DNA of 64,000 nucleotides from Candidatus Latescibacterota bacterium (GTDB lineage: Bacteria > Latescibacterota > UBA2968 > GCA-2709665), in assembly GCA_965116875.1 (NCBI GenBank), contig OZ220733.1, forward strand, positions 2,528,001 through 2,592,000, written 5' to 3'. The notes under the pieces are model-generated. The model was not told the origin of the DNA, searched no databases, and saw nothing but the letters and a program-made list of their open reading frames with translations. Below are positions 1-64,000 of this stretch, piece after piece. The translations under genes were made by a program, and so were the position numbers. Positions within the stretch are counted from its first letter, which is position 1; each line of letters begins with the position of its first letter.

Positions 1-18
1 ACAACGCCCAAAGGGTAC

Positions 19-1563
19 TCAAGCAACTTGGGGTGAGTCAACTCCAAAATGGGGGTCGGCTTCCGCTCCATACTTTTCCTTATAGGTTGAGATAAAATCC
101 CGATCCTCACAAATACAGCTGCCAGTCCCGGCCTTCAAAGCCGGCTGGGGAGAAGGATCGCGTTCCGTTAAGGGTTGCATGACGTCCAGTCTGCGCACAA
201 GGGTTCTGCGTTGATTACCGTCGGACAGCACGTCGCGCACCGTTTCCGCAGCCAGCAGCACGCCAGCGAGTGCCGACTGGAAAGCAAGCGGTACTTGCAG
301 TTCTCTAGGTGTGGGTCCGGCTTCTCCGAGTGGTATAATGCCGCCACCACAGATTCCCTCTATCCAAAGCTCATCTATTGGCCTATCTACGTATGGTTCC
401 ATTGACTCGACTGGAATCGCCCAAGCTGCAGCAACAGCTTCGCAGATCACCTTGCCGGTCGCTTGTCGATCTCCCAACCGAAAGCGAACCTGATCCCTGA
501 GTTGAGGGATCCTAAGACCTTCAGCGACTAATTGGTCCTGGCTCTTGGATTTCTGGGCTGGCAAGTAAAGGCAGGCTAGGCAGGCGTCACGACCCAAGAA
601 GGTATGACAAGACACGCCGAGATCGCCGGCTTGGGTCCACCCGTTAACTATCCATCTTGGCAAACTCCCTTGTACAGCTCGCCTGTCATGGGCGGAGTCG
701 AGGGCAACCAGAACGCGATCCCACGTGTAGCCCTTGGCTACAAGGAAGGATGCCCAGGTACCCAGATGAAGCAACGCCTGTAGCGATCCGTCGAATTTCC
801 CTCCAACGATTTCAACCTTTTCGCCGCCTTCATCGCCCCGTGCACAAAGTACGTAACGCTGGAGATTGCTGAGCTCCACGACTTGTGGATCTATTAGGTG
901 GATCTCGCCACTGAGTGGTGTGCGCGTTAGGGCCCACGCCGCGCCATTGCCGACCGCTCCAATGCCGACCAGCGCAAGGGATTCCGTCAGTGTGGTCGCT
1001 GTCAGCTTAGGAAAGCAATCGCCGTAGGGAGGGAAACTGACGTCCGTGTCAAGCAGGGATGCGCCGTTCGGGAGAAAGAGAAATCGAAAAAGGTTAGCTC
1101 CCGCCAGGCAGGCGGCAAAGCCTGCTCCAAAGGGGTTGCCTAGATCGCTGGTATTGTATGGCCCCTCAGTTCCGACCTTAGCCAGCCAGCCATCGCAGCC
1201 AGCGAATAAGGTTGGTGTGTCAATGGTGGGCGCACCCTTGCCGACAGCTAGACCAACATTGGCAGTACCCTTCCTAGACAACTCGATGTTAGGGTTGATG
1301 TTACTGGCCAGTGCCATTAGTTCATCGGCGAGCCGATTGCCCTCAGAAACGGTGGAAAACACCAAAGCCGGGTACAAGCGGGCCGCTAACCTGACAAAGA
1401 GATCAAGAAGCTCGCGTCCGTCTCGACTGTCCGCCGCATCTGCGCCGAATGAAATAGCCACTCGGACACCCTCAAGCTTTTCGGTGAAGGCGTCGATCTG
1501 AAAGCCTTGGAGGACTTGTGAGATGGCGACCGCGTCACGATGAAAGTAATCAGCCAACGACAT
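19..1563 (-). CDS. bilD: E1-like ubiquitin-activating enzyme: N-terminal inactive adenylation-like domain + ThiF adenylation domain with Cys insert (BilD-like)
   Basis: 514 aa. Motifs: GIGAVG nucleotide-binding loop, DPQVVELSNLQRY, ALDS, Zn ligands C328xxC331 and C483xC485, candidate catalytic C405 (ICGGG). Last gene of a Ubl-E2-JAB-E1 operon. Confidence 0.85.
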   Translation of the reverse strand: MSLADYFHRDAVAISQVLQGFQIDAFTEKLEGVRVAISFGADAADSRDGRELLDLFVRLAARLYPALVFSTVSEGNRLADELMALASNINPNIELSRKGTANVGLAVGKGAPTIDTPTLFAGCDGWLAKVGTEGPYNTSDLGNPFGAGFAACLAGANLFRFLFLPNGASLLDTDVSFPPYGDCFPKLTATTLTESLALVGIGAVGNGAAWALTRTPLSGEIHLIDPQVVELSNLQRYVLCARGDEGGEKVEIVGGKFDGSLQALLHLGTWASFLVAKGYTWDRVLVALDSAHDRRAVQGSLPRWIVNGWTQAGDLGVSCHTFLGRDACLACLYLPAQKSKSQDQLVAEGLRIPQLRDQVRFRLGDRQATGKVICEAVAAAWAIPVESMEPYVDRPIDELWIEGICGGGIIPLGEAGPTPRELQVPLAFQSALAGVLLAAETVRDVLSDGNQRRTLVRRLDVMQPLTERDPSPQPALKAGTGSCICEDRDFISTYKEKYGAEADPHFGVDSPQVA

Positions 1564-1565
1564 CT

Positions 1566-2042
1566 CTAACAGACCTCTATAAGATTACTTAGTGAAGGGC
1601 TTATTTCGAGCCACCCGTATTTTCCGAGACGATAAGCGGCAATACCACTTGATCCCCAACCGTCGCGCCCGAAGTTGGGAAGAACGATGGATAGGCTACC
1701 GACCAAGGTGGTTATCGGGAAGGTCTCGTCGGTTTTTGAGTGATAGGCATCCGTTGGATGGCCGTGGACCTGTACGCCTATTACCTGCTTTGCCTCGTAA
1801 AGCCACACGTTCAAACGATGCAATTCGGAGCCGTCAACTCGTACGCAGAGACCTGAATCAAGTTTGTAGGAGACTTGGTCCGGGATATGCACATTGGCGA
1901 CGTTAAAAGTGTCGTGATCACGTGTACCTGACCAGACTACGAACAGCTCGTATCCATCCTCGCCCGCCGAAAGAATCGCCTCCACGGTTTCGCGTATGTA
2001 ACAGGCCGGGATTCGAAAACGCCGCACGCCTATTAGGTTCAC
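1566..2042 (-). CDS. bilC: JAB/JAMM metallo-isopeptidase (deubiquitinase, BilC-like)
   Basis: JAMM signature: upstream Glu (GYELFVVW) and QVHGHPTDAYHSKTD. Start reassigned to GTG 2042, which overlaps the E2 stop (GTGA) and has a GGAGG RBS; 158 aa. Confidence 0.85.
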   Translation of the reverse strand: MNLIGVRRFRIPACYIRETVEAILSAGEDGYELFVVWSGTRDHDTFNVANVHIPDQVSYKLDSGLCVRVDGSELHRLNVWLYEAKQVIGVQVHGHPTDAYHSKTDETFPITTLVGSLSIVLPNFGRDGWGSSGIAAYRLGKYGWLEISPSLSNLIEVC

Positions 2043-2644
2043 TGAGGCGCCTCCGAAACAGCAAAGGAGATCTGTGGTACAAGGTTGACACCCAAGTCGG
2101 TCACTGGTTCGAGGCCGTATTTGGAAATCACGCCCAAGAGGCGAACCAGACGACCACCGCCTGCGATCCTGTGAATTTCCCAATGGTCTCCGGAGTGGCC
2201 TGGGTGGTCGTGGTACTCCTTGACCCCTGCCACACAGAGGAAGGGTAGGTCTTCGGGGGAATAAGCTTGCATCAGGTCCTGCACCCTAGTACTTCGCATC
2301 TTAGTGCCGTCGGGCATGACCACCTCCGGCCCAAGGATCGTTTGAGGGAGACGTGTTGGGAGCTCTTTGAATACAAGGGATCGTCCAGAGAATGGATCGA
2401 TCAGACGAACCGAAGGCGGCTCAACATCATAGTTCGTATAGTCAAATTGGACGGCCGTCACAATCGTCGGTGGGCTTGTTTTTTTTGAAGCCAGAACAAC
2501 GACTGCCACGGGCCATTGTGCCTTCACGAGAAACCAGCCGCGAGCGTGATAGTCAGCCTCGAGGGACCGGAAGTCGGCGATCTCCCGCTCAAACTTCGCC
2601 TGTGACACTACCGGGTCGACATACTGTTCGGCTTCACTAGCCAT
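2039..2644 (-). CDS. bilB: E2-like ubiquitin-conjugating enzyme (BilB-like)
   Basis: Start reassigned to ATG 2644 (MASEAEQ), 201 aa. FDYTNYDVEPPSV resembles the UBC-fold YPxxPP turn; PFLCVAGVKEYHDHPGHSGDHW carries candidate catalytic C137. Confidence 0.8.
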   Translation of the reverse strand: MASEAEQYVDPVVSQAKFEREIADFRSLEADYHARGWFLVKAQWPVAVVVLASKKTSPPTIVTAVQFDYTNYDVEPPSVRLIDPFSGRSLVFKELPTRLPQTILGPEVVMPDGTKMRSTRVQDLMQAYSPEDLPFLCVAGVKEYHDHPGHSGDHWEIHRIAGGGRLVRLLGVISKYGLEPVTDLGVNLVPQISFAVSEAPQ

Positions 2645-2903
2645 GGCCGCCCACCCCGGCTTTGAGATTAAGGAAAAGGCGAACCTTTTCATCAAAGCCA
2701 TAGTCCTCGATCTTTTTGTCCAGGTCGAGCAGGTTTCCATCGGCGTCACGGAGTTCCCAGTTTTCTGGCGGCTGGCCGGAGTTTGCTGTTTGTCGCAAGG
2801 CATCCGGAATGATCGCGCGGAGTGGATCATCCTCGACAGCATCGACGACCGTGGGTTGTCCGTTGACGACCACTGTAATCGAGATTTTCTTTGGAATGGA
2901 CAT
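2637..2903 (-). CDS. bilA: Single-domain ubiquitin-like beta-grasp protein (DUF2604/BilA-like)
   Basis: 88 aa with AAGGAG RBS. Beta-grasp pattern (ISITVVVNGQ...WELRDADGNLLD...LFLNLKAG) and C-terminus AGVGG-HG. Confidence 0.85.
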   Translation of the reverse strand: MSIPKKISITVVVNGQPTVVDAVEDDPLRAIIPDALRQTANSGQPPENWELRDADGNLLDLDKKIEDYGFDEKVRLFLNLKAGVGGHG

Positions 2904-2958
2904 CGATTGGTCTCCTTAAATGTGGACATCGGCTGATCCTGTTGGCAACGACATTTCA

Positions 2959-2987
2959 AATATAATACACGGAATTCATTAAATCAA
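2959..2987 (-). promoter_or_regulatory. Putative sigma70 promoter of the Ubl operon
   Basis: TTGATT-N17-TATATT on the minus strand in an AT-rich patch ~55 nt upstream of the Ubl start. Confidence 0.55.
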
Positions 2988-3063
2988 GTGAAATTTGTGA
3001 CAAGCGGGATGATCAGAGGAAAATCGTCGGCCCGCGACTACCGCTTGCACCATTCACGCGAAT

Positions 3064-3093
3064 GTCGGTACGCCTCGATCGAGGCGTACCGAC
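3064..3093. repeat. Perfect 30-bp palindrome
   Basis: GTCGGTACGCCTCGA|TCGAGGCGTACCGAC, no spacer and no mismatch. Confidence 0.9.
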
Positions 3094-3217
3094 CTCGATT
3101 CAAACACGTCGCCAGGTAAGTCTTCGTCGCCCGTGATGGACCCTCGCGTACTTACTATCCAGCGAATTGCCTTATACCGATGTTTTCCCGAAATTCCCGA
3201 TATTTGCTGCATAGACC

Positions 3218-4357
3218 CTACATTCTGGCCAACGCCTTCGCGAAGTCCGCGCACAGATCCTCCGCGGCCTCGATGCCGCACGCCACGCGGACCAGGCCGT
3301 CGGTTATGCCCAGACCCGCCCGATCTTCCGGGCTCATGCCGCTGTGCGAGGTGGCGGCCGGACGGGTAATGAGGGTTTCGACGCCGCCGAGACTGGGGGC
3401 CGTTACCGGCAGCGTCAGCCCGGACAGCAATCGTTTGGCCGACGCCACGCCGCCGTGCAGTTCGAAGCTCAGCACCCCGCCCGCTCCGGATAACAACCGC
3501 TGTGCCCGTTCGTATTGCGGATGGCTCTCCAGCCCGGGATAGTTCACCCGCGCCACCTGCTCCTGTCCGGTCAAAAATTCCGCCAGGCGCAGACCGTTCT
3601 CATTGTGCTGGCGCATTCTGAGCGCCAGTGTCTTCATGCCCCGTTGCAGCAGAAAACAGGCGTGCGTATCCAGCGAACCGCCCAGATGATTCAGCTTGTG
3701 TCTGATGGTCTCGACGTGTGCGGAGGACCCCGTGATCGCGCCCGCGACCAGGTCTGAGTGACCGTTCAGGTACTTGGTGGCGCTGTGCAGTTCGATATCA
3801 AACCCGATTTCCAGCGGGCGGAAATTGCACGGAGAGGCAAAGGTATTGTCGATCAGGGAGACCAGCCCGTTTTCCCGGGCGAACGCCACGACGGCCTCCA
3901 GATCGGCGACCTCCAACAACGGGTTGGTCATGGTCTCCACGTAAATCGCCCGGGTTTCCGGTCGGAGCTTCCCCGCCCACGTCTCCGGCGCGTTCCCGGC
4001 GATGAAGTCGAAGCTCATCCCCAGGCGCGGCGCATCCTGCGTCACAAAATTGTGCGTGCCCCCGTAGAGACAGTCCTGGATCAGCAGATGATCACCGCTT
4101 TCGAGTACGGCTATCAATGCCGTGGTGATGGCGGCCATCCCGGAGCCGGTGACGAGCGCGTCCTCACCGCCGCAGACCGCGGCCAGCTTGGCATGCAGTG
4201 CGCGGTGATTGGGTGTGTTGTTCAGGCGGAGATAGCGGATGGCGTTGTAGTCCTGCTCGTCCTGCGACACAAAGGTCGAGCTCTGGAAGATCGGCAGCAC
4301 CACGGCGCCCTCGATGCGCTCCTCGCCGGCGTGAATGAGACGGGTTTGGATATCCAT
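3218..4357 (-). CDS. PLP-dependent Cys/Met metabolism enzyme (cystathionine gamma-synthase/lyase or methionine gamma-lyase family)
   Basis: SGMAAI, LYGGT, ETMTNP, DNTF, HSATKYLNGHSD (PLP lysine), SLGGVE. Confidence 0.9.
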   Translation of the reverse strand: MDIQTRLIHAGEERIEGAVVLPIFQSSTFVSQDEQDYNAIRYLRLNNTPNHRALHAKLAAVCGGEDALVTGSGMAAITTALIAVLESGDHLLIQDCLYGGTHNFVTQDAPRLGMSFDFIAGNAPETWAGKLRPETRAIYVETMTNPLLEVADLEAVVAFARENGLVSLIDNTFASPCNFRPLEIGFDIELHSATKYLNGHSDLVAGAITGSSAHVETIRHKLNHLGGSLDTHACFLLQRGMKTLALRMRQHNENGLRLAEFLTGQEQVARVNYPGLESHPQYERAQRLLSGAGGVLSFELHGGVASAKRLLSGLTLPVTAPSLGGVETLITRPAATSHSGMSPEDRAGLGITDGLVRVACGIEAAEDLCADFAKALARM

Positions 4358-4660
4358 GCACGTTTCCTCGGGAAATTACAGCGTGACTTCTGCGCAAAAT
4401 GGATGCATGTATTCTGAGCAATACAGTAATCGTGGACCGACATGAATAGGCAGGATGAGCAGGATGCGGGCCAACGGCAGTACAACCCGAAAAAGCGAGT
4501 ATTGTTCCCGGATCGAGGAGGGAATCCATTACCCGCGGTGCGTCCGACGTCATGGTGACCGCCCCGATCCGACACCGACAGTGACGGACACGATTTTGCG
4601 GCCGGTCCGTCGTCGAACCCATTGTACCGTTTAACGCATTCATCGCAAAAAGGAAAAACC

Positions 4661-6076
4661 ATGCCTGAGACTGACCATTTGCAAGCCGGAGCGGCGATGG
4701 TTGACATCACGCCGCCATTGAGGACGCATCTGGCCGGAAGCGGGGCCGGTGAGCACCGACCGGCCGAGACCGTTTTGGATCCGCTCTTTGCAAAAGCCAT
4801 CGTCTTCGAAGCCGATGGGCGGCGCGTCTGCATGGTGATCCTGGATCTGACAATTGTCACCCAGGACTATACGAACCGGATCCGCGCCGCCATCCGCGAG
4901 CGCACGGGCATCCCGCCGGAGGCGATCATGGTCCAGGCGACCCAGACGCACTCCGCCCCGAGCCTGGGCTACTTTATGCTGGATCCGGATTTCCCGCTGG
5001 AGACCAGCGAGGCGACGGAGTACCTGCGCGGGGCCGAACGCGCCTACGGCGACCGCGCGGCGGCCGCCGCGGTGGAGGCAGCCGTCGCTGCGGCGGGCAG
5101 GCTGCAACCCGCCCGCATCGGCCTGGGGCGCGGCGTGTTGGGGGACCTGGCGTTCAATCGCCGCGGCATCCGACGGGACGGAACCATCACCATGCCCGCC
5201 CCCCTGGGCCGGGAAGAAAGGCCGTTCGGAAACACGGACGTCTGTTATCTCGAAGGTCCGATGGACCCGGAGGTCGGCGTGTGCTGCGTCCAGGACCTGG
5301 AGAAACGGCCGCTGGCTTTTCTCCTGCACTACACCTGTCACCCGGTCAATGCGTTCAGTAATCGCGACACCTATCGGGCTGTGTCGGCGGATTGGCCCGG
5401 CGCATGGACGCGGGAGATGCAGCAGGTGTTCGGCCCGGACGCGGTGCCGCTGGTCGTCAACGGCTGCTGCGGCAACATCAACCCCAGGCATCCCTTCGAT
5501 TCGGATTATCGGCCGGACCACAGGAGAATGGGGCGCGAACTGGCCGGGATGACCGAACGAATCGTCCACAGTATGGCGTTTGACAAAGAAGCCGCGCTGG
5601 CATTCAACGTCGAAAACGTCCGGCTGCCCTTCCGGGAGATTCCGGCAAAGCGACTGCGCGAGGTCGAAGCGATCCTGTGCGAGAGTCCCGAACCGTCGCG
5701 CGGAGCAAATGGCCAGGTGGACCCGCACTGGTTCCGGGCGGCGTCGACCCGAAGCGTCGAACTGTGTCGGCAGCGGGACGCCGCGTTCCCCTACGAAATC
5801 CAGGCGTTCCGCATCGGCGGCATGTGCGTTATCGGCCTACCCGGAGAGCCGTTTGTGGAAGGACAACTCGCACTCAAGACGAACTCGACGGCGCCGTATC
5901 TTTTCCCGGCGCACCTCACGTCGCACTACGTCGGCTACCTCCCCACGCGGGAGGCCTATGCACGGGGCGGACACGAGGCCAACGAAGACGTGACCTACTG
6001 GGCCAAACTCGCGCCGGGCTGCCTTGAAACCGTGGTGGGTCGGGGTCGCGCACTACTGGAAGATCTGTTCTCGTGA
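4661..6076 (+). CDS. Neutral/alkaline ceramidase-like hydrolase
   Basis: DITPP, DPLFAKA, ATQTHSAP, CHP, SADWPG, GCCGNINP, LPGEPF, GYLP motifs; start set at ATG 4661 after AAGGA. Confidence 0.7.
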   Translation: MPETDHLQAGAAMVDITPPLRTHLAGSGAGEHRPAETVLDPLFAKAIVFEADGRRVCMVILDLTIVTQDYTNRIRAAIRERTGIPPEAIMVQATQTHSAPSLGYFMLDPDFPLETSEATEYLRGAERAYGDRAAAAAVEAAVAAAGRLQPARIGLGRGVLGDLAFNRRGIRRDGTITMPAPLGREERPFGNTDVCYLEGPMDPEVGVCCVQDLEKRPLAFLLHYTCHPVNAFSNRDTYRAVSADWPGAWTREMQQVFGPDAVPLVVNGCCGNINPRHPFDSDYRPDHRRMGRELAGMTERIVHSMAFDKEAALAFNVENVRLPFREIPAKRLREVEAILCESPEPSRGANGQVDPHWFRAASTRSVELCRQRDAAFPYEIQAFRIGGMCVIGLPGEPFVEGQLALKTNSTAPYLFPAHLTSHYVGYLPTREAYARGGHEANEDVTYWAKLAPGCLETVVGRGRALLEDLFS

Positions 6077-6132
6077 GGGATTCAACGAATGTGCTGCCGC
6101 ACACGGGAAATTTGAACAAAAGGGATGAACCG

Positions 6133-6609
6133 ATGCAGAAGATCGTTACCAATCTGTGGTTTGACGGCCGGGTGGAGGAAGCGCTCGAACTCTACACGTC
6201 CTGCTTCGAAGACGCGCGCGTTACGAAAATCACACGCTACACAGAAGCCGGCATGGGCAATGCGGGCGATATCATGACCGCAGAATTCGTACTGGCGGGG
6301 CAGGCGTTCTGCATCATCAACGGCGGTCCCATGTACACACACAGCCCCGCAATGTCGCTGGCGATCAACTGTGTTGATCAGGACGAGGTGGATACACTCT
6401 GGGAACGTTTGACATCCGATGGCGGCGAGGAAGGCCGATGCGGCTGGCTCACCGACCGCTTCGGCGTCTCCTGGCAGATCGTTCCCACCGCGCTGGGCGA
6501 AATGATGGCCAGCGACGATGCGGCGGCGGTCGAACGCGTCACCGCGGCATTTCTGAATATGAACAAGCTGGAGATCGCCAGGTTGGAGAAGGCGTTCCGC
6601 AATGAGTAA
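6133..6609 (+). CDS. VOC family protein (PhnB / 3-demethylubiquinone-9 methyltransferase-like)
   Basis: MQKIVTNLWFD, NGGP, QDEVDTLW, CGWLTDRFGVSWQIVP. Confidence 0.88.
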   Translation: MQKIVTNLWFDGRVEEALELYTSCFEDARVTKITRYTEAGMGNAGDIMTAEFVLAGQAFCIINGGPMYTHSPAMSLAINCVDQDEVDTLWERLTSDGGEEGRCGWLTDRFGVSWQIVPTALGEMMASDDAAAVERVTAAFLNMNKLEIARLEKAFRNE

Positions 6610-6771
6610 GAAGCTGTTTTAAAATTACCGGTGAGTTCCCGAGCGCGAGCGAAAAAGCGGCGGTCAAGGCGGGCAAATCCGCCCATATTTGTTTATACGG
6701 GTGGGTTTGACCAACGCCGACCGGCGCTTTTGCAGCCGTGCGAAGACCGCTGGGAGTTTTAAGACAGCTTC
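6610..6771. mobile_element. 162-bp MITE-like element with 15-bp TIRs and TAA target duplication
   Basis: Left end GAAGCTGTTTTAAAA, right end TTTTAAGACAGCTTC (14/15 inverted match). TAA flanks both sides (6607-6609, 6772-6774); long internal inverted repeat; no credible coding region. Confidence 0.7.
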
Positions 6772-6899
6772 TAAGCCGTTCCAGACCGTCACAAGCCGCC
6801 CGTCGCCTTTGCCCGGCTGGCTGCGGGCGCCGATTCAGTCAAGATTTCAATCGACATCACACCTGTCCAAAATCGTCTTTTCCAACCGATATCACGACA

Positions 6900-7111
6900 T
6901 GATCCACCTGCAACCGGAGCGAGGGCATCCTGCCCTCGAACTTCGCGTTACCTACCCCTGTTCGCGTCGAGAGACTGACGGGTCCAATTAATCCGACACC
7001 GGGTCACGGAAAACACCGTGTGCGACGAGTTATCCGACGTCGAGGGCAGGATGCCCTCGCTCCCGGGAACGCCACCCCACCGGTCCCAAATCGGTTTCTG
7101 TCCTGGACAGC
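6900..7111. repeat. REP doublet (REPIN-like), copy 1
   Basis: GGAGCGAGGGCATCCTGCCCTCG (6916-6938) and its exact inverse (7041-7063); flanks shared with 11830-12010. Confidence 0.75.
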
Positions 7112-7247
7112 CGTGGCCAAAAGAAGGTGACCTGCATTGGCACTTCGAAACAATTTTCAAGAAAAACAGATACTTACGCATTCAGCATCGTCTTTTTCAA
7201 ACTATCTTGGACAGCAGTGAATCGACATCAAGGGGGAGGACGTACGT

Positions 7248-7622
7248 ATGACCGGGAGTGACCGCTACGAAGCAGGCCGCAGAGTTCTCTCGAAGATGCT
7301 CGGAAAGGCCGCTGCGGAGGCCTCCGCCGAGAAGATGCGCAACCTTCATCCGGAGTTCGAGCGACTCGTGATGGAACAGGTGATGCATGACCTGTATGGA
7401 CGCGACGGGCTGGACGTCAAGACCCGTCTGCTATGCACGATCGCGGCCTTGACGGTTCTCGGCAGGCCGCAACAACTTGCTGTCCACATCGATCGGGCCG
7501 TGGGTTGCGGATCCACGAGGACGGAGATCGAAGAGGTCATGTTGCAGATGAGCGCTTTCGGCGGATTTCCGGCGACCTGGGATGCACTGACCGTTCTCCG
7601 GGGTCAGAACCGGGAGGAATAG
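7248..7622 (+). CDS. Carboxymuconolactone decarboxylase (CMD/AhpD-like) family protein
   Basis: YGRDGLDVKTRLLCTIAAL...QLAVH...EIEEVMLQ...GFP pattern; GGAGG RBS. Confidence 0.85.
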   Translation: MTGSDRYEAGRRVLSKMLGKAAAEASAEKMRNLHPEFERLVMEQVMHDLYGRDGLDVKTRLLCTIAALTVLGRPQQLAVHIDRAVGCGSTRTEIEEVMLQMSAFGGFPATWDALTVLRGQNREE

Positions 7623-7660
7623 TCAGATCCGTTTGAGCTGGACGGCCCCAGTCCGCGTGT

Positions 7661-9208
7661 TTAATCCCGGTCGAATAGACGCACCTGGGTATCGTCTGCA
7701 AGCGCCAGTTCGTAGCAGACGGCCTCGCTGTCCGTGCGCACCAGCAGATAGGGTGCGGCAAAGGACGGGGGATTCCAGGTTTTGCCCGCGAAGGCCGTCA
7801 TGCGCGCCAGTTCGACGTGGCGGTCCGGGCGGGCCTCGACCAGTACCACGTCGCCCGTTTCGCTCATGATCAGCAGGACGTCGTCTATCAGGATGAGCTG
7901 GCCGTGGCCGTAGCGCCCGCGCTTCCAGCGGCGCTTGCCGTCTTGCGGGTCCAGGCAGACCAGCACCCCGTCGTCGAGGCCATAGACAAAACCGTCGCGA
8001 TAGACCATGTTGGCAAACTTGGCCTTGAGCCTTGGGCTCTTCCAGACGATATCGCTCGTCAAGCCGCCGCCGGCATCGGCGTTTACCTGATACAGCCTGG
8101 CGCCAATGCCGTAGCCGGTGGAGACCAGAACCCGGTTCTCCGGCAAGGTCAGTGGGTTGGCAACGCACTGGACCTGGTCCCAGGGCTGACGCCAGAGGGG
8201 TGCGCCACTGTGCGGATCGTGCGCGACCACACTGTGGCTGTTGAAGATCAGGATCTGCTCGCGTCCGGCCAGCGTGACCAGACGCGGCGAACTGTAACCG
8301 GCCCTGTCCGTGCCCCCGCCCCAGACAAACGCGCCGGTCTGACGGTGATAGGCAACCAGCGAGCGCTCATCCGGGCCCCCTGCACTGACCACGACCAGGG
8401 TGTCTAGAACCAGAGGCGAACAGCTGATGCCCCACGCATTGGCCTCGGCCCGGTTGTCGGCGAGGATGTCCCGCGACCAGATCAGCGCCCCGCCGGCCAG
8501 ATCCAGACAATTCAGGATGCCGGTCGCGCCCAGGGTGAAAACCCGGTCTCCAGCGACGGTAGGCGTAGCGCGCGGACCGACGCCGGCGACGGCGGACTCG
8601 TAGCGAGTCGAGTCGGCGTGGCGCCAGAGCATGCGGCCCGTTGCCAGGTCGTAGCAGACAACCTGCTCCTCGGGGCCGTGTTGCTCCTGGGTTACGGCCC
8701 GGCCTCCGGCAATGGCAAAAGAGGACCAGGCGGCGCCGACCGGGCGACGCCAGATTTCACGCGGCGGGCGCCTGGTCCAGTCGCGCTCGAGGCGGACGCC
8801 CCGGAGGCGGTTGTTGCGCTCGGGGCCGAGAAATTGCGGCCAATCGCGGGCGTCGAGCGCGGTGGCGGCCCCGCCCTCCGCGACGGCGGCTTCTTCCTCA
8901 GCACTCCAGCGCCATTCGAGGACCGGTACGAAATCGCCGCTCAACCCCTTGACGCGAAAAAGCCCGATGCCAAGCGCAATGACGAAGAGAATGCCGCCGA
9001 AATACCTCAGACGCTGTCCCCAGGCCAGCCGCGATGCAAAGAGCAGCCAGAGCAAAGCAAGGATAACGGCGAGTATGGAGATGCCCATGGTGCGCATCAC
9101 CTGTTGCTGGCGATGGAGGGACTCGGGCAGCCAGATCAGCAGGAGCGCCAGGACGACGATGCCTGCGAGCAGATAAAGAGGCCACAATCGAGGGCCGGTC
9201 GAGGACAT
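7661..9208 (-). CDS. Membrane-anchored PQQ-like beta-propeller protein (BamB-like repeat family)
   Basis: Three N-terminal hydrophobic helices, then DWPQFLGPERN and repeated xDxxTGxxxW blades, ending in TWNPP. Confidence 0.8.
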   Translation of the reverse strand: MSSTGPRLWPLYLLAGIVVLALLLIWLPESLHRQQQVMRTMGISILAVILALLWLLFASRLAWGQRLRYFGGILFVIALGIGLFRVKGLSGDFVPVLEWRWSAEEEAAVAEGGAATALDARDWPQFLGPERNNRLRGVRLERDWTRRPPREIWRRPVGAAWSSFAIAGGRAVTQEQHGPEEQVVCYDLATGRMLWRHADSTRYESAVAGVGPRATPTVAGDRVFTLGATGILNCLDLAGGALIWSRDILADNRAEANAWGISCSPLVLDTLVVVSAGGPDERSLVAYHRQTGAFVWGGGTDRAGYSSPRLVTLAGREQILIFNSHSVVAHDPHSGAPLWRQPWDQVQCVANPLTLPENRVLVSTGYGIGARLYQVNADAGGGLTSDIVWKSPRLKAKFANMVYRDGFVYGLDDGVLVCLDPQDGKRRWKRGRYGHGQLILIDDVLLIMSETGDVVLVEARPDRHVELARMTAFAGKTWNPPSFAAPYLLVRTDSEAVCYELALADDTQVRLFDRD

Positions 9209-9342
9209 AGGTATTGTTCGCCTCCGGTGACGGTCTCCAGGCGGACGAAATCGCCGCTGGTGACCGAGAGGGCAATGAGGCCGCGGCGAAACACGGCAAT
9301 GGACAGGAGCCGCCTTTTTAATCTACGTGTTGCAGAACAGCG

Positions 9343-9714
9343 TTAATCGATGGCGTAGGCTTCGATCTCAACGACCAGGTGCGGCTTGAGCAGCGCGGCT
9401 ACGACAACCAGGGTCGAGGCCGGCCGAATCTCGCCAAATACCTCGCGGTGAGCTCGGGTGACGCCCTCTGCGTGGGCTGCATCCGTGATGTACGCCACCG
9501 TCCTCACCACGTCTTCGAGGCTGGCGCCGGTCTCGTCGAGCGCCCCGGCGATGATTCTCAATGCGTTCCTGGCCTGCTCGTAGGCATCGCCATGGTCATG
9601 CGGCGGCTGGGCGCAGGTTCCGGCGACATGAATGTGACGGTCCGCACGCACGGCGCGTGAATAACCAAATTCCGCGCCAAATGGACTGCTGGTCGGTATG
9701 CGTTTGCGTTTCAT
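9343..9714 (-). CDS. RidA/YjgF family protein
   Basis: GYSRAVR, VAGT, DVVRT, FGEIRPAST, VEIEA. Confidence 0.9.
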   Translation of the reverse strand: MKRKRIPTSSPFGAEFGYSRAVRADRHIHVAGTCAQPPHDHGDAYEQARNALRIIAGALDETGASLEDVVRTVAYITDAAHAEGVTRAHREVFGEIRPASTLVVVAALLKPHLVVEIEAYAID

Positions 9715-9843
9715 GGTTTCCCCTCGTCTTATGGGTTTCTTCGACCGTCGCCCGCGCCTCCAACCGGGGGCGCCGCCGGATCCTTGCGCACGGTTTTTTC
9801 GAACTACATATTATCGATGTGGATATGGGAGATACCCGCTGCT

Positions 9844-10602
9844 TCATTCCACGTCGAGGATGTAGCGCGCCAGCGGCGAGAGCCGTTTGTCGGTTTCGGG
9901 CCGCAGGTACTCGCGCTGGTTGGTCTGCTGGGCGTGCTCGCGGGCGATGAAGGCGCAGTGCAGGGTGCGGCGAGGGGCATCGGTGCGATTGCGGTATGAG
10001 CCGTGCCAGAGGCTGCCGTTGAATACGGCGACCGAGCCGGCGCGTCCGGTCAGTTGTACCTGGTCCGGGTGATCGGCCATGGCGTCGGCTACGTGGTCCG
10101 AGGCCCTGCCGGGTCTGCGATGGCTGGCCGGAATGCAGCGGGTGGCCCCGTTTGCCCGCGTGAAATCATCCAGCATCCACATGGAATTGACAACGTGATA
10201 CTGCCCTCCGGCCACGGTGGGCCCGCCCCAATCCGTGTGCAGGCCCTGCAACCCGCTGCCGGGTAGCGGATCGTGACCGTTGAGCGAGTGCAGCTTGAAC
10301 GGCCGCCGCAGGACGTGCCAGACCGCCGAGAGAAGCGTCGGTTGCAGGTATACGTCGTCGAAGACCGTCCCCTTGTTGACCAGGTCGGCGAGGCGGCGCA
10401 CGCCTTCCATCTGAGCGACCTCAACGCCGGCCTTGTCGCCCTCGCGGGCGAAGATTTCGTCAAAGGCCTGGCGCAGCGCTGCCAGCCACCCGGGAGCGAT
10501 GACGTTTTCAAGAATGACGAAGCCATTGGCGTCCAGGGCGCTGCATTGGTCGGACGTCAGCGGCCCGGGGATGAACCCCCGTTTCAACAATTCGCCGTCC
10601 AT
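9844..10602 (-). CDS. Phytanoyl-CoA dioxygenase (PhyH) family Fe/2OG oxygenase
   Basis: True start MDGELL at 10602. LHTDW (HxD), NGAT, PASH, WHGS, distal Arg. The upstream part of the 751-aa ORF is antisense to other genes. Confidence 0.85.
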   Translation of the reverse strand: MDGELLKRGFIPGPLTSDQCSALDANGFVILENVIAPGWLAALRQAFDEIFAREGDKAGVEVAQMEGVRRLADLVNKGTVFDDVYLQPTLLSAVWHVLRRPFKLHSLNGHDPLPGSGLQGLHTDWGGPTVAGGQYHVVNSMWMLDDFTRANGATRCIPASHRRPGRASDHVADAMADHPDQVQLTGRAGSVAVFNGSLWHGSYRNRTDAPRRTLHCAFIAREHAQQTNQREYLRPETDKRLSPLARYILDVE

Positions 10603-10629
10603 AGTGGATGATCCTCGGGAAAGTACATC

Positions 10630-11223
10630 ATGCCCCGCAAGAGCAGGGTCCTCAACGTTGGTGATACGGCCCCGCTGTTCACGCTTCCTTTGCACCAGCA
10701 GCGAGAGGTGTCGCTGGCGTCGCATCGGGAAAAGGAACACGTCGTTCTGACGTTCTTCCGGGGGACCTGGTGACGGAGAAGCCGTCGTCAGTTGGCGACC
10801 GCACAGGAACACGTCGAAGCGTACGCCGAACGGAACGCGACGTCGATCGCTGTCGGCGCGGGACAGCCGCTCTGCCAGATGCGTGAATACGCCGAACGCA
10901 ATGGCATCACGTTTCCGCTTCTGGCGGACGAAGACTGGAGCGTCATCAGGAGTTACGAGGTCGGCCACTGGTTCGCCCTGGCGATGCACAACTTCGCCTA
11001 TACCATCGTCCGCCCCGCGACGTTCGTCATCGACAGACTCGGCTTTGCCATGCACGAATGGACCGGCCTGGCGGACCACGTCCTGAGCAACAGCATTGCC
11101 CGCCCCGCGACGTTTGTCGTCGACAGACTCGGCGTGATCAGATATACGTACATCGGATCGAGCCAGTTCGATCTGGCCGAACCGCAGAAAATCCTCGACC
11201 GCCTGGATTCGCTGGCGACATGA
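10630..11223 (+). CDS. Selenocysteine-containing peroxiredoxin-like (AhpC/TSA, redoxin) protein
   Basis: One frame from ATG 10630: VGDTAPLFTLP...VVLTFFRGTW[TGA 10771-10773]RRS...FPLLADED...RPATFVVD. The TGA occupies the redox Cys position of the W-C-x-x-C motif and is followed by a hairpin; 197 aa. Confidence 0.75.
10784..10799 (+). promoter_or_regulatory. Candidate bacterial SECIS hairpin
   Basis: GTCGTC-AGTT-GGCGAC: 6-bp stem with a G-U-containing 4-nt loop starting 16 nt after the in-frame TGA. Confidence 0.55.
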
Positions 11224-11258
11224 GATCCGCAAAGCGGGACCTCTCCAACGGCCCTCAT

Positions 11259-11436
11259 ACCTCTCTCCCCGGCCCTCTCTCCTAAAGGAAAGAGGGAGAA
11301 AGGCCGGACATCGACTCGCCGGTATTCTATAGAGACTCTCATTGAAAGGAAATCGCCGTCCAGGGTAGTTTGCAAGTCCGGCACATCCACCCGTTACCGC
11401 TCCTTCTTCCTTTAGGTCGGGGCCAGGGGGTAGGTC
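11259..11436. repeat. Inverted pair of CCTCTC-rich REP-like elements
   Basis: ACCTCTCTCCCCGGCCCTCTCTCCT..AGAGGGAGA and an inverted ..GGGGCCAGGGGGTAGGT; same family at 19513-19743 and 28121-28163. Confidence 0.6.
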
Positions 11437-11487
11437 CGGGAGAGGGGAGTTGAGCTGAGGATCATGTAAATTCAAGGGATTATAAAA

Positions 11488-11787
11488 ATGTATAAAGACA
11501 TCATCAGCTACAGGTTGGCGGAGAATATCTCGGAGGAACATCTTCTGGCTGTTGCACGCGACGTTCTGGACAATTGGATGAACCGACAGTCGGGTTTCAT
11601 AAAGTGGGAGATTCACCGGAATCGTGACGGAGGTTACACCGACATTGTCTACTGGGAATCCGAGGCCGACGCGAAGAACGCACAGGCGGACATGGTGAAT
11701 ATCCCAAACGCTGGAGACTGGTATGCCTGCTATGAAGAAGGATCCATATCCAGCATGAATCTCGATCACGTAACAACTTTCAAATAG
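11488..11787 (+). CDS. Small ABM-like (dimeric alpha/beta barrel) hypothetical protein
   Basis: 99 aa; QSGFIKWE...YTDIVYWESEADAKNA resembles the antibiotic-biosynthesis-monooxygenase fold. Confidence 0.6.
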   Translation: MYKDIISYRLAENISEEHLLAVARDVLDNWMNRQSGFIKWEIHRNRDGGYTDIVYWESEADAKNAQADMVNIPNAGDWYACYEEGSISSMNLDHVTTFK

Positions 11788-11829
11788 CGGGGGACTGCCA
11801 TAGGATTGATTCAAATCATCTATCCCGGC

Positions 11830-12010
11830 ATGATCCACTAACATCCGGAGCGAGGGCATCCTGCCCTCGTACTTCGTGTGACCCATCAATACCCGAATCA
11901 TTGAAAATGACAGTGCCAGAGCCGCGCGAATCAGCCATCGAGGGCAGGATGCCCTCGCTCCCGGGAACGCCAACCACACCGGTCCCAGGTTGGTTTCTGT
12001 CCTGGACAGC
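11830..12010. repeat. REP doublet (REPIN-like), copy 2
   Basis: GGAGCGAGGGCATCCTGCCCTCG (11847-11869) and inverse (11939-11961); different internal spacer from copy 1. Confidence 0.75.
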
Positions 12011-12072
12011 AGTGATCCTCTAACGTTGGATTGATCTTCCGATATATGATTCAATCCATCCAGGAGACGCCC

Positions 12073-12843
12073 ATGCTTACGCAAGCGCAGTTGGCCCAAT
12101 ACGACCGGGACGGGTACGTGCTGGTGTCGGGGCTGATTCCGGAGGAGACGATTGCCGGCGCGGAGGCGGCGATGTGGTCCGTCCTCGGTATGGATCGGAA
12201 CGATCCGGCTTCATGGTCTCCTTTACCGGACGATGCCGACGGCGTTACCACGGTGGCCGGCCAGGGGGTGATCGAACATTTCGGGCTCAAGGACCCCGCA
12301 TTGCTGGCCTGCTGTACGCCCGCGTTTTATGACGTGCAAAGCCGGCTTGTCCGCGAGAATGAGGATGCGTTCCACTGCCGGAGACCTCAGCCCGAAGCCG
12401 TGTGGGCGCGCAGTGTATTTCCGGTCCCCGGAGATTGGAATCACCATAGCGGGCACGCCGATGGCGTTCATCGACCGTTCGGCGTGTTTCCCGGATCATT
12501 CCGCGTCTCGTCGCTCACCTATCTGGATACCGGGGTCGCACGGGGCGGAGGAACCACGGTCTGGCCGGGGTCGCATCGTACGCTCAAAGAGGCGGCGGTG
12601 CGGGACCCTGACAGGTTTCGCATGCTGCCGGATTTACAGAACCCAACGCAAAAGTTCGATCTGAGCGCGCCGATCGAGTTGACGCCGTCCCGGGGCGACG
12701 TTCTGTTCTTCCACTATCTGCTGGTCCACGCCGGGTCGCTCAATACCGGCGACAAACCGCGTTTCGCAATCCGCTGGATGTGTACCTGCGACGCCTGCCG
12801 CATCTGGGAAAAGTACGGCAGGTGGAATATCTGGATGCCATGA
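12073..12843 (+). CDS. Phytanoyl-CoA dioxygenase (PhyH) family protein
   Basis: MLTQAQLAQYDRDGYVLV, GHADG, GGTTVWPGSH, GDVLFFHYLLVHAG, PR; CAGGAG RBS. Confidence 0.85.
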   Translation: MLTQAQLAQYDRDGYVLVSGLIPEETIAGAEAAMWSVLGMDRNDPASWSPLPDDADGVTTVAGQGVIEHFGLKDPALLACCTPAFYDVQSRLVRENEDAFHCRRPQPEAVWARSVFPVPGDWNHHSGHADGVHRPFGVFPGSFRVSSLTYLDTGVARGGGTTVWPGSHRTLKEAAVRDPDRFRMLPDLQNPTQKFDLSAPIELTPSRGDVLFFHYLLVHAGSLNTGDKPRFAIRWMCTCDACRIWEKYGRWNIWMP

Positions 12844-12960
12844 ACGTTGATTGCTAACGCGATGTGGCGAAACGTGGGCATTTCGACAATGGACGACCGT
12901 GCCGCAAACTGCCAGTTTGCGCTACCTGATAAAGCACGATCGGCCTCGAATGAACCAGGG

Positions 12961-13839
12961 CTACCCCTTCTCCGTCATAAACGCCTCGTACAGAGCGAGC
13001 GGTTGCGATAACGATTCGTCGATTTCGGTGACGGCGAAGCGCACCTCCACGGTCCGTTCATCCCCAACGCGGAAGTCATCCCCGAACAGCGAGAGGTAGA
13101 GCGGGTTCTGGTCCCGGAACGGGTCCTTCATGTTATCGCTCTGGTACCCGCTGATGACCGCGTAACAGTCCTGGGGCCTGGACATCAGCACCCCCGCGAC
13201 GCCCTTTTCCAGGTTCGCGCTCATGATCAGCGGCAACTCGAAATAGCGCTGGGGATTCCACTGGTAGAGTCCCCAGATCCGGTCCCATCGCCCGTCCGTT
13301 GACCGCCTCGCCGCGTGCTGGTCCCTCGAAAATACGAGTCCCGTTCCCACGAAAACGTCGTTTACCTCCGGCGCGATCCATCGGGCCCGGTCTGCCGGGA
13401 TATCGAACGGACTGCCCTGAACATACACGTACGGCCGAAGCGACAGATCGAAATAGTTGGACAGGAACACTTCATAGGCCGGGTACGGCCAGTTGGACGC
13501 CACGGTGATCGACAGGTCCACCGCGTTGGGCTCGACAACTTCGTACCTGGCCGTCATCTCCGCCTTGTGATCGTCCGTCGGCGCCCAGTGCACGTCGATC
13601 CCATTGCCGTCAGACGTAATGCTTCGCTCGTTCTGACGGGCCTGCCCCATGCAGTGGTTCTGCGAAAACATGAAAAACAGATTCAGGAGATCGTACTTCG
13701 GGTGTACTACCTGCGCGCCGGTCGGTTTGTGCGTCAATTCCTTGATCCCATGCCGGTCTCCGTCCGGCTGAATGGTGCCCGCCATCTGCTCCGTCTCGAA
13801 GTGCCAGACGTTCTGCCCGGCATCGTGCCTCAGCGCCAT
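12961..13839 (-). CDS. Hypothetical protein, probably beta-rich (mutarotase-like supersandwich possible)
   Basis: 292-aa ORF with GGAGG RBS, co-oriented with the upstream gene; the fold is a guess. Confidence 0.65.
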   Translation of the reverse strand: MALRHDAGQNVWHFETEQMAGTIQPDGDRHGIKELTHKPTGAQVVHPKYDLLNLFFMFSQNHCMGQARQNERSITSDGNGIDVHWAPTDDHKAEMTARYEVVEPNAVDLSITVASNWPYPAYEVFLSNYFDLSLRPYVYVQGSPFDIPADRARWIAPEVNDVFVGTGLVFSRDQHAARRSTDGRWDRIWGLYQWNPQRYFELPLIMSANLEKGVAGVLMSRPQDCYAVISGYQSDNMKDPFRDQNPLYLSLFGDDFRVGDERTVEVRFAVTEIDESLSQPLALYEAFMTEKG

Positions 13840-13890
13840 TTCATAACCTCCCTTGAGTTTGTCAATCTCATCCCGTCTGCGTCTGCCGCC

Positions 13891-16425
13891 TCACCTGATC
13901 CGGAGACATCTTGAAAATCCGTACGGATGGACCGGAAGCAGGGGGCCGGGCATCGGCGGCGTATCCCGGACAATCGTCTGCCTGGCGGGGGCCTCGTACC
14001 CGGCGACCCAGGCCTTGACCGTCAGTGCATCCAGGCTGTCGCCCGTAAGATCCACCGTTACCGAGGCCCATCCGCTGTCGTGAATGTTGAAGAGATAGTC
14101 GTCACGTTTCCTCGGTCCCACGGGGGGCAGGAACCGGGCCGAGCCGTGGCTGCTTCGGCCCTGCCGGTGGATGCGCTGGGTCACGTACGCGTATCGCGCC
14201 GGCACCCCCTTGTACCGGGATCCGCCGGCGCGGATGCTCACGCCATCCAGCACCTCTTCCGGTCCGAGCAGGACAACCTGCAGTTCCGGCCGCTCGAACC
14301 GGTGCGGCACCGCGACGTACCACTGCAACGTGTGGGTACCGGCTTTCCGTTCGTCGCAGGTCGTCTCGGCGGAGAGGCCGGGGATCTGCATATCCGGATG
14401 CACCGTGGGCCCCACGCCGCCCGGTAGCCGCCGGTCTCCCGGAAACAGGGTTTCCCATCCTCCATCGCACAACCGCGCCATGAACGGTGCGCCCGGTATG
14501 GGAGAGACGTCCTCCTGCCGTTCGGCATAGATCTTCAGCAGGCGGACTTCATTCCCCAGCAGGGTCACCGACTCCTCCATGTCCTGCCAGAACGGATGAA
14601 CCTGCCGGATGGTTTCGGGCGCGTACGCCAATCCGAGGTCTTCGCGAAGGTCCACCGCCTGCGGCTCGACGGAGGGATTTCGCAACAGCAGCCACGCGCT
14701 GCCGTCCGATGGATGCAGGAAGCCATACACTTCGCCGAAAGCCGGGTTGCCCAGCACCATCCGCGTCTCTTTCGTGCCCAGTTCGTCCGCGTTGAAACGC
14801 ATCCAGTCCATCATCCCCTGGAGGTGCTCCGCCCGGTCCACCCTGAGACTTTCGGGATTGATCGGCATCGGCATATAGGTGGTGCCGCGGCAGGACGCCA
14901 GCACGAGATTATCCAGCCACGTGTGGGGCGGATCGCCGAACGCGTTGGTCAACGCCTGGACGAATTCGTGATTGTCATACCCGTCGAAGAAGATGGGCGT
15001 CTCGGCCTTGCGCATAATCTGATAGTAAACCGTGTCCCGGTGCGTAAGGGCCCGGTCGCGCTGGGTGCGGGCTGGCCACGACGCGTATTCGCAGTCTCCC
15101 GAATGGATCAGCCACGTGTGGTTCGCCAGACACAGCCACCACGGGCTGGGCCACCATCCGTTTCGAGTCACCAGGTTGGGATTGATCGCACGCAGCCGGC
15201 GGTCGATCCGATTGAACGCGTTGATCGAGGCCTCCCGCATGTGGTGTGGAGTCGGGAAACGTTCCTGGAAATCGGGATGGGTGGCGCACTCATTGTCCCA
15301 ATCGATCTTCAGATGGACCGTCCCCACGTCTCGCACGAGCCGCTCCCAGCGCTGCGCCACGGCCTCTTCGAAGGACGGTTGCGCCATGACCACAAAGGTC
15401 CCGCTTCCGTAGGAGCCGGGCCCCTCGCCTACCCGCCAACCCTGTTCCTGAATCCAGTCGGTGTCGAAGCCCACTGGACCGTTGTGCGTCACCCACAGCG
15501 CCAGCGAGAATCCCTTTTGTTTCAAGTTTTCCGCGAACGCGATAAGCCGCGAATCCTCCTCATCGTCGCCCTTGTGCCGGTAGATGGTCTTCCTGTCGAA
15601 CCAGCCCGCGTCAAACGCCAGCGAATCCGGCTTCAGGCCCAGTTCCGATACTGCATCCGCATAGGCCTGGTTCATTTCGAACGAATCGAGATACTCCCGA
15701 TTGCCCAGATAACGCACCGACCACCCCACCGAAAGATGGAAGATCGGCTTCGACAGCCGGGGAAGGCGAATCTGCCACAGATAGTCCATGAACGCATCCC
15801 GCACCGTCTCATGACGCTCTGCCGCGCCGAAGACCGCCGTATAGCTCTCGATGCGCCGTTCATCGTCCCAGACCGGGTGGTGGAAGAGCTCCAGCCTCTC
15901 TCCCGGCACCACAAACCCCACCGGATGCTCAAGTCCGGCAAACCAGTCACCCGCCCACACCGGATACCCGCAGCCCGGTACCGGCGGGGCGTATGAGTCG
16001 AGCCCGGATTGCTCTTCCGCGTCCGGCCCGCCGCGGACGCTGTATCCCACGCGCCGCATCGGCCGCGGAGGATTTTCCTGAATGTCCACCCAGAGACGGT
16101 CCGGCGTGGGCGCGTTTGGGCTGTCCGGCGCCTCGAGCGTCAACTGCTTCCTGAACCAGGGATCCTCTCCCTCGATCCAGTACCGCACCCGGGCCCGAAT
16201 GCCGGTTGTTTCGTGCAGATAGCCGAACACCACGTCGTCCGTTCCGGCCCGCAACTCGGTCTGTACGAAACGGTCCGCCGGAATCTCCACGTCGCCGAGC
16301 CGGATCATGAAGGCCGGAAAGTCGAAGGTACGGCGAAGGCCCGAGCGCCGATTCTCGACCTGAAGTTTGCCGCCCTCCCACTTCAGGGAAAGGGCGCTGT
16401 TCCGGAGTATGCACGGATCGTTCAC
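13891..16425 (-). CDS. Putative glycoside hydrolase of clan GH-D (GH27/GH36-like TIM barrel)
   Basis: Start GTG 16425 with GAGGAG RBS, 844 aa. LAFDAGW resembles DDGW, followed by LALW and HLKIDW (KxD nucleophile motif). Confidence 0.55.
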   Translation of the reverse strand: MNDPCILRNSALSLKWEGGKLQVENRRSGLRRTFDFPAFMIRLGDVEIPADRFVQTELRAGTDDVVFGYLHETTGIRARVRYWIEGEDPWFRKQLTLEAPDSPNAPTPDRLWVDIQENPPRPMRRVGYSVRGGPDAEEQSGLDSYAPPVPGCGYPVWAGDWFAGLEHPVGFVVPGERLELFHHPVWDDERRIESYTAVFGAAERHETVRDAFMDYLWQIRLPRLSKPIFHLSVGWSVRYLGNREYLDSFEMNQAYADAVSELGLKPDSLAFDAGWFDRKTIYRHKGDDEEDSRLIAFAENLKQKGFSLALWVTHNGPVGFDTDWIQEQGWRVGEGPGSYGSGTFVVMAQPSFEEAVAQRWERLVRDVGTVHLKIDWDNECATHPDFQERFPTPHHMREASINAFNRIDRRLRAINPNLVTRNGWWPSPWWLCLANHTWLIHSGDCEYASWPARTQRDRALTHRDTVYYQIMRKAETPIFFDGYDNHEFVQALTNAFGDPPHTWLDNLVLASCRGTTYMPMPINPESLRVDRAEHLQGMMDWMRFNADELGTKETRMVLGNPAFGEVYGFLHPSDGSAWLLLRNPSVEPQAVDLREDLGLAYAPETIRQVHPFWQDMEESVTLLGNEVRLLKIYAERQEDVSPIPGAPFMARLCDGGWETLFPGDRRLPGGVGPTVHPDMQIPGLSAETTCDERKAGTHTLQWYVAVPHRFERPELQVVLLGPEEVLDGVSIRAGGSRYKGVPARYAYVTQRIHRQGRSSHGSARFLPPVGPRKRDDYLFNIHDSGWASVTVDLTGDSLDALTVKAWVAGYEAPARQTIVRDTPPMPGPLLPVHPYGFSRCLRIR

Positions 16426-16495
16426 GGAGTGTCTCCTCGTAATTTCGATATCCAGGAAAAACCGCGCGGCCGCTTTGCGCTTGCCCTTAGCCGTT

Positions 16496-16935
16496 CCCTT
16501 CGATAAACTCAGGGCAATGCCTTCAATCCTTCGACATTTTGACACCCTTCGACAATCCTTCGGCAGGCTCAGGACAACGGCTCAGGGACCGCCGGCTCAG
16601 GGCAGGTTATGAGTCTCCTGACAGGGACTTAATGACGTCCAATGAACCAAATAACGCGTGGTCATTGAGCATGCCTGCATTGAACTTGTCGAAATGTCGA
16701 AATGCCCGCTATTCAAAAGCCCTTCGACTCTTCGACAATCCTTCGGCAGGCTTGCTTCGACAGGCCACTTCGACAAGCTCAGTGCAGGCAGCACAAGCAG
16801 GACAACGGCTAAGGGACCGCAAGCTCCAGGAACCGGATCGGCTTCTGCGAGTCAGCATTGACACGATCTGTGCTGACAATGAAGGCAGCGTACACGTTAA
16901 GTAGCTCAATGACGGCGTTTCGACAAGCTCAACGA
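16496..16935. repeat. Cluster of CTTCGACAAGCTCAG-type REP-like repeats
   Basis: About ten full or partial CTTCG(A/G)CA(A/G)GCTCAG units, an inverted copy (TGAACTTGTCGAA) and a duplicated AGGACAACGGCT.AGGGACCGC block. Confidence 0.7.
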
Positions 16936-16987
16936 ACGTCATTGAGCCCGCAGAAGGTTATCGATCGTTTCCCTCACGATAGTGAAT

Positions 16988-19405
16988 TCACATTTCAATT
17001 CGAATCGTCCTTCCGGCGTCGACCGTCCGTTCCTCGCCGTCAATATCACCGCCTGAAATCCTGACCACCTGCCGACCGGAACCGGTGTTTACCACATAGA
17101 TCCCGCCGTCAGGTGTTGAATCGATCCTTACATCCCCATCCACGCTTAGCGAGTGCGTCGCGGCCAGAAGGCAGGCGCTCACGCTGTTCAGCTGTACGTC
17201 ATACCGTACGGCGTCTCCATTGGCTACAACCGTAGCGCCCGAATAGACCACGATTTCCTCGCGCCTGTTCTGAGTAAACGCACATACCCGGCGGTCGCCG
17301 GAGAAATTGGCGGCCGCGAGGTAGCCCTCGGTAACCAGGCACGCGCTCTGATCCGGCCCGGTCAGGACGTCGAGACGACTGGCGGGCGTATCCTCGTGGG
17401 CCTGCTCGGGTATCAGCAGCGCCGTGAGATTTCCCGCTTCCTCGCCCGCCCGAATCGCCCGGCCGTTCCCCTGACGGGAAAGCGTGAGATCATCCGCGAT
17501 CGCGCGATACGGATTGTAATAGTGCCGATTCAAATAGACCGCGTCTCCCGTTCCCGAACATACGATCCCCAGCCGGTTGTCGATATTCAGCCAGGCCGGC
17601 TTGCCGAGGGCATCCTCGACGTCGTCCGCTTCGCGCTCGCCGAGCCAGCCTCTGTAGTCGGTCGATCCGCCGGGACGGTACAGCGTGCGGACGCCGCGGC
17701 AGTTCGGTTCGAGCATCGGAAAATGCTCATTGGTAATCCGCAGGAACCCCTGGTCGAGTGATTCCACCTTCAGGTCTTCCAGGGCCGTGAACCGCTCGAA
17801 GGACAGCGCCCGTCCATCCGGCAGGCTGGCGAACAGCACCTCCTGCCGCAGGGACTCCTGGCACCGGTCCATGACCATCGCGGCGGCGAACCCGTCGTCA
17901 TAATCGGTCACCCGCACCCGCTTCAGACGATGGCTGTCCGGCCGTCCCTTCACCACCGGTCTTCCCAACCAGCTGTCCGAACAGGGCGCGATCGTATAGA
18001 TTCCCTCCCTCGTCAGCGGCATCGCCATGACGGAATTCCGCCAGGAAAACGAAGTCTGCCCCTTCGGGTGCCGGTGATGCACGAAACCCGCGTGCGGGTA
18101 CTCCCGCACCCCGGCCAGCCGGCGTTCGAGTTCATCATCGGGGGTGGGCGCCGCCCCGGGGCCGAACAGCCGGTGAAACAGGTACTGGTGCGCGACCGCG
18201 CCGATGGTGACTTCCCGCATGATCATGGGGTCCTGTTGATCGTGCGCCCGTTCCGCGAAATCCCTGTCGTACATCCGCCCGCCGTTCCCGTCCTGCCGCA
18301 GTTCAGCATTGCGCAGCCCCCTGCGCAGGAGCGCGGCGGCGTCGGGGTCGTCAAAGAACACGGCGGCGGCCGAATGCGGCGTATCGGTTCCGGTGGTTGG
18401 CAGATAATGCCAGTCCATCCCCTGCACGGCCTGGGCATATCCGGACCCGTCGGTCATCGCTTTGAGGTTTTCGTAGACCCTGCGCCGGTTCCAGAACACC
18501 TCCGGCGGCAGTTCCCGTCCCCACAGCTTCAATTGTGCTCCCGCAGAGGTGAGCGGCCGAACGCCTGATGCGGTGTAGTTCGGGTGTACCATCCCGTGGT
18601 TTTCCGCCCAGTAATCCGGCAACGCCGTGAATATCTTTCCCGCCAGCGCCGCCGCCGTGGCGCCGTTCAACTTGCCGCGGTCCTTTGCGTCCTGGGGCGT
18701 TGCACACGTGGAATACATCCAGCGTCTGCACGTGGCCTCCCACTGAGCCGCCTGTTCGTGTCGATTCAGAAACAGGAAACACGATGTCAATCCGTTGGAG
18801 GTCCACGCATTCTCTTCCATCTGAGTGTCGACGTAGATCCCGCTCTTCGGCGCCATGTTCCCGAACCTGACGGCATAGTCCGCGTGTACCCGCGCCATCA
18901 TCATCCAGGTCTCGTCGTCGATCCGGTCCCGCAACAACAGGCATACCCGCCCCAGCAAGGAAATGCCGTGGCCGCACTGGCTTTCCTTGAAGAACCCCAA
19001 CCCGCGTTCACCCCACTTCGTCCCGCAGATTTCGGGCCGTCCCATTCCCGTGTCGGGCCGCAAGCAGTCCGGCGGCCCGGAATCGTGTGTGAAACACAGG
19101 TACCGCAACCCCATGATCGCCATGCGCTGAAGGTCGCTCCTGGAAACGCCGACGCCCTTCTCGTCATACTCCGGGGAGATGCTGGCAAGCGCGAACGTTT
19201 CCACCGGCGGCGCCGTCTCACCGCCGTACCAGTGACACCCCCCGAAGAAATGCCCGCAATTCGGCCTGTCCGGCCATTCCTGAAAATACTCGACGCCCGT
19301 TGGAATCCACTTCTCGATCATCCGCAGATATCGGCGGCTGAGTTCATTCTCCTCATCCGGCAGGAACGGCGCCTTCAATTCCGTTGTGTCTGACATTCGT
19401 ACCAT
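16988..19405 (-). CDS. Conserved hypothetical protein (~805 aa), paralog A
   Basis: Long ORF collinear with 23932-26346 (CGHFFGG, YLCFTHD, DTQMEENAW, ENHGMVHPxY); start may be 19396. Confidence 0.8.
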   Translation of the reverse strand: MVRMSDTTELKAPFLPDEENELSRRYLRMIEKWIPTGVEYFQEWPDRPNCGHFFGGCHWYGGETAPPVETFALASISPEYDEKGVGVSRSDLQRMAIMGLRYLCFTHDSGPPDCLRPDTGMGRPEICGTKWGERGLGFFKESQCGHGISLLGRVCLLLRDRIDDETWMMMARVHADYAVRFGNMAPKSGIYVDTQMEENAWTSNGLTSCFLFLNRHEQAAQWEATCRRWMYSTCATPQDAKDRGKLNGATAAALAGKIFTALPDYWAENHGMVHPNYTASGVRPLTSAGAQLKLWGRELPPEVFWNRRRVYENLKAMTDGSGYAQAVQGMDWHYLPTTGTDTPHSAAAVFFDDPDAAALLRRGLRNAELRQDGNGGRMYDRDFAERAHDQQDPMIMREVTIGAVAHQYLFHRLFGPGAAPTPDDELERRLAGVREYPHAGFVHHRHPKGQTSFSWRNSVMAMPLTREGIYTIAPCSDSWLGRPVVKGRPDSHRLKRVRVTDYDDGFAAAMVMDRCQESLRQEVLFASLPDGRALSFERFTALEDLKVESLDQGFLRITNEHFPMLEPNCRGVRTLYRPGGSTDYRGWLGEREADDVEDALGKPAWLNIDNRLGIVCSGTGDAVYLNRHYYNPYRAIADDLTLSRQGNGRAIRAGEEAGNLTALLIPEQAHEDTPASRLDVLTGPDQSACLVTEGYLAAANFSGDRRVCAFTQNRREEIVVYSGATVVANGDAVRYDVQLNSVSACLLAATHSLSVDGDVRIDSTPDGGIYVVNTGSGRQVVRISGGDIDGEERTVDAGRTIRIEM

Positions 19406-19429
19406 ATCGAAATCTCCTAAATCTAGAAG

Positions 19430-19743
19430 CAGCGATCAGCTATCAGCCATCAGCGGTCAGCTAAAGTCAAAAACGAAAGGCAGGATCAAAGGCAACCCCC
19501 ACCGCCCCGCAGACCTCTCTCCCCGGCCCTCTCTCCTACCAGGAGAGAGGGAGAAAAGGCACACGTCGCGTGCCGGTCATTGATAGACACTCTGATTGAC
19601 AAGGACACGCCGCCGGTTTTCCGCTCTCCTCAGCAATCCGCTCCCATTCGATTCTTGCGAGAGTCCGATTGCAGAAGTGACAGATGTCAAAGTTACAGCT
19701 ACTTTTTCCTTCTTCCTTCAGGAAGGGGGTTAGGGGGTAGGTC
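19430..19743. repeat. Composite repeat: NNTCAGC heptamers + CCTCTC REP pair
   Basis: 19430-19555 is closely similar to 28041-28163; inverted REP partner at about 19704-19743. Confidence 0.65.
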
Positions 19744-19751
19744 CCGCGTCC

Positions 19752-22460
19752 CTAATGTTCCGTCGCGGGTCGATGTCTCACGTCCATGATCTCGTAACGA
19801 TTCTCGCCCGACCATGACCTACCGGGGAAATAGACGTGCCGGCTCGTGCCGTCCGGTTTGATTTCGAATCCGGGATCGTCCGCCAGCACGAGAACCGTCC
19901 CTCCATCTCTTCGGATGACATCCGTCAGACGAAGACCAAGCGAAAACCCCGCGCCGTCTTTGACAACGACGGTCAGATCCCTTAACCGGTCGCTATTGGG
20001 AACATCGCCGTCCACAACCAGTCCGTTGATGTCCGAACCGCTTTCCTTTCGCAAAACGCCCAGAACCGCGCCTTCGAAGACGCCTTCTCCCGAAAGTTTG
20101 ACATTCCCCTTTCGCAGCAGCGACCCGCCCACCAGGGTCATCTTCTCCACGGCGCCGTCCCGTTCACGCATGAATCCGATCCGGCCATCCAGTACGGTAT
20201 CTCCCGCAACCATTCGTCTTCCTTCCCTGCTATGCAAAAGGAAGTCTGTATAGTCGTCGCCTTCAATCTTCAACGCCAGACCGTCGGAGTCACTGTCCAG
20301 CATCTCCACGGAACGCAGGAACGGCGCTTTACCGAAGGGTTCCAGCACATTCACGAATTCGCTGGAGAGGTCCTTGCCCTCCCTGCGATGGATCAACGCG
20401 GGCATGGTAACTTCATCGAGCCGGCCTTCGCTCTCTTCCGCGCGCCTGACCGATGGCATGCTCCCGAATAGCAACTCTCCATCCAGTCCTGAAACACCGT
20501 GAACGCGGACGCCGCCCTTCGGTTCGCCCTCGCTGGTGAAGACCACGTTCCACGGCGCGGAGATTTCCGCCCGGCGCACGTCCCGCACGTACGCGTACAC
20601 GAAGTTGTGTCCCTCGGCATATCCCGGTACGGTCTCCCCGCTGGGCAATACAAACTTCACATCGGGCGGCAGCAGCGTCTCGCCGTATGGCGATCGATCC
20701 AGGTCCGTTTCGATCGACCCGTCGTTATTCGCGTCGCCCACCAGTACGTATTCGTGCCGATCTCCGCCGTCAACGCGAAACACATCGACCACGTAAGCAT
20801 CCTGCGCAGAAACACCGATCATCACCAGCAGGCGCCTGTAGTCCCTGACGACCCCGGGATAGGCCCGATTGCCCCGGGCGGCCACTGCCTGGAACCCGCT
20901 GTTTCCCGGGACAAACAGCAGCAGGTTGCCGTCGGAAGGATTGTTTTCGTCCCCCCGCGCCTGGTCGTCGCCGTCCACAACCACGGTGCTGTGCGAAAGC
21001 GTGCTCGACGCCCACTGGCGCTGGTGGGTCCAGGTGTAGCCGATATCGGACAGTCGTTCCTGTCCGTGTGCAAACAGGGTGATACTCAAGAGGTCCGCGT
21101 GCGCGTGCCCGTATGCTCCCGAAAAGTGCAGGTGCGCCTGCGTCTGGTTCGCGCCGCTTCCCCGTCCCAGCCACGCGTGTCCGGCGCCGCCGAGAAGGTA
21201 CGGGCCGGAGCATTCAGTGGCGGCGCGATGCTCCCGCGCCCAGGTATCGTGCACCGCAACAACGCGACCGTTCGGGTATCGCAGGAGTTCCGGAATTCGC
21301 CTGGCCTTTTCGAAGAGCGGAAACCCGTCCGACAGATTCAGGTTCTCGTAACGCACGCCGCTTTCCGGATGAACATAGCTGCCTGGATCGCTATACCCCT
21401 CAAGCAGGTCCATGACATCGGCAAGTCCCTGCACCGTCTGGTTGTGGTACGACACCGCCGCTTCGCGCCACATCCCATCCACGAAAAACTGCTTGCGGAT
21501 CAGGTCGGTGATCCATTGCACGGCGTCGTGCACGTACGCCGGCTCGGCGAGGACCCTGCCCGCGGAAATCAGTCCTCTGAGGATCACAGGGTCCATGTTG
21601 CTCAGCGTTATCGGATAGGACCGCACAAAAGAAACGCTGCCGCGAATCAGATCATTCTCAATCCTCCAGCGCATCCCGTCGTCCACCTGGCCGCTGTCGC
21701 GAATCAGGTCGTAGGCGAAGACCAGGTTCGACGGGATATCGCCATACGCCCAGTAGTCCCACTTCGCAGCCAGATACGGAGACACCGGAAAGGGAAACGA
21801 GCGATTGCCCTCGAAAATTACCTTTGGGCGGAACGGCGCATCGAATCTGGGACAATACCCCGGATAGACCTGGGCGAACCGGTCCAGGATCAACGCCGCC
21901 CGCCGCGCGAACTCGGGATTCCCGGTCAGATGATAAAGCTTCCCGAGGCGATGCGCCGCATCGGAGAAATATTCCCGGGCGACGTACCATCCCTTCGCCC
22001 GGAAATAGTGCCGGTACTTCGGATCGGGTTCGATATGAGAAAGGGACCCCTGCAGTTGCGCAGGCGGCGGAAACGGCGCCTCCCAGTAGGGATACTCCTG
22101 GACTTCGCCCCGCGCATTGGTCACCCGCATCACCCCGTTTTCCGGGTAGACCTCGTTGGGAAAACGCATCTGGCAGAACTGGCAGAAGACCCGGTCGGGT
22201 TCCTCGATCGACCACGACAACTGATTCTCCTCGGCGCCTCCCTCGCAATTCGGGCAATCCACAAACCGGAAACCGGACCGGTCCGGAATCAACCGCGCCA
22301 GTTCGTCTTCGGACAGCGCCATCAGGTGCGCCAGGCTCTCCTTCAGTCCAGCGACGTGACTCCGGTCGACATCGGGCCGAAACACCGGTTCAGCGTTCAA
22401 CCGTTGAGGAATCAGGCACAATAGAATCGCCAGGGCCAATATGATACAGATCAACATCAT
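19752..22460 (-). CDS. Secreted heparinase II/III-like polysaccharide lyase
   Basis: Signal peptide MMLICIILALAILLCLIP..AE from ATG 22460. DGMWRE..SYH, GHAHADLLS, DIGY, STLSHSTVVVDG; CxxC pairs near the N-terminus. Confidence 0.75.
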   Translation of the reverse strand: MMLICIILALAILLCLIPQRLNAEPVFRPDVDRSHVAGLKESLAHLMALSEDELARLIPDRSGFRFVDCPNCEGGAEENQLSWSIEEPDRVFCQFCQMRFPNEVYPENGVMRVTNARGEVQEYPYWEAPFPPPAQLQGSLSHIEPDPKYRHYFRAKGWYVAREYFSDAAHRLGKLYHLTGNPEFARRAALILDRFAQVYPGYCPRFDAPFRPKVIFEGNRSFPFPVSPYLAAKWDYWAYGDIPSNLVFAYDLIRDSGQVDDGMRWRIENDLIRGSVSFVRSYPITLSNMDPVILRGLISAGRVLAEPAYVHDAVQWITDLIRKQFFVDGMWREAAVSYHNQTVQGLADVMDLLEGYSDPGSYVHPESGVRYENLNLSDGFPLFEKARRIPELLRYPNGRVVAVHDTWAREHRAATECSGPYLLGGAGHAWLGRGSGANQTQAHLHFSGAYGHAHADLLSITLFAHGQERLSDIGYTWTHQRQWASSTLSHSTVVVDGDDQARGDENNPSDGNLLLFVPGNSGFQAVAARGNRAYPGVVRDYRRLLVMIGVSAQDAYVVDVFRVDGGDRHEYVLVGDANNDGSIETDLDRSPYGETLLPPDVKFVLPSGETVPGYAEGHNFVYAYVRDVRRAEISAPWNVVFTSEGEPKGGVRVHGVSGLDGELLFGSMPSVRRAEESEGRLDEVTMPALIHRREGKDLSSEFVNVLEPFGKAPFLRSVEMLDSDSDGLALKIEGDDYTDFLLHSREGRRMVAGDTVLDGRIGFMRERDGAVEKMTLVGGSLLRKGNVKLSGEGVFEGAVLGVLRKESGSDINGLVVDGDVPNSDRLRDLTVVVKDGAGFSLGLRLTDVIRRDGGTVLVLADDPGFEIKPDGTSRHVYFPGRSWSGENRYEIMDVRHRPATEH

Positions 22461-22471
22461 CCTGGGTTCCG

Positions 22472-23860
22472 TCAGGGAGAGAATACGACGTCGTCGTCCA
22501 GTGGAAACACGGGACGACGGATCCGTTCGTAGGACAAGTTCTCCAGCGCCAGGGTGGTACACCCGGGACTGACCGCCATCAACGCCGCCCCGGCGATTTC
22601 ACGAAGTTCAGGTGCGAGGTACCCGTGTTTCACAACCACGATCTCGTGTTCCAGGGGGTTTACGTTCGCCTCTTCGAAAGCCCGCAACTCCAGGAACGGC
22701 ATGCGGTCGGCCGTCAGGACCACCCGGACGCCGTCCACCTGAAACACGGCGATCCTCGGCGGGTTCATCGAAATCACCCGGCCGGTCACGTTCAGAGGAG
22801 AACCATTGACCCTGTCGAGCCTGCCGCCCAATGTCAGCGTCAGCACGGCGCCGACGCCGGCGCCGGTACACAACTCGACCGCCGGGGCGTCCGCGATCCC
22901 GGTGACAACCGCATCCCGGGCGCCGGCCTCGAGCAGCGTCTTCAGGACGAGGGGGACGTCGCCCGCCGCGCCCGCGGTTACATTGTCACCTGAATCGGAA
23001 ACAAACACGGGATGCCGGGCCTGGCGGATCGCTCGCTGAACGACCTCTTCCACCGGCAGCGTCACCACGTCCGGCTTGAATTCATCCCGGCGCCGCCAGA
23101 TTTTCACCGCGAGGCGCTTCGCGTGTTCCTCTGCCACGTTTCGATTCTCCGAAACCACGATCGCGGCAACGGACGTAAACGGCGAATCCGTCCACGCGCA
23201 CCCGATCGTAATCGAGGCGTCCATAATCTCCGGGTGCGCTTCTGTCTCCTCGAGTCCTGCGTACAGGGACCGGGCGGGCTCCACCCCGGTGGCCGCGTGT
23301 TCGCCGGGCAGCAGCATGGGCAGCCTTACGATGGTGTTCGCCGGGTGGATATCCTCTTTTACGCAGCGGACGAGGTGTCCGATCGCGCGCATCTGCGTCT
23401 CGCGCCGGTCCACGTGAGGCGCGGTCCTCAGCGCCGTGAGTACATTGGTCTTCTCGATGACCTCGGGCGCAAGATTGGCGTGCAGGTCCAGACTGGCGAC
23501 GATCGGAATCTCGTCGCCCACCGCCTCGCGCACACGGCAGACCAGGTCGCGTTCCCCGTCGCCGATGCCGTCCACCTCCATTGCGCCGTGCAGGTCCAGG
23601 TACACGCCGTCCACGGGGGATGCCCGGCGCAGACGTTCCACCAACTCGTCTGCCATGGACTCGCTGGCGTCCCGGAGGACCAGTCCATGCGGCTGCGCCT
23701 TCGAGACCAGCGTGGGCGCCCACTCGACGTTGTCGAACGCCTGCCAGGGTCCGTCGGCCAGTATTTCCTCTCCGCGCAGGACGTGAAAGTCATCGATTCC
23801 CGCGCGTAACGGGGAGAAGGTGTTCGTTTCGTGCCTGATCCCACAGATCGCCAACCGCAT
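22472..23860 (-). CDS. M81 family metallopeptidase (MlrC-like)
   Basis: HETNTFS, LDLHGAM, SLDLHAN, RTAPHVD, DSGDN..AG..GD, VVKHGY. Confidence 0.9.
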   Translation of the reverse strand: MRLAICGIRHETNTFSPLRAGIDDFHVLRGEEILADGPWQAFDNVEWAPTLVSKAQPHGLVLRDASESMADELVERLRRASPVDGVYLDLHGAMEVDGIGDGERDLVCRVREAVGDEIPIVASLDLHANLAPEVIEKTNVLTALRTAPHVDRRETQMRAIGHLVRCVKEDIHPANTIVRLPMLLPGEHAATGVEPARSLYAGLEETEAHPEIMDASITIGCAWTDSPFTSVAAIVVSENRNVAEEHAKRLAVKIWRRRDEFKPDVVTLPVEEVVQRAIRQARHPVFVSDSGDNVTAGAAGDVPLVLKTLLEAGARDAVVTGIADAPAVELCTGAGVGAVLTLTLGGRLDRVNGSPLNVTGRVISMNPPRIAVFQVDGVRVVLTADRMPFLELRAFEEANVNPLEHEIVVVKHGYLAPELREIAGAALMAVSPGCTTLALENLSYERIRRPVFPLDDDVVFSP

Positions 23861-23931
23861 TTTGCATATTCCCGTCTATTGGCCCGTAGACACGGACCGT
23901 TGAAAACCCAACCTGAGACTCATCCTGGACG

Positions 23932-26346
23932 TCAGATGCACGCCACCTGTGCCGCTTCCATCCGAAGGGTCAGTTCTTCCCCGTCTCTCAAAATGATCAC
24001 GTCGACCCTTCGCCCCGCATCATTGGTGACATACGCGTCTCCGCCGGGAACCGCTTCGATGCGAATGTCCCCATCGCATCGGACCTTCATGACTTCCTTC
24101 ATGCAGACGGCTTCGCCGCCCTCGATGGGCACTGAATACGCAACGCGTTGTCCGGTGACGCGCGTGGTGCTTCCAAAGACCGGGACCGGATTCCCGACTC
24201 CCGTCGTAAACGCACATAACTTCCGCTTCTCGCCAAAATTACCCGCGCAAAGATAACCGTCCACGAGTACACAGACGGTATCTTCGGACGACTCGGCGAC
24301 TGTGAGAAACTGGTCCGGCGTTTCCTCGTGCGGCTGCTCGGGGCAGATCAGCATGGCCAGCGCGCCAACCTGTTCACCGGCGCCGTATTCCTTCGCCCGT
24401 TCTTCGAGGCTCAGGAACAGATCGTCAGCGACCGCCCGGAAGCTGAATGGCGGGAAATAGTGACGGTTCAGATAGCGGGTCCCGCCGGTTCCTTTGAACA
24501 CAATTCCCAGTTGATCGTCCACGTTCAGCCAGCCGGGGTTACGAAGGTCGAATACCACGTCCCCGGCGGGATCATTACCTGGAAACCCGGGAAACGGCTC
24601 CGCTCCGTCCGGATGATAGAGAACCCGTTCTCCGTCGCACTGGCCGCCGACGAGGGGGAAGTTTTCGTTGACGACCCTGATGAATCCCTGATCCAGCCTC
24701 TCCACCGTACAATCCCGCAGCGCCTGGAGCCGTTCGCTGCACACCATCCTTCCATCGGGAAGCGAGCAGCACAAGACGCGCTGGCGGATCGTGTCCTGAG
24801 CCCGGTCGTTTTCCATGAGCGCCGCGAACCCGTCGTCCGTCTGGTTGATCCGCATGACGCGAAGATTCTGGCTTCCCGGCCTGTCCTTTACCGTTACGTT
24901 GGCCAGCAGACTCCAGCGGCTGGGTCCCACCGTATGCACGCCGTCGCGCGTGAACGGCAGCGCCATCACGTAATTTCGCCAGGACAGGGAATTCTGGCCC
25001 TTTCCGTGTCGATGATGCACGAACCCGGAATGCGGAAATACCCGGACGCCGTTGAACTTCGCCGCAATCTCCGCTTCCGACGCGGGCGCCGGCGCCTCCG
25101 CATCCATCAGCCGGTGCAGGAGATAGGGTTTGACGATCCCGGCGATCATTTCCGATTCCTTGATTTCCATGGGATCTTCCACCTCGTGGCACGTCGCCGC
25201 AATCACAGGATCGATCAACCGGCCCCCGTTCCCTTCCTGTTTCTTTTCCCGGATCTCCAGCGAGACCTCCTCGAAATATCCCGCGTCCGGGTCTTTCAGA
25301 AACAGATAGGCCGATGCGTGCAGCACGTGTTGTTCCCCCAGATAGAGACGGTCCATTCCCTGCGTGGGCATCGCCGAACCCGTCGCATCCGTGAGCAGCT
25401 TGATCGCATCGTAGACCCGCTGGCGGTTCCAGTAGGCCTCGGAGGGTTCGATTCTTCCATACATCCGGTAGAGCAGTCCCAGGCTGGCCACCGACTGGAC
25501 TCCGGAAGCGGTATAGCCGGGATGGACCATCCCGTGGTTCTCGGCCATGTAGTCCGGCAGCGTGGTGAACGTCTTTCCCGTCAACGCTGCCGCCGTCGAT
25601 CCGGATTCCAGCGCCCCTTCGTTGAACCGGTCCTGCGGGACCGCGCATGCCGAAAACATCCATCGACGGGCGCAGTCTTCCCACGCTTCCGCGCGTTCGT
25701 GTCCGGACAGAAACAGATAGCATGCCGCCAGGCCGTGCGCCGTCCACGCGTTCTCCTCCATCTGCGTATCGGCGAATACCCCGCTCTTCGGCGCCATCTC
25801 TCCGAACCGATCGAGGTAATCCAGGCAGATCTCCGCCAGCATCATGCGCGTTTCGTCGTCCACGTACGGCCGCAGCATCAGGGCCGCGGACGTCATGTTC
25901 GCAACGGTCCCGCCGCACTGGCTTTCAGGAAAGAACCCCCGGCCCCGTTCCCCCCACTTCGTGCCCCAGGACCTCGGCATTCCCAGCCCTCTGGACGGAC
26001 GCAGGCATTCCCCGGGGCCCGTGTCGTGCGTGAAACACAGGTATCGGATGGCCTTGATGACGACGTCACGGAGGTCGTCGATCGACAGTCCCGTGATATT
26101 CTCGTCGTATTCGGGCGACGTGCCCACCGCGGCCAGGGCGTGCAGCGGGACGGCCGTCTCGATGCCGTACCAATGGACCCCGCCGAAGAAATGACCGCAA
26201 TGGGGACGCTCTTCCCATTCCTCGAAATAGCTCAGCGCGGTGGGAAGCCACTTCTGCGCGATCCCCAGGTAGCGCCGGCTCATCGGCGTTTCGACGGGGG
26301 GTATGCAGGCGCGTTCCAGGCCTGTGATCATGTCGGCGGTGACCAT
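23932..26346 (-). CDS. Conserved hypothetical protein (~804 aa), paralog B
   Basis: Collinear with 16988-19405, sharing several identical motifs; GGAGG RBS. Confidence 0.8.
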   Translation of the reverse strand: MVTADMITGLERACIPPVETPMSRRYLGIAQKWLPTALSYFEEWEERPHCGHFFGGVHWYGIETAVPLHALAAVGTSPEYDENITGLSIDDLRDVVIKAIRYLCFTHDTGPGECLRPSRGLGMPRSWGTKWGERGRGFFPESQCGGTVANMTSAALMLRPYVDDETRMMLAEICLDYLDRFGEMAPKSGVFADTQMEENAWTAHGLAACYLFLSGHERAEAWEDCARRWMFSACAVPQDRFNEGALESGSTAAALTGKTFTTLPDYMAENHGMVHPGYTASGVQSVASLGLLYRMYGRIEPSEAYWNRQRVYDAIKLLTDATGSAMPTQGMDRLYLGEQHVLHASAYLFLKDPDAGYFEEVSLEIREKKQEGNGGRLIDPVIAATCHEVEDPMEIKESEMIAGIVKPYLLHRLMDAEAPAPASEAEIAAKFNGVRVFPHSGFVHHRHGKGQNSLSWRNYVMALPFTRDGVHTVGPSRWSLLANVTVKDRPGSQNLRVMRINQTDDGFAALMENDRAQDTIRQRVLCCSLPDGRMVCSERLQALRDCTVERLDQGFIRVVNENFPLVGGQCDGERVLYHPDGAEPFPGFPGNDPAGDVVFDLRNPGWLNVDDQLGIVFKGTGGTRYLNRHYFPPFSFRAVADDLFLSLEERAKEYGAGEQVGALAMLICPEQPHEETPDQFLTVAESSEDTVCVLVDGYLCAGNFGEKRKLCAFTTGVGNPVPVFGSTTRVTGQRVAYSVPIEGGEAVCMKEVMKVRCDGDIRIEAVPGGDAYVTNDAGRRVDVIILRDGEELTLRMEAAQVACI

Positions 26347-26368
26347 GTGTCGATTCCCTCCAAAACGC

Positions 26369-27169
26369 TCAATTCAACATCCGTTCAGCACGTTTGTAAC
26401 AGATTTCCTCCAGCGTTTCCTCATCCACCGGCAACACCGCGCACTTGACCCTCGCGGCGGAAGGATAGGAGAACGGTGCGTGCGTGCCGAATACGAGATG
26501 GTCCGCGCCGCCCTCGTCGATGAAGTTCGCCAGATCGCCCAACTGGTTCACGTTCAGGCTCAATGAGTAATGGACTTCCGCGAGGGACAGGTCGAAATAC
26601 CAGTCGCGGTCCCGGATCTCCTTTCGCTGCCACACGGCGGAACCAGCAATCCCCCGTGCATTGGGGACCACGATGGTCGCCCCAGGGACCGCGGCGATCA
26701 GATTCGCCACGCCATTGAGGTCCAGCATACGCCCGGGGTCCATCCAGTGCTTCTGTCTGACGTCCTCGATCCGGTGGGGTATGAATACCGGAAGACCCCG
26801 CTCCGCGCATGCGGATACGACGTTTCGGGCCTCCGGTCCGTCAACGGCGAATTCGTGATACTCCGGGAACAGGCGCGCCCCCTTCATTCCCAGGTCTTCG
26901 TGGCAGCGGCGCAGATCGCCTTCCCAGTTCCGATCGGCCGCATTGATCGTCGCCATGGGAATCAATCGATCGGTATACCCCTCCAGGTCCTCGGCAAGCC
27001 GCTCGTTGGCCGGCTGAACGCTGCGGTGCAATATCGCTTCGATTCGGGACACCGCGGCGTTGCCGATTCCGGCGCGGTCAAGCCTTCGGATGAGTGTTTC
27101 GGGCGTATTGTCGCGCAATGCCCGAAAGGGCCACGAACCCAACCATGCATTGAGATCGAAGTATTTCAT
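26369..27169 (-). CDS. Amidohydrolase-2 family protein (degenerate metal site)
   Basis: GARLFPEYH, PVFIP, LVFGTHAPF; N-terminal DLNAW lacks the HxH motif. Confidence 0.7.
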   Translation of the reverse strand: MKYFDLNAWLGSWPFRALRDNTPETLIRRLDRAGIGNAAVSRIEAILHRSVQPANERLAEDLEGYTDRLIPMATINAADRNWEGDLRRCHEDLGMKGARLFPEYHEFAVDGPEARNVVSACAERGLPVFIPHRIEDVRQKHWMDPGRMLDLNGVANLIAAVPGATIVVPNARGIAGSAVWQRKEIRDRDWYFDLSLAEVHYSLSLNVNQLGDLANFIDEGGADHLVFGTHAPFSYPSAARVKCAVLPVDEETLEEICYKRAERMLN

Positions 27170-28008
27170 GCCATTGCCTCCTTCCCCGTCCGGATTGGCG
27201 CGGCGCCCTGCGCGGCCAGGATCCGCTCCGCGTTGCCCCGGAAAATCAGGTCCTTTTCTTCGTCCGTCAACGTTGCGTCGATGACCTTCCCCACGCTGCC
27301 GGACATGGTGCCGTCCGTGCCGAACAAGACCCTGTCGGCGCCCATTTCCGCCACGGCGAGTTCTACCTGGCCATCGTCAAGATTGCTGCCGCTGACGTCG
27401 CAGACCAGGCTGGGGGACGTGTCCCGCATTGCTCGGATGGTATTCTCCCAGTCGCCGCCGCCACCGATGTGGGCGTGAATGACGATCGCCTCAGGATACC
27501 GCCGGTTCATCTCCGCGAAGTGGGGTCCGTTTGAAATCAACGGCTGCCCGTCCAGGAATTCCCTGGAGGTGGGCAGGCCCGCGTGCTCGAGAAGCGGCAC
27601 CCTGCGCTCCGTGATGCGTTCGAGAACCGGATACACCGCCGGATCGTCGATGCGGTACTGGTTGTAGAGCTTGACGCCGATCATCCCCGCGTCGAGGCAT
27701 CGATCGATCTCTCCCACCGCGTCCTGATAGTGTCCCGGAATGACGAAACACAGACCCCGGATATGGTTGGGAAACCGTTTCATGGCCCGCAATACCGCGT
27801 CGTTCTCCGCGCGTACTTCCTCGATACTGGCGAGGCGACCGCCCGTAATGGGCGACGAACACCAGTATTCCGTTATGCCCAACATGTCGCCGGTGGCGAT
27901 CAGCCGCTCCGCGGACGTGGCCTCGTCCTCCTCGTTCCCCAGATTCCAGACGTGGCAGTGCACGTCGATCTTGGGACGGCGGAGCCATCGTTCGATATCC
28001 AGGCTCAT
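27166..28008 (-). CDS. Amidohydrolase-2 family protein
   Basis: IDVHCH, GVKL, LEHAG, HAHIGGG, VLFGTD. Confidence 0.85.
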   Translation of the reverse strand: MSLDIERWLRRPKIDVHCHVWNLGNEEDEATSAERLIATGDMLGITEYWCSSPITGGRLASIEEVRAENDAVLRAMKRFPNHIRGLCFVIPGHYQDAVGEIDRCLDAGMIGVKLYNQYRIDDPAVYPVLERITERRVPLLEHAGLPTSREFLDGQPLISNGPHFAEMNRRYPEAIVIHAHIGGGGDWENTIRAMRDTSPSLVCDVSGSNLDDGQVELAVAEMGADRVLFGTDGTMSGSVGKVIDATLTDEEKDLIFRGNAERILAAQGAAPIRTGKEAMA

Positions 28009-28040
28009 ATCAATTCCTCCGTGGGTTTGAATGCGAATAA

Positions 28041-28163
28041 AGCGATCAGCGATCAGCCGTCAGCAGTCAGCTAAAGACGAAAGGCAAGATCAAGAGCAAC
28101 CCCGCCACCCTGCCCCGCAGACCTCTCCCCCGGCCCCCTCTCCTGAAGGAAAGGGGGAGGAAA
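28041..28163. repeat. Composite heptamer + REP-like repeat, copy 2
   Basis: AGCGATCAGCGATCAGCCGTCAGCAGTCAGC...ACCTCTCCCCCGGCCCCCTCTCC, similar to 19430-19555. Confidence 0.65.
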
Positions 28164-28362
28164 GACGGGTTTCGCTCTATCAATGTATTTCACAGCCGGC
28201 AACCGGGGGTTTGGGGGGTTTTTCCGTGCGGATCCTTTATGTGCCGTAGGCAAGGTAGGACAGATTACCGGGCAAGGGCTTCTTCTCCCGTCTACCCTCT
28301 ACCGTCTCCCCGCCTTTCAGCGACCTCGTCCAGCGGACTCCTCGGAAAGAGCGACCGGCGAT

Positions 28363-30123
28363 TTACTCCCTATCCCAGGGAAACGCGAATGTGGGTTGAT
28401 TCGCATATCGCTTCGTGGTAACCACAAGCCGGCTGCCGCTTCCGGGCGCCAGTCGTACCGTGAAGAACGGACAGTCCATGGAATGGGTGATGCCATCAGA
28501 CTGAACCGCGGTCACCTGGTGTTCTCCGTAGGCGCCCGCCTGAACGATCAGCGTGCGATGATCCACGGGGTTCAGGTTTACCAGGGAGACCGTGGCCGTT
28601 TCGTCCGTCAACCCTTCCACGAGCGCCGCCACGTCCTCCGGTATCCCCGCCCGCCGTCGCACGGGATCGAAATATCGCAGGCGGCAGTGCAAGGCTTCGC
28701 CGTACCGTGGGTTCAATCCACCCAGCATCAACTGGGTCAGACAGCTGTTGATGGCCGGATTGAACTTCAGCGTATCGTCCGACATCCGGGTATCCGGCGA
28801 ACTGGTGTCCCGCCGCATTCCGTTCATCTTCTCGCGGATGGACGCGAACTCCCGTCGAAGGGCCGCCTCCGCGAATCCCTCGTTTTCGCCATCCAGAAAC
28901 TTCAGCCATGCGTCCTCGGGCACGTATTCCAAATCCCTGCGATCCATCGACCAGTAGTAGACGTCCACGGCGCCATGGTTGTAGGGCGATTCCTGGTAGT
29001 CATACCAGCCGTCGTCGCCGTACATGTGCGGGTACATGGTTGTTCCGTTCACCGTCCGTGAATTGCCATTCACCGCCGCGAGCATCCTGCGCCAGACGTC
29101 CACGTATTTTTGTTCGCCCGTCAGGAGCAGCGCGTTGCCAAAGCCCGCCACCCCACGGGAAATTGCATTCCTGTTCGACAGTTCGCCAGTCTGGGGCACG
29201 ACCACCGTAAACCCCCAGCCGTAGCACCCCCCGTACCATTTCCCGCCGCATTCGCCGCCGATTGTGCCGTCCAACCCGATATTGCTGGGTAGAATCCCGT
29301 TGTTCGCGGCGGCCCGTTCCGCCCAGGCATCCACGTACTCCACCACCCAGTCCCTGTATTTCCGATCTCCGTCGACCATATAGGCGTTCAGCCCCAGGGT
29401 GGTGGCCGCCAGGTTGATGGGATGATCGCCCACGACGTCGGTGTAGTCTTCAAAGTGCGCCAGCATCTCCTCGAAATTGCGTTCGCCGTGCGCCGGGTCG
29501 AACCGTCCCTCGATTTCGATCGGGTCACCCGCCCAGTCCAGCGCCGTCGCCTTCCGGAGCAGGGGCCCGCGGCTTCCGGTAAACAGGCTGCGGATGATCC
29601 TGTGCTCAGGATCGTAATTCTTCGCCTGTGGGTCCTCATCCATATAGAAACCCGCGTAACGGCGCGCACGGTGCTGAAAACGGTTATCGTACGGATCGGA
29701 CAGTCCCTGGAGATTGAACACGGCCAGGCTTTCGCCGTGGTGGAACCAGTCCAGGCTTACCGGGAACTCTTTATATATCATCCCGTCTCGCGCCAGCGGA
29801 ACGTCCGCGGTTTTCGCCTCCGTATACTGCAGCAGGTGCCCCTCCCACCCCAGTTTATACATGTCCAGAATGCAATCCGGCGCGCCCACCGCGTGCAGAA
29901 CGGGCCAACCCGTCAGGTTCTCGATGGCGTCGTCCGGACCGTCGTTCCCGCCCCAACGGGGTACGCACTGGAGATAGCCCCGCGAGTCAAAGTAGCGATG
30001 GAAGAATTCATCGCACGCCCGTGTCTGCGCCCGGATCAACGCCCGTTCGAGCAACGCCCATTCCGGCGGCGGCATGGGCGTCTCGATGGCAACGGTCAGT
30101 GCATTTGGATTCACTCTGGACAT
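28363..30123 (-). CDS. Conserved hypothetical protein (586 aa), probable alpha-helical barrel
   Basis: Start MSRVNP at 30123 with AAGGAA RBS; acidic/aromatic motifs WGGNDGPDDA, DWFHHGE, WYGGCYGW, GAYGEH. Confidence 0.75.
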   Translation of the reverse strand: MSRVNPNALTVAIETPMPPPEWALLERALIRAQTRACDEFFHRYFDSRGYLQCVPRWGGNDGPDDAIENLTGWPVLHAVGAPDCILDMYKLGWEGHLLQYTEAKTADVPLARDGMIYKEFPVSLDWFHHGESLAVFNLQGLSDPYDNRFQHRARRYAGFYMDEDPQAKNYDPEHRIIRSLFTGSRGPLLRKATALDWAGDPIEIEGRFDPAHGERNFEEMLAHFEDYTDVVGDHPINLAATTLGLNAYMVDGDRKYRDWVVEYVDAWAERAAANNGILPSNIGLDGTIGGECGGKWYGGCYGWGFTVVVPQTGELSNRNAISRGVAGFGNALLLTGEQKYVDVWRRMLAAVNGNSRTVNGTTMYPHMYGDDGWYDYQESPYNHGAVDVYYWSMDRRDLEYVPEDAWLKFLDGENEGFAEAALRREFASIREKMNGMRRDTSSPDTRMSDDTLKFNPAINSCLTQLMLGGLNPRYGEALHCRLRYFDPVRRRAGIPEDVAALVEGLTDETATVSLVNLNPVDHRTLIVQAGAYGEHQVTAVQSDGITHSMDCPFFTVRLAPGSGSRLVVTTKRYANQPTFAFPWDRE

Positions 30124-30316
30124 TGCGCTTCCTTTCAATCGACAACGAACATGGATACACAGGATAGGCAGGATTAAGGGCAAAGTCCGGAAAAACACGC
30201 AAACAAAGCGAGATGTCCCCTTATCAGCCCGTTGAAAAAGTCCATCCGGGCTGCGGCCGGCCGGGCGATCGTAAGATCCACGATGGCGAGAATCAATTCA
30301 CGGCGACGTTGAATGT

Positions 30317-30341
30317 GTAGGGGCAACCCTTGTGGTCGCCC
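30317..30341 (+). repeat. GTAG-family REP
   Basis: GTAG-GGGCAACC-CTTGT-GGTCGCCC, an imperfect palindrome preceded by GTAG. Confidence 0.65.
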
Positions 30342-30496
30342 GCTTTTCGACAAACCGCCGTAAAATAGGGAATGAGTCCCGGTCATACAACGCAAAAGGA
30401 CGCGCACGCGAAGTGCCGCGCAGGACAAATCGAGGCGGGATCGGGATCCACGTCTCACAGGAACCAGCGACAAAGTGACTGTTCGGAAGAAAAACC

Positions 30497-30525
30497 TTGA
30501 CGTGTAATTGCCGTTTATCTATCTT
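30497..30525 (+). promoter_or_regulatory. sigma70 promoter of the his leader
   Basis: TTGACG-N17-TATCTT, 9 nt before the leader ATG. Confidence 0.7.
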
Positions 30526-30534
30526 AGCGGCGCT

Positions 30535-30678
30535 ATGACACCACTCAACACCACTCCGGCCAATTTGCGGGAACCGGGCGATGTTTCCACCGGCTCCCTT
30601 TGCGCCTATGCCGTCCATTGCCATGCCCATCATGCGGGTACGGCGACGCTTCTCGCAATCTGCTCGGCGGTGGACTAG
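30535..30678 (+). CDS. Putative histidine attenuator leader peptide (47 aa)
   Basis: MTPLNTTPANLREPGDVSTGSLCAYAVHCHAHHAGTATLLAICSAVD*: four CAT codons within six codons, upstream of a terminator and his genes. Confidence 0.65.
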   Translation: MTPLNTTPANLREPGDVSTGSLCAYAVHCHAHHAGTATLLAICSAVD

Positions 30679-30706
30679 ATCTGGATTTCAATTGCTGCAA
30701 GTGAAC

Positions 30707-30736
30707 GCCCGCTGTCGAGAGACAGCGGGCTTTTTT
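30707..30736 (+). terminator. Intrinsic terminator (attenuator)
   Basis: GCCCGCTGTC-GAGA-GACAGCGGGC-TTTTTT: perfect 10-bp stem, GNRA loop, U6 tail. Confidence 0.85.
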
Positions 30737-30814
30737 GATGGGCAGCGCCGAATCTCGGATCCGGGGATGACCGCGGCGCTACAGGTCGGACCTATCATGG
30801 AGGGAGTGCTGAAA

Positions 30815-31582
30815 ATGGCACACAGCGACGACGCGTACGGACAAATGATGTGGGACTTGCATTGCGGCATACCCGCCCGGGAAATCGTGGAACGGGACGA
30901 CGGGTGCATTTCCGCCGGCAAGTCGCATGTTTATTTCGAGCCCTTCAGCGAATGGCCGCATCACCATCAGGAAGCGATGACCCACGTGTCGGGGCGCGTG
31001 CTCGATATCGGCTGCGGCCCGGGACGACACGCGATTCACCTTCAGCAGAAGGGATTCGACGTCATGGGCATCGATGCCTCGGCCCTGGCCATAAAGGTCG
31101 CCCGCGAGCGCGGCCTCAGGAAAACCGGCGTTCTGAACGTCACTCGGATCTCCTGCCGTCTGGGCGAGTTCGACACCCTGCTGATGATGGGCAACAATTT
31201 CGGTCTGTTCGGCAACCTGAAACGCGCCCGGTGGCTGCTGCGAAAAATGCGCAACATGACGTCGTCGGACGGGAGGATCATCGCCGAATCCCGGGATCCC
31301 TATGGGACCACGAGAAACGCGCATCTGGACTATCACGAAACCAACCGGAGGCGCGGCAGGTTTCCGGGCCAGCTCAGAATGCGGATCCGGTATGAACGGC
31401 TTGTCGGTGCCTGGTTCGAATATCTCATCGTTTCCCGAAAGGAAATGGCGTACATACTCGAAGACACGGGATGGAGGATTTCAAGGTTCATCCCCGAATC
31501 GGGACCCGCATACGTCGCCATTATCGATAAAACCCGAAGGTCAACCGATCCCGGGGAGGAAGGAAATCGCTATGGACATTGA
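30815..31582 (+). CDS. Class I SAM-dependent methyltransferase
   Basis: Start MAHSDDAYG at 30815 (GGAGGGAG RBS); VLDIGCGPGRH, GIDAS, FDTLLMMGNN. Confidence 0.85.
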   Translation: MAHSDDAYGQMMWDLHCGIPAREIVERDDGCISAGKSHVYFEPFSEWPHHHQEAMTHVSGRVLDIGCGPGRHAIHLQQKGFDVMGIDASALAIKVARERGLRKTGVLNVTRISCRLGEFDTLLMMGNNFGLFGNLKRARWLLRKMRNMTSSDGRIIAESRDPYGTTRNAHLDYHETNRRRGRFPGQLRMRIRYERLVGAWFEYLIVSRKEMAYILEDTGWRISRFIPESGPAYVAIIDKTRRSTDPGEEGNRYGH

Positions 31583-32000
31583 AAACGTACTTGAAGAGTG
31601 CACGGAGATCCGGCTCGATTTCGAGAAGCTTTCCAGGGTTGCGAATACCGGCCATGCCGTTATTCCCGCGGCCGTGCAGGACGTGGACAGCAAAGCCGTT
31701 CTCCTGATCGGCTACGTGAATGAACAGGCGCTGCGCCACGCGCTCGAACACCGCGTGGCGACATTCTGGAGTACGTCGCGCAACGAACTCTGGATCAAGG
31801 GGGCCACGTCGGGGGATATGCTCGACCTGATCGACGTGCGCGTCAACTGCGAGCAGAACTCGTTGCTCTATATTGTGCGCCTGAAGGGCGAGGGAACGTG
31901 CCACACGAAGGTCAACGATCGATCGCGCTATGGTTGTTATTACCGTAGAATCGTCAACGGAAGACTCGGATTCACGGATCCGAAAACCATCCCGGAGTAA
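31572..32000 (+). CDS. hisI: Phosphoribosyl-AMP cyclohydrolase
   Basis: VQD, FWSTSRNELWIKGATSG, NCEQNSLL, GTCHT, GCYY; start ATG 31572 overlaps the methyltransferase stop region. Confidence 0.88.
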   Translation: MDIENVLEECTEIRLDFEKLSRVANTGHAVIPAAVQDVDSKAVLLIGYVNEQALRHALEHRVATFWSTSRNELWIKGATSGDMLDLIDVRVNCEQNSLLYIVRLKGEGTCHTKVNDRSRYGCYYRRIVNGRLGFTDPKTIPE

Positions 32001-32003
32001 CCC

Positions 32004-32864
32004 ATGGACTTCACGCTCGGCCTGCCCAACGGCAGCATGCAGGCCCCGCTGTGCGACCTGCTTTCACGAATCGGCCTCGACGTTCGTCCACGGGGACGCA
32101 ACGGCCAGGTCCGTGTGGACGGGCTCGATCTGTTCAGTCAGGCCGTCTATATGCGGCCCCAGGACATTCCCGCCGCCCTGTTGAAGAGACAGATCGACTG
32201 CGGCATCTGCGGGCTGGACTGCGTGGTCGAAACCGAACTGTCCCGGACGGGCGCCTTCAACACCCGGATCGAACGCCTCCAGGAGTTGCGCATCAGCCGC
32301 GATACCCGCGACCCGGCGCGGGTCGTCCTGTTCGGCCGACCGGACAGTCCGCCACTGTCGCAAAATGCGACAGTTACGATCAGTTCGGAGTATCCGGCGA
32401 TCACCCGCGACCGGTACCCCAAAGCGGATGTCGATTTTTCACACGGCAGCACGGAAATCAAGGTGGCGATGAAGCTCTTCGACTACGGCGTGGGCGTTAC
32501 GATAACAGGCATCAGTCTGCGGGAAAACGGACTCGAGATCGCCGATGAGTTCATGGTATCGCCCATTGTCGTCATCGCGCGAAGCCGGATTCCCGAGTTC
32601 GTTGCCCTGGGAGACCTGATGGCCGGTGCGCTCGAGGCCGAAGACCAGCAACTCGTCAAGTTGAACGTGGATAACCATCAGAAAAACGCAGTCCTGGATG
32701 CGCTGCCTGCCCGGCGTGCGCCCACGCTCAGTCGACTGTCGGATTCCGCCAGCGCGATCGAGACCGTGGTGCCCAGATCGCAGACCGCAGGACTCCTGAT
32801 CCGCCTCCGGATCCTGGGCGCAACGGATATTGTCGTTCAGGACATCAATGCGATTGTGGGATAG
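32004..32864 (+). CDS. hisG: ATP phosphoribosyltransferase (long form)
   Basis: LGLPNGS, RPQDIP, DCGICGLD, SEYP, HGSTE, TGISLRENGL, and a C-terminal regulatory domain (LPARRAPTLS...GATDIV). Confidence 0.88.
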   Translation: MDFTLGLPNGSMQAPLCDLLSRIGLDVRPRGRNGQVRVDGLDLFSQAVYMRPQDIPAALLKRQIDCGICGLDCVVETELSRTGAFNTRIERLQELRISRDTRDPARVVLFGRPDSPPLSQNATVTISSEYPAITRDRYPKADVDFSHGSTEIKVAMKLFDYGVGVTITGISLRENGLEIADEFMVSPIVVIARSRIPEFVALGDLMAGALEAEDQQLVKLNVDNHQKNAVLDALPARRAPTLSRLSDSASAIETVVPRSQTAGLLIRLRILGATDIVVQDINAIVG

Positions 32865-32887
32865 CGCAGGACACCAAAGGCGGGCGA

Positions 32888-34048
32888 CTACGTCGGCGGG
32901 ACGACCGCGCCGCTCCAGAGCCGGTCGAGGAAATCCCGCCACGGCAGGATCAGAATACCGTCCGCGGTCCGGCGCGGCGCTGGCTCCCGCGAAACGACGA
33001 TGTGCCGGGCCAAATTGAACTCTTCCTTGTACGCTCGAATGCCCTTCAGGTGCCGGTCCTGGATCCGGGGCGTCGATTTGACCTCGAGAGCGACGTCTTC
33101 AAAGATGAAGTCGACCTCGTGGCCGGACGAGGTACGCCAGTACGAGACTGGGAAAAATGTCCCGGAATAGCTGGAATACGCTGACACTTCCATGAATATG
33201 AAGTGTTCGAAAGCGCGTCCGAACAGCTCCGAACCCGGTTGGACATGCCCGCGTCCCGTCAGATGGGCCACCACGCCGATATCGAAGAAATAGAACCGGG
33301 GCGCGACGACGACGCGGCGCTTCACACGTCTGCGAAACGCCGGTACGAAGCTCCCGATCAGAGTATCTTCCAGGATCTGGAGATACCCCTTCGCGGTGGG
33401 CGCGCTCACGCCGCATTCCGAGGCAATTGTGTTGTAATTGATTAACTCTCCGTTCGACAGGGCCGCGACTTCGAGAAATCGGCTGAAGGCAGGAATGTTC
33501 CGTGTCAACGCCTCGGCCGCGACTTCCTCTCGCAGGTAATCGCCGACGTAGGCCTGAATCAACCGGCGAGGCCGGGCGCTTGGATAATGCCTGGGCAGCA
33601 GACCGGCGTTCAGTGCCTTTTCAAGTGAGAAATCGGGAATTTCATGATAAACCAGCGGATGTAACTGATATCGGACGGCCCTCCCGCCAAGCAGATTGCC
33701 CCCACCGCGTTTCAATTTCCTCGCGCTCGATCCACACAGAAGAAAACGCAATCCCCTGTTTTCCACGAGCCAGTGCACTTCATTCAAAAGTTCCGGAATT
33801 CGCTGGACTTCGTCGATCACGATGGGATCGGCCTGAGAATCGCCATCCAATCCGGCGGCCAGACATTCCTCGCGAATCAACTCGGGCCGATCGATCAGCC
33901 GGCGATACACGTCGGCCAGCAGGAGGTCGTAACGCCTGGCCCGGGGATATAGCGTGCGGATGAGCGTGCTCTTGCCGGTCTGACGCGGACCCCACAAAAA
34001 ACACGTCTGTTGTTCCGTAAAATCTAAATTTAGTATTCGATTATACAT
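32888..34048 (-). CDS. AAA+ ATPase with DUF4143 domain
   Basis: GPRQTGKS, IDEVQ, CGSS, LGGRA, RFYFFDIG, FE, YWRT...EVDF...EVK. Confidence 0.9.
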   Translation of the reverse strand: MYNRILNLDFTEQQTCFLWGPRQTGKSTLIRTLYPRARRYDLLLADVYRRLIDRPELIREECLAAGLDGDSQADPIVIDEVQRIPELLNEVHWLVENRGLRFLLCGSSARKLKRGGGNLLGGRAVRYQLHPLVYHEIPDFSLEKALNAGLLPRHYPSARPRRLIQAYVGDYLREEVAAEALTRNIPAFSRFLEVAALSNGELINYNTIASECGVSAPTAKGYLQILEDTLIGSFVPAFRRRVKRRVVVAPRFYFFDIGVVAHLTGRGHVQPGSELFGRAFEHFIFMEVSAYSSYSGTFFPVSYWRTSSGHEVDFIFEDVALEVKSTPRIQDRHLKGIRAYKEEFNLARHIVVSREPAPRRTADGILILPWRDFLDRLWSGAVVPPT

Positions 34049-34056
34049 GAATATCT

Positions 34057-34085
34057 AAAATAGAGATTTATATATTCAAAGTCAA
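34057..34085 (-). promoter_or_regulatory. sigma70 promoter, probably leaderless transcript of the ATPase gene
   Basis: TTGACT-N17-TATTTT, 8 nt before the ATG; no RBS. Confidence 0.6.
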
Positions 34086-34199
34086 TCCGAATCTTTGAGA
34101 CCGTGTCTGACGGAATGATGGGGATGTCACGGCCTCCGTTGCGATCCCATCAGACCGAGCCAATGGTTCTCACGCAGGTCACGAAATCATCGGAAACCG

Positions 34200-34670
34200 C
34201 GGAGGTGGGGTTTCTTGGAAGCTCCTGTTCCGATAAGCGCCACCGCCGCTGGAAAAGCGCCGTTCAGGAATGTCACGGGTGATGATCTCCTACCGGCGCG
34301 CGGCGGTGTCTACAGCGCAGGATCGGTAAGTGGAGGAGATGCTGACGACGAAGACGAGGTTGATACCGAAGGATGCGGTACAGGACGTGGTCACCTCGGT
34401 GATCGCGGAGCGATATCCACTCAGACTGCCATCGCGATAATCGCCGAGGTATCCGTATTCGGCCCTCACAGTCGGGTGGGGATCGAAGAAATCGGAGGGT
34501 GCGTCCTGCAGTGTTGCGGAAATGGATCTTGGCGATTCTTGGTCGTTGCTTTTGGTATGGCATTCAGTCGCCCAAGTACCATGGTTCGCCTTTTGGCGGA
34601 TCCTTACCCTGTACGTCCGTGTTTCGTCTGTGGCGCAGTCAACCGTGAATTCCAACGTAACCACAGTGAA
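34200..34670 (-). pseudogene. Inverted fragment of the leishmanolysin surface-protein family
   Basis: DETRTYRVRIRQK..GTWATECHT...YGYLG..SFGINLVFV is homologous to 43120-43520 and 54320-54720; in-frame TAG at the conserved Trp (AARR*EIIT). Confidence 0.75.
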
Positions 34671-34929
34671 GCCGAAAGGAACGGTGTCTGTTGAAGGCAA
34701 TACATTAAGGCAGGCTGCGTAGACGCGGAACCCGGCACGGTGGGCTATACGGACGTCTCCAGTGCTTACAAGAGGCTGTCAATCGTTCACTATAAGATAA
34801 GCAGGTCCCGCAGCGCGCTGGAGAGGAGGTGGATTGCCATGTCCAAACGAACGGCGTCGATTCGCTGTGGGTTGTGCGGGACCTGGAAACGGCCTGCGGG
34901 CATATCAGGTTTTACTCTATGGTTCCCGT

Positions 34930-37305
34930 TTACTCGTCAGCCCCCAGGCGATAGCCTTTGCCGGGTTCGTTGAATATGTACGTCGGGTTGTCCGCATCGT
35001 CGCCAAGCTTTCGTCGTATGTTCTTCACGGCGGTGCGCAACCGTGCCCTGTCGTGAATACCCGGAGTCTTCCAAACCCACCGCAGAAGATCGTCGTGTGC
35101 AACATGTTTTCCCGCATTTACCGAAAGCTCCGCCAGCAATCGGTACTCGACGTTCGTTAACCGTACCCGCCTCCCGCTAACGGCCACGTCCCGCCTGGTG
35201 TAGTCAATCTTCAGATCACCCATTACGAATGGTTCTTCCGGCATGGGATTCCGACGTGTCTCCCTTTTACGCAGCGCGGCCCTTATCCTGGCCGCCAGTT
35301 CCGTCGGTGAAAAGGGCTTAATGACGTAATCGTCGGCGCCGGCGTCGAAGGCGCGTGCGATTGCTTCGTCATGTCCGTAGGCAGAAATAAAAATGACCGG
35401 TATATCCGGGTCCGAGATGACGTCCGTCATCACCTGGACTCCGTCGGTCCCGGGTAGCACAAGGTCCAACAACACCAGGTCGGGACGGTGCTGTTCCATA
35501 AGTCCTGGTACTTCGTCGGGGTCACCGGTCACGAGCGGGGCATATCCCTGATCCGCAAGGGCGTCTCTAACGCTCCGCAATGTGCGCGGATCGTCGTCGA
35601 CTACCAGGATTGACCGTCGTCCCTCTCCCTTGGTTGACTGTGACGTTGCAGCAGCAGCGGCTCGGTGGTGCGAAATCACTTTGTCATCGGCGATTGGAAG
35701 GGTGAAAGTGACCTGCATTCCCATACCCTCACCCTCACTCTTCGCCCAGATCCGCCCGCCGTGTGCCTCCACGATGCCCCGGCAGATAGCCAGGCCCCAT
35801 CCCGATTCCGCATCTTTGTCCGTCTCGTCCTCGCCCCTCTGTCTTGTGAACGTGCGAAAGAGGCGCGGAAGGCGCTCGGGCGATATACCACGGCCTCTGT
35901 CAGCCACGCAAATGGCCAGATAGACGCCTTCCTCCGTGGCCGTCACACGAATGGGAGCAGTCTCGGAAGAGTACCGGGAGGCGTTGGAAAAGAGGTTGCC
36001 CAGAACCTGGACGACGCGCTTGCTGTCCGCCAGGACATAAGGAAGATGCGGCGGCAGATCGATGTGGATATGGTTTCTGCCGACTCCGCTCAGGAACGCG
36101 CTACGAGCCCGTTCCACGAGTTCGGTCACAACCATGGGTTCCGGGCTGACATGCAATGTGCCTGTCTCGATGCGGGCGACGTCCAGAAGGTCTCTGATCA
36201 GGCTCCGCATCAGGTCCGCCTGTTCATCTATGATCCGGAAAAACTGACTCGTCTCGGCGGCGTCATGGTTTGGCGTGTCTGCCAGCGCCGTGGTGGCGAC
36301 GCCTTTGACGGCGGCCAACGGTGTCCACAGTTCGTGACTGACCATCGCCAGAAAGTCGATTCGAAGCCGATCAAGATCGTCCAACGGCGTCATGTCCTGA
36401 AGGGTCACCACAAAATACGCCATTTCTCCGTCATCCGCGCAGACCGGCGTTGCGTTCAGCAATGCACGTACACTGCGGCCATCGGGGACGTGAAAGACAA
36501 TCTCCTCAGCGCGGACAGTCTCGCCAACGCTAAGGGCCTGGGTTAACGTGAGTTCTTGAAGGGAGAACTCACGCCCGTCGGCTCGCTGGATGTTCGTCAA
36601 CTGAAGGAGTTGCTCCGCCTTCTGGCCTGGCTTGAGGAGATCTTTTACAATCCTTCGTGCCTCCCGATTGATAGACACCGGTTTCCCATGCTTTACGTCG
36701 AATACCACCACGCCCACCGGAGATGTATCTACCAGAGTCTCAAGGTCGAGCCTCGTCCGTTTTTCCTCCTGATATCGTTGGGCATTGGCCAGCACGAGCG
36801 CCGCCTGCGAGGCGAACATCACCAGGGTCTCTTCGTCTTCGCGGCTGAACTCACGGCCAGGGTCACTTTTTGCGACAAAAATGTAGCCTACCTCTTCGCC
36901 CCCATATAGGATAGGGGCCCATAGCGCCGCAGTCACGGATACGGGCAGACTGAATTCGGGAAGATCCAACGAGCGGGCGTAACCGACAATGTCGGGGTGC
37001 CTCAACTGTCCCGGGTTGTCTCTCAGGGACTCGAAGAGCTCCGGGCCTTCAGGCATCGTCCACAGACAGTTACTCTCGTCCGGCGTCAGGCCGGAAGAAA
37101 GCAAATCGCCGATCCCCAGTGTATCGTCAATGAGGACCATCACCCCATAACGGGCGTACGTCAGCGCGCGGGCACTGTCCAGAACCCCCTGCAGCACCGT
37201 TTCGTAGTCCAGGCTCGCATTGATGCGAAGGCTGGCCTCGCTGAGCTTTGACAGGCGGTCGCGGAGGGCCTTTATCTCCCTGTCGCGCTCGTTTTCGTCT
37301 GTCAC
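34930..37305 (-). CDS. Cytoplasmic hybrid sensor kinase/regulator GAF-PAS-HisKA-HATPase-REC-wHTH, copy 1
   Basis: GAF (FSREDEETL..FASQAA), PAS (PVGVVV..NATP), SHELWTPL, NLFSNA, DRGRG, GWGL, VVDDD..LLD..KPF, OmpR-type C-terminus ending GYRL. Start GTG 37305 or 37344. Confidence 0.9.
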   Translation of the reverse strand: MTDENERDREIKALRDRLSKLSEASLRINASLDYETVLQGVLDSARALTYARYGVMVLIDDTLGIGDLLSSGLTPDESNCLWTMPEGPELFESLRDNPGQLRHPDIVGYARSLDLPEFSLPVSVTAALWAPILYGGEEVGYIFVAKSDPGREFSREDEETLVMFASQAALVLANAQRYQEEKRTRLDLETLVDTSPVGVVVFDVKHGKPVSINREARRIVKDLLKPGQKAEQLLQLTNIQRADGREFSLQELTLTQALSVGETVRAEEIVFHVPDGRSVRALLNATPVCADDGEMAYFVVTLQDMTPLDDLDRLRIDFLAMVSHELWTPLAAVKGVATTALADTPNHDAAETSQFFRIIDEQADLMRSLIRDLLDVARIETGTLHVSPEPMVVTELVERARSAFLSGVGRNHIHIDLPPHLPYVLADSKRVVQVLGNLFSNASRYSSETAPIRVTATEEGVYLAICVADRGRGISPERLPRLFRTFTRQRGEDETDKDAESGWGLAICRGIVEAHGGRIWAKSEGEGMGMQVTFTLPIADDKVISHHRAAAAATSQSTKGEGRRSILVVDDDPRTLRSVRDALADQGYAPLVTGDPDEVPGLMEQHRPDLVLLDLVLPGTDGVQVMTDVISDPDIPVIFISAYGHDEAIARAFDAGADDYVIKPFSPTELAARIRAALRKRETRRNPMPEEPFVMGDLKIDYTRRDVAVSGRRVRLTNVEYRLLAELSVNAGKHVAHDDLLRWVWKTPGIHDRARLRTAVKNIRRKLGDDADNPTYIFNEPGKGYRLGADE

Positions 37306-37800
37306 ACGTATACCTTTATCGGTTAACAGTAGCCCGCCGGTCACAGGCCGTCAATAGCCGGCAGGCGCGAAACGTTTGGCAAAGGCCGATGAATCACGCC
37401 ATTTCGAATAAAATTCACGATAAACTCATCATATATGCACAAAAGATCACAGACTCATCATGGATTTCTTTCTATCTTGGAAGGAATATAGGACCGTATT
37501 TGCCAGTGATCCAAGACTTTTCTATACATCCACGCCGGGATGACATAAACAACCGCCAGTACCCTGACCCACAGGAGTCAAAAGCCCACGGTTTTCAGAA
37601 GACGCCCAATGGACCGTGATCCCCGGTAAAGAGTCGCAGGCTTTGGTATCGGACGGAAGAATACATCGCGAGAGATGAAGCCCCAAGCGCCGGTGTCGTG
37701 TCGCGTGCACGAAACAGACCGACCACCTTCCTGTTTAACACGCATCCTGGAACCGGGACCCGCGCAAGGCGCGTCAAGAAAATAAGAAAGGGAAGACACC

Positions 37801-39801
37801 ATGGCGACGTCCAGATGTCTATTGAGCCCTCCCGTACACCGCTGTAAAGGCTTGGCGCACTCCTACTCTATTGGGATCGTATGCATTGCGCTGATATTCT
37901 CTCCGAGGGCAGTGGGGTCCCAGGACGGTTTTTCACTGTCCGCGGACGTTGATGCGACTGCGCGGGACCAGGGTGTGACGACCGCCGAGGTTTCCCCGGA
38001 AACAACTGTTTCAATCCAGGTTTTCGGGAGTAACCTCGGCCCTACCCAGGGCTTGTCCGTTCGATTCGTGTACGATAGCGGTCAGGTCGTGTATGAAGGT
38101 GCGGACGCGGGCGATGTGTATTCCAGCGCCCAGGTTCTTGTAGAAACCGGTACGCACCCGACGTCGGTCACTGTGGGTGTCGCGTCGCCGGGCGGTCGCG
38201 CCTCCGCATCGGCCGGGCTCGTCTGTACAGTCGGCTTTCGCTCGTCGGCTTCGTTTACCGGCACGACGATCCGCATCGTGGAGGCCGTACATGGAGGAGA
38301 CGGCCAACAGGACACCTTGAAGTTGAGCCTCGCCATCAAGTTGGTTCCGGCAACGGAAGGACCGTCTCCGGACTTCGATACAGACGGGACGGTCGGTTTT
38401 CCCGATTTTCTGCTGTTCGCGTCGCATTTTGGATCAACGGCGGGCGAGGGTGACTATGACGCGAGGTTCGACCTGAATGCAGATGGGTCTGTCGGGTTTG
38501 CAGACTTTCTCATGTTTGCGGGACGATTCGGCCAAAGCGTGGCGGTACCGGCGCCGGACCGCGGTCCGCTGGTAGCCCTGTATGACGCGACCCTTGGGTA
38601 CAATTGGACGACACAGACAAACTGGCTGACGGACAATCCCATTTCCACGTGGCACGGCGTCACGGTGCAGGATGGTCGCGTAACCGAGATAACCCTGGTC
38701 CAAAACAACCTTACAGGCTCGATTCCGTCCGAAGTGGGCAATCTTTCCAATCTCAGAGATCTGAAACTTTACCAGAACCAGCTGAGCGGATCGATACCTG
38801 CAGCACTGGGTAATCTCCCCAATCTCGAAGTGCTGCTTCTAGACCAGAACGCGCTCGGTGGGGCGATCCCGCCGGAATTGGGCAACCTGACCGGCCTGAC
38901 AGATCTGGATCTTCAGCAGAACCAGTTGACGGGGCCGATTCCGTCCGAACTGGGCAATCTTCCCAACCTGATCGGTCTGAGACTCTTCCAGAACCAACTG
39001 AGCGGATCGATTCCTGCAGCACTGGGTAATCTACCCAATCTCGAAGTGCTGCTTCTGGACCAGAACGCGCTCGGTGGGACGATCCCGCCGGAATTGGACA
39101 ACCTGTCCGGCCTGACAGTTCTGAATCTTCAGCAGAACCAGTTGACGGGTCCGATCCCGCCGGAATTGGGCAACCTGACCGGCCTGACAGATCTGAATCT
39201 TCAGCAGAACCAGTTGACGGGGCCGATTCCGTCCGAACTGGGCAATCTTTCCAACCTGATCGGTCTGAGACTTTTCCAGAACCAACTGAGCGGATCGATA
39301 CCTGCAGCACTGGGTAATCTACCCAATCTCGAAGAGCTGCTTCTAGACCAGAACACGCTCGGTGGGACGATTCCGCCGGAATTGGGCAACCTGACCGGCC
39401 TGACAGTTCTGAATCTTCAGGAGAACCAGTTGACGGGGCCGATTCCGTCCGAATTGGGCAATCTTTCCAACCTGGCAAGTCTGAATCTTCAGGAGAACCA
39501 GTTGACGGGGCCGATTCCGTCCGAATTGGGCAATCTCTCCAACCTCGAAGTGCTGCAACTTCACCAGAATGGACTCAGTGGATCTGTCCCGACCGAGATT
39601 GGCAACCTGACCCGTATGCAGTTTCTGACGTTCCACGCAACGGATCTGAACGGCGCGCTTCCCCTGAGCCTGACAGCATTGACCGAACTGGGGGGATTCT
39701 TCTTCAGGGGGGACGGAAGTCTTTGCGCGCCGCTGGATACGTCTTTTCAGGCGTGGTTGCAGCTTGTCGAAGCATTCGATGGCCCAAACTGCTCGCAATA
39801 G
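37801..39801 (+). CDS. Secreted protein: cohesin-like + dockerin-like EF-hand pair + plant-type LRR array
   Basis: Signal-like N-terminus; PDFDTDGTVGFPDF..DLNADGSVGFADF; LRRNT-like cap (LVALYDAT...W..WHGVT); about 14 24-aa repeats NxLxGxIPxELGNLxxLxxLxL. Confidence 0.88.
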   Translation: MATSRCLLSPPVHRCKGLAHSYSIGIVCIALIFSPRAVGSQDGFSLSADVDATARDQGVTTAEVSPETTVSIQVFGSNLGPTQGLSVRFVYDSGQVVYEGADAGDVYSSAQVLVETGTHPTSVTVGVASPGGRASASAGLVCTVGFRSSASFTGTTIRIVEAVHGGDGQQDTLKLSLAIKLVPATEGPSPDFDTDGTVGFPDFLLFASHFGSTAGEGDYDARFDLNADGSVGFADFLMFAGRFGQSVAVPAPDRGPLVALYDATLGYNWTTQTNWLTDNPISTWHGVTVQDGRVTEITLVQNNLTGSIPSEVGNLSNLRDLKLYQNQLSGSIPAALGNLPNLEVLLLDQNALGGAIPPELGNLTGLTDLDLQQNQLTGPIPSELGNLPNLIGLRLFQNQLSGSIPAALGNLPNLEVLLLDQNALGGTIPPELDNLSGLTVLNLQQNQLTGPIPPELGNLTGLTDLNLQQNQLTGPIPSELGNLSNLIGLRLFQNQLSGSIPAALGNLPNLEELLLDQNTLGGTIPPELGNLTGLTVLNLQENQLTGPIPSELGNLSNLASLNLQENQLTGPIPSELGNLSNLEVLQLHQNGLSGSVPTEIGNLTRMQFLTFHATDLNGALPLSLTALTELGGFFFRGDGSLCAPLDTSFQAWLQLVEAFDGPNCSQ

Positions 39802-39899
39802 ATTCCGCGTGATCCATTGCGTACAAACCACTCGCCCGAGCCGTCGAACACATGAACCACCCGGGCGCATCGAGAAGGTTCGCCGACTGGCTCCGCCCA

Positions 39900-40085
39900 G
39901 CAACGTGGGGTGGGAACTCCGGGTGCGCCCGGACGGCTTCGTCCTCGACCTCGGCGGTGGTCTCACGCTCTCCGGCCCGTCGCGCGGGCTGCAGGCCGAA
40001 ATCAGGGGGCGCGGCCCGCTCTCCCACGAATCAGAGGGCTTCCGTGAACGTGGCTTCTCGGGCTCGCTCGCCTGGTCCCAAGCTG
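39900..40085 (+). pseudogene. Remnant of an autotransporter-like beta-domain
   Basis: GFVLDLGGGLTLSGPSRGLQAEIRGRGPLSHESEGFRERGFSGSLAW has an alternating beta-barrel pattern; no credible start or end. Confidence 0.45.
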
Positions 40086-40456
40086 CCCCTGCATTGGCTC
40101 GCCAATCGGCTTTTTGCGCATGCACCGTCCGGCGACTCCGATGCAGAGCCCGGACAGACCCGGCTAATGTCCGGCCATCCGAATGGCCCTGAACGTCCGG
40201 AATACGCACAGGAAAGCCTTTGGGCGATCCGAGGTGTTGCGCGTCCTGTGTTGCGCGGTATGAGGATATAACTGCCCACGGGTCTTTCTGGGCGTACAGG
40301 GATGTTCTAGAAGAGTACCCCGTATTCCTGGGTCGCGGGAATCGCCTGTGGCCTCTCAGGTCGTACGCCGGCATCTCCTGCCAGGGCCACGTGCCTTCGG
40401 TCCATGTCATTGCGAGAGATCGCACCCGCCAGGGCGGGGTAGCGCAGATCTTCAAC

Positions 40457-43400
40457 ATGATGCGCCATCTCAATTCATCCACGTCTGCGCCCGGCACTGC
40501 GAGTATGCTGTGTTTGCTGTTTTTCGCGGTTCCTTGGTCGCTGTCCTCGCAGACTGTCGGGTTTTCGCTCTCGTTGGACATGAACGAAGCTGCGGGCGAC
40601 CAATCCGTGTCCTCGCTCGACCTCCTTCCCGATCACCCCTTCTCGATACAAATCTTCGGTGCGGAAATTCAGGACGCCACTGGAATTTCCGCGCGCTTGC
40701 GTTTCGACGCATCCCAGGTCACGTACGAGGGCTTCGACCCGGGTGACGTGCTGCCCGGCGGCCAGGTCGTCGTACAGCAGGATACAACGTCGGTCCAGGT
40801 CGGCGTGTCGACGTTGAGCGGATCGGCATCTGTAAACACCGGCTATGTGGGCACGCTGCGTTTCCGAACGACGGCTGCATTCTCTGATACAGAGATCTGG
40901 CTTGTAGACGCGGCACTTACCCGCGGCGGGCAGACCGAGACGATCTCGCCCGCCATCGGCGTGACGCTGCAGATTGCCGCGGCTCCTTCACCGGACTTCG
41001 ACGGCAACGGCCTGGTGGGTTTTTCCGACTTCGTGGCGTTCGCGGGCAGCTTCGGTTCACAGCGGGGCGATAGTAAGTTTGATGCGAGATACGATCTTAA
41101 CGGCGACGGTGGCATCGGTTTCGACGACTATCTGGTCTTCGCCAGCAGATTCGGCGAAGAGGCCAACCGGGCGCCGGTGTTTGGCGCCGTGCCTCCGGTT
41201 CGGCGTACCGTGGCCGAAAACACGGCGGCCGGTGAACCCATCGGCGACCCTGTGACGGCCACGGACGCCGACGGCGATTCCCTGACGTACCGTCTGCGCG
41301 GCGTACACGCGGACAGCTTTGCCATCGAGGCGGGCACGGGCCAGCTGCTGACAAGAGAGGGGGTTGTCTACGACCACGAGGCCAGGGACGCCTACTCCGT
41401 CACGGTGTGGGCAAGCGACGGTCAGGGGGGCCGCGCCACGATTGTGGTGGGCATCATGGTTACCGACGTGGACGAACCGCCCACCACGGCCCCGGACAGT
41501 GTGGCGGTGGCCTCACTCGACAGCGCCTTATCTGTAACGTGGCTTGCGGCGATGGACGAAGCGGGCAAGCCTCCCGTTAGCGGGTATGAGGTGGGGCACA
41601 AGCAGGCGGAGGCCGAGGCGTGGCCGGAGGAACTGCTGCTGGTGGAAAGGCGCGCGGATACGGGCGTGACGATACCGGGTCTGACCAACGAGCAGGCGTA
41701 TCACGTGCGTGTGCGCACAATGAACGAGGAGGGTGGCAGCCCCTGGTCGGAGACCGTTGCCGGGGCCCCCACGGCGGGTCCGCGGCCCAGGGGCGTGGTC
41801 CGCGACCTGAGGGTGGACGTCGACAGCGTCGCGCAGGTGTACCTGGCCCGCCTGTTCACACGGCCCGCCCTCGGGACGCTGACGTATGACGCGTCGTCGT
41901 CCAACGAGGGGGTGGCCACGGTGACGGTCTCGGATACGCTGGCGGCGGTACGCGGCGTGCGGGCCGGGCGCGCGACCCTCACGGCCACGGCCCGGGACGT
42001 GCACGGCAACAGCGCCCAGACGACCTTCTTCGTCATCGTAACGGGAACGGGGCCGCCACCGGGATCCGGCGGCGGTGGGGGCGCCGGCCCCGTCGGACCG
42101 TTCGTGCCGCCAACGCCGCCTCAGCCACCTCAGCGGCCAACGCCGCCTCAGCCGCCTCAAACGCCAGCGAACAATCGCGCGCCGACGTTCGTCGACGGTT
42201 CGACCACGTCGCGAAGTGTGCCTGAGAACACCCCCGCGCGTCAGCCGATACAGCACCCTGTTCGCGCTACTGATCTCGATCAACACCAGCTAACGTATAC
42301 ACTCTCGGGCCCGGATTCTGAGCGATTTGCCCTGGACACGGATACCGGTCAACTGCGCACGCGGCCGGGCGTGATCTACAACCACGAGGCAGCAGACCAC
42401 CATTCGGTTACGCTTAAGGCCGACGATAGCAACGGCGGCACGGCAACAATTGACGTTACGATCCATGTGACCGACGTAGACGAACCGCCGGCGCGGCCCC
42501 CGGCGCCTCGATTGACGGTCCCGGACACCGGTTCACCAGCAATCATCGTGTCGCCCGACCCAGAACCGCCGGCGAATACAGGACCGAGAATCACGCTCTG
42601 GGAAATACAGCATCGCAGCGGGAATACCGGAGAATTCAACATCTACAACCCGGATCCCGAGCCCGACTGGTCCAAATCCGATTGGGAGGCCACAATCACA
42701 GGCTTGAACAGAGACGCAACCTACGAGGTACAGGTACGCGCGAGAAATGACGAAGGGGAGAGTGGGTGGTCTCCTTCGGCCGAGGCAACGATCTCCAATC
42801 AGTCCCCGATTGCCGAGGGTTCCATCCAGGACATATCGCTTCCGGTGGGTGGTCTCACGGAGATTGTATCCGTGGACGGCACGTTTCGCGATCCCGATGA
42901 CGACGGAATGACCTATACGGCAACGTCGAGCAACGCGGCTGCCGCGTCGGTCAAAGTCATGAATACCAACGTTTTGGTCCAACCCCTGTCCGCGGACACC
43001 GTGGATATTACGGTGACGGCGACCGATCCGTGGGGGGCGTCCGGCTCGACGACGTTTACCGCCAGCGTTCAGGCGCCCGCGCTGTCGGCTCTCACGGTAA
43101 GCATCAGCGGAGACCGCGTCACATTCGAATTCACCGACGATTTCAACGCCAACGAGACCCGGGCATACCGGTTCAGAATCAGGCAGAAGGAGCCGACCGG
43201 TAGTTGGGCGACCGGCTGCTTCACGGAAACCAACGATGAGAATTCCGCGAAGACTGTCATGGTCGCCGTTGAGGATGAGGTCTCCGATTTCTTTATGTCC
43301 GGAACCACATACGAAGCAGACTTTGGATATCTGGGGACGAATTGTAACGCCGACTTGACGGGCGTACGCTCTGCGGCAGCCGAGGCGAGAGCCGCCGGAA

Positions 43401-44275
43401 CATCTTCCTTCGATATCGAGCTTGTCTTTGTCAGCAGTGTCCCCGCAGAATACCGGTCGGCGTTTGAAACTGCCGCGCGGCGCTGGGAGCAGATCATCAT
43501 CGGGGAGGTCCCGAACCATGATCTGTCATCCGCCGCCCGCGCCGTGTTGGAATACCTCTATCCGGGGACCACCTCTCCCACGGTTGTCGACGATCTTTTG
43601 ATCTACGTTGAGACTCCCGCGATTGACGGTGTCGGCGGTGCGCTTGCCGCGGCGAGACGCCTCGTATGGCGGGTCCCGTCGTCCCTTCCCGTCGCAAGCG
43701 GCATCAGACTCGACAGGAACGACCTTGACGCCATGACGGATCAGAAGCGCTCTGCCGTCATTCTTCACGAGATCGGCCATGCGTTGGGATTCGGACTTGA
43801 GTCATGGACGGACCTCAACCTCCTGAAAAATGCGTCTCTCGATAGCGACAACACCCCGATAACGCCCGCCCTCGATACGTATTTCGCGGGTAAAAAGGCG
43901 ATTTCCGCGTTCAATGCGGCGGGAGGATCCACGTACAGCGGCAAAAAAGTCCCGGTAGAGAATTCGGGTGGCGCCGGCAGCCGGGACAGTCACTGGCGGG
44001 AATCCGTATTCGCGAATGAACTCATGACGTCCACCGTGAACAGTAACGTCACGCAGCCACTAAGCGCAATCACGATCCAGTCGTTGGCAGACATAGGCTA
44101 CGGCGTCGACTCATTACAAGCGGATTCGTACACCTTGCCTTCCTCCTCTTCCAAGATTGCAATTGAGTCCGACGGGCTGAACCTGCTCAACTGCGTGGAA
44201 ACGCACCCACTTGCCGGACCCGATGAACCTGATCCCAAAATCCTCAATCTGCGGAAGGCGGGCGGCCACGAATGA
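40457..44275 (+). CDS. Secreted multidomain protein: cohesin-like, dockerin-like, cadherin/FN3/Ig, C-terminal leishmanolysin-like (M8) protease
   Basis: Start MMRHLN at 40457, 1272 aa. EF-hand pair; cadherin motifs (AEN..ATDADGD..DHE..DVDEPP); FN3; Pro-rich linker; HEIGHALG..SHW..NELM. Confidence 0.85.
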   Translation: MMRHLNSSTSAPGTASMLCLLFFAVPWSLSSQTVGFSLSLDMNEAAGDQSVSSLDLLPDHPFSIQIFGAEIQDATGISARLRFDASQVTYEGFDPGDVLPGGQVVVQQDTTSVQVGVSTLSGSASVNTGYVGTLRFRTTAAFSDTEIWLVDAALTRGGQTETISPAIGVTLQIAAAPSPDFDGNGLVGFSDFVAFAGSFGSQRGDSKFDARYDLNGDGGIGFDDYLVFASRFGEEANRAPVFGAVPPVRRTVAENTAAGEPIGDPVTATDADGDSLTYRLRGVHADSFAIEAGTGQLLTREGVVYDHEARDAYSVTVWASDGQGGRATIVVGIMVTDVDEPPTTAPDSVAVASLDSALSVTWLAAMDEAGKPPVSGYEVGHKQAEAEAWPEELLLVERRADTGVTIPGLTNEQAYHVRVRTMNEEGGSPWSETVAGAPTAGPRPRGVVRDLRVDVDSVAQVYLARLFTRPALGTLTYDASSSNEGVATVTVSDTLAAVRGVRAGRATLTATARDVHGNSAQTTFFVIVTGTGPPPGSGGGGGAGPVGPFVPPTPPQPPQRPTPPQPPQTPANNRAPTFVDGSTTSRSVPENTPARQPIQHPVRATDLDQHQLTYTLSGPDSERFALDTDTGQLRTRPGVIYNHEAADHHSVTLKADDSNGGTATIDVTIHVTDVDEPPARPPAPRLTVPDTGSPAIIVSPDPEPPANTGPRITLWEIQHRSGNTGEFNIYNPDPEPDWSKSDWEATITGLNRDATYEVQVRARNDEGESGWSPSAEATISNQSPIAEGSIQDISLPVGGLTEIVSVDGTFRDPDDDGMTYTATSSNAAAASVKVMNTNVLVQPLSADTVDITVTATDPWGASGSTTFTASVQAPALSALTVSISGDRVTFEFTDDFNANETRAYRFRIRQKEPTGSWATGCFTETNDENSAKTVMVAVEDEVSDFFMSGTTYEADFGYLGTNCNADLTGVRSAAAEARAAGTSSFDIELVFVSSVPAEYRSAFETAARRWEQIIIGEVPNHDLSSAARAVLEYLYPGTTSPTVVDDLLIYVETPAIDGVGGALAAARRLVWRVPSSLPVASGIRLDRNDLDAMTDQKRSAVILHEIGHALGFGLESWTDLNLLKNASLDSDNTPITPALDTYFAGKKAISAFNAAGGSTYSGKKVPVENSGGAGSRDSHWRESVFANELMTSTVNSNVTQPLSAITIQSLADIGYGVDSLQADSYTLPSSSSKIAIESDGLNLLNCVETHPLAGPDEPDPKILNLRKAGGHE

Positions 44276-44804
44276 ATGATGTGGATACCTGCTCTTCGGG
44301 CGCGACCACGGCAGCACCGAATGCGGTCAATCGAATGCGGCGCCCGAAAACGACCGGACACAGTATGCAATGACCATCCGACCAAAACGTCTGTCGCTCA
44401 TTCGCCGATACTGTCTTCCTGAGGAGGCCTCCAGGCCGACGAAGGAACTTCTGCGGCATGGGTTCATCCCAGAGCGTCTGGAATTCGCTCCAACTTAAAA
44501 TGCGGCACGTCCCGTAACTGGGCTGCGCTAAAGAATCATGAGAAAATTTATCGTAGGCATCTTGACCTGTATGGGTTACGCGATTGTTATCGCAATTGTC
44601 TATTTTCTGGCTTGGTGGTTTGTTGGTGGATTTCTCGATAATTGAGCAAAGCACATCCAAAGTTGGAGTTGCCGCGGTCTTATCGGGGGTGTAACGCTTG
44701 CAGGACAAGACCATGTCTTTATATCCCTGACGATAACCGTCGCTCGATTGACCATTCGGTTCACTATTGCCTCTGATTCCACTTATAGCCAGATCGCTTT
44801 CGTG

Positions 44805-45290
44805 ATGCGTCATCACAAATCAACCACGTTGGAGCTTGGTGTTGCGGGTCTTCTATGCCTGTTCGTGCTTCCCTGGCCGCCGTCGACGCAGCCCAGTGGT
44901 TTTTCCCTCACGCTGGACCTGGACGCCGCTGAAGGTGACCAGTCTGTCTCTTCGCTTGACCTCCTTCCCGATCAGCCGTTCTCAATACAAATCTTCGGTG
45001 CGGACATCCAGGGCGCCACCGGATTGTTCGCGCGCATCCGTTTCGACACATCCCAGGTCGCGTACGAGGGCTTCGATGCCGGCGATGCACTGCCCGGCGT
45101 CGATGCCGTCGTACAGCAGGATTCCACGTCCCTCACCGTCGGCGTCTCTTCCCTGAGTGATTCCGCATCGGTGAACGCGGGTCGGATCGGTACGGTGCGC
45201 TTCCGTACCACGGCTTCGTTCTCCGATACAGAGATCTGGCTCATTGACGCGGAGCTTACTCGCGGCGAACAGACTGGGACGATCGCGCCG
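44805..45290 (+). pseudogene. Truncated surface-protein gene (signal peptide + cohesin-like domain only)
   Basis: Near-identical to the N-termini at 40457 and 46278; breaks just before the dockerin-like domain, where it joins the ATPase remnant. Confidence 0.8.
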
Positions 45291-45616
45291 CTCCAGAGCC
45301 GGTCGAGGAAATCCCGCCACGGCAGGATCAGAATCTGGAAATACCCCTTCGCGGTGGGCGCGCTCACGCAGCATTCCGAGGCAATTGTGTTGTAATTGAT
45401 TACCTCCAGCCGGCGATACACGTCGGCCAGCAGGAGGTCGTAACGCCTGGCCCGGGGATATAGCGTGCGGATGAGCGTACTCTTGCCGGTCTGACGCGGA
45501 CCCCACAAAAAACACGTCTGTTGTTCCGTAAAATCTAAATTTAATATTCGATTATAAATGAATATCTAATATAGAGATTTAGATATTCAAATCAATCCGA
45601 ATCTTTGAGACCGTGC
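45276..45616 (-). pseudogene. Internally deleted copy of the AAA/DUF4143 gene with its promoter
   Basis: Three blocks match 32898-32957, 33375-33448 and 33896-34105; start codon changed ATG to ATT. Confidence 0.88.
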
Positions 45617-45656
45617 CTGGAGCGGCTTTGAATGTCTTGCAGATGCACCGGTTTCC

Positions 45657-45860
45657 TCATGTTTCCGAAATATTCAACTGGCCGATCCATCTCCGGCAGG
45701 CGGCATAACCGGTTGATTTGATCTGTCGTCTAAGCCGCGCGACCGATTCCGTTCTTTCCTCCCGATTGAACTCCCGACTATCCAGGCTCTTGGCCACACT
45801 GACGTTTCCGGAACCAGCCAGGAAACTCCTCGTAAGACCAATCACTTCAACTTCCGCCAC
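45657..45860 (-). pseudogene. Probable remnant of a third hybrid-kinase copy
   Basis: VAKSLDSREFNREE resembles the GAF segment VAKSDPGREFSRED; LRRQI..TGY(R)LPE, with one frameshift, resembles the wHTH end; same position and orientation as the intact kinases. Confidence 0.45.
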
Positions 45861-46277
45861 GCCAGGATATCACGAAAAATACACAAATAGTACGAAAAAT
45901 ACTTCCTTATATCACAAATTATCGTATATTCGCTCCAAATTGACATGTTTATTTCGCAATAATTCGTAACGGGAACGGCCATACCGGTACTCTGGACCCC
46001 TCCTGACGCCCGCGGACCGCCTGCGACGTCCCGGTGTGGACTGCTATCGATATCACAGTGTCTCCGGCACATCCAATCACGCTGCGGGAGATGAGAATGC
46101 AGATGAGTCCGGCGGCGTGTTAAACGGGACGTTGGAAACCGGATCTAATCGTTTCGTGGGGAGCACATCATCGGCTAGCCGTGAACGAAAGCGATTACAG
46201 GCAGTTGGAGATACAGGAAGATGTTATGCCTTTGGCCGTAGTCGACATGCGAAACGACATGCGCAGACCTCAGATGG

Positions 46278-49200
46278 ATGGATAACCGAACCGTGCTACC
46301 GGAGAATGACGTCGGAATACAACGTCTCGCCCCCGGCGTCCTCATTCTGCTTTGCCTGTTGTTGTTCGTGCTTCCCTGGTCACCGTCAACGCAGCCCAGC
46401 GGTTTTTCCCTCACGCTGGACCTGGACGCCGCGGCGGGCGACCAGAGCGTCCCCTCGCTCGACCTCCTTCCCGATCAGTCTTTCTCTATCCAGATCTTCG
46501 GCACGGATATCCAGGGCGCCACAGGTGTCTCTATCCGCTTGCGTTTCGACGCATCTCAGGTCACCTACGAGGGCATCGATGCCGGCGACGCGCTGCCGTA
46601 CGCCCAGGAGGTCGCAGAGGAGGACTCCTCGTCGGTCCGAATAGGTGTCTCTTCGCTGACCGGTTCCGCAACTAAAAGCTCCGGTTGGATCGGCACGCTG
46701 CGATTCCGAACGACGGACGCATTCTCTGATACAGAGATTTGGCTGGTGGATGCCGAGCTTACCCGTGCCGGGCAGACCGAGACGATCTCGCCCGCCGTGG
46801 GTGTGGCACTGCAGGTGGCCGCACCGCCGTCGCCTGACTTCGACGGCAACGGGGTGGTGGGCTTCTCGGACTTCGTGGCGTTCGCGGGCCTCTTCGGTGC
46901 GCGGCGCGGCGACGGCAAGTACGTGGCGGCGTACGATCTGGACGGCGACGGCGGCATCGGCTTCGACGACTTTGTGGTCTTCGCCAGCAGCTTCGGCGCA
47001 GAGGCCAACCGCGCACCGGTGTTTAGCGTATCGACGCCGGTAGCGCGCACCATGGAAGAGAACACGGCGGCGGGAGAGCCCATCGGGGATCCCGTGTCGG
47101 CCACGGACGCTGACGGCGACTCCCTGACGTACCGCCTGCGCGGCGTACACGCGGACAGCTTTTCCATCGAGGCGGGCACGGGTCAACTGCTGACAAGAGA
47201 GGGGGTTGCCTACGACCACGAGGCCAGGAACACCTACTCCGTGACGGTGCGGGCCAGCGACGGTCAGGGCGGCCGCGCCACGATTGTGGCGGGCATCACG
47301 GTCACGGACGTGGACGAACCGCCCACCGCGGCGCCGGACAGCGTGGCGGTGGCCTCACTCGACAGCGCCCTTTCCGTAACGTGGCTTGCGGCGATGGACG
47401 AAGCGGGCAGGCCTCCCGTGAGCGGATACGAGGTGGGGCACAAGCAGGCGGATGCCGAGGCGTGGCCGGAGGGAATGCTGCTGGTGGAAGGGCGCACTGA
47501 TACGGGCGTGACGATACCGGGTCTGACCAACGAGCAGGCGTATCACGTGCGTGTGCGCACAATGAACGAGGAGGGAGGGAGCCCCTGGTCGGAGACCGTT
47601 GCCGGCGCGCCCACGGCGGGTCCGCGGCCCAGGGGTGTGGTCCGCGACCTGAAGGTGGACGTCGACAGCGTCGCGCAGGTGAACCTGGCCGGCCTGTTCA
47701 CACGTCCCGCTCTCGGGACGCTGACGTATGACGCGACGTCGTCCAACGAGGGGGTGGCCACGGTGACCGTATCGGATACGCTGGCGGCGGTACGCGGCGT
47801 GCGGGCCGGGCGCGCGACCCTCACGGCCACGGCCGGTGACGTGCACGGCAACAGCGCACAGACGACCTTCGGCGTCATCGTAACGGGAACGGGGCCGCCA
47901 CCGGGAACCGGCGGCGGTGGGGGTGGCGGCCCCGTCGGACCGATAGGACCATTCGTGCCGCCAACTCCGCCTCAGCCACCTCAGCCGCCTGCCAACAATC
48001 GCGCGCCAACCTTCGACGACGGGGGCAGCACGGCGCGCACCGTGGCGGAGAACACACCCGCGCGCCGTCCCATACAGCATCCAGTGCGCGCCACCGACCC
48101 GGACGGACACCGGGTGACGTACAGGTTATCGGGGCCGGACTCCGCCAGCTTCTCAGTAGACACGGGCAGCGGGCAGTTGCGCACGTTGTCGGGCGTCACG
48201 TACGACTTCGAGGATAACGACCGCTATTCCGTTGACCTGGAAGGCAGCGACCCCTATGGCGAATCGGCAACGATCGGCGTGACCATCCACGTGGCGGACG
48301 TGAATGAACCGCCGGAGATTCCCGCCGCGCCTTTGGTACAACCGGCCTCCACGACGAGCCTGACGGTGACGTGGGACGCTCCCGACAACACGGGTCCCGA
48401 CATCACGGACTACGACGTTCAATACCGGAAGAGCGGCAGCTTCCTCCCCCATACGCACGACGGGCCGGGTACGAGTGCGACGATCAGCGACCTCGACGTG
48501 AATACCCGGTACGAGGTGCAGGTGCGTGCAACCAACGACGAAGGCACCTCCCAGTATTCCCGCTCCGGCTTCGGCACCACGAGTGCCAACCTGCCTCCGG
48601 TGTTCGCCGAGGGTCGGAGCACGACGCGCGAAGTCGCTGAGAATACCACCGGTGTACTGGACCTGGGCTCCCCGGTCAGCGCAACCGATCCGGAGAACAC
48701 CGCGGTGACGTACCGCCTCACCCGCGGCGACGTGGAGAGTTTTGACATCGACGCGAATACCGGTCAGCTTCAGACCGCCGATGACGTCGACTACGACTTC
48801 GAGACGAAGAATCGTTACTCGGTCACGGTGGAAGCGCAGGACGAGCAGGGCGGGCTGGCGACCATTACGGTGACCATCAACGTGACCGACGACGACAGCG
48901 AAGACCCGGAAGCGCCGGACAGGCCCACGGTCACCGCACAGACGCTGAGCAGCCTGTCCATTCGCTGGACGGCGCCTGCCAACACGGGTCCGGCCATCAA
49001 CGACTACGACGTGCAATACAGACAGGGAAGCAGCGGCTCTTTCTCCCCGTGGACGCACGACGGGCCAAGCACGACCACGACCGTCACCGGCCTGAACCCG
49101 AACACCGCGTACCAGGTGCAGGTGCTGGCGCGTTCTCCCGAAGGGGAAAGCTCCTGGTCTGCGTCGGCAGATGCCAGGACCGTGGCCAACCGCGCGCCCA

Positions 49201-52200
49201 CGTTCAACGAGGGCACGAGCACCACGCGCTCGCTGGTGGAGAACACCACGGGGACGAACGATATCGGCAATCCCCTAAACGCCAGGGATCACGACGGCGG
49301 CACGCTAACCTACGCCCTGGAAGGCACGGACCGGGCCGCCTTCGCCCTTGACGGCAACCAGCTGCAGACGTTTACCGGACAGACCTACGACTTCGAGGCG
49401 AAACCCCGATATGACGTCATCGTCCGCGTTGAAGACGGGCAGGGCGGCAGCAACACCATTGCGGTCAGGATCAATCTGACGGACCAGCAGGAGAAACCGG
49501 GCACGCCTGACGCGCCGGACGTCGCCGCGGCCTCGTCCACCAGCCTGGAGGTGACGTGGGACGAACCCGCAAACACCGGCCCCGACGTCAACGACTACGA
49601 CGTGCAGTACCGGCAAGGGGAAAGCGGCGGCTTCCGTTCCTGGGCGCACAACAGCACCGAGCGCACCGCCACCATCACGGCCCTGGTCCCGGACTCCTCC
49701 TACCAGGTGCAGGTGCTGGCGCGGTCTCCCGAAGGCACGAGCGACTGGTCAGAGTCGGGCACGGGAAGCACCGACCCCAATCAACCGCCTGAATTTACCG
49801 ACGGAAACAGCGCCACGCGCACCCTGGCGGAGAACACGACGGGCGTGAAGGACATCGGCGATCCGGTGTCCGCCACCGACGCCGAGATGACAACACCGAC
49901 CTACGCCCTGGAAGGCACGCATGCGGATTCTTTTTCGATCGACACCCGCAGCGGACAGCTCAAGACCCGATCGGGCAGGACCTACGATTTCGAGGCACTG
50001 TCCCGCTATTCGGTCAGTGTCAAAGCCACGGACGGCCACGGCGGCGAGGGCAGCATCCCCGTGTCCATCGACCTGACGGATCTGAACGAGGTTCCCGTGT
50101 TCACCGGGGAGGCGACGCTGGAGGCGGCGGAGAATCAGTCCTTCGCCGGGACGGTCGCCGCCGCCGACCCGGACATGGGCGATGCCATCACGGACTACAC
50201 GATTACGGCAGGCAGCGACCGCGCCAGACTCGACATCAGCAGCACGGGCGCGCTGACCTTCAGGGATGACCCGGACTTCGAGCGTCCCGTGGACGCGGGA
50301 AGCAACAACAGATACGTCGTACAGATCACCGTCACAGGCGGGTCGGGCGGTCGCGCGCTGACGGCCGCGCAGACGGTTACGGTCAACGTCACCGACGAGA
50401 ACGAGCCGCCCCACTTCACCAGCGCGGATACATTCGCAATCAAGGAAAACGTACAACTGGCAGGGCGGCTGGCCGCGCAGGACGTGGACAGGGACGATGG
50501 TATCACTGGATACACCGTCTCCGGCGGTGCGGACAGAGATGACTTCGAAATCAAAAACACGAGGGAGCTGCACTTCAAAGAGGATCCCGACTTCGAGCGG
50601 CCGGCGGACGCGGAGGGCGACAACGAGTACACCGTCCAGGTGGAGGTGACGGGCGGTGCGGACACACGGGCGCTGACGGCGACGCAGACCATCACCGTGA
50701 CTGTGGAGGACGACGTGGAGCCACCGGGCAAGCCCGCCCCGCCCGTGGTGAGCGACACCACGGAGAGCAGCCTCACGGTGCGCTGGGACGAGCCCGACAA
50801 CACCGGTCCGGAACTCACGAACTATTTCCTGCAGTACCGTGACACCGGTTCGTTCACCGCTTCTCCTGACAGCAGCACGACGCGTAACCGAACGCTCTCC
50901 AATCTCCGCGCGGGCAGGACCTATCAGTTCCAGGTGCAGGCAAAAAACGACGAAGGCACGGGGCCCTGGTCCAATATTGGCAGCGGGACCACGCTCACGG
51001 CCCCGACAGTATCGAATATCGCTTTCTCCTCCACGCCGCCGTCGGGACAGAACAGCACATACAAGAAGGACGACGTGATCGACGTCACTGTCACCTTTAC
51101 CGAGGCGGTGACCGTCACTGGCACGCCGCAGATCGACCTCACCATCGGATCCATCGTGCGCGGGGCGGACTACAAGAGCGGATCGACGACGACCCAACTT
51201 CTGTTCCGGTACACGGTCACAGACATCGACGAGGACACCAACGGCGCGACCATCAACGCCAACGGCCTTAAACTCAACGGCGGCAGCATCGTCCGGAGCA
51301 ATTCCACCATCAATGCCGACCTGGCGCACGCCGCCCGCGCCAATCAGTCCAGCCACAATGTCGACGGCAAAGCGCCGACCCCCACCAAAGCCGAAGTGGA
51401 TGGCGACGAACTGACCCTCACGTACGGAGAAAGGCTCGACGTCGCTTCGAGGCCGGCGGCCGGGGATTTCGCTGTGACCGTAGACAGCGAGGCGCGAAGC
51501 GTTACCGCGGTGGTCATGAGCAATACCGCATTGACACTCACCCTCGCCTCGGCCGTGAGTACGGGCGAGACGGTGGCGCTGGCCTACACCCCGGGGGCCA
51601 ACCCGATCCGTGACCGGGCGCGGAACCCCGCCGGCACGCTGAGCAACCTGGCGGTGACCAACCTCCAGGACGTCTGCAACCGCACCGCGCAGGTGCGGGA
51701 CGAGATTGTGGATGAAGCAGGGGTCAGCGCCTGCGGCGACGTAACTGCGGACCATCTGGCCGCGATCACCCGCCTCTCCCTGAGCGACGAGAGCATCTCC
51801 ACGCTGAAAGCCGGCGACTTTGCCGGGCTGACGAGCCTGGAGACACTCTACCTGTCAGACAACAGCATCAGCACCCTGCCGGCGAACATCTTCTCCGACC
51901 TGTCGGCCCTGGAAGAGCTCTACCTCAAGCAGAACAACCTCTCCAACCTCGGAGCGAACACGTTCTCGGGACTGACCTCCCTGTCATCTCTCGACATGTC
52001 CTTCAGCCAGCTCGGCGACTTCGACGCCGGCCTGTTCTCCGGGCTGACGTCCCTGACCCATCTCGATCTGCTGAGCGCAGGTATCTTCAACCTGCCGGCC
52101 AACGGCTTCTCCGCGTTGACGGCGCTGGAGACACTCATCCTTCGAAGCAACCCCCTGGGCGACCTCGCCGCCGACGAATTCTCCGGATTGTCGGGGCTGG

Positions 52201-55200
52201 AACACCTCGACCTGAGCAGTACCCGAATCACCAGCCTTCCCACGGACGTCTTCTCCAACCTGTCCGGGCTAAAGCGCCTCGACCTGGAGTATGCCCGGCT
52301 CACCAGCTTTCCGCCGACCGTGTTCTCCAGCTTGTCGTCGCTCGAACACCTCGGCCTGAACCTCAATAGGATGAGCAGTGGCAGCCTAGACGCCGGCCTG
52401 TTCTCCGGGCTGACGTCCCTGACTCATCTTGACCTGCGCAGCATGGATCTCACCTCCGTGCCCGCCAACCTCTTCTCCGGGCTGACTGACCTCGAGTTCC
52501 TCGATCTGGGCTACAACAACGACCTCGCCACACTGCCGGCGACCGTCTTTTCAGACCTGACGGAACTGAGAACGCTGAACATGAGAACCAACGACATCTC
52601 CACCCTGCCGGTGGACCTTCTCTCCGGACTGACGGAGCTGAGATCGCTGGACCTCAGACAATGGGACCTGTCGAAACTGCCGGACGGCGCCTTTTCCGGA
52701 CTGACGAAGCTGACCAAGCTCCAACTCCAGTGGAACACGGTCGACCCCCTGCCGATCACCGTGTCGTTGGAATCGGCAGGGACGGATCAGTTCGTTGCCA
52801 CAGCACACACCGGCGCACCCTTTGATATGGTTCTTCCGCTGCGGCTTTCCAACGGCGAGATCGACGGTGGAGAGACGAATATTACGATCTCCCAGGGCAG
52901 CGTCAGGAGCGAGCCACTCACGGTTTCCCGCACCGCCGGGACCAGTGCGGCGGTCACCGTCGATCTCGGGGCGCTGCCGGAACTGCCCGGGAACGACAAC
53001 GGCTACGAGTTGGTGCGGTCCGCCGACCTGCCTCTGGTCGTCATCGCCGCCGAGAAAGGCGTGGAGATCTATCCCACGGAACTGACCCTGGCGGAGGACG
53101 ACAGCGACACCTACACGGTGTTGCTGACCATGGAGCCCACCGCCGACGTGACGGTGACGGTGACCGTGCCCTCTGGGGCCGATGTCACCGTGAACCCGTC
53201 GCCACTGACCTTCACCACCGGCAACTGGGATGCGCCGCAGACCGTGACGGTGAGTACCAGCGCCGACACCGACACCGACGACGACGAGGTCACCCTGACC
53301 CACACGGTGAGCGGCGGCGGCTACCAGAGCGTGACCGCCGCCGACGTGGAAGTGACGGTCACGGAGACCGCGGTCACTGCCAACAGCCCGCCGTCCATCT
53401 TCCACAATTCCTGGACCGTGGATGAAAACTTCACCGGTACCATTTCCATAGTAGGAACGGATCCGGATGACAGGGACTATATCACCGGATATGAACTTAC
53501 CGGAGGACGCGACCGGGCGCTGTTCGGGATCGTCACCCGCGGTGGACAGGGCGAGCTTTCCTTCGTCTCCATACCGGACTACGAGCGTCCGGCCGGCACG
53601 AGCAACCGGAATGAGATCGTCGTCACGGTCACCAGCGGCATGGGTACCCGGCAACGGACGGGGCAGCAGCAGATCGCCATCAATGTTTCCGACGTGGACG
53701 AACCCCCGGGCCGGCCGCCGGCGCCAAGGCTGAGTTTCCGAGACGGGATTACTCCCACCATCGCGGTGAGCATGGGGGGCCGGATCCCGCCGGTGAATAC
53801 GGGGCCGGAAATCACTGGCTGGGGAGTGCAATACCGGGAGAAGGACAGCGGCGACGATTTCACCAGTGCCACGTACACGTCCGGGACCCTGGACGGGCGG
53901 ATCGAGAATCTGACGAAAGGCCTTACTTACGAGGTGCAGGTGCAGGCGAAGAACGACGAAGGGGACAGTGAGTGGTCCCCCTCGGAGGAGATAGAGATTC
54001 CCAACCAGCCGCCGGTCGCCGTCGGCTCCTTCGACGATCTCACGCTGGCGGTGGGAGGCGCCGTCGAGATCGTATCCGTAGACGGCGTGTTCAGCAGCCC
54101 GGACCGGGACCTGCTCACCTATACCGCGTCGTCCGGCAACACGGCTGCCGCTACCGTCCGGATGATCGCCACGGAGATCCTCGTAGATCCGCAGGCCGCC
54201 GGTAGCGCGACAATCACGGTGACGGCCAGCGATCCTTACGGGGCATCCGACTCGGAGACGTTCGACGTCACGGTCCAGACACCGACCCTTTCGGCGCCCA
54301 ACCTGACCATTGCCGGCAACCTCTTCACGCTGTCATTCACCGATGATTTCGCGGCCGACGAAACGCGGGCGTACACGGTCAGGATCCGGCACAAGTCGAA
54401 TCATGGACCCTGGGCGACGGGGTGTCATACCGAGACCAACGATGAAGCTTCGCAACAATCCATTTCGGTGACGCTGGAGGACGCGGTGTCGGATTTCTTC
54501 GAGCCGGGCTCCACGTATGAGGCGGACTACGGCTACCTGGGGTCATCCTGCGACGGCAGCCTGACGGGTTCCAGGTCCGCGACCGACGAGGAGACCACTT
54601 CCGGGTCCGCTTCCTTCGATATCGAGCTTGTCTTCGTCGGCAGCGTCTCCTCGACATACCGGACCTATGTTGAAGACGCGGCCGAGCGCTGGGAGGAGAT
54701 CATCACCGGCGATCTTCCCAACCATCGTTTACCCAGCAGCAATCGCAGTTTCCTGAATGGGGAATTTCCGGGGACTGCCGCCCCCGAGGTTGTGGATGAT
54801 CTCCTGCTCTACGTGCGCGTCGTTGACCTGGTCGGTGTGATCGGACAGGGGGCGTCGGTGGTGCACCGGATCCCCTCCTTCCTGCCTGCCGTATCCCGAA
54901 TAAAGCTCGATACGGACATACTGAGCACGTATTCGGAAGAAATACAGAGAGCCGTCGTTCTGCACGAGATAGGCCACGCGCTGGGATTCTCAGCCAAAGC
55001 CTGGACATTTCTCGACCTGCTGAAGGACCCCTCCCTCACTCCATTCCAAACTCCCATCGATCCCGCTCCGGACACCTATTTCCCGGGCGCCAAGGCGATT
55101 GCCGCCTTCGACGCGGCGGGCGGAACGAGCTACACCGGCGCCAGGGTGCCGGTGGAGAACTCCGGCGGAGCGGGCAGCCGGGACAGCCACTGGCGGGAAT

Positions 55201-55478
55201 CCGTAATGGACGGCGAACTGATGACGTCAAGGCTGGAAGCCTATTCCAATCCGCTCAGCGCAATCACCATCCAGGCGATGGCCGACCTGGGCTACACCGT
55301 GGACGTCACGCAGGCCGACGCCTACACCCTGCCTGCCTCTTCAAAGATCGCGATAGGAACTGCCGCAGAGCAGGTTCCGCTCAACTGTGTGATTGAACAC
55401 ACGGAGATCGTGGCCGATCAGCCCGAACCCGTCATTCTGAATCTTCGCAGGGTCAGTGACAGTCAAACCCAGGAGTAA
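46278..55478 (+). CDS. Giant (3066 aa) secreted adhesin-protease: cohesin-like, dockerin-like, cadherin/FN3 repeats, SwmB-like, LRR array, Calx-beta-like, leishmanolysin-like (M8)
   Basis: About 8 cadherin and about 6 FN3 units; about 13 LPxxxFSGLxxLxxLxL repeats (51760-52750); LTFTTGNWDAPQTVTV; HEIGHALG at 54963 with SHW..GELM. Confidence 0.88.
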   Translation: MDNRTVLPENDVGIQRLAPGVLILLCLLLFVLPWSPSTQPSGFSLTLDLDAAAGDQSVPSLDLLPDQSFSIQIFGTDIQGATGVSIRLRFDASQVTYEGIDAGDALPYAQEVAEEDSSSVRIGVSSLTGSATKSSGWIGTLRFRTTDAFSDTEIWLVDAELTRAGQTETISPAVGVALQVAAPPSPDFDGNGVVGFSDFVAFAGLFGARRGDGKYVAAYDLDGDGGIGFDDFVVFASSFGAEANRAPVFSVSTPVARTMEENTAAGEPIGDPVSATDADGDSLTYRLRGVHADSFSIEAGTGQLLTREGVAYDHEARNTYSVTVRASDGQGGRATIVAGITVTDVDEPPTAAPDSVAVASLDSALSVTWLAAMDEAGRPPVSGYEVGHKQADAEAWPEGMLLVEGRTDTGVTIPGLTNEQAYHVRVRTMNEEGGSPWSETVAGAPTAGPRPRGVVRDLKVDVDSVAQVNLAGLFTRPALGTLTYDATSSNEGVATVTVSDTLAAVRGVRAGRATLTATAGDVHGNSAQTTFGVIVTGTGPPPGTGGGGGGGPVGPIGPFVPPTPPQPPQPPANNRAPTFDDGGSTARTVAENTPARRPIQHPVRATDPDGHRVTYRLSGPDSASFSVDTGSGQLRTLSGVTYDFEDNDRYSVDLEGSDPYGESATIGVTIHVADVNEPPEIPAAPLVQPASTTSLTVTWDAPDNTGPDITDYDVQYRKSGSFLPHTHDGPGTSATISDLDVNTRYEVQVRATNDEGTSQYSRSGFGTTSANLPPVFAEGRSTTREVAENTTGVLDLGSPVSATDPENTAVTYRLTRGDVESFDIDANTGQLQTADDVDYDFETKNRYSVTVEAQDEQGGLATITVTINVTDDDSEDPEAPDRPTVTAQTLSSLSIRWTAPANTGPAINDYDVQYRQGSSGSFSPWTHDGPSTTTTVTGLNPNTAYQVQVLARSPEGESSWSASADARTVANRAPTFNEGTSTTRSLVENTTGTNDIGNPLNARDHDGGTLTYALEGTDRAAFALDGNQLQTFTGQTYDFEAKPRYDVIVRVEDGQGGSNTIAVRINLTDQQEKPGTPDAPDVAAASSTSLEVTWDEPANTGPDVNDYDVQYRQGESGGFRSWAHNSTERTATITALVPDSSYQVQVLARSPEGTSDWSESGTGSTDPNQPPEFTDGNSATRTLAENTTGVKDIGDPVSATDAEMTTPTYALEGTHADSFSIDTRSGQLKTRSGRTYDFEALSRYSVSVKATDGHGGEGSIPVSIDLTDLNEVPVFTGEATLEAAENQSFAGTVAAADPDMGDAITDYTITAGSDRARLDISSTGALTFRDDPDFERPVDAGSNNRYVVQITVTGGSGGRALTAAQTVTVNVTDENEPPHFTSADTFAIKENVQLAGRLAAQDVDRDDGITGYTVSGGADRDDFEIKNTRELHFKEDPDFERPADAEGDNEYTVQVEVTGGADTRALTATQTITVTVEDDVEPPGKPAPPVVSDTTESSLTVRWDEPDNTGPELTNYFLQYRDTGSFTASPDSSTTRNRTLSNLRAGRTYQFQVQAKNDEGTGPWSNIGSGTTLTAPTVSNIAFSSTPPSGQNSTYKKDDVIDVTVTFTEAVTVTGTPQIDLTIGSIVRGADYKSGSTTTQLLFRYTVTDIDEDTNGATINANGLKLNGGSIVRSNSTINADLAHAARANQSSHNVDGKAPTPTKAEVDGDELTLTYGERLDVASRPAAGDFAVTVDSEARSVTAVVMSNTALTLTLASAVSTGETVALAYTPGANPIRDRARNPAGTLSNLAVTNLQDVCNRTAQVRDEIVDEAGVSACGDVTADHLAAITRLSLSDESISTLKAGDFAGLTSLETLYLSDNSISTLPANIFSDLSALEELYLKQNNLSNLGANTFSGLTSLSSLDMSFSQLGDFDAGLFSGLTSLTHLDLLSAGIFNLPANGFSALTALETLILRSNPLGDLAADEFSGLSGLEHLDLSSTRITSLPTDVFSNLSGLKRLDLEYARLTSFPPTVFSSLSSLEHLGLNLNRMSSGSLDAGLFSGLTSLTHLDLRSMDLTSVPANLFSGLTDLEFLDLGYNNDLATLPATVFSDLTELRTLNMRTNDISTLPVDLLSGLTELRSLDLRQWDLSKLPDGAFSGLTKLTKLQLQWNTVDPLPITVSLESAGTDQFVATAHTGAPFDMVLPLRLSNGEIDGGETNITISQGSVRSEPLTVSRTAGTSAAVTVDLGALPELPGNDNGYELVRSADLPLVVIAAEKGVEIYPTELTLAEDDSDTYTVLLTMEPTADVTVTVTVPSGADVTVNPSPLTFTTGNWDAPQTVTVSTSADTDTDDDEVTLTHTVSGGGYQSVTAADVEVTVTETAVTANSPPSIFHNSWTVDENFTGTISIVGTDPDDRDYITGYELTGGRDRALFGIVTRGGQGELSFVSIPDYERPAGTSNRNEIVVTVTSGMGTRQRTGQQQIAINVSDVDEPPGRPPAPRLSFRDGITPTIAVSMGGRIPPVNTGPEITGWGVQYREKDSGDDFTSATYTSGTLDGRIENLTKGLTYEVQVQAKNDEGDSEWSPSEEIEIPNQPPVAVGSFDDLTLAVGGAVEIVSVDGVFSSPDRDLLTYTASSGNTAAATVRMIATEILVDPQAAGSATITVTASDPYGASDSETFDVTVQTPTLSAPNLTIAGNLFTLSFTDDFAADETRAYTVRIRHKSNHGPWATGCHTETNDEASQQSISVTLEDAVSDFFEPGSTYEADYGYLGSSCDGSLTGSRSATDEETTSGSASFDIELVFVGSVSSTYRTYVEDAAERWEEIITGDLPNHRLPSSNRSFLNGEFPGTAAPEVVDDLLLYVRVVDLVGVIGQGASVVHRIPSFLPAVSRIKLDTDILSTYSEEIQRAVVLHEIGHALGFSAKAWTFLDLLKDPSLTPFQTPIDPAPDTYFPGAKAIAAFDAAGGTSYTGARVPVENSGGAGSRDSHWRESVMDGELMTSRLEAYSNPLSAITIQAMADLGYTVDVTQADAYTLPASSKIAIGTAAEQVPLNCVIEHTEIVADQPEPVILNLRRVSDSQTQE

Positions 55479-55644
55479 AGCATATAAAGCAAGAGTACGT
55501 ACGACGTTCCCGCCTCGTCAGTCGATTCCACTTCCCCCTCCCACGACACGCCCGCGGTCGTGCGCTCAGTCGTCCCTCCGGCCCCCGTGCAGTCTATCCT
55601 GTCTTTTCTTCCTTATTACCAGTCGTCGCGCACCTGTGAACGGC

Positions 55645-64000: not shown

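Follow-up and report, generated by a model that had tools for sequence, protein, structure and literature searches.

The first 3 kb of the window, the 64,000-nt stretch of DNA analysed here, hold four genes that look like a bacterial ubiquitin-like conjugation operon. This raised the question of which class of system the locus represents, whether it is intact, and what might switch it on.

A Type II BilABCD operon with conserved catalytic residues

The four genes are co-oriented on the minus strand. bilA (2903..2637) encodes an 88-aa ubiquitin-like protein (Ubl) with a single beta-grasp domain, bilB (2644..2039) a 201-aa E2-like conjugating enzyme of the CEHH family, bilC (2042..1566, GTG start) a 158-aa JAB/JAMM deubiquitinase (DUB) and bilD (1563..19) a 514-aa E1. 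An 8-nt overlap (ATGGCTAG) links the bilB ATG to the bilA stop, a GTGA overlap joins the bilC start with the bilB stop, and 2 nt separate the bilC stop from bilD; all junctions described in an earlier, sequence-only reading of this DNA were reproduced. The GTG start of bilC is backed by its homologues, which align from residue 1, directly past the bilB stop, and AAGGAG lies 8 nt 5′ of the bilA ATG.

When compared with known structures, all four proteins proved to be full-length homologues of the crystallised Type II proteins of Ensifer aridi (chains of 8TYZ, 8TZ0, 8TYX and 8TYY). BilD matched the E1 8tyz_A at 1.1e-103 over residues 1-510, BilB the E2 8tyz_C at 4.2e-45, BilC the DUB 8tyx_B at 2.3e-30 and BilA the Ubl 8tyx_A/8tyz_B at about 2e-25. 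In a Pfam search of the operon proteins, BilA matched DUF2604 (7.8e-29), BilB Metal_CEHH (1.1e-49) and BilD both Prok-E2_C (PF14459, 2.5e-21) and ThiF (6e-10), while BilC had no match. The Type II BilABCD (CEHH or '6C') operon of E. aridi TW10, known from structures 8TYX, 8TYY, 8TYZ and 8TZ0 (Chambers et al., bioRxiv 10.1101/2023.09.26.559546), shares with this locus the gene order Ubl-E2-DUB-E1 and likewise its junctions, a CEHH-type E2, a JAMM DUB, a single beta-grasp Ubl ending in Gly plus a short tail, and an E1 composed of inactive and active adenylation domains, a CYS insertion and a four-Cys zinc site. Identity to the rhizobial pNGR234a copy, which is near-identical to that of E. aridi, is 57% for BilA, 43% for BilB, 38% for BilC and 41% for BilD. 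The assignment to the Type II BilABCD class made in the earlier reading was therefore upheld by full-length structural homologues, gene order, the CEHH motif and the single beta-grasp BilA.

Type I BilABCD, represented by Collimonas sp. OK412 (Hor et al., bioRxiv 10.1101/2023.09.04.556158), has the same four roles, gene order and E2 Cys/His pair. However, its BilA carries two beta-grasp domains, and the Glu and His of the CEHH motif, present here, are Type II-specific in the sources cited. In a PADLOC check, the Bil models matched BilB, BilC and BilD weakly (2.4e-06 to 1.9e-14; BilC 8.6e-10) and BilA not at all, and the match to the PADLOC E1-E2 (Cap2) models was confined to a loop of about 50 residues. 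Membership of Type I was rejected on the single-domain BilA together with these weak or missing matches. Bub operons and Type II CBASS Cap2/Cap3 likewise combine E1, E2 and JAB functions in operons that are mobile and associated with defence, but this locus has no Ubl-E2 or DUB-E1 fusions, DUF6527 protease or CD-NTase.

This locus keeps every residue that the E. aridi study tested by mutation or pointed out. In BilB, C137, E143, H145 and H150 align with E. aridi C138, E144, H146 and H151. The JAMM residues of BilC (E32, H93-x-H95, S102 and D105) are intact, with E32 and D105 corresponding to E33 and D106. BilD has the G200xGxxG205 and S232NLQR236 motifs and Cys405; its Arg9, Arg236 and Cys405 correspond to Arg9, Arg246 and Cys417, and its N-terminal half matches the inactive adenylation domain. 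BilD C328, C331, C483 and C485 align with the zinc-site cysteines C340, C343, C491 and C493 and are predicted to form a structural zinc site that would support E2 binding. Cys137 of the E2, the JAMM residues and, in the E1, GxGxxG, SNLQR, the zinc site, Cys405 and the inactive half had been named in the earlier reading and were found in place. The Gly-Gly of the Ubl that it also named is present as G85-G86, with G86 corresponding to E. aridi G97, but is not C-terminal: the open reading frame continues with His-Gly, where E. aridi has Ala. According to the cited parts of the preprint, the conserved Gly of Type II Ubls has 0-9 further residues behind it (Chambers et al., 10.1101/2023.09.26.559546). 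Since BilA ends in GG-His-Gly, trimming would be needed before activation.

A related copy of the locus (L009/G061) has decayed: bilA is missing, bilB has lost its N-terminal part and an internal TAA interrupts bilD. By that example the present operon could also be an inactive, decaying remnant, but here all five open reading frames (including a fifth gene described below) are open, and starts, junctions and catalytic residues are conserved, which makes decay very improbable.

An acquired islet between katG and a metC-like gene

The earlier reading had judged the operon to be lower in GC than its neighbours, and a sliding-window GC plot bore this out. GC content is 0.547 at 19-2987 versus 0.611 in the rest of the window and 0.63 in the flanking genes, and only 2 of 245 sliding 3-kb windows fell to 0.55 or below, both overlapping the operon. 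The low-GC insertion that carries the operon is 7.8 kb long and separates katG from a metC-like gene. Of 14 congeners, 11 have these two genes side by side; the distance between them is 82-571 nt in all 11 congeners having the orthologue, compared to 7,842 nt here. Homology to the congeners breaks at about 10400 of L002, the coordinates used here beyond the window edge, and at about window position 3207. On the right side the match to the congeners' empty sites resumes at window 3207-3217, and in metagenome contigs of relatives the two sides of the island are joined, with the joint at L026 9217/9227 corresponding to window 3217/3227. The part of the island upstream of bilA, 2904..3207, is non-coding up to this right-hand junction. 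It also contains a 30-bp perfect palindrome (3064-3093) that occurs once in the genome.

None of 60 relatives yielded a full-length BilD. One contig from a run labelled as sponge metagenome is 95.6% identical from gene 5 to bilA, with different flanks. In a wider search at E<=1e-30 we obtained at least 1300 BilD-type clusters; the 119 listed besides our own are 68-77% identical to it. The nearest relatives among these listed matches are metagenome contigs and MAGs with the labels Dehalococcoidia, Solirubrobacterales or Chloroflexi; Rhizobiaceae are not among them. The empty site in congeners and the absence of BilD from the 60 relatives thus support the lateral acquisition proposed earlier: the islet was horizontally acquired.

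The same flanks bear on whether the small protein might be a sulfur carrier of the ThiS/MoaD type, thiocarboxylated by a ThiF/MoeB-type enzyme and not conjugated. The earlier reading had stated that no sulfur-carrier client genes are adjacent. This stands insofar as the neighbours are katG and the metC-like gene, but the latter, immediately upstream, is a sulfur-amino-acid PLP enzyme gene. In addition, the E1 contains a ThiF nucleotide-binding loop, seen in the Pfam ThiF hit and in NCBIfam ThiF/MoeB matches. These latter matches, however, reach 18-25 bits against cut-offs of 152-510 and extend over only about 60 residues. The PLP-enzyme gene belongs to the native flank outside the island and is also present in congeners that lack it, the operon includes an E2 with a catalytic Cys as well as a JAMM peptidase, and BilA is a DUF2604/BilA homologue. 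We regard a sulfur-carrier role as hardly credible. Membership of the ThiS/MoaD-ThiF/MoeB families was rejected, as the family cut-offs were missed, no thiG or moaE clients are adjacent, and E2 and DUB are present.

A linked CapS-like gene and a candidate operator

The locus had been described as a minimal single-Ubl module of four genes. This did not hold, because the module includes a fifth gene, located immediately outside the window. Gene 5 (G000:C1:2527313-2527957, minus strand; L002 14957..14313; window -43..-687) encodes a 214-aa STAS-like/wHTH (CapS-like) protein and follows bilD after a 61-nt spacer, whose first 18 nt occupy window positions 1..18 on the minus strand. The bilD-gene 5 interval contains no terminator-like site on the operon strand, and a terminator-like hairpin follows gene 5 at L002 14291..14279. 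Most likely, one promoter drives bilA, bilB, bilC, bilD and gene 5. The candidate is a sigma-70-like site at 2987..2959 on the minus strand (-35 TTGATT, 17-nt spacer, -10 TATATT), which scores 9/12 and is the sole such site among the 4 kb scanned. In an alignment of seven related upstream regions its -10 A and T columns are invariant. The position of the single promoter named in the earlier reading is kept in related loci, but the count of such sites is not above chance (2.6 +/- 1.5 in shuffles).

Gene 5 adjoins Bil genes in all four loci found via BilD and all five found via gene 5. In a sample of 301 genomes of the class, gene 5 occurred in four, identical to the four with a close BilD, and lay 48-299 nt downstream of it. 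For 40 of 120 gene-5 clusters, the longest contig was exactly equal in size to that of one of the 120 BilD clusters listed.

The gene-5 product resembles CapS, the STAS-wHTH repressor of the CapK/CapS pair (structures 9Z71-9Z73; Chambers et al., EMBO J 2026, PMC13373217). A profile built from 37 homologues matched Vibrio cholerae CapS (9Z72) weakly but over both domains (E 0.014). The wHTH matches MarR-type folds, although MarR Pfam scores stay below the curated cut-off, and the N-terminal domain has its best TM-scores, 0.52-0.59, to the STAS protein SpoIIAA (E 0.1; model pLDDT 69.7). Going by the cited parts of that paper, CapS combines an N-terminal STAS and a C-terminal MarR-like wHTH domain, and the gene-5 protein would share this layout, with a putative STAS-like domain ahead of its wHTH (about 185-215 aa in both); both are tied to an immune-type ubiquitin-like operon with a palindromic site over a promoter element. 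They also differ. In the same source, capS follows capK in all 443 capK cases and lies between capK and the operon, whereas gene 5 lies downstream of or divergent from the operon without a neighbouring capK (an HTH-STAS-GHKL kinase gene). We detected no kinase domain in the islet ORFs, and no PF13581-type kinase within 20 kb of the Bil locus in six of six genomes checked. The phospho-acceptor serine on STAS helix 2 of CapS, there called 'absolutely conserved' (PMC13373217), aligns with position 68 of gene 5, which is Ala here and Ser in 19, Ala in 12, Leu in five and Val in one of the 37 homologues.

An operator-like inverted repeat, TTCACT-N6-AATGAA, encloses the -35 hexamer at 2975..2992. 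This TTCACT-N6-AGTGAA-type palindrome, whose half-site TTCACT differs from the TTAA given for CapS, occurs once each upstream of bilA in our own locus and in L010, L011, L012, L024 and L025; L023 has a one-mismatch variant. The TTCACT and TGAA columns are invariant in surrounding DNA of about 50% identity, and the window holds two matches at one mismatch or fewer versus 0.04 expected. L015-L017, whose gene-5 proteins are 44-46% identical to our own, carry a different inverted repeat. We propose the palindrome as a candidate binding site of the gene-5 wHTH protein, which is a probable repressor of the operon.

Gene 5 might instead be a hitch-hiking or independent transcription factor, with the palindrome bound by another protein and no regulation of Bil. 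The family matches are indeed weak, and in this genome gene 5 is placed downstream of the operon, away from the promoter. Against this, all 12 further Bil loci that contain gene 5 have it next to the Bil genes, and it moves to a divergent-upstream position in L011, L012 and L015-L017, with the palindrome of L011 and L012 lying inside the intergenic region shared by gene 5 and the operon. Furthermore, gene 5 was not found in 12 rhizobial plasmids carrying Type II Bil, a difference from the E. aridi type, and the one rhizobial locus examined for the palindrome, L018 (pNGR234a), also lacks it. An independent gene 5 is thus unlikely.

Proposed mechanism and physiological role

We are confident, with some reserve, that the locus represents an intact Type II BilABCD conjugation module on a 7.8-kb acquired islet, with a CapS-like fifth gene as proposed repressor. 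By analogy with the E. aridi work, from which all chemical steps at this locus are taken, the JAMM zinc peptidase BilC would cut the His-Gly tail off the BilA precursor and expose Gly86. This residue would be adenylated in the active adenylation domain of BilD with the help of Arg236, the GxGxxG loop and Arg9, the last supplied by the inactive domain. BilA would then be held as a thioester on Cys405 of the mobile CYS domain and handed to Cys137 of BilB, with His150 alongside, while BilB is docked on the zinc-stabilised C-terminal element of BilD. BilB could then put BilA on lysines of target proteins without an E3, and BilC may also remove it from them. In the cited parts of Chambers et al. 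(10.1101/2023.09.26.559546), the E. aridi proteins are the only ones for which ATP-dependent Ubl~E1 and Ubl~E2 thioesters, conjugation through isopeptide bonds and pre-processing by the DUB are known. For control, we propose from our own analysis that the gene-5 protein would bind TTCACT-N6-AGTGAA over the -35 element and repress the operon until a signal relieves repression. Because there is no CapK partner and no conserved phospho-serine, the trigger would be sensed in a way unlike the described DNA-damage kinase switch. The STAS domain might bind a ligand or protein directly, or the Ubl pathway itself might provide feedback.

An anti-phage role is the reading towards which we lean slightly. 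The earlier claim that Bil systems are antiphage and conjugate the Ubl to phage structural proteins applies to a Type I system; as far as the cited sources go, phage tail-fibre targeting is established for Type I only (Chambers et al.; Hor et al., 10.1101/2023.09.04.556158), and not for Type II (PMC11601603). A 2024 preprint of the group that defined Type II calls its targets and biology 'thus far unknown' (PMC11601603). The same enzymology may therefore serve stress-response or housekeeping protein modification, with the CapS-like regulator answering a non-phage signal, a possibility to which we give appreciably less weight. The Type II authors write, with targets and consequences unknown, that such pathways 'may constitute stress response pathways' (PMC11601603). 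The islet is flanked by katG and a trans-sulfuration gene instead of lying in a classical defence island, and PADLOC and a domain search of its ORFs revealed no recognised defence gene besides Bil. On the other hand, Type II Bil operons are reported to occur close to CRISPR and further immune systems and together with CapH/CapP regulators (Chambers et al., 10.1101/2023.09.26.559546), protection against phage is reported for the related Type I system (Hor et al., 10.1101/2023.09.04.556158; Chambers et al.), and the module is mobile, low in GC and sporadically distributed, as is typical of defence cargo.

Type II BilABCD is a protein-tagging system that has been characterised before, and this locus holds an intact copy of it. 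As far as mechanism goes, the four-gene core does not extend what the E. aridi structures show. Its value lies in comparison: the locus is part of a clade distant from the studied rhizobial Type II Bil, has a precisely delimited insertion site, and carries a linked regulator gene with a conserved candidate operator. The one less ordinary feature is this tightly linked gene for a probable repressor without its usual partner kinase. Whether a large, mostly uncultured Type II Bil clade has a fixed, kinase-less CapS-like STAS/wHTH repressor acting on a TTCACT-N6-AGTGAA operator seems to us evenly balanced. If true, the kinase-less repressor/operator pair would be the first experimental handle on what turns Type II Bil on.

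Composition and identity of the operon

The four genes of the Bil operon are tightly packed on the minus strand. bilA (2903..2637, 88 aa), which encodes the Ubl, has an AAGGAG 8 nt 5′ of its ATG. The start codon of the E2 gene bilB (2644..2039, 201 aa) lies within the stop region of bilA (ATGGCTAG), resulting in an 8-nt overlap, and the JAB/JAMM DUB gene bilC (2042..1566, 158 aa) starts with a GTG that overlaps the bilB stop (GTGA) and is preceded by GGAGG. The E1 gene bilD (1563..19, 514 aa) follows the bilC stop after a 2-nt gap. A sigma-70-like site (TTGATT-17-TATATT; 2987..2959, minus strand) is the sole such site in the 4 kb scanned, a count that does not exceed the 2.6 expected from shuffled sequence. 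The sequence-only reading was thus confirmed in every structural detail. In the 11-kb region, no match to an Rfam family attained the gathering score.

When searching the PDB, one chain of the crystallised Type II Bil system of Ensifer aridi was found far ahead of all other entries for every Bil protein: 8tyz_A for BilD (E 1.1e-103, residues 1-510), 8tyz_C for BilB (E 4.2e-45), 8tyx_B for BilC (E 2.3e-30) and 8tyx_A/8tyz_B for BilA (E about 2e-25). In Pfam, BilA matches DUF2604, BilB matches Metal_CEHH, and BilD matches Prok-E2_C and ThiF. In the available text of Chambers et al. (bioRxiv 10.1101/2023.09.26.559546), the first three of these families are given new roles, as the Ubl, the E2 and the E1's inactive adenylation domain, respectively. 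The structural and Pfam matches thus uphold the earlier assignment to a type II Bil-like Ubl-E2-JAB-E1 class.

The catalytic residues were compared with those of E. aridi by alignment. In the E1, Arg9, Arg236 (in SNLQR), the G200xGxxG205 loop and Cys405 are present, with Arg9, Arg246 and Cys417 as the E. aridi counterparts when read against the numbering of the paper, and the zinc site C328, C331, C483 and C485 aligns with C340, C343, C491 and C493. The E2 residues C137, E143, H145 and H150 correspond to C138, E144, H146 and H151. In the DUB, E32, H93, H95, S102 and D105 are found, and two of these positions, E33 and D106 in E. aridi, were mutated there. Gly86 of the Ubl aligns with Gly97. All catalytic residues that had been called intact therefore align, but the Gly-Gly of the Ubl is not terminal: the ORF runs on with His-Gly past Gly85-Gly86, and for this reason BilA is taken as a precursor. 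The E. aridi Ubl is likewise a precursor, whereas its tail is a single extra alanine, which the preprint's available text describes as being taken off by BilC (bioRxiv 10.1101/2023.09.26.559546).

The PADLOC models for Bil recovered BilB, BilC and BilD weakly (2.4e-06, 8.6e-10 and 1.9e-14, respectively) but did not match BilA. BilA, BilB and BilC are not covered by any NCBIfam model, and in one rhizobial copy the RefSeq names are 'DUF2604 domain-containing protein', 'putative metal-binding protein', 'Mov34/MPN/PAD-1 family protein' and 'E2 ligase fold family C protein'. Routine annotation would therefore not recognise a Bil system here.

Other classes were rejected. NCBIfam models of the sulfur-carrier ThiF/MoeB type scored 18-25 bits, below their cut-offs of 152-510, and covered the nucleotide-binding loop only, and the PADLOC models for the CBASS Cap2-type E1-E2 match only a loop of about 50 residues in BilD. 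Type I Bil is ruled out, because the Ubl has a single domain and the CEHH Glu/His of the E2 are present. The upstream neighbour is a PLP enzyme of Cys/Met metabolism (metC-like); this adjacency is accidental, since congeners without the operon have also conserved the gene beside katG.

Lateral acquisition of the islet

The operon has a GC content of 0.547, whereas the remaining window has 0.611 and the two flanking genes are at 0.63. Only two of 245 sliding windows of 3 kb have a GC of 0.55 or lower, and both overlap the operon, which bears out the impression of a lower GC than the neighbouring DNA. Full-length BilD was found in none of 60 relatives, of which 14 belong to the same genus, 7 further ones to the family, 31 to the order and 8 to the class; in five of the 60, matches of 57-65 residues were restricted to the ThiF loop. 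Eleven of 14 congeners have the metC-like orthologue (88-94% identity), and in all 11 it lies on the same strand as katG at a distance of 82-571 nt, compared to 7,842 nt here. When four empty sites were aligned with our genome, homology stopped at about 10398-10405 of L002 (a locus of this genome) and resumed at about 3207-3217 of the window. Two metagenome runs have contigs that bridge the islet. In run X4, position 1389 of L026 (an overlapping stretch of this genome) is joined to 9217 in a 906-nt contig, with 444 other letters between, and in run X3 the joint of one contig is between 1389 and 9227. The bridging contigs come from relatives without the islet. Besides this empty site of a relative, run X4 contains low-depth contigs 97-99% identical to several parts of the islet. 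The empty congener sites, the absence of BilD from the 60 relatives and the islet GC of 0.54 all support lateral acquisition, as had been proposed.

Apart from the Bil module, the islet carries IS1595-type transposase fragments at its left end (L002 10552-11195; PF12762, 5e-09), followed by an Ala-rich ORF of 354 aa (L002 11281-12345) that belongs to no family and has a GC of 0.61, higher than the islet. A Cys-rich ORF, also of 354 aa (L002 12482-13546, minus strand; 15 Cys), lies 1.5 kb before the window start and has the lowest GC of the islet (0.50). It shows weak zinc-ribbon Pfam matches only, no PADLOC or NCBIfam match and nothing usable in the ESM Atlas (best score 0.78), and it was found beside Bil in none of the related loci. 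Some 80 nt 5′ of the bilA -35, the inserted DNA further contains a perfect 30-bp palindrome at 3064-3093 (15-nt arms, no spacer). This palindrome occurs only once in the genome, and no T-run follows it; it might terminate transcription of the upstream gene, serve as another operator or be a scar of the insertion.

A fifth gene and a candidate operator

A fifth gene encoding 214 aa (gene 5; L002 14957..14313, minus strand) lies 61 nt downstream of the bilD stop, just outside the window. There is no terminator-like site between bilD and gene 5, and one directly after gene 5. At least 252 homologues exist, none with a descriptive name; the 119 listed besides our own are 62-77% identical, and their alignment backs the choice of start codon. 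A gene 5 homologue adjoins Bil in all four genome loci found with BilD and in all five metagenome loci found with gene 5 as query; these linkages contradict the earlier description of the module as 'minimal'. The gene is downstream and co-oriented in two Dehalococcoidia-labelled MAGs and upstream and divergent in two Solirubrobacterales-labelled ones. In an even sample of 301 genomes from the class of locus L009, searched for both genes, gene 5 occurred in four genomes, the same four that carry a close BilD (69-70% identity), and sat 48-299 nt downstream of it; in a fifth genome with only a 31%-identical E1, gene 5 was not found. For 40 of the 120 listed gene-5 clusters, the longest contig was of exactly equal size to that of one of 120 listed BilD clusters; the other 80 are uninformative, because the BilD clusters number at least 1300 and only the 120 listed could be compared.

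A 5,884-nt contig of run X3, labelled as a sponge metagenome, matches L026 5089-8915 (window -911 to 2915) with 167 differences (95.6% identity). The matched stretch is exactly gene 5 through bilA and the remaining contig does not match the islet, which argues that the five genes travel together. A backward joint in this contig would fit a duplication of the Ubl domain. On the other hand, gene 5 marks a clade and not the whole Type II family, since it was not found at E<=1e-3 on any of 12 rhizobial plasmids carrying a Type II BilD (38.6-41.1% identity).

Several related loci differ in their Bil genes. The module of L009 has decayed, with bilA missing, the first ~28 residues of bilB lost and bilD interrupted by a TAA, whereas its gene 5, 299 nt downstream, is intact. 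In L015, L016, L017 and L025, no stop codon separates bilA from bilB and the two are in frame, resulting in a Ubl-E2 fusion precursor, and the Ubl part of L025 has two tandem beta-grasp domains.

The AlphaFold model of full-length gene 5 is good (pLDDT 85.5, pTM 0.81) and matched only MarR/ArsR-type winged helices in Foldseek, over the C-terminal ~65 residues (E about 6e-3), and MarR Pfam models match 33 of 37 homologues below the curated cut-off. Likeness to Csa3 (CARF-wHTH) was rejected (TM 0.29, rmsd 11.8). Residues 1-130 modelled separately were of mediocre quality (pLDDT 69.7) and gave no structural match at E<=0.001; the top TM-scores were to the STAS protein SpoIIAA (1tid_D, 1th8_B; TM 0.52-0.59, rmsd 2.8, 91 columns, E 0.1). 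For this domain the ESM Atlas gave a best score of 0.82 and one cluster with DUF4325 in 11% of its members, which is a lead only. A profile of the 37 homologues matched V. cholerae CapS (9Z72/9Z73) over both domains (E 0.014), the sole two-domain match. The prediction for a homodimer (two copies) scored 0.40, against a mark of 0.42.

According to the available text of PMC13373217, the STAS-wHTH protein CapS acts as a repressor by binding to promoter palindromes of Bub and CBASS operons and of a few Bil operons, and the CapK kinase, encoded directly upstream, phosphorylates an absolutely conserved CapS serine on DNA damage. In contrast, this position is Ala68 in gene 5, and S in 19, A in 12, L in 5 and V in 1 of the 37 homologues. 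No kinase domain was found among the islet ORFs. A search for one kinase family, PF13581, found nothing within 20 kb of the Bil locus in any of six genomes, unlike the gene order given there for CapK and CapS. Because the conserved serine and the adjacent kinase both fail, we call gene 5 CapS-like and not CapS; weak profile and model scores suggest that its product may be a CapS-like STAS/wHTH protein.

The regions upstream of bilA from seven loci (own, L010, L023, L024, L025, L011 and L012) were aligned at about 50% identity. Two blocks are invariant, TTCACT and, six bases on, TGAA, as are the A and T of the -10 and a CA about 10 nt upstream. Our own locus (2975-2992), L010, L011, L012, L024 and L025 each have a single copy of the pattern TTCACT-N6-A[AGT]TGAA, and L023 has a one-base variant. 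The distance from the end of the pattern to the bilA start codon is 42-47 nt, and 71 nt in our genome. The pattern is absent from the rhizobial locus L018 (pNGR234a) and from L015-L017, which repeat CACTT-N13-AAGTG instead. With at most one mismatch, two matches were found in the window against 0.04 expected, and the whole genome holds four sites against one for the reversed control. The second one-mismatch match of the window, at 16969-16986 (TTCCCTCACGATAGTGAA), is far from the operon and probably due to chance. In our genome the palindrome encloses the -35 hexamer, and in L011 and L012 the palindrome is located in the intergenic region common to the divergent gene 5 and bilA. We infer that a gene-5 wHTH dimer may bind the putative operator palindrome.

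Predicted activity and role

By analogy with E. aridi, BilC would trim the BilA precursor, and BilD would adenylate Gly86 and form a thioester on Cys405. BilA would be passed by transthioesterification to Cys137 of BilB, which would link it to target lysines by an isopeptide bond, with no E3 involved, and BilC would reverse the modification. The sequence-only reading had cited Bil systems as conjugating the Ubl to phage structural proteins. Modification of phage tail fibres is shown for one Type I system only (available text of bioRxiv 10.1101/2023.09.04.556158); for Type II, the available text of PMC11601603 gives no established targets or host benefit. A role of the locus in stress response instead is conceivable, if rather doubtful; an anti-phage or anti-mobile-element role is a somewhat probable reading of this Type II locus.

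The Type II Bil class is already known, structurally solved and biochemically characterised. The available texts count 162 operons in Table S1 of Chambers et al. and five capKS-linked Bil operons in the CapKS datasets, and the regulators named in the available text of two Bil preprints are CapH/CapP and CapW only. A literature search found no description of a kinase-less CapS-like gene in Bil operons; one may stand in the supplementary operon tables. What is less ordinary here is the predicted kinase-less CapS-like fifth gene together with a conserved putative operator, and, as judged from the loci compared, gene 5 appears to be fixed in a Bil clade that is abundant in metagenome assemblies.
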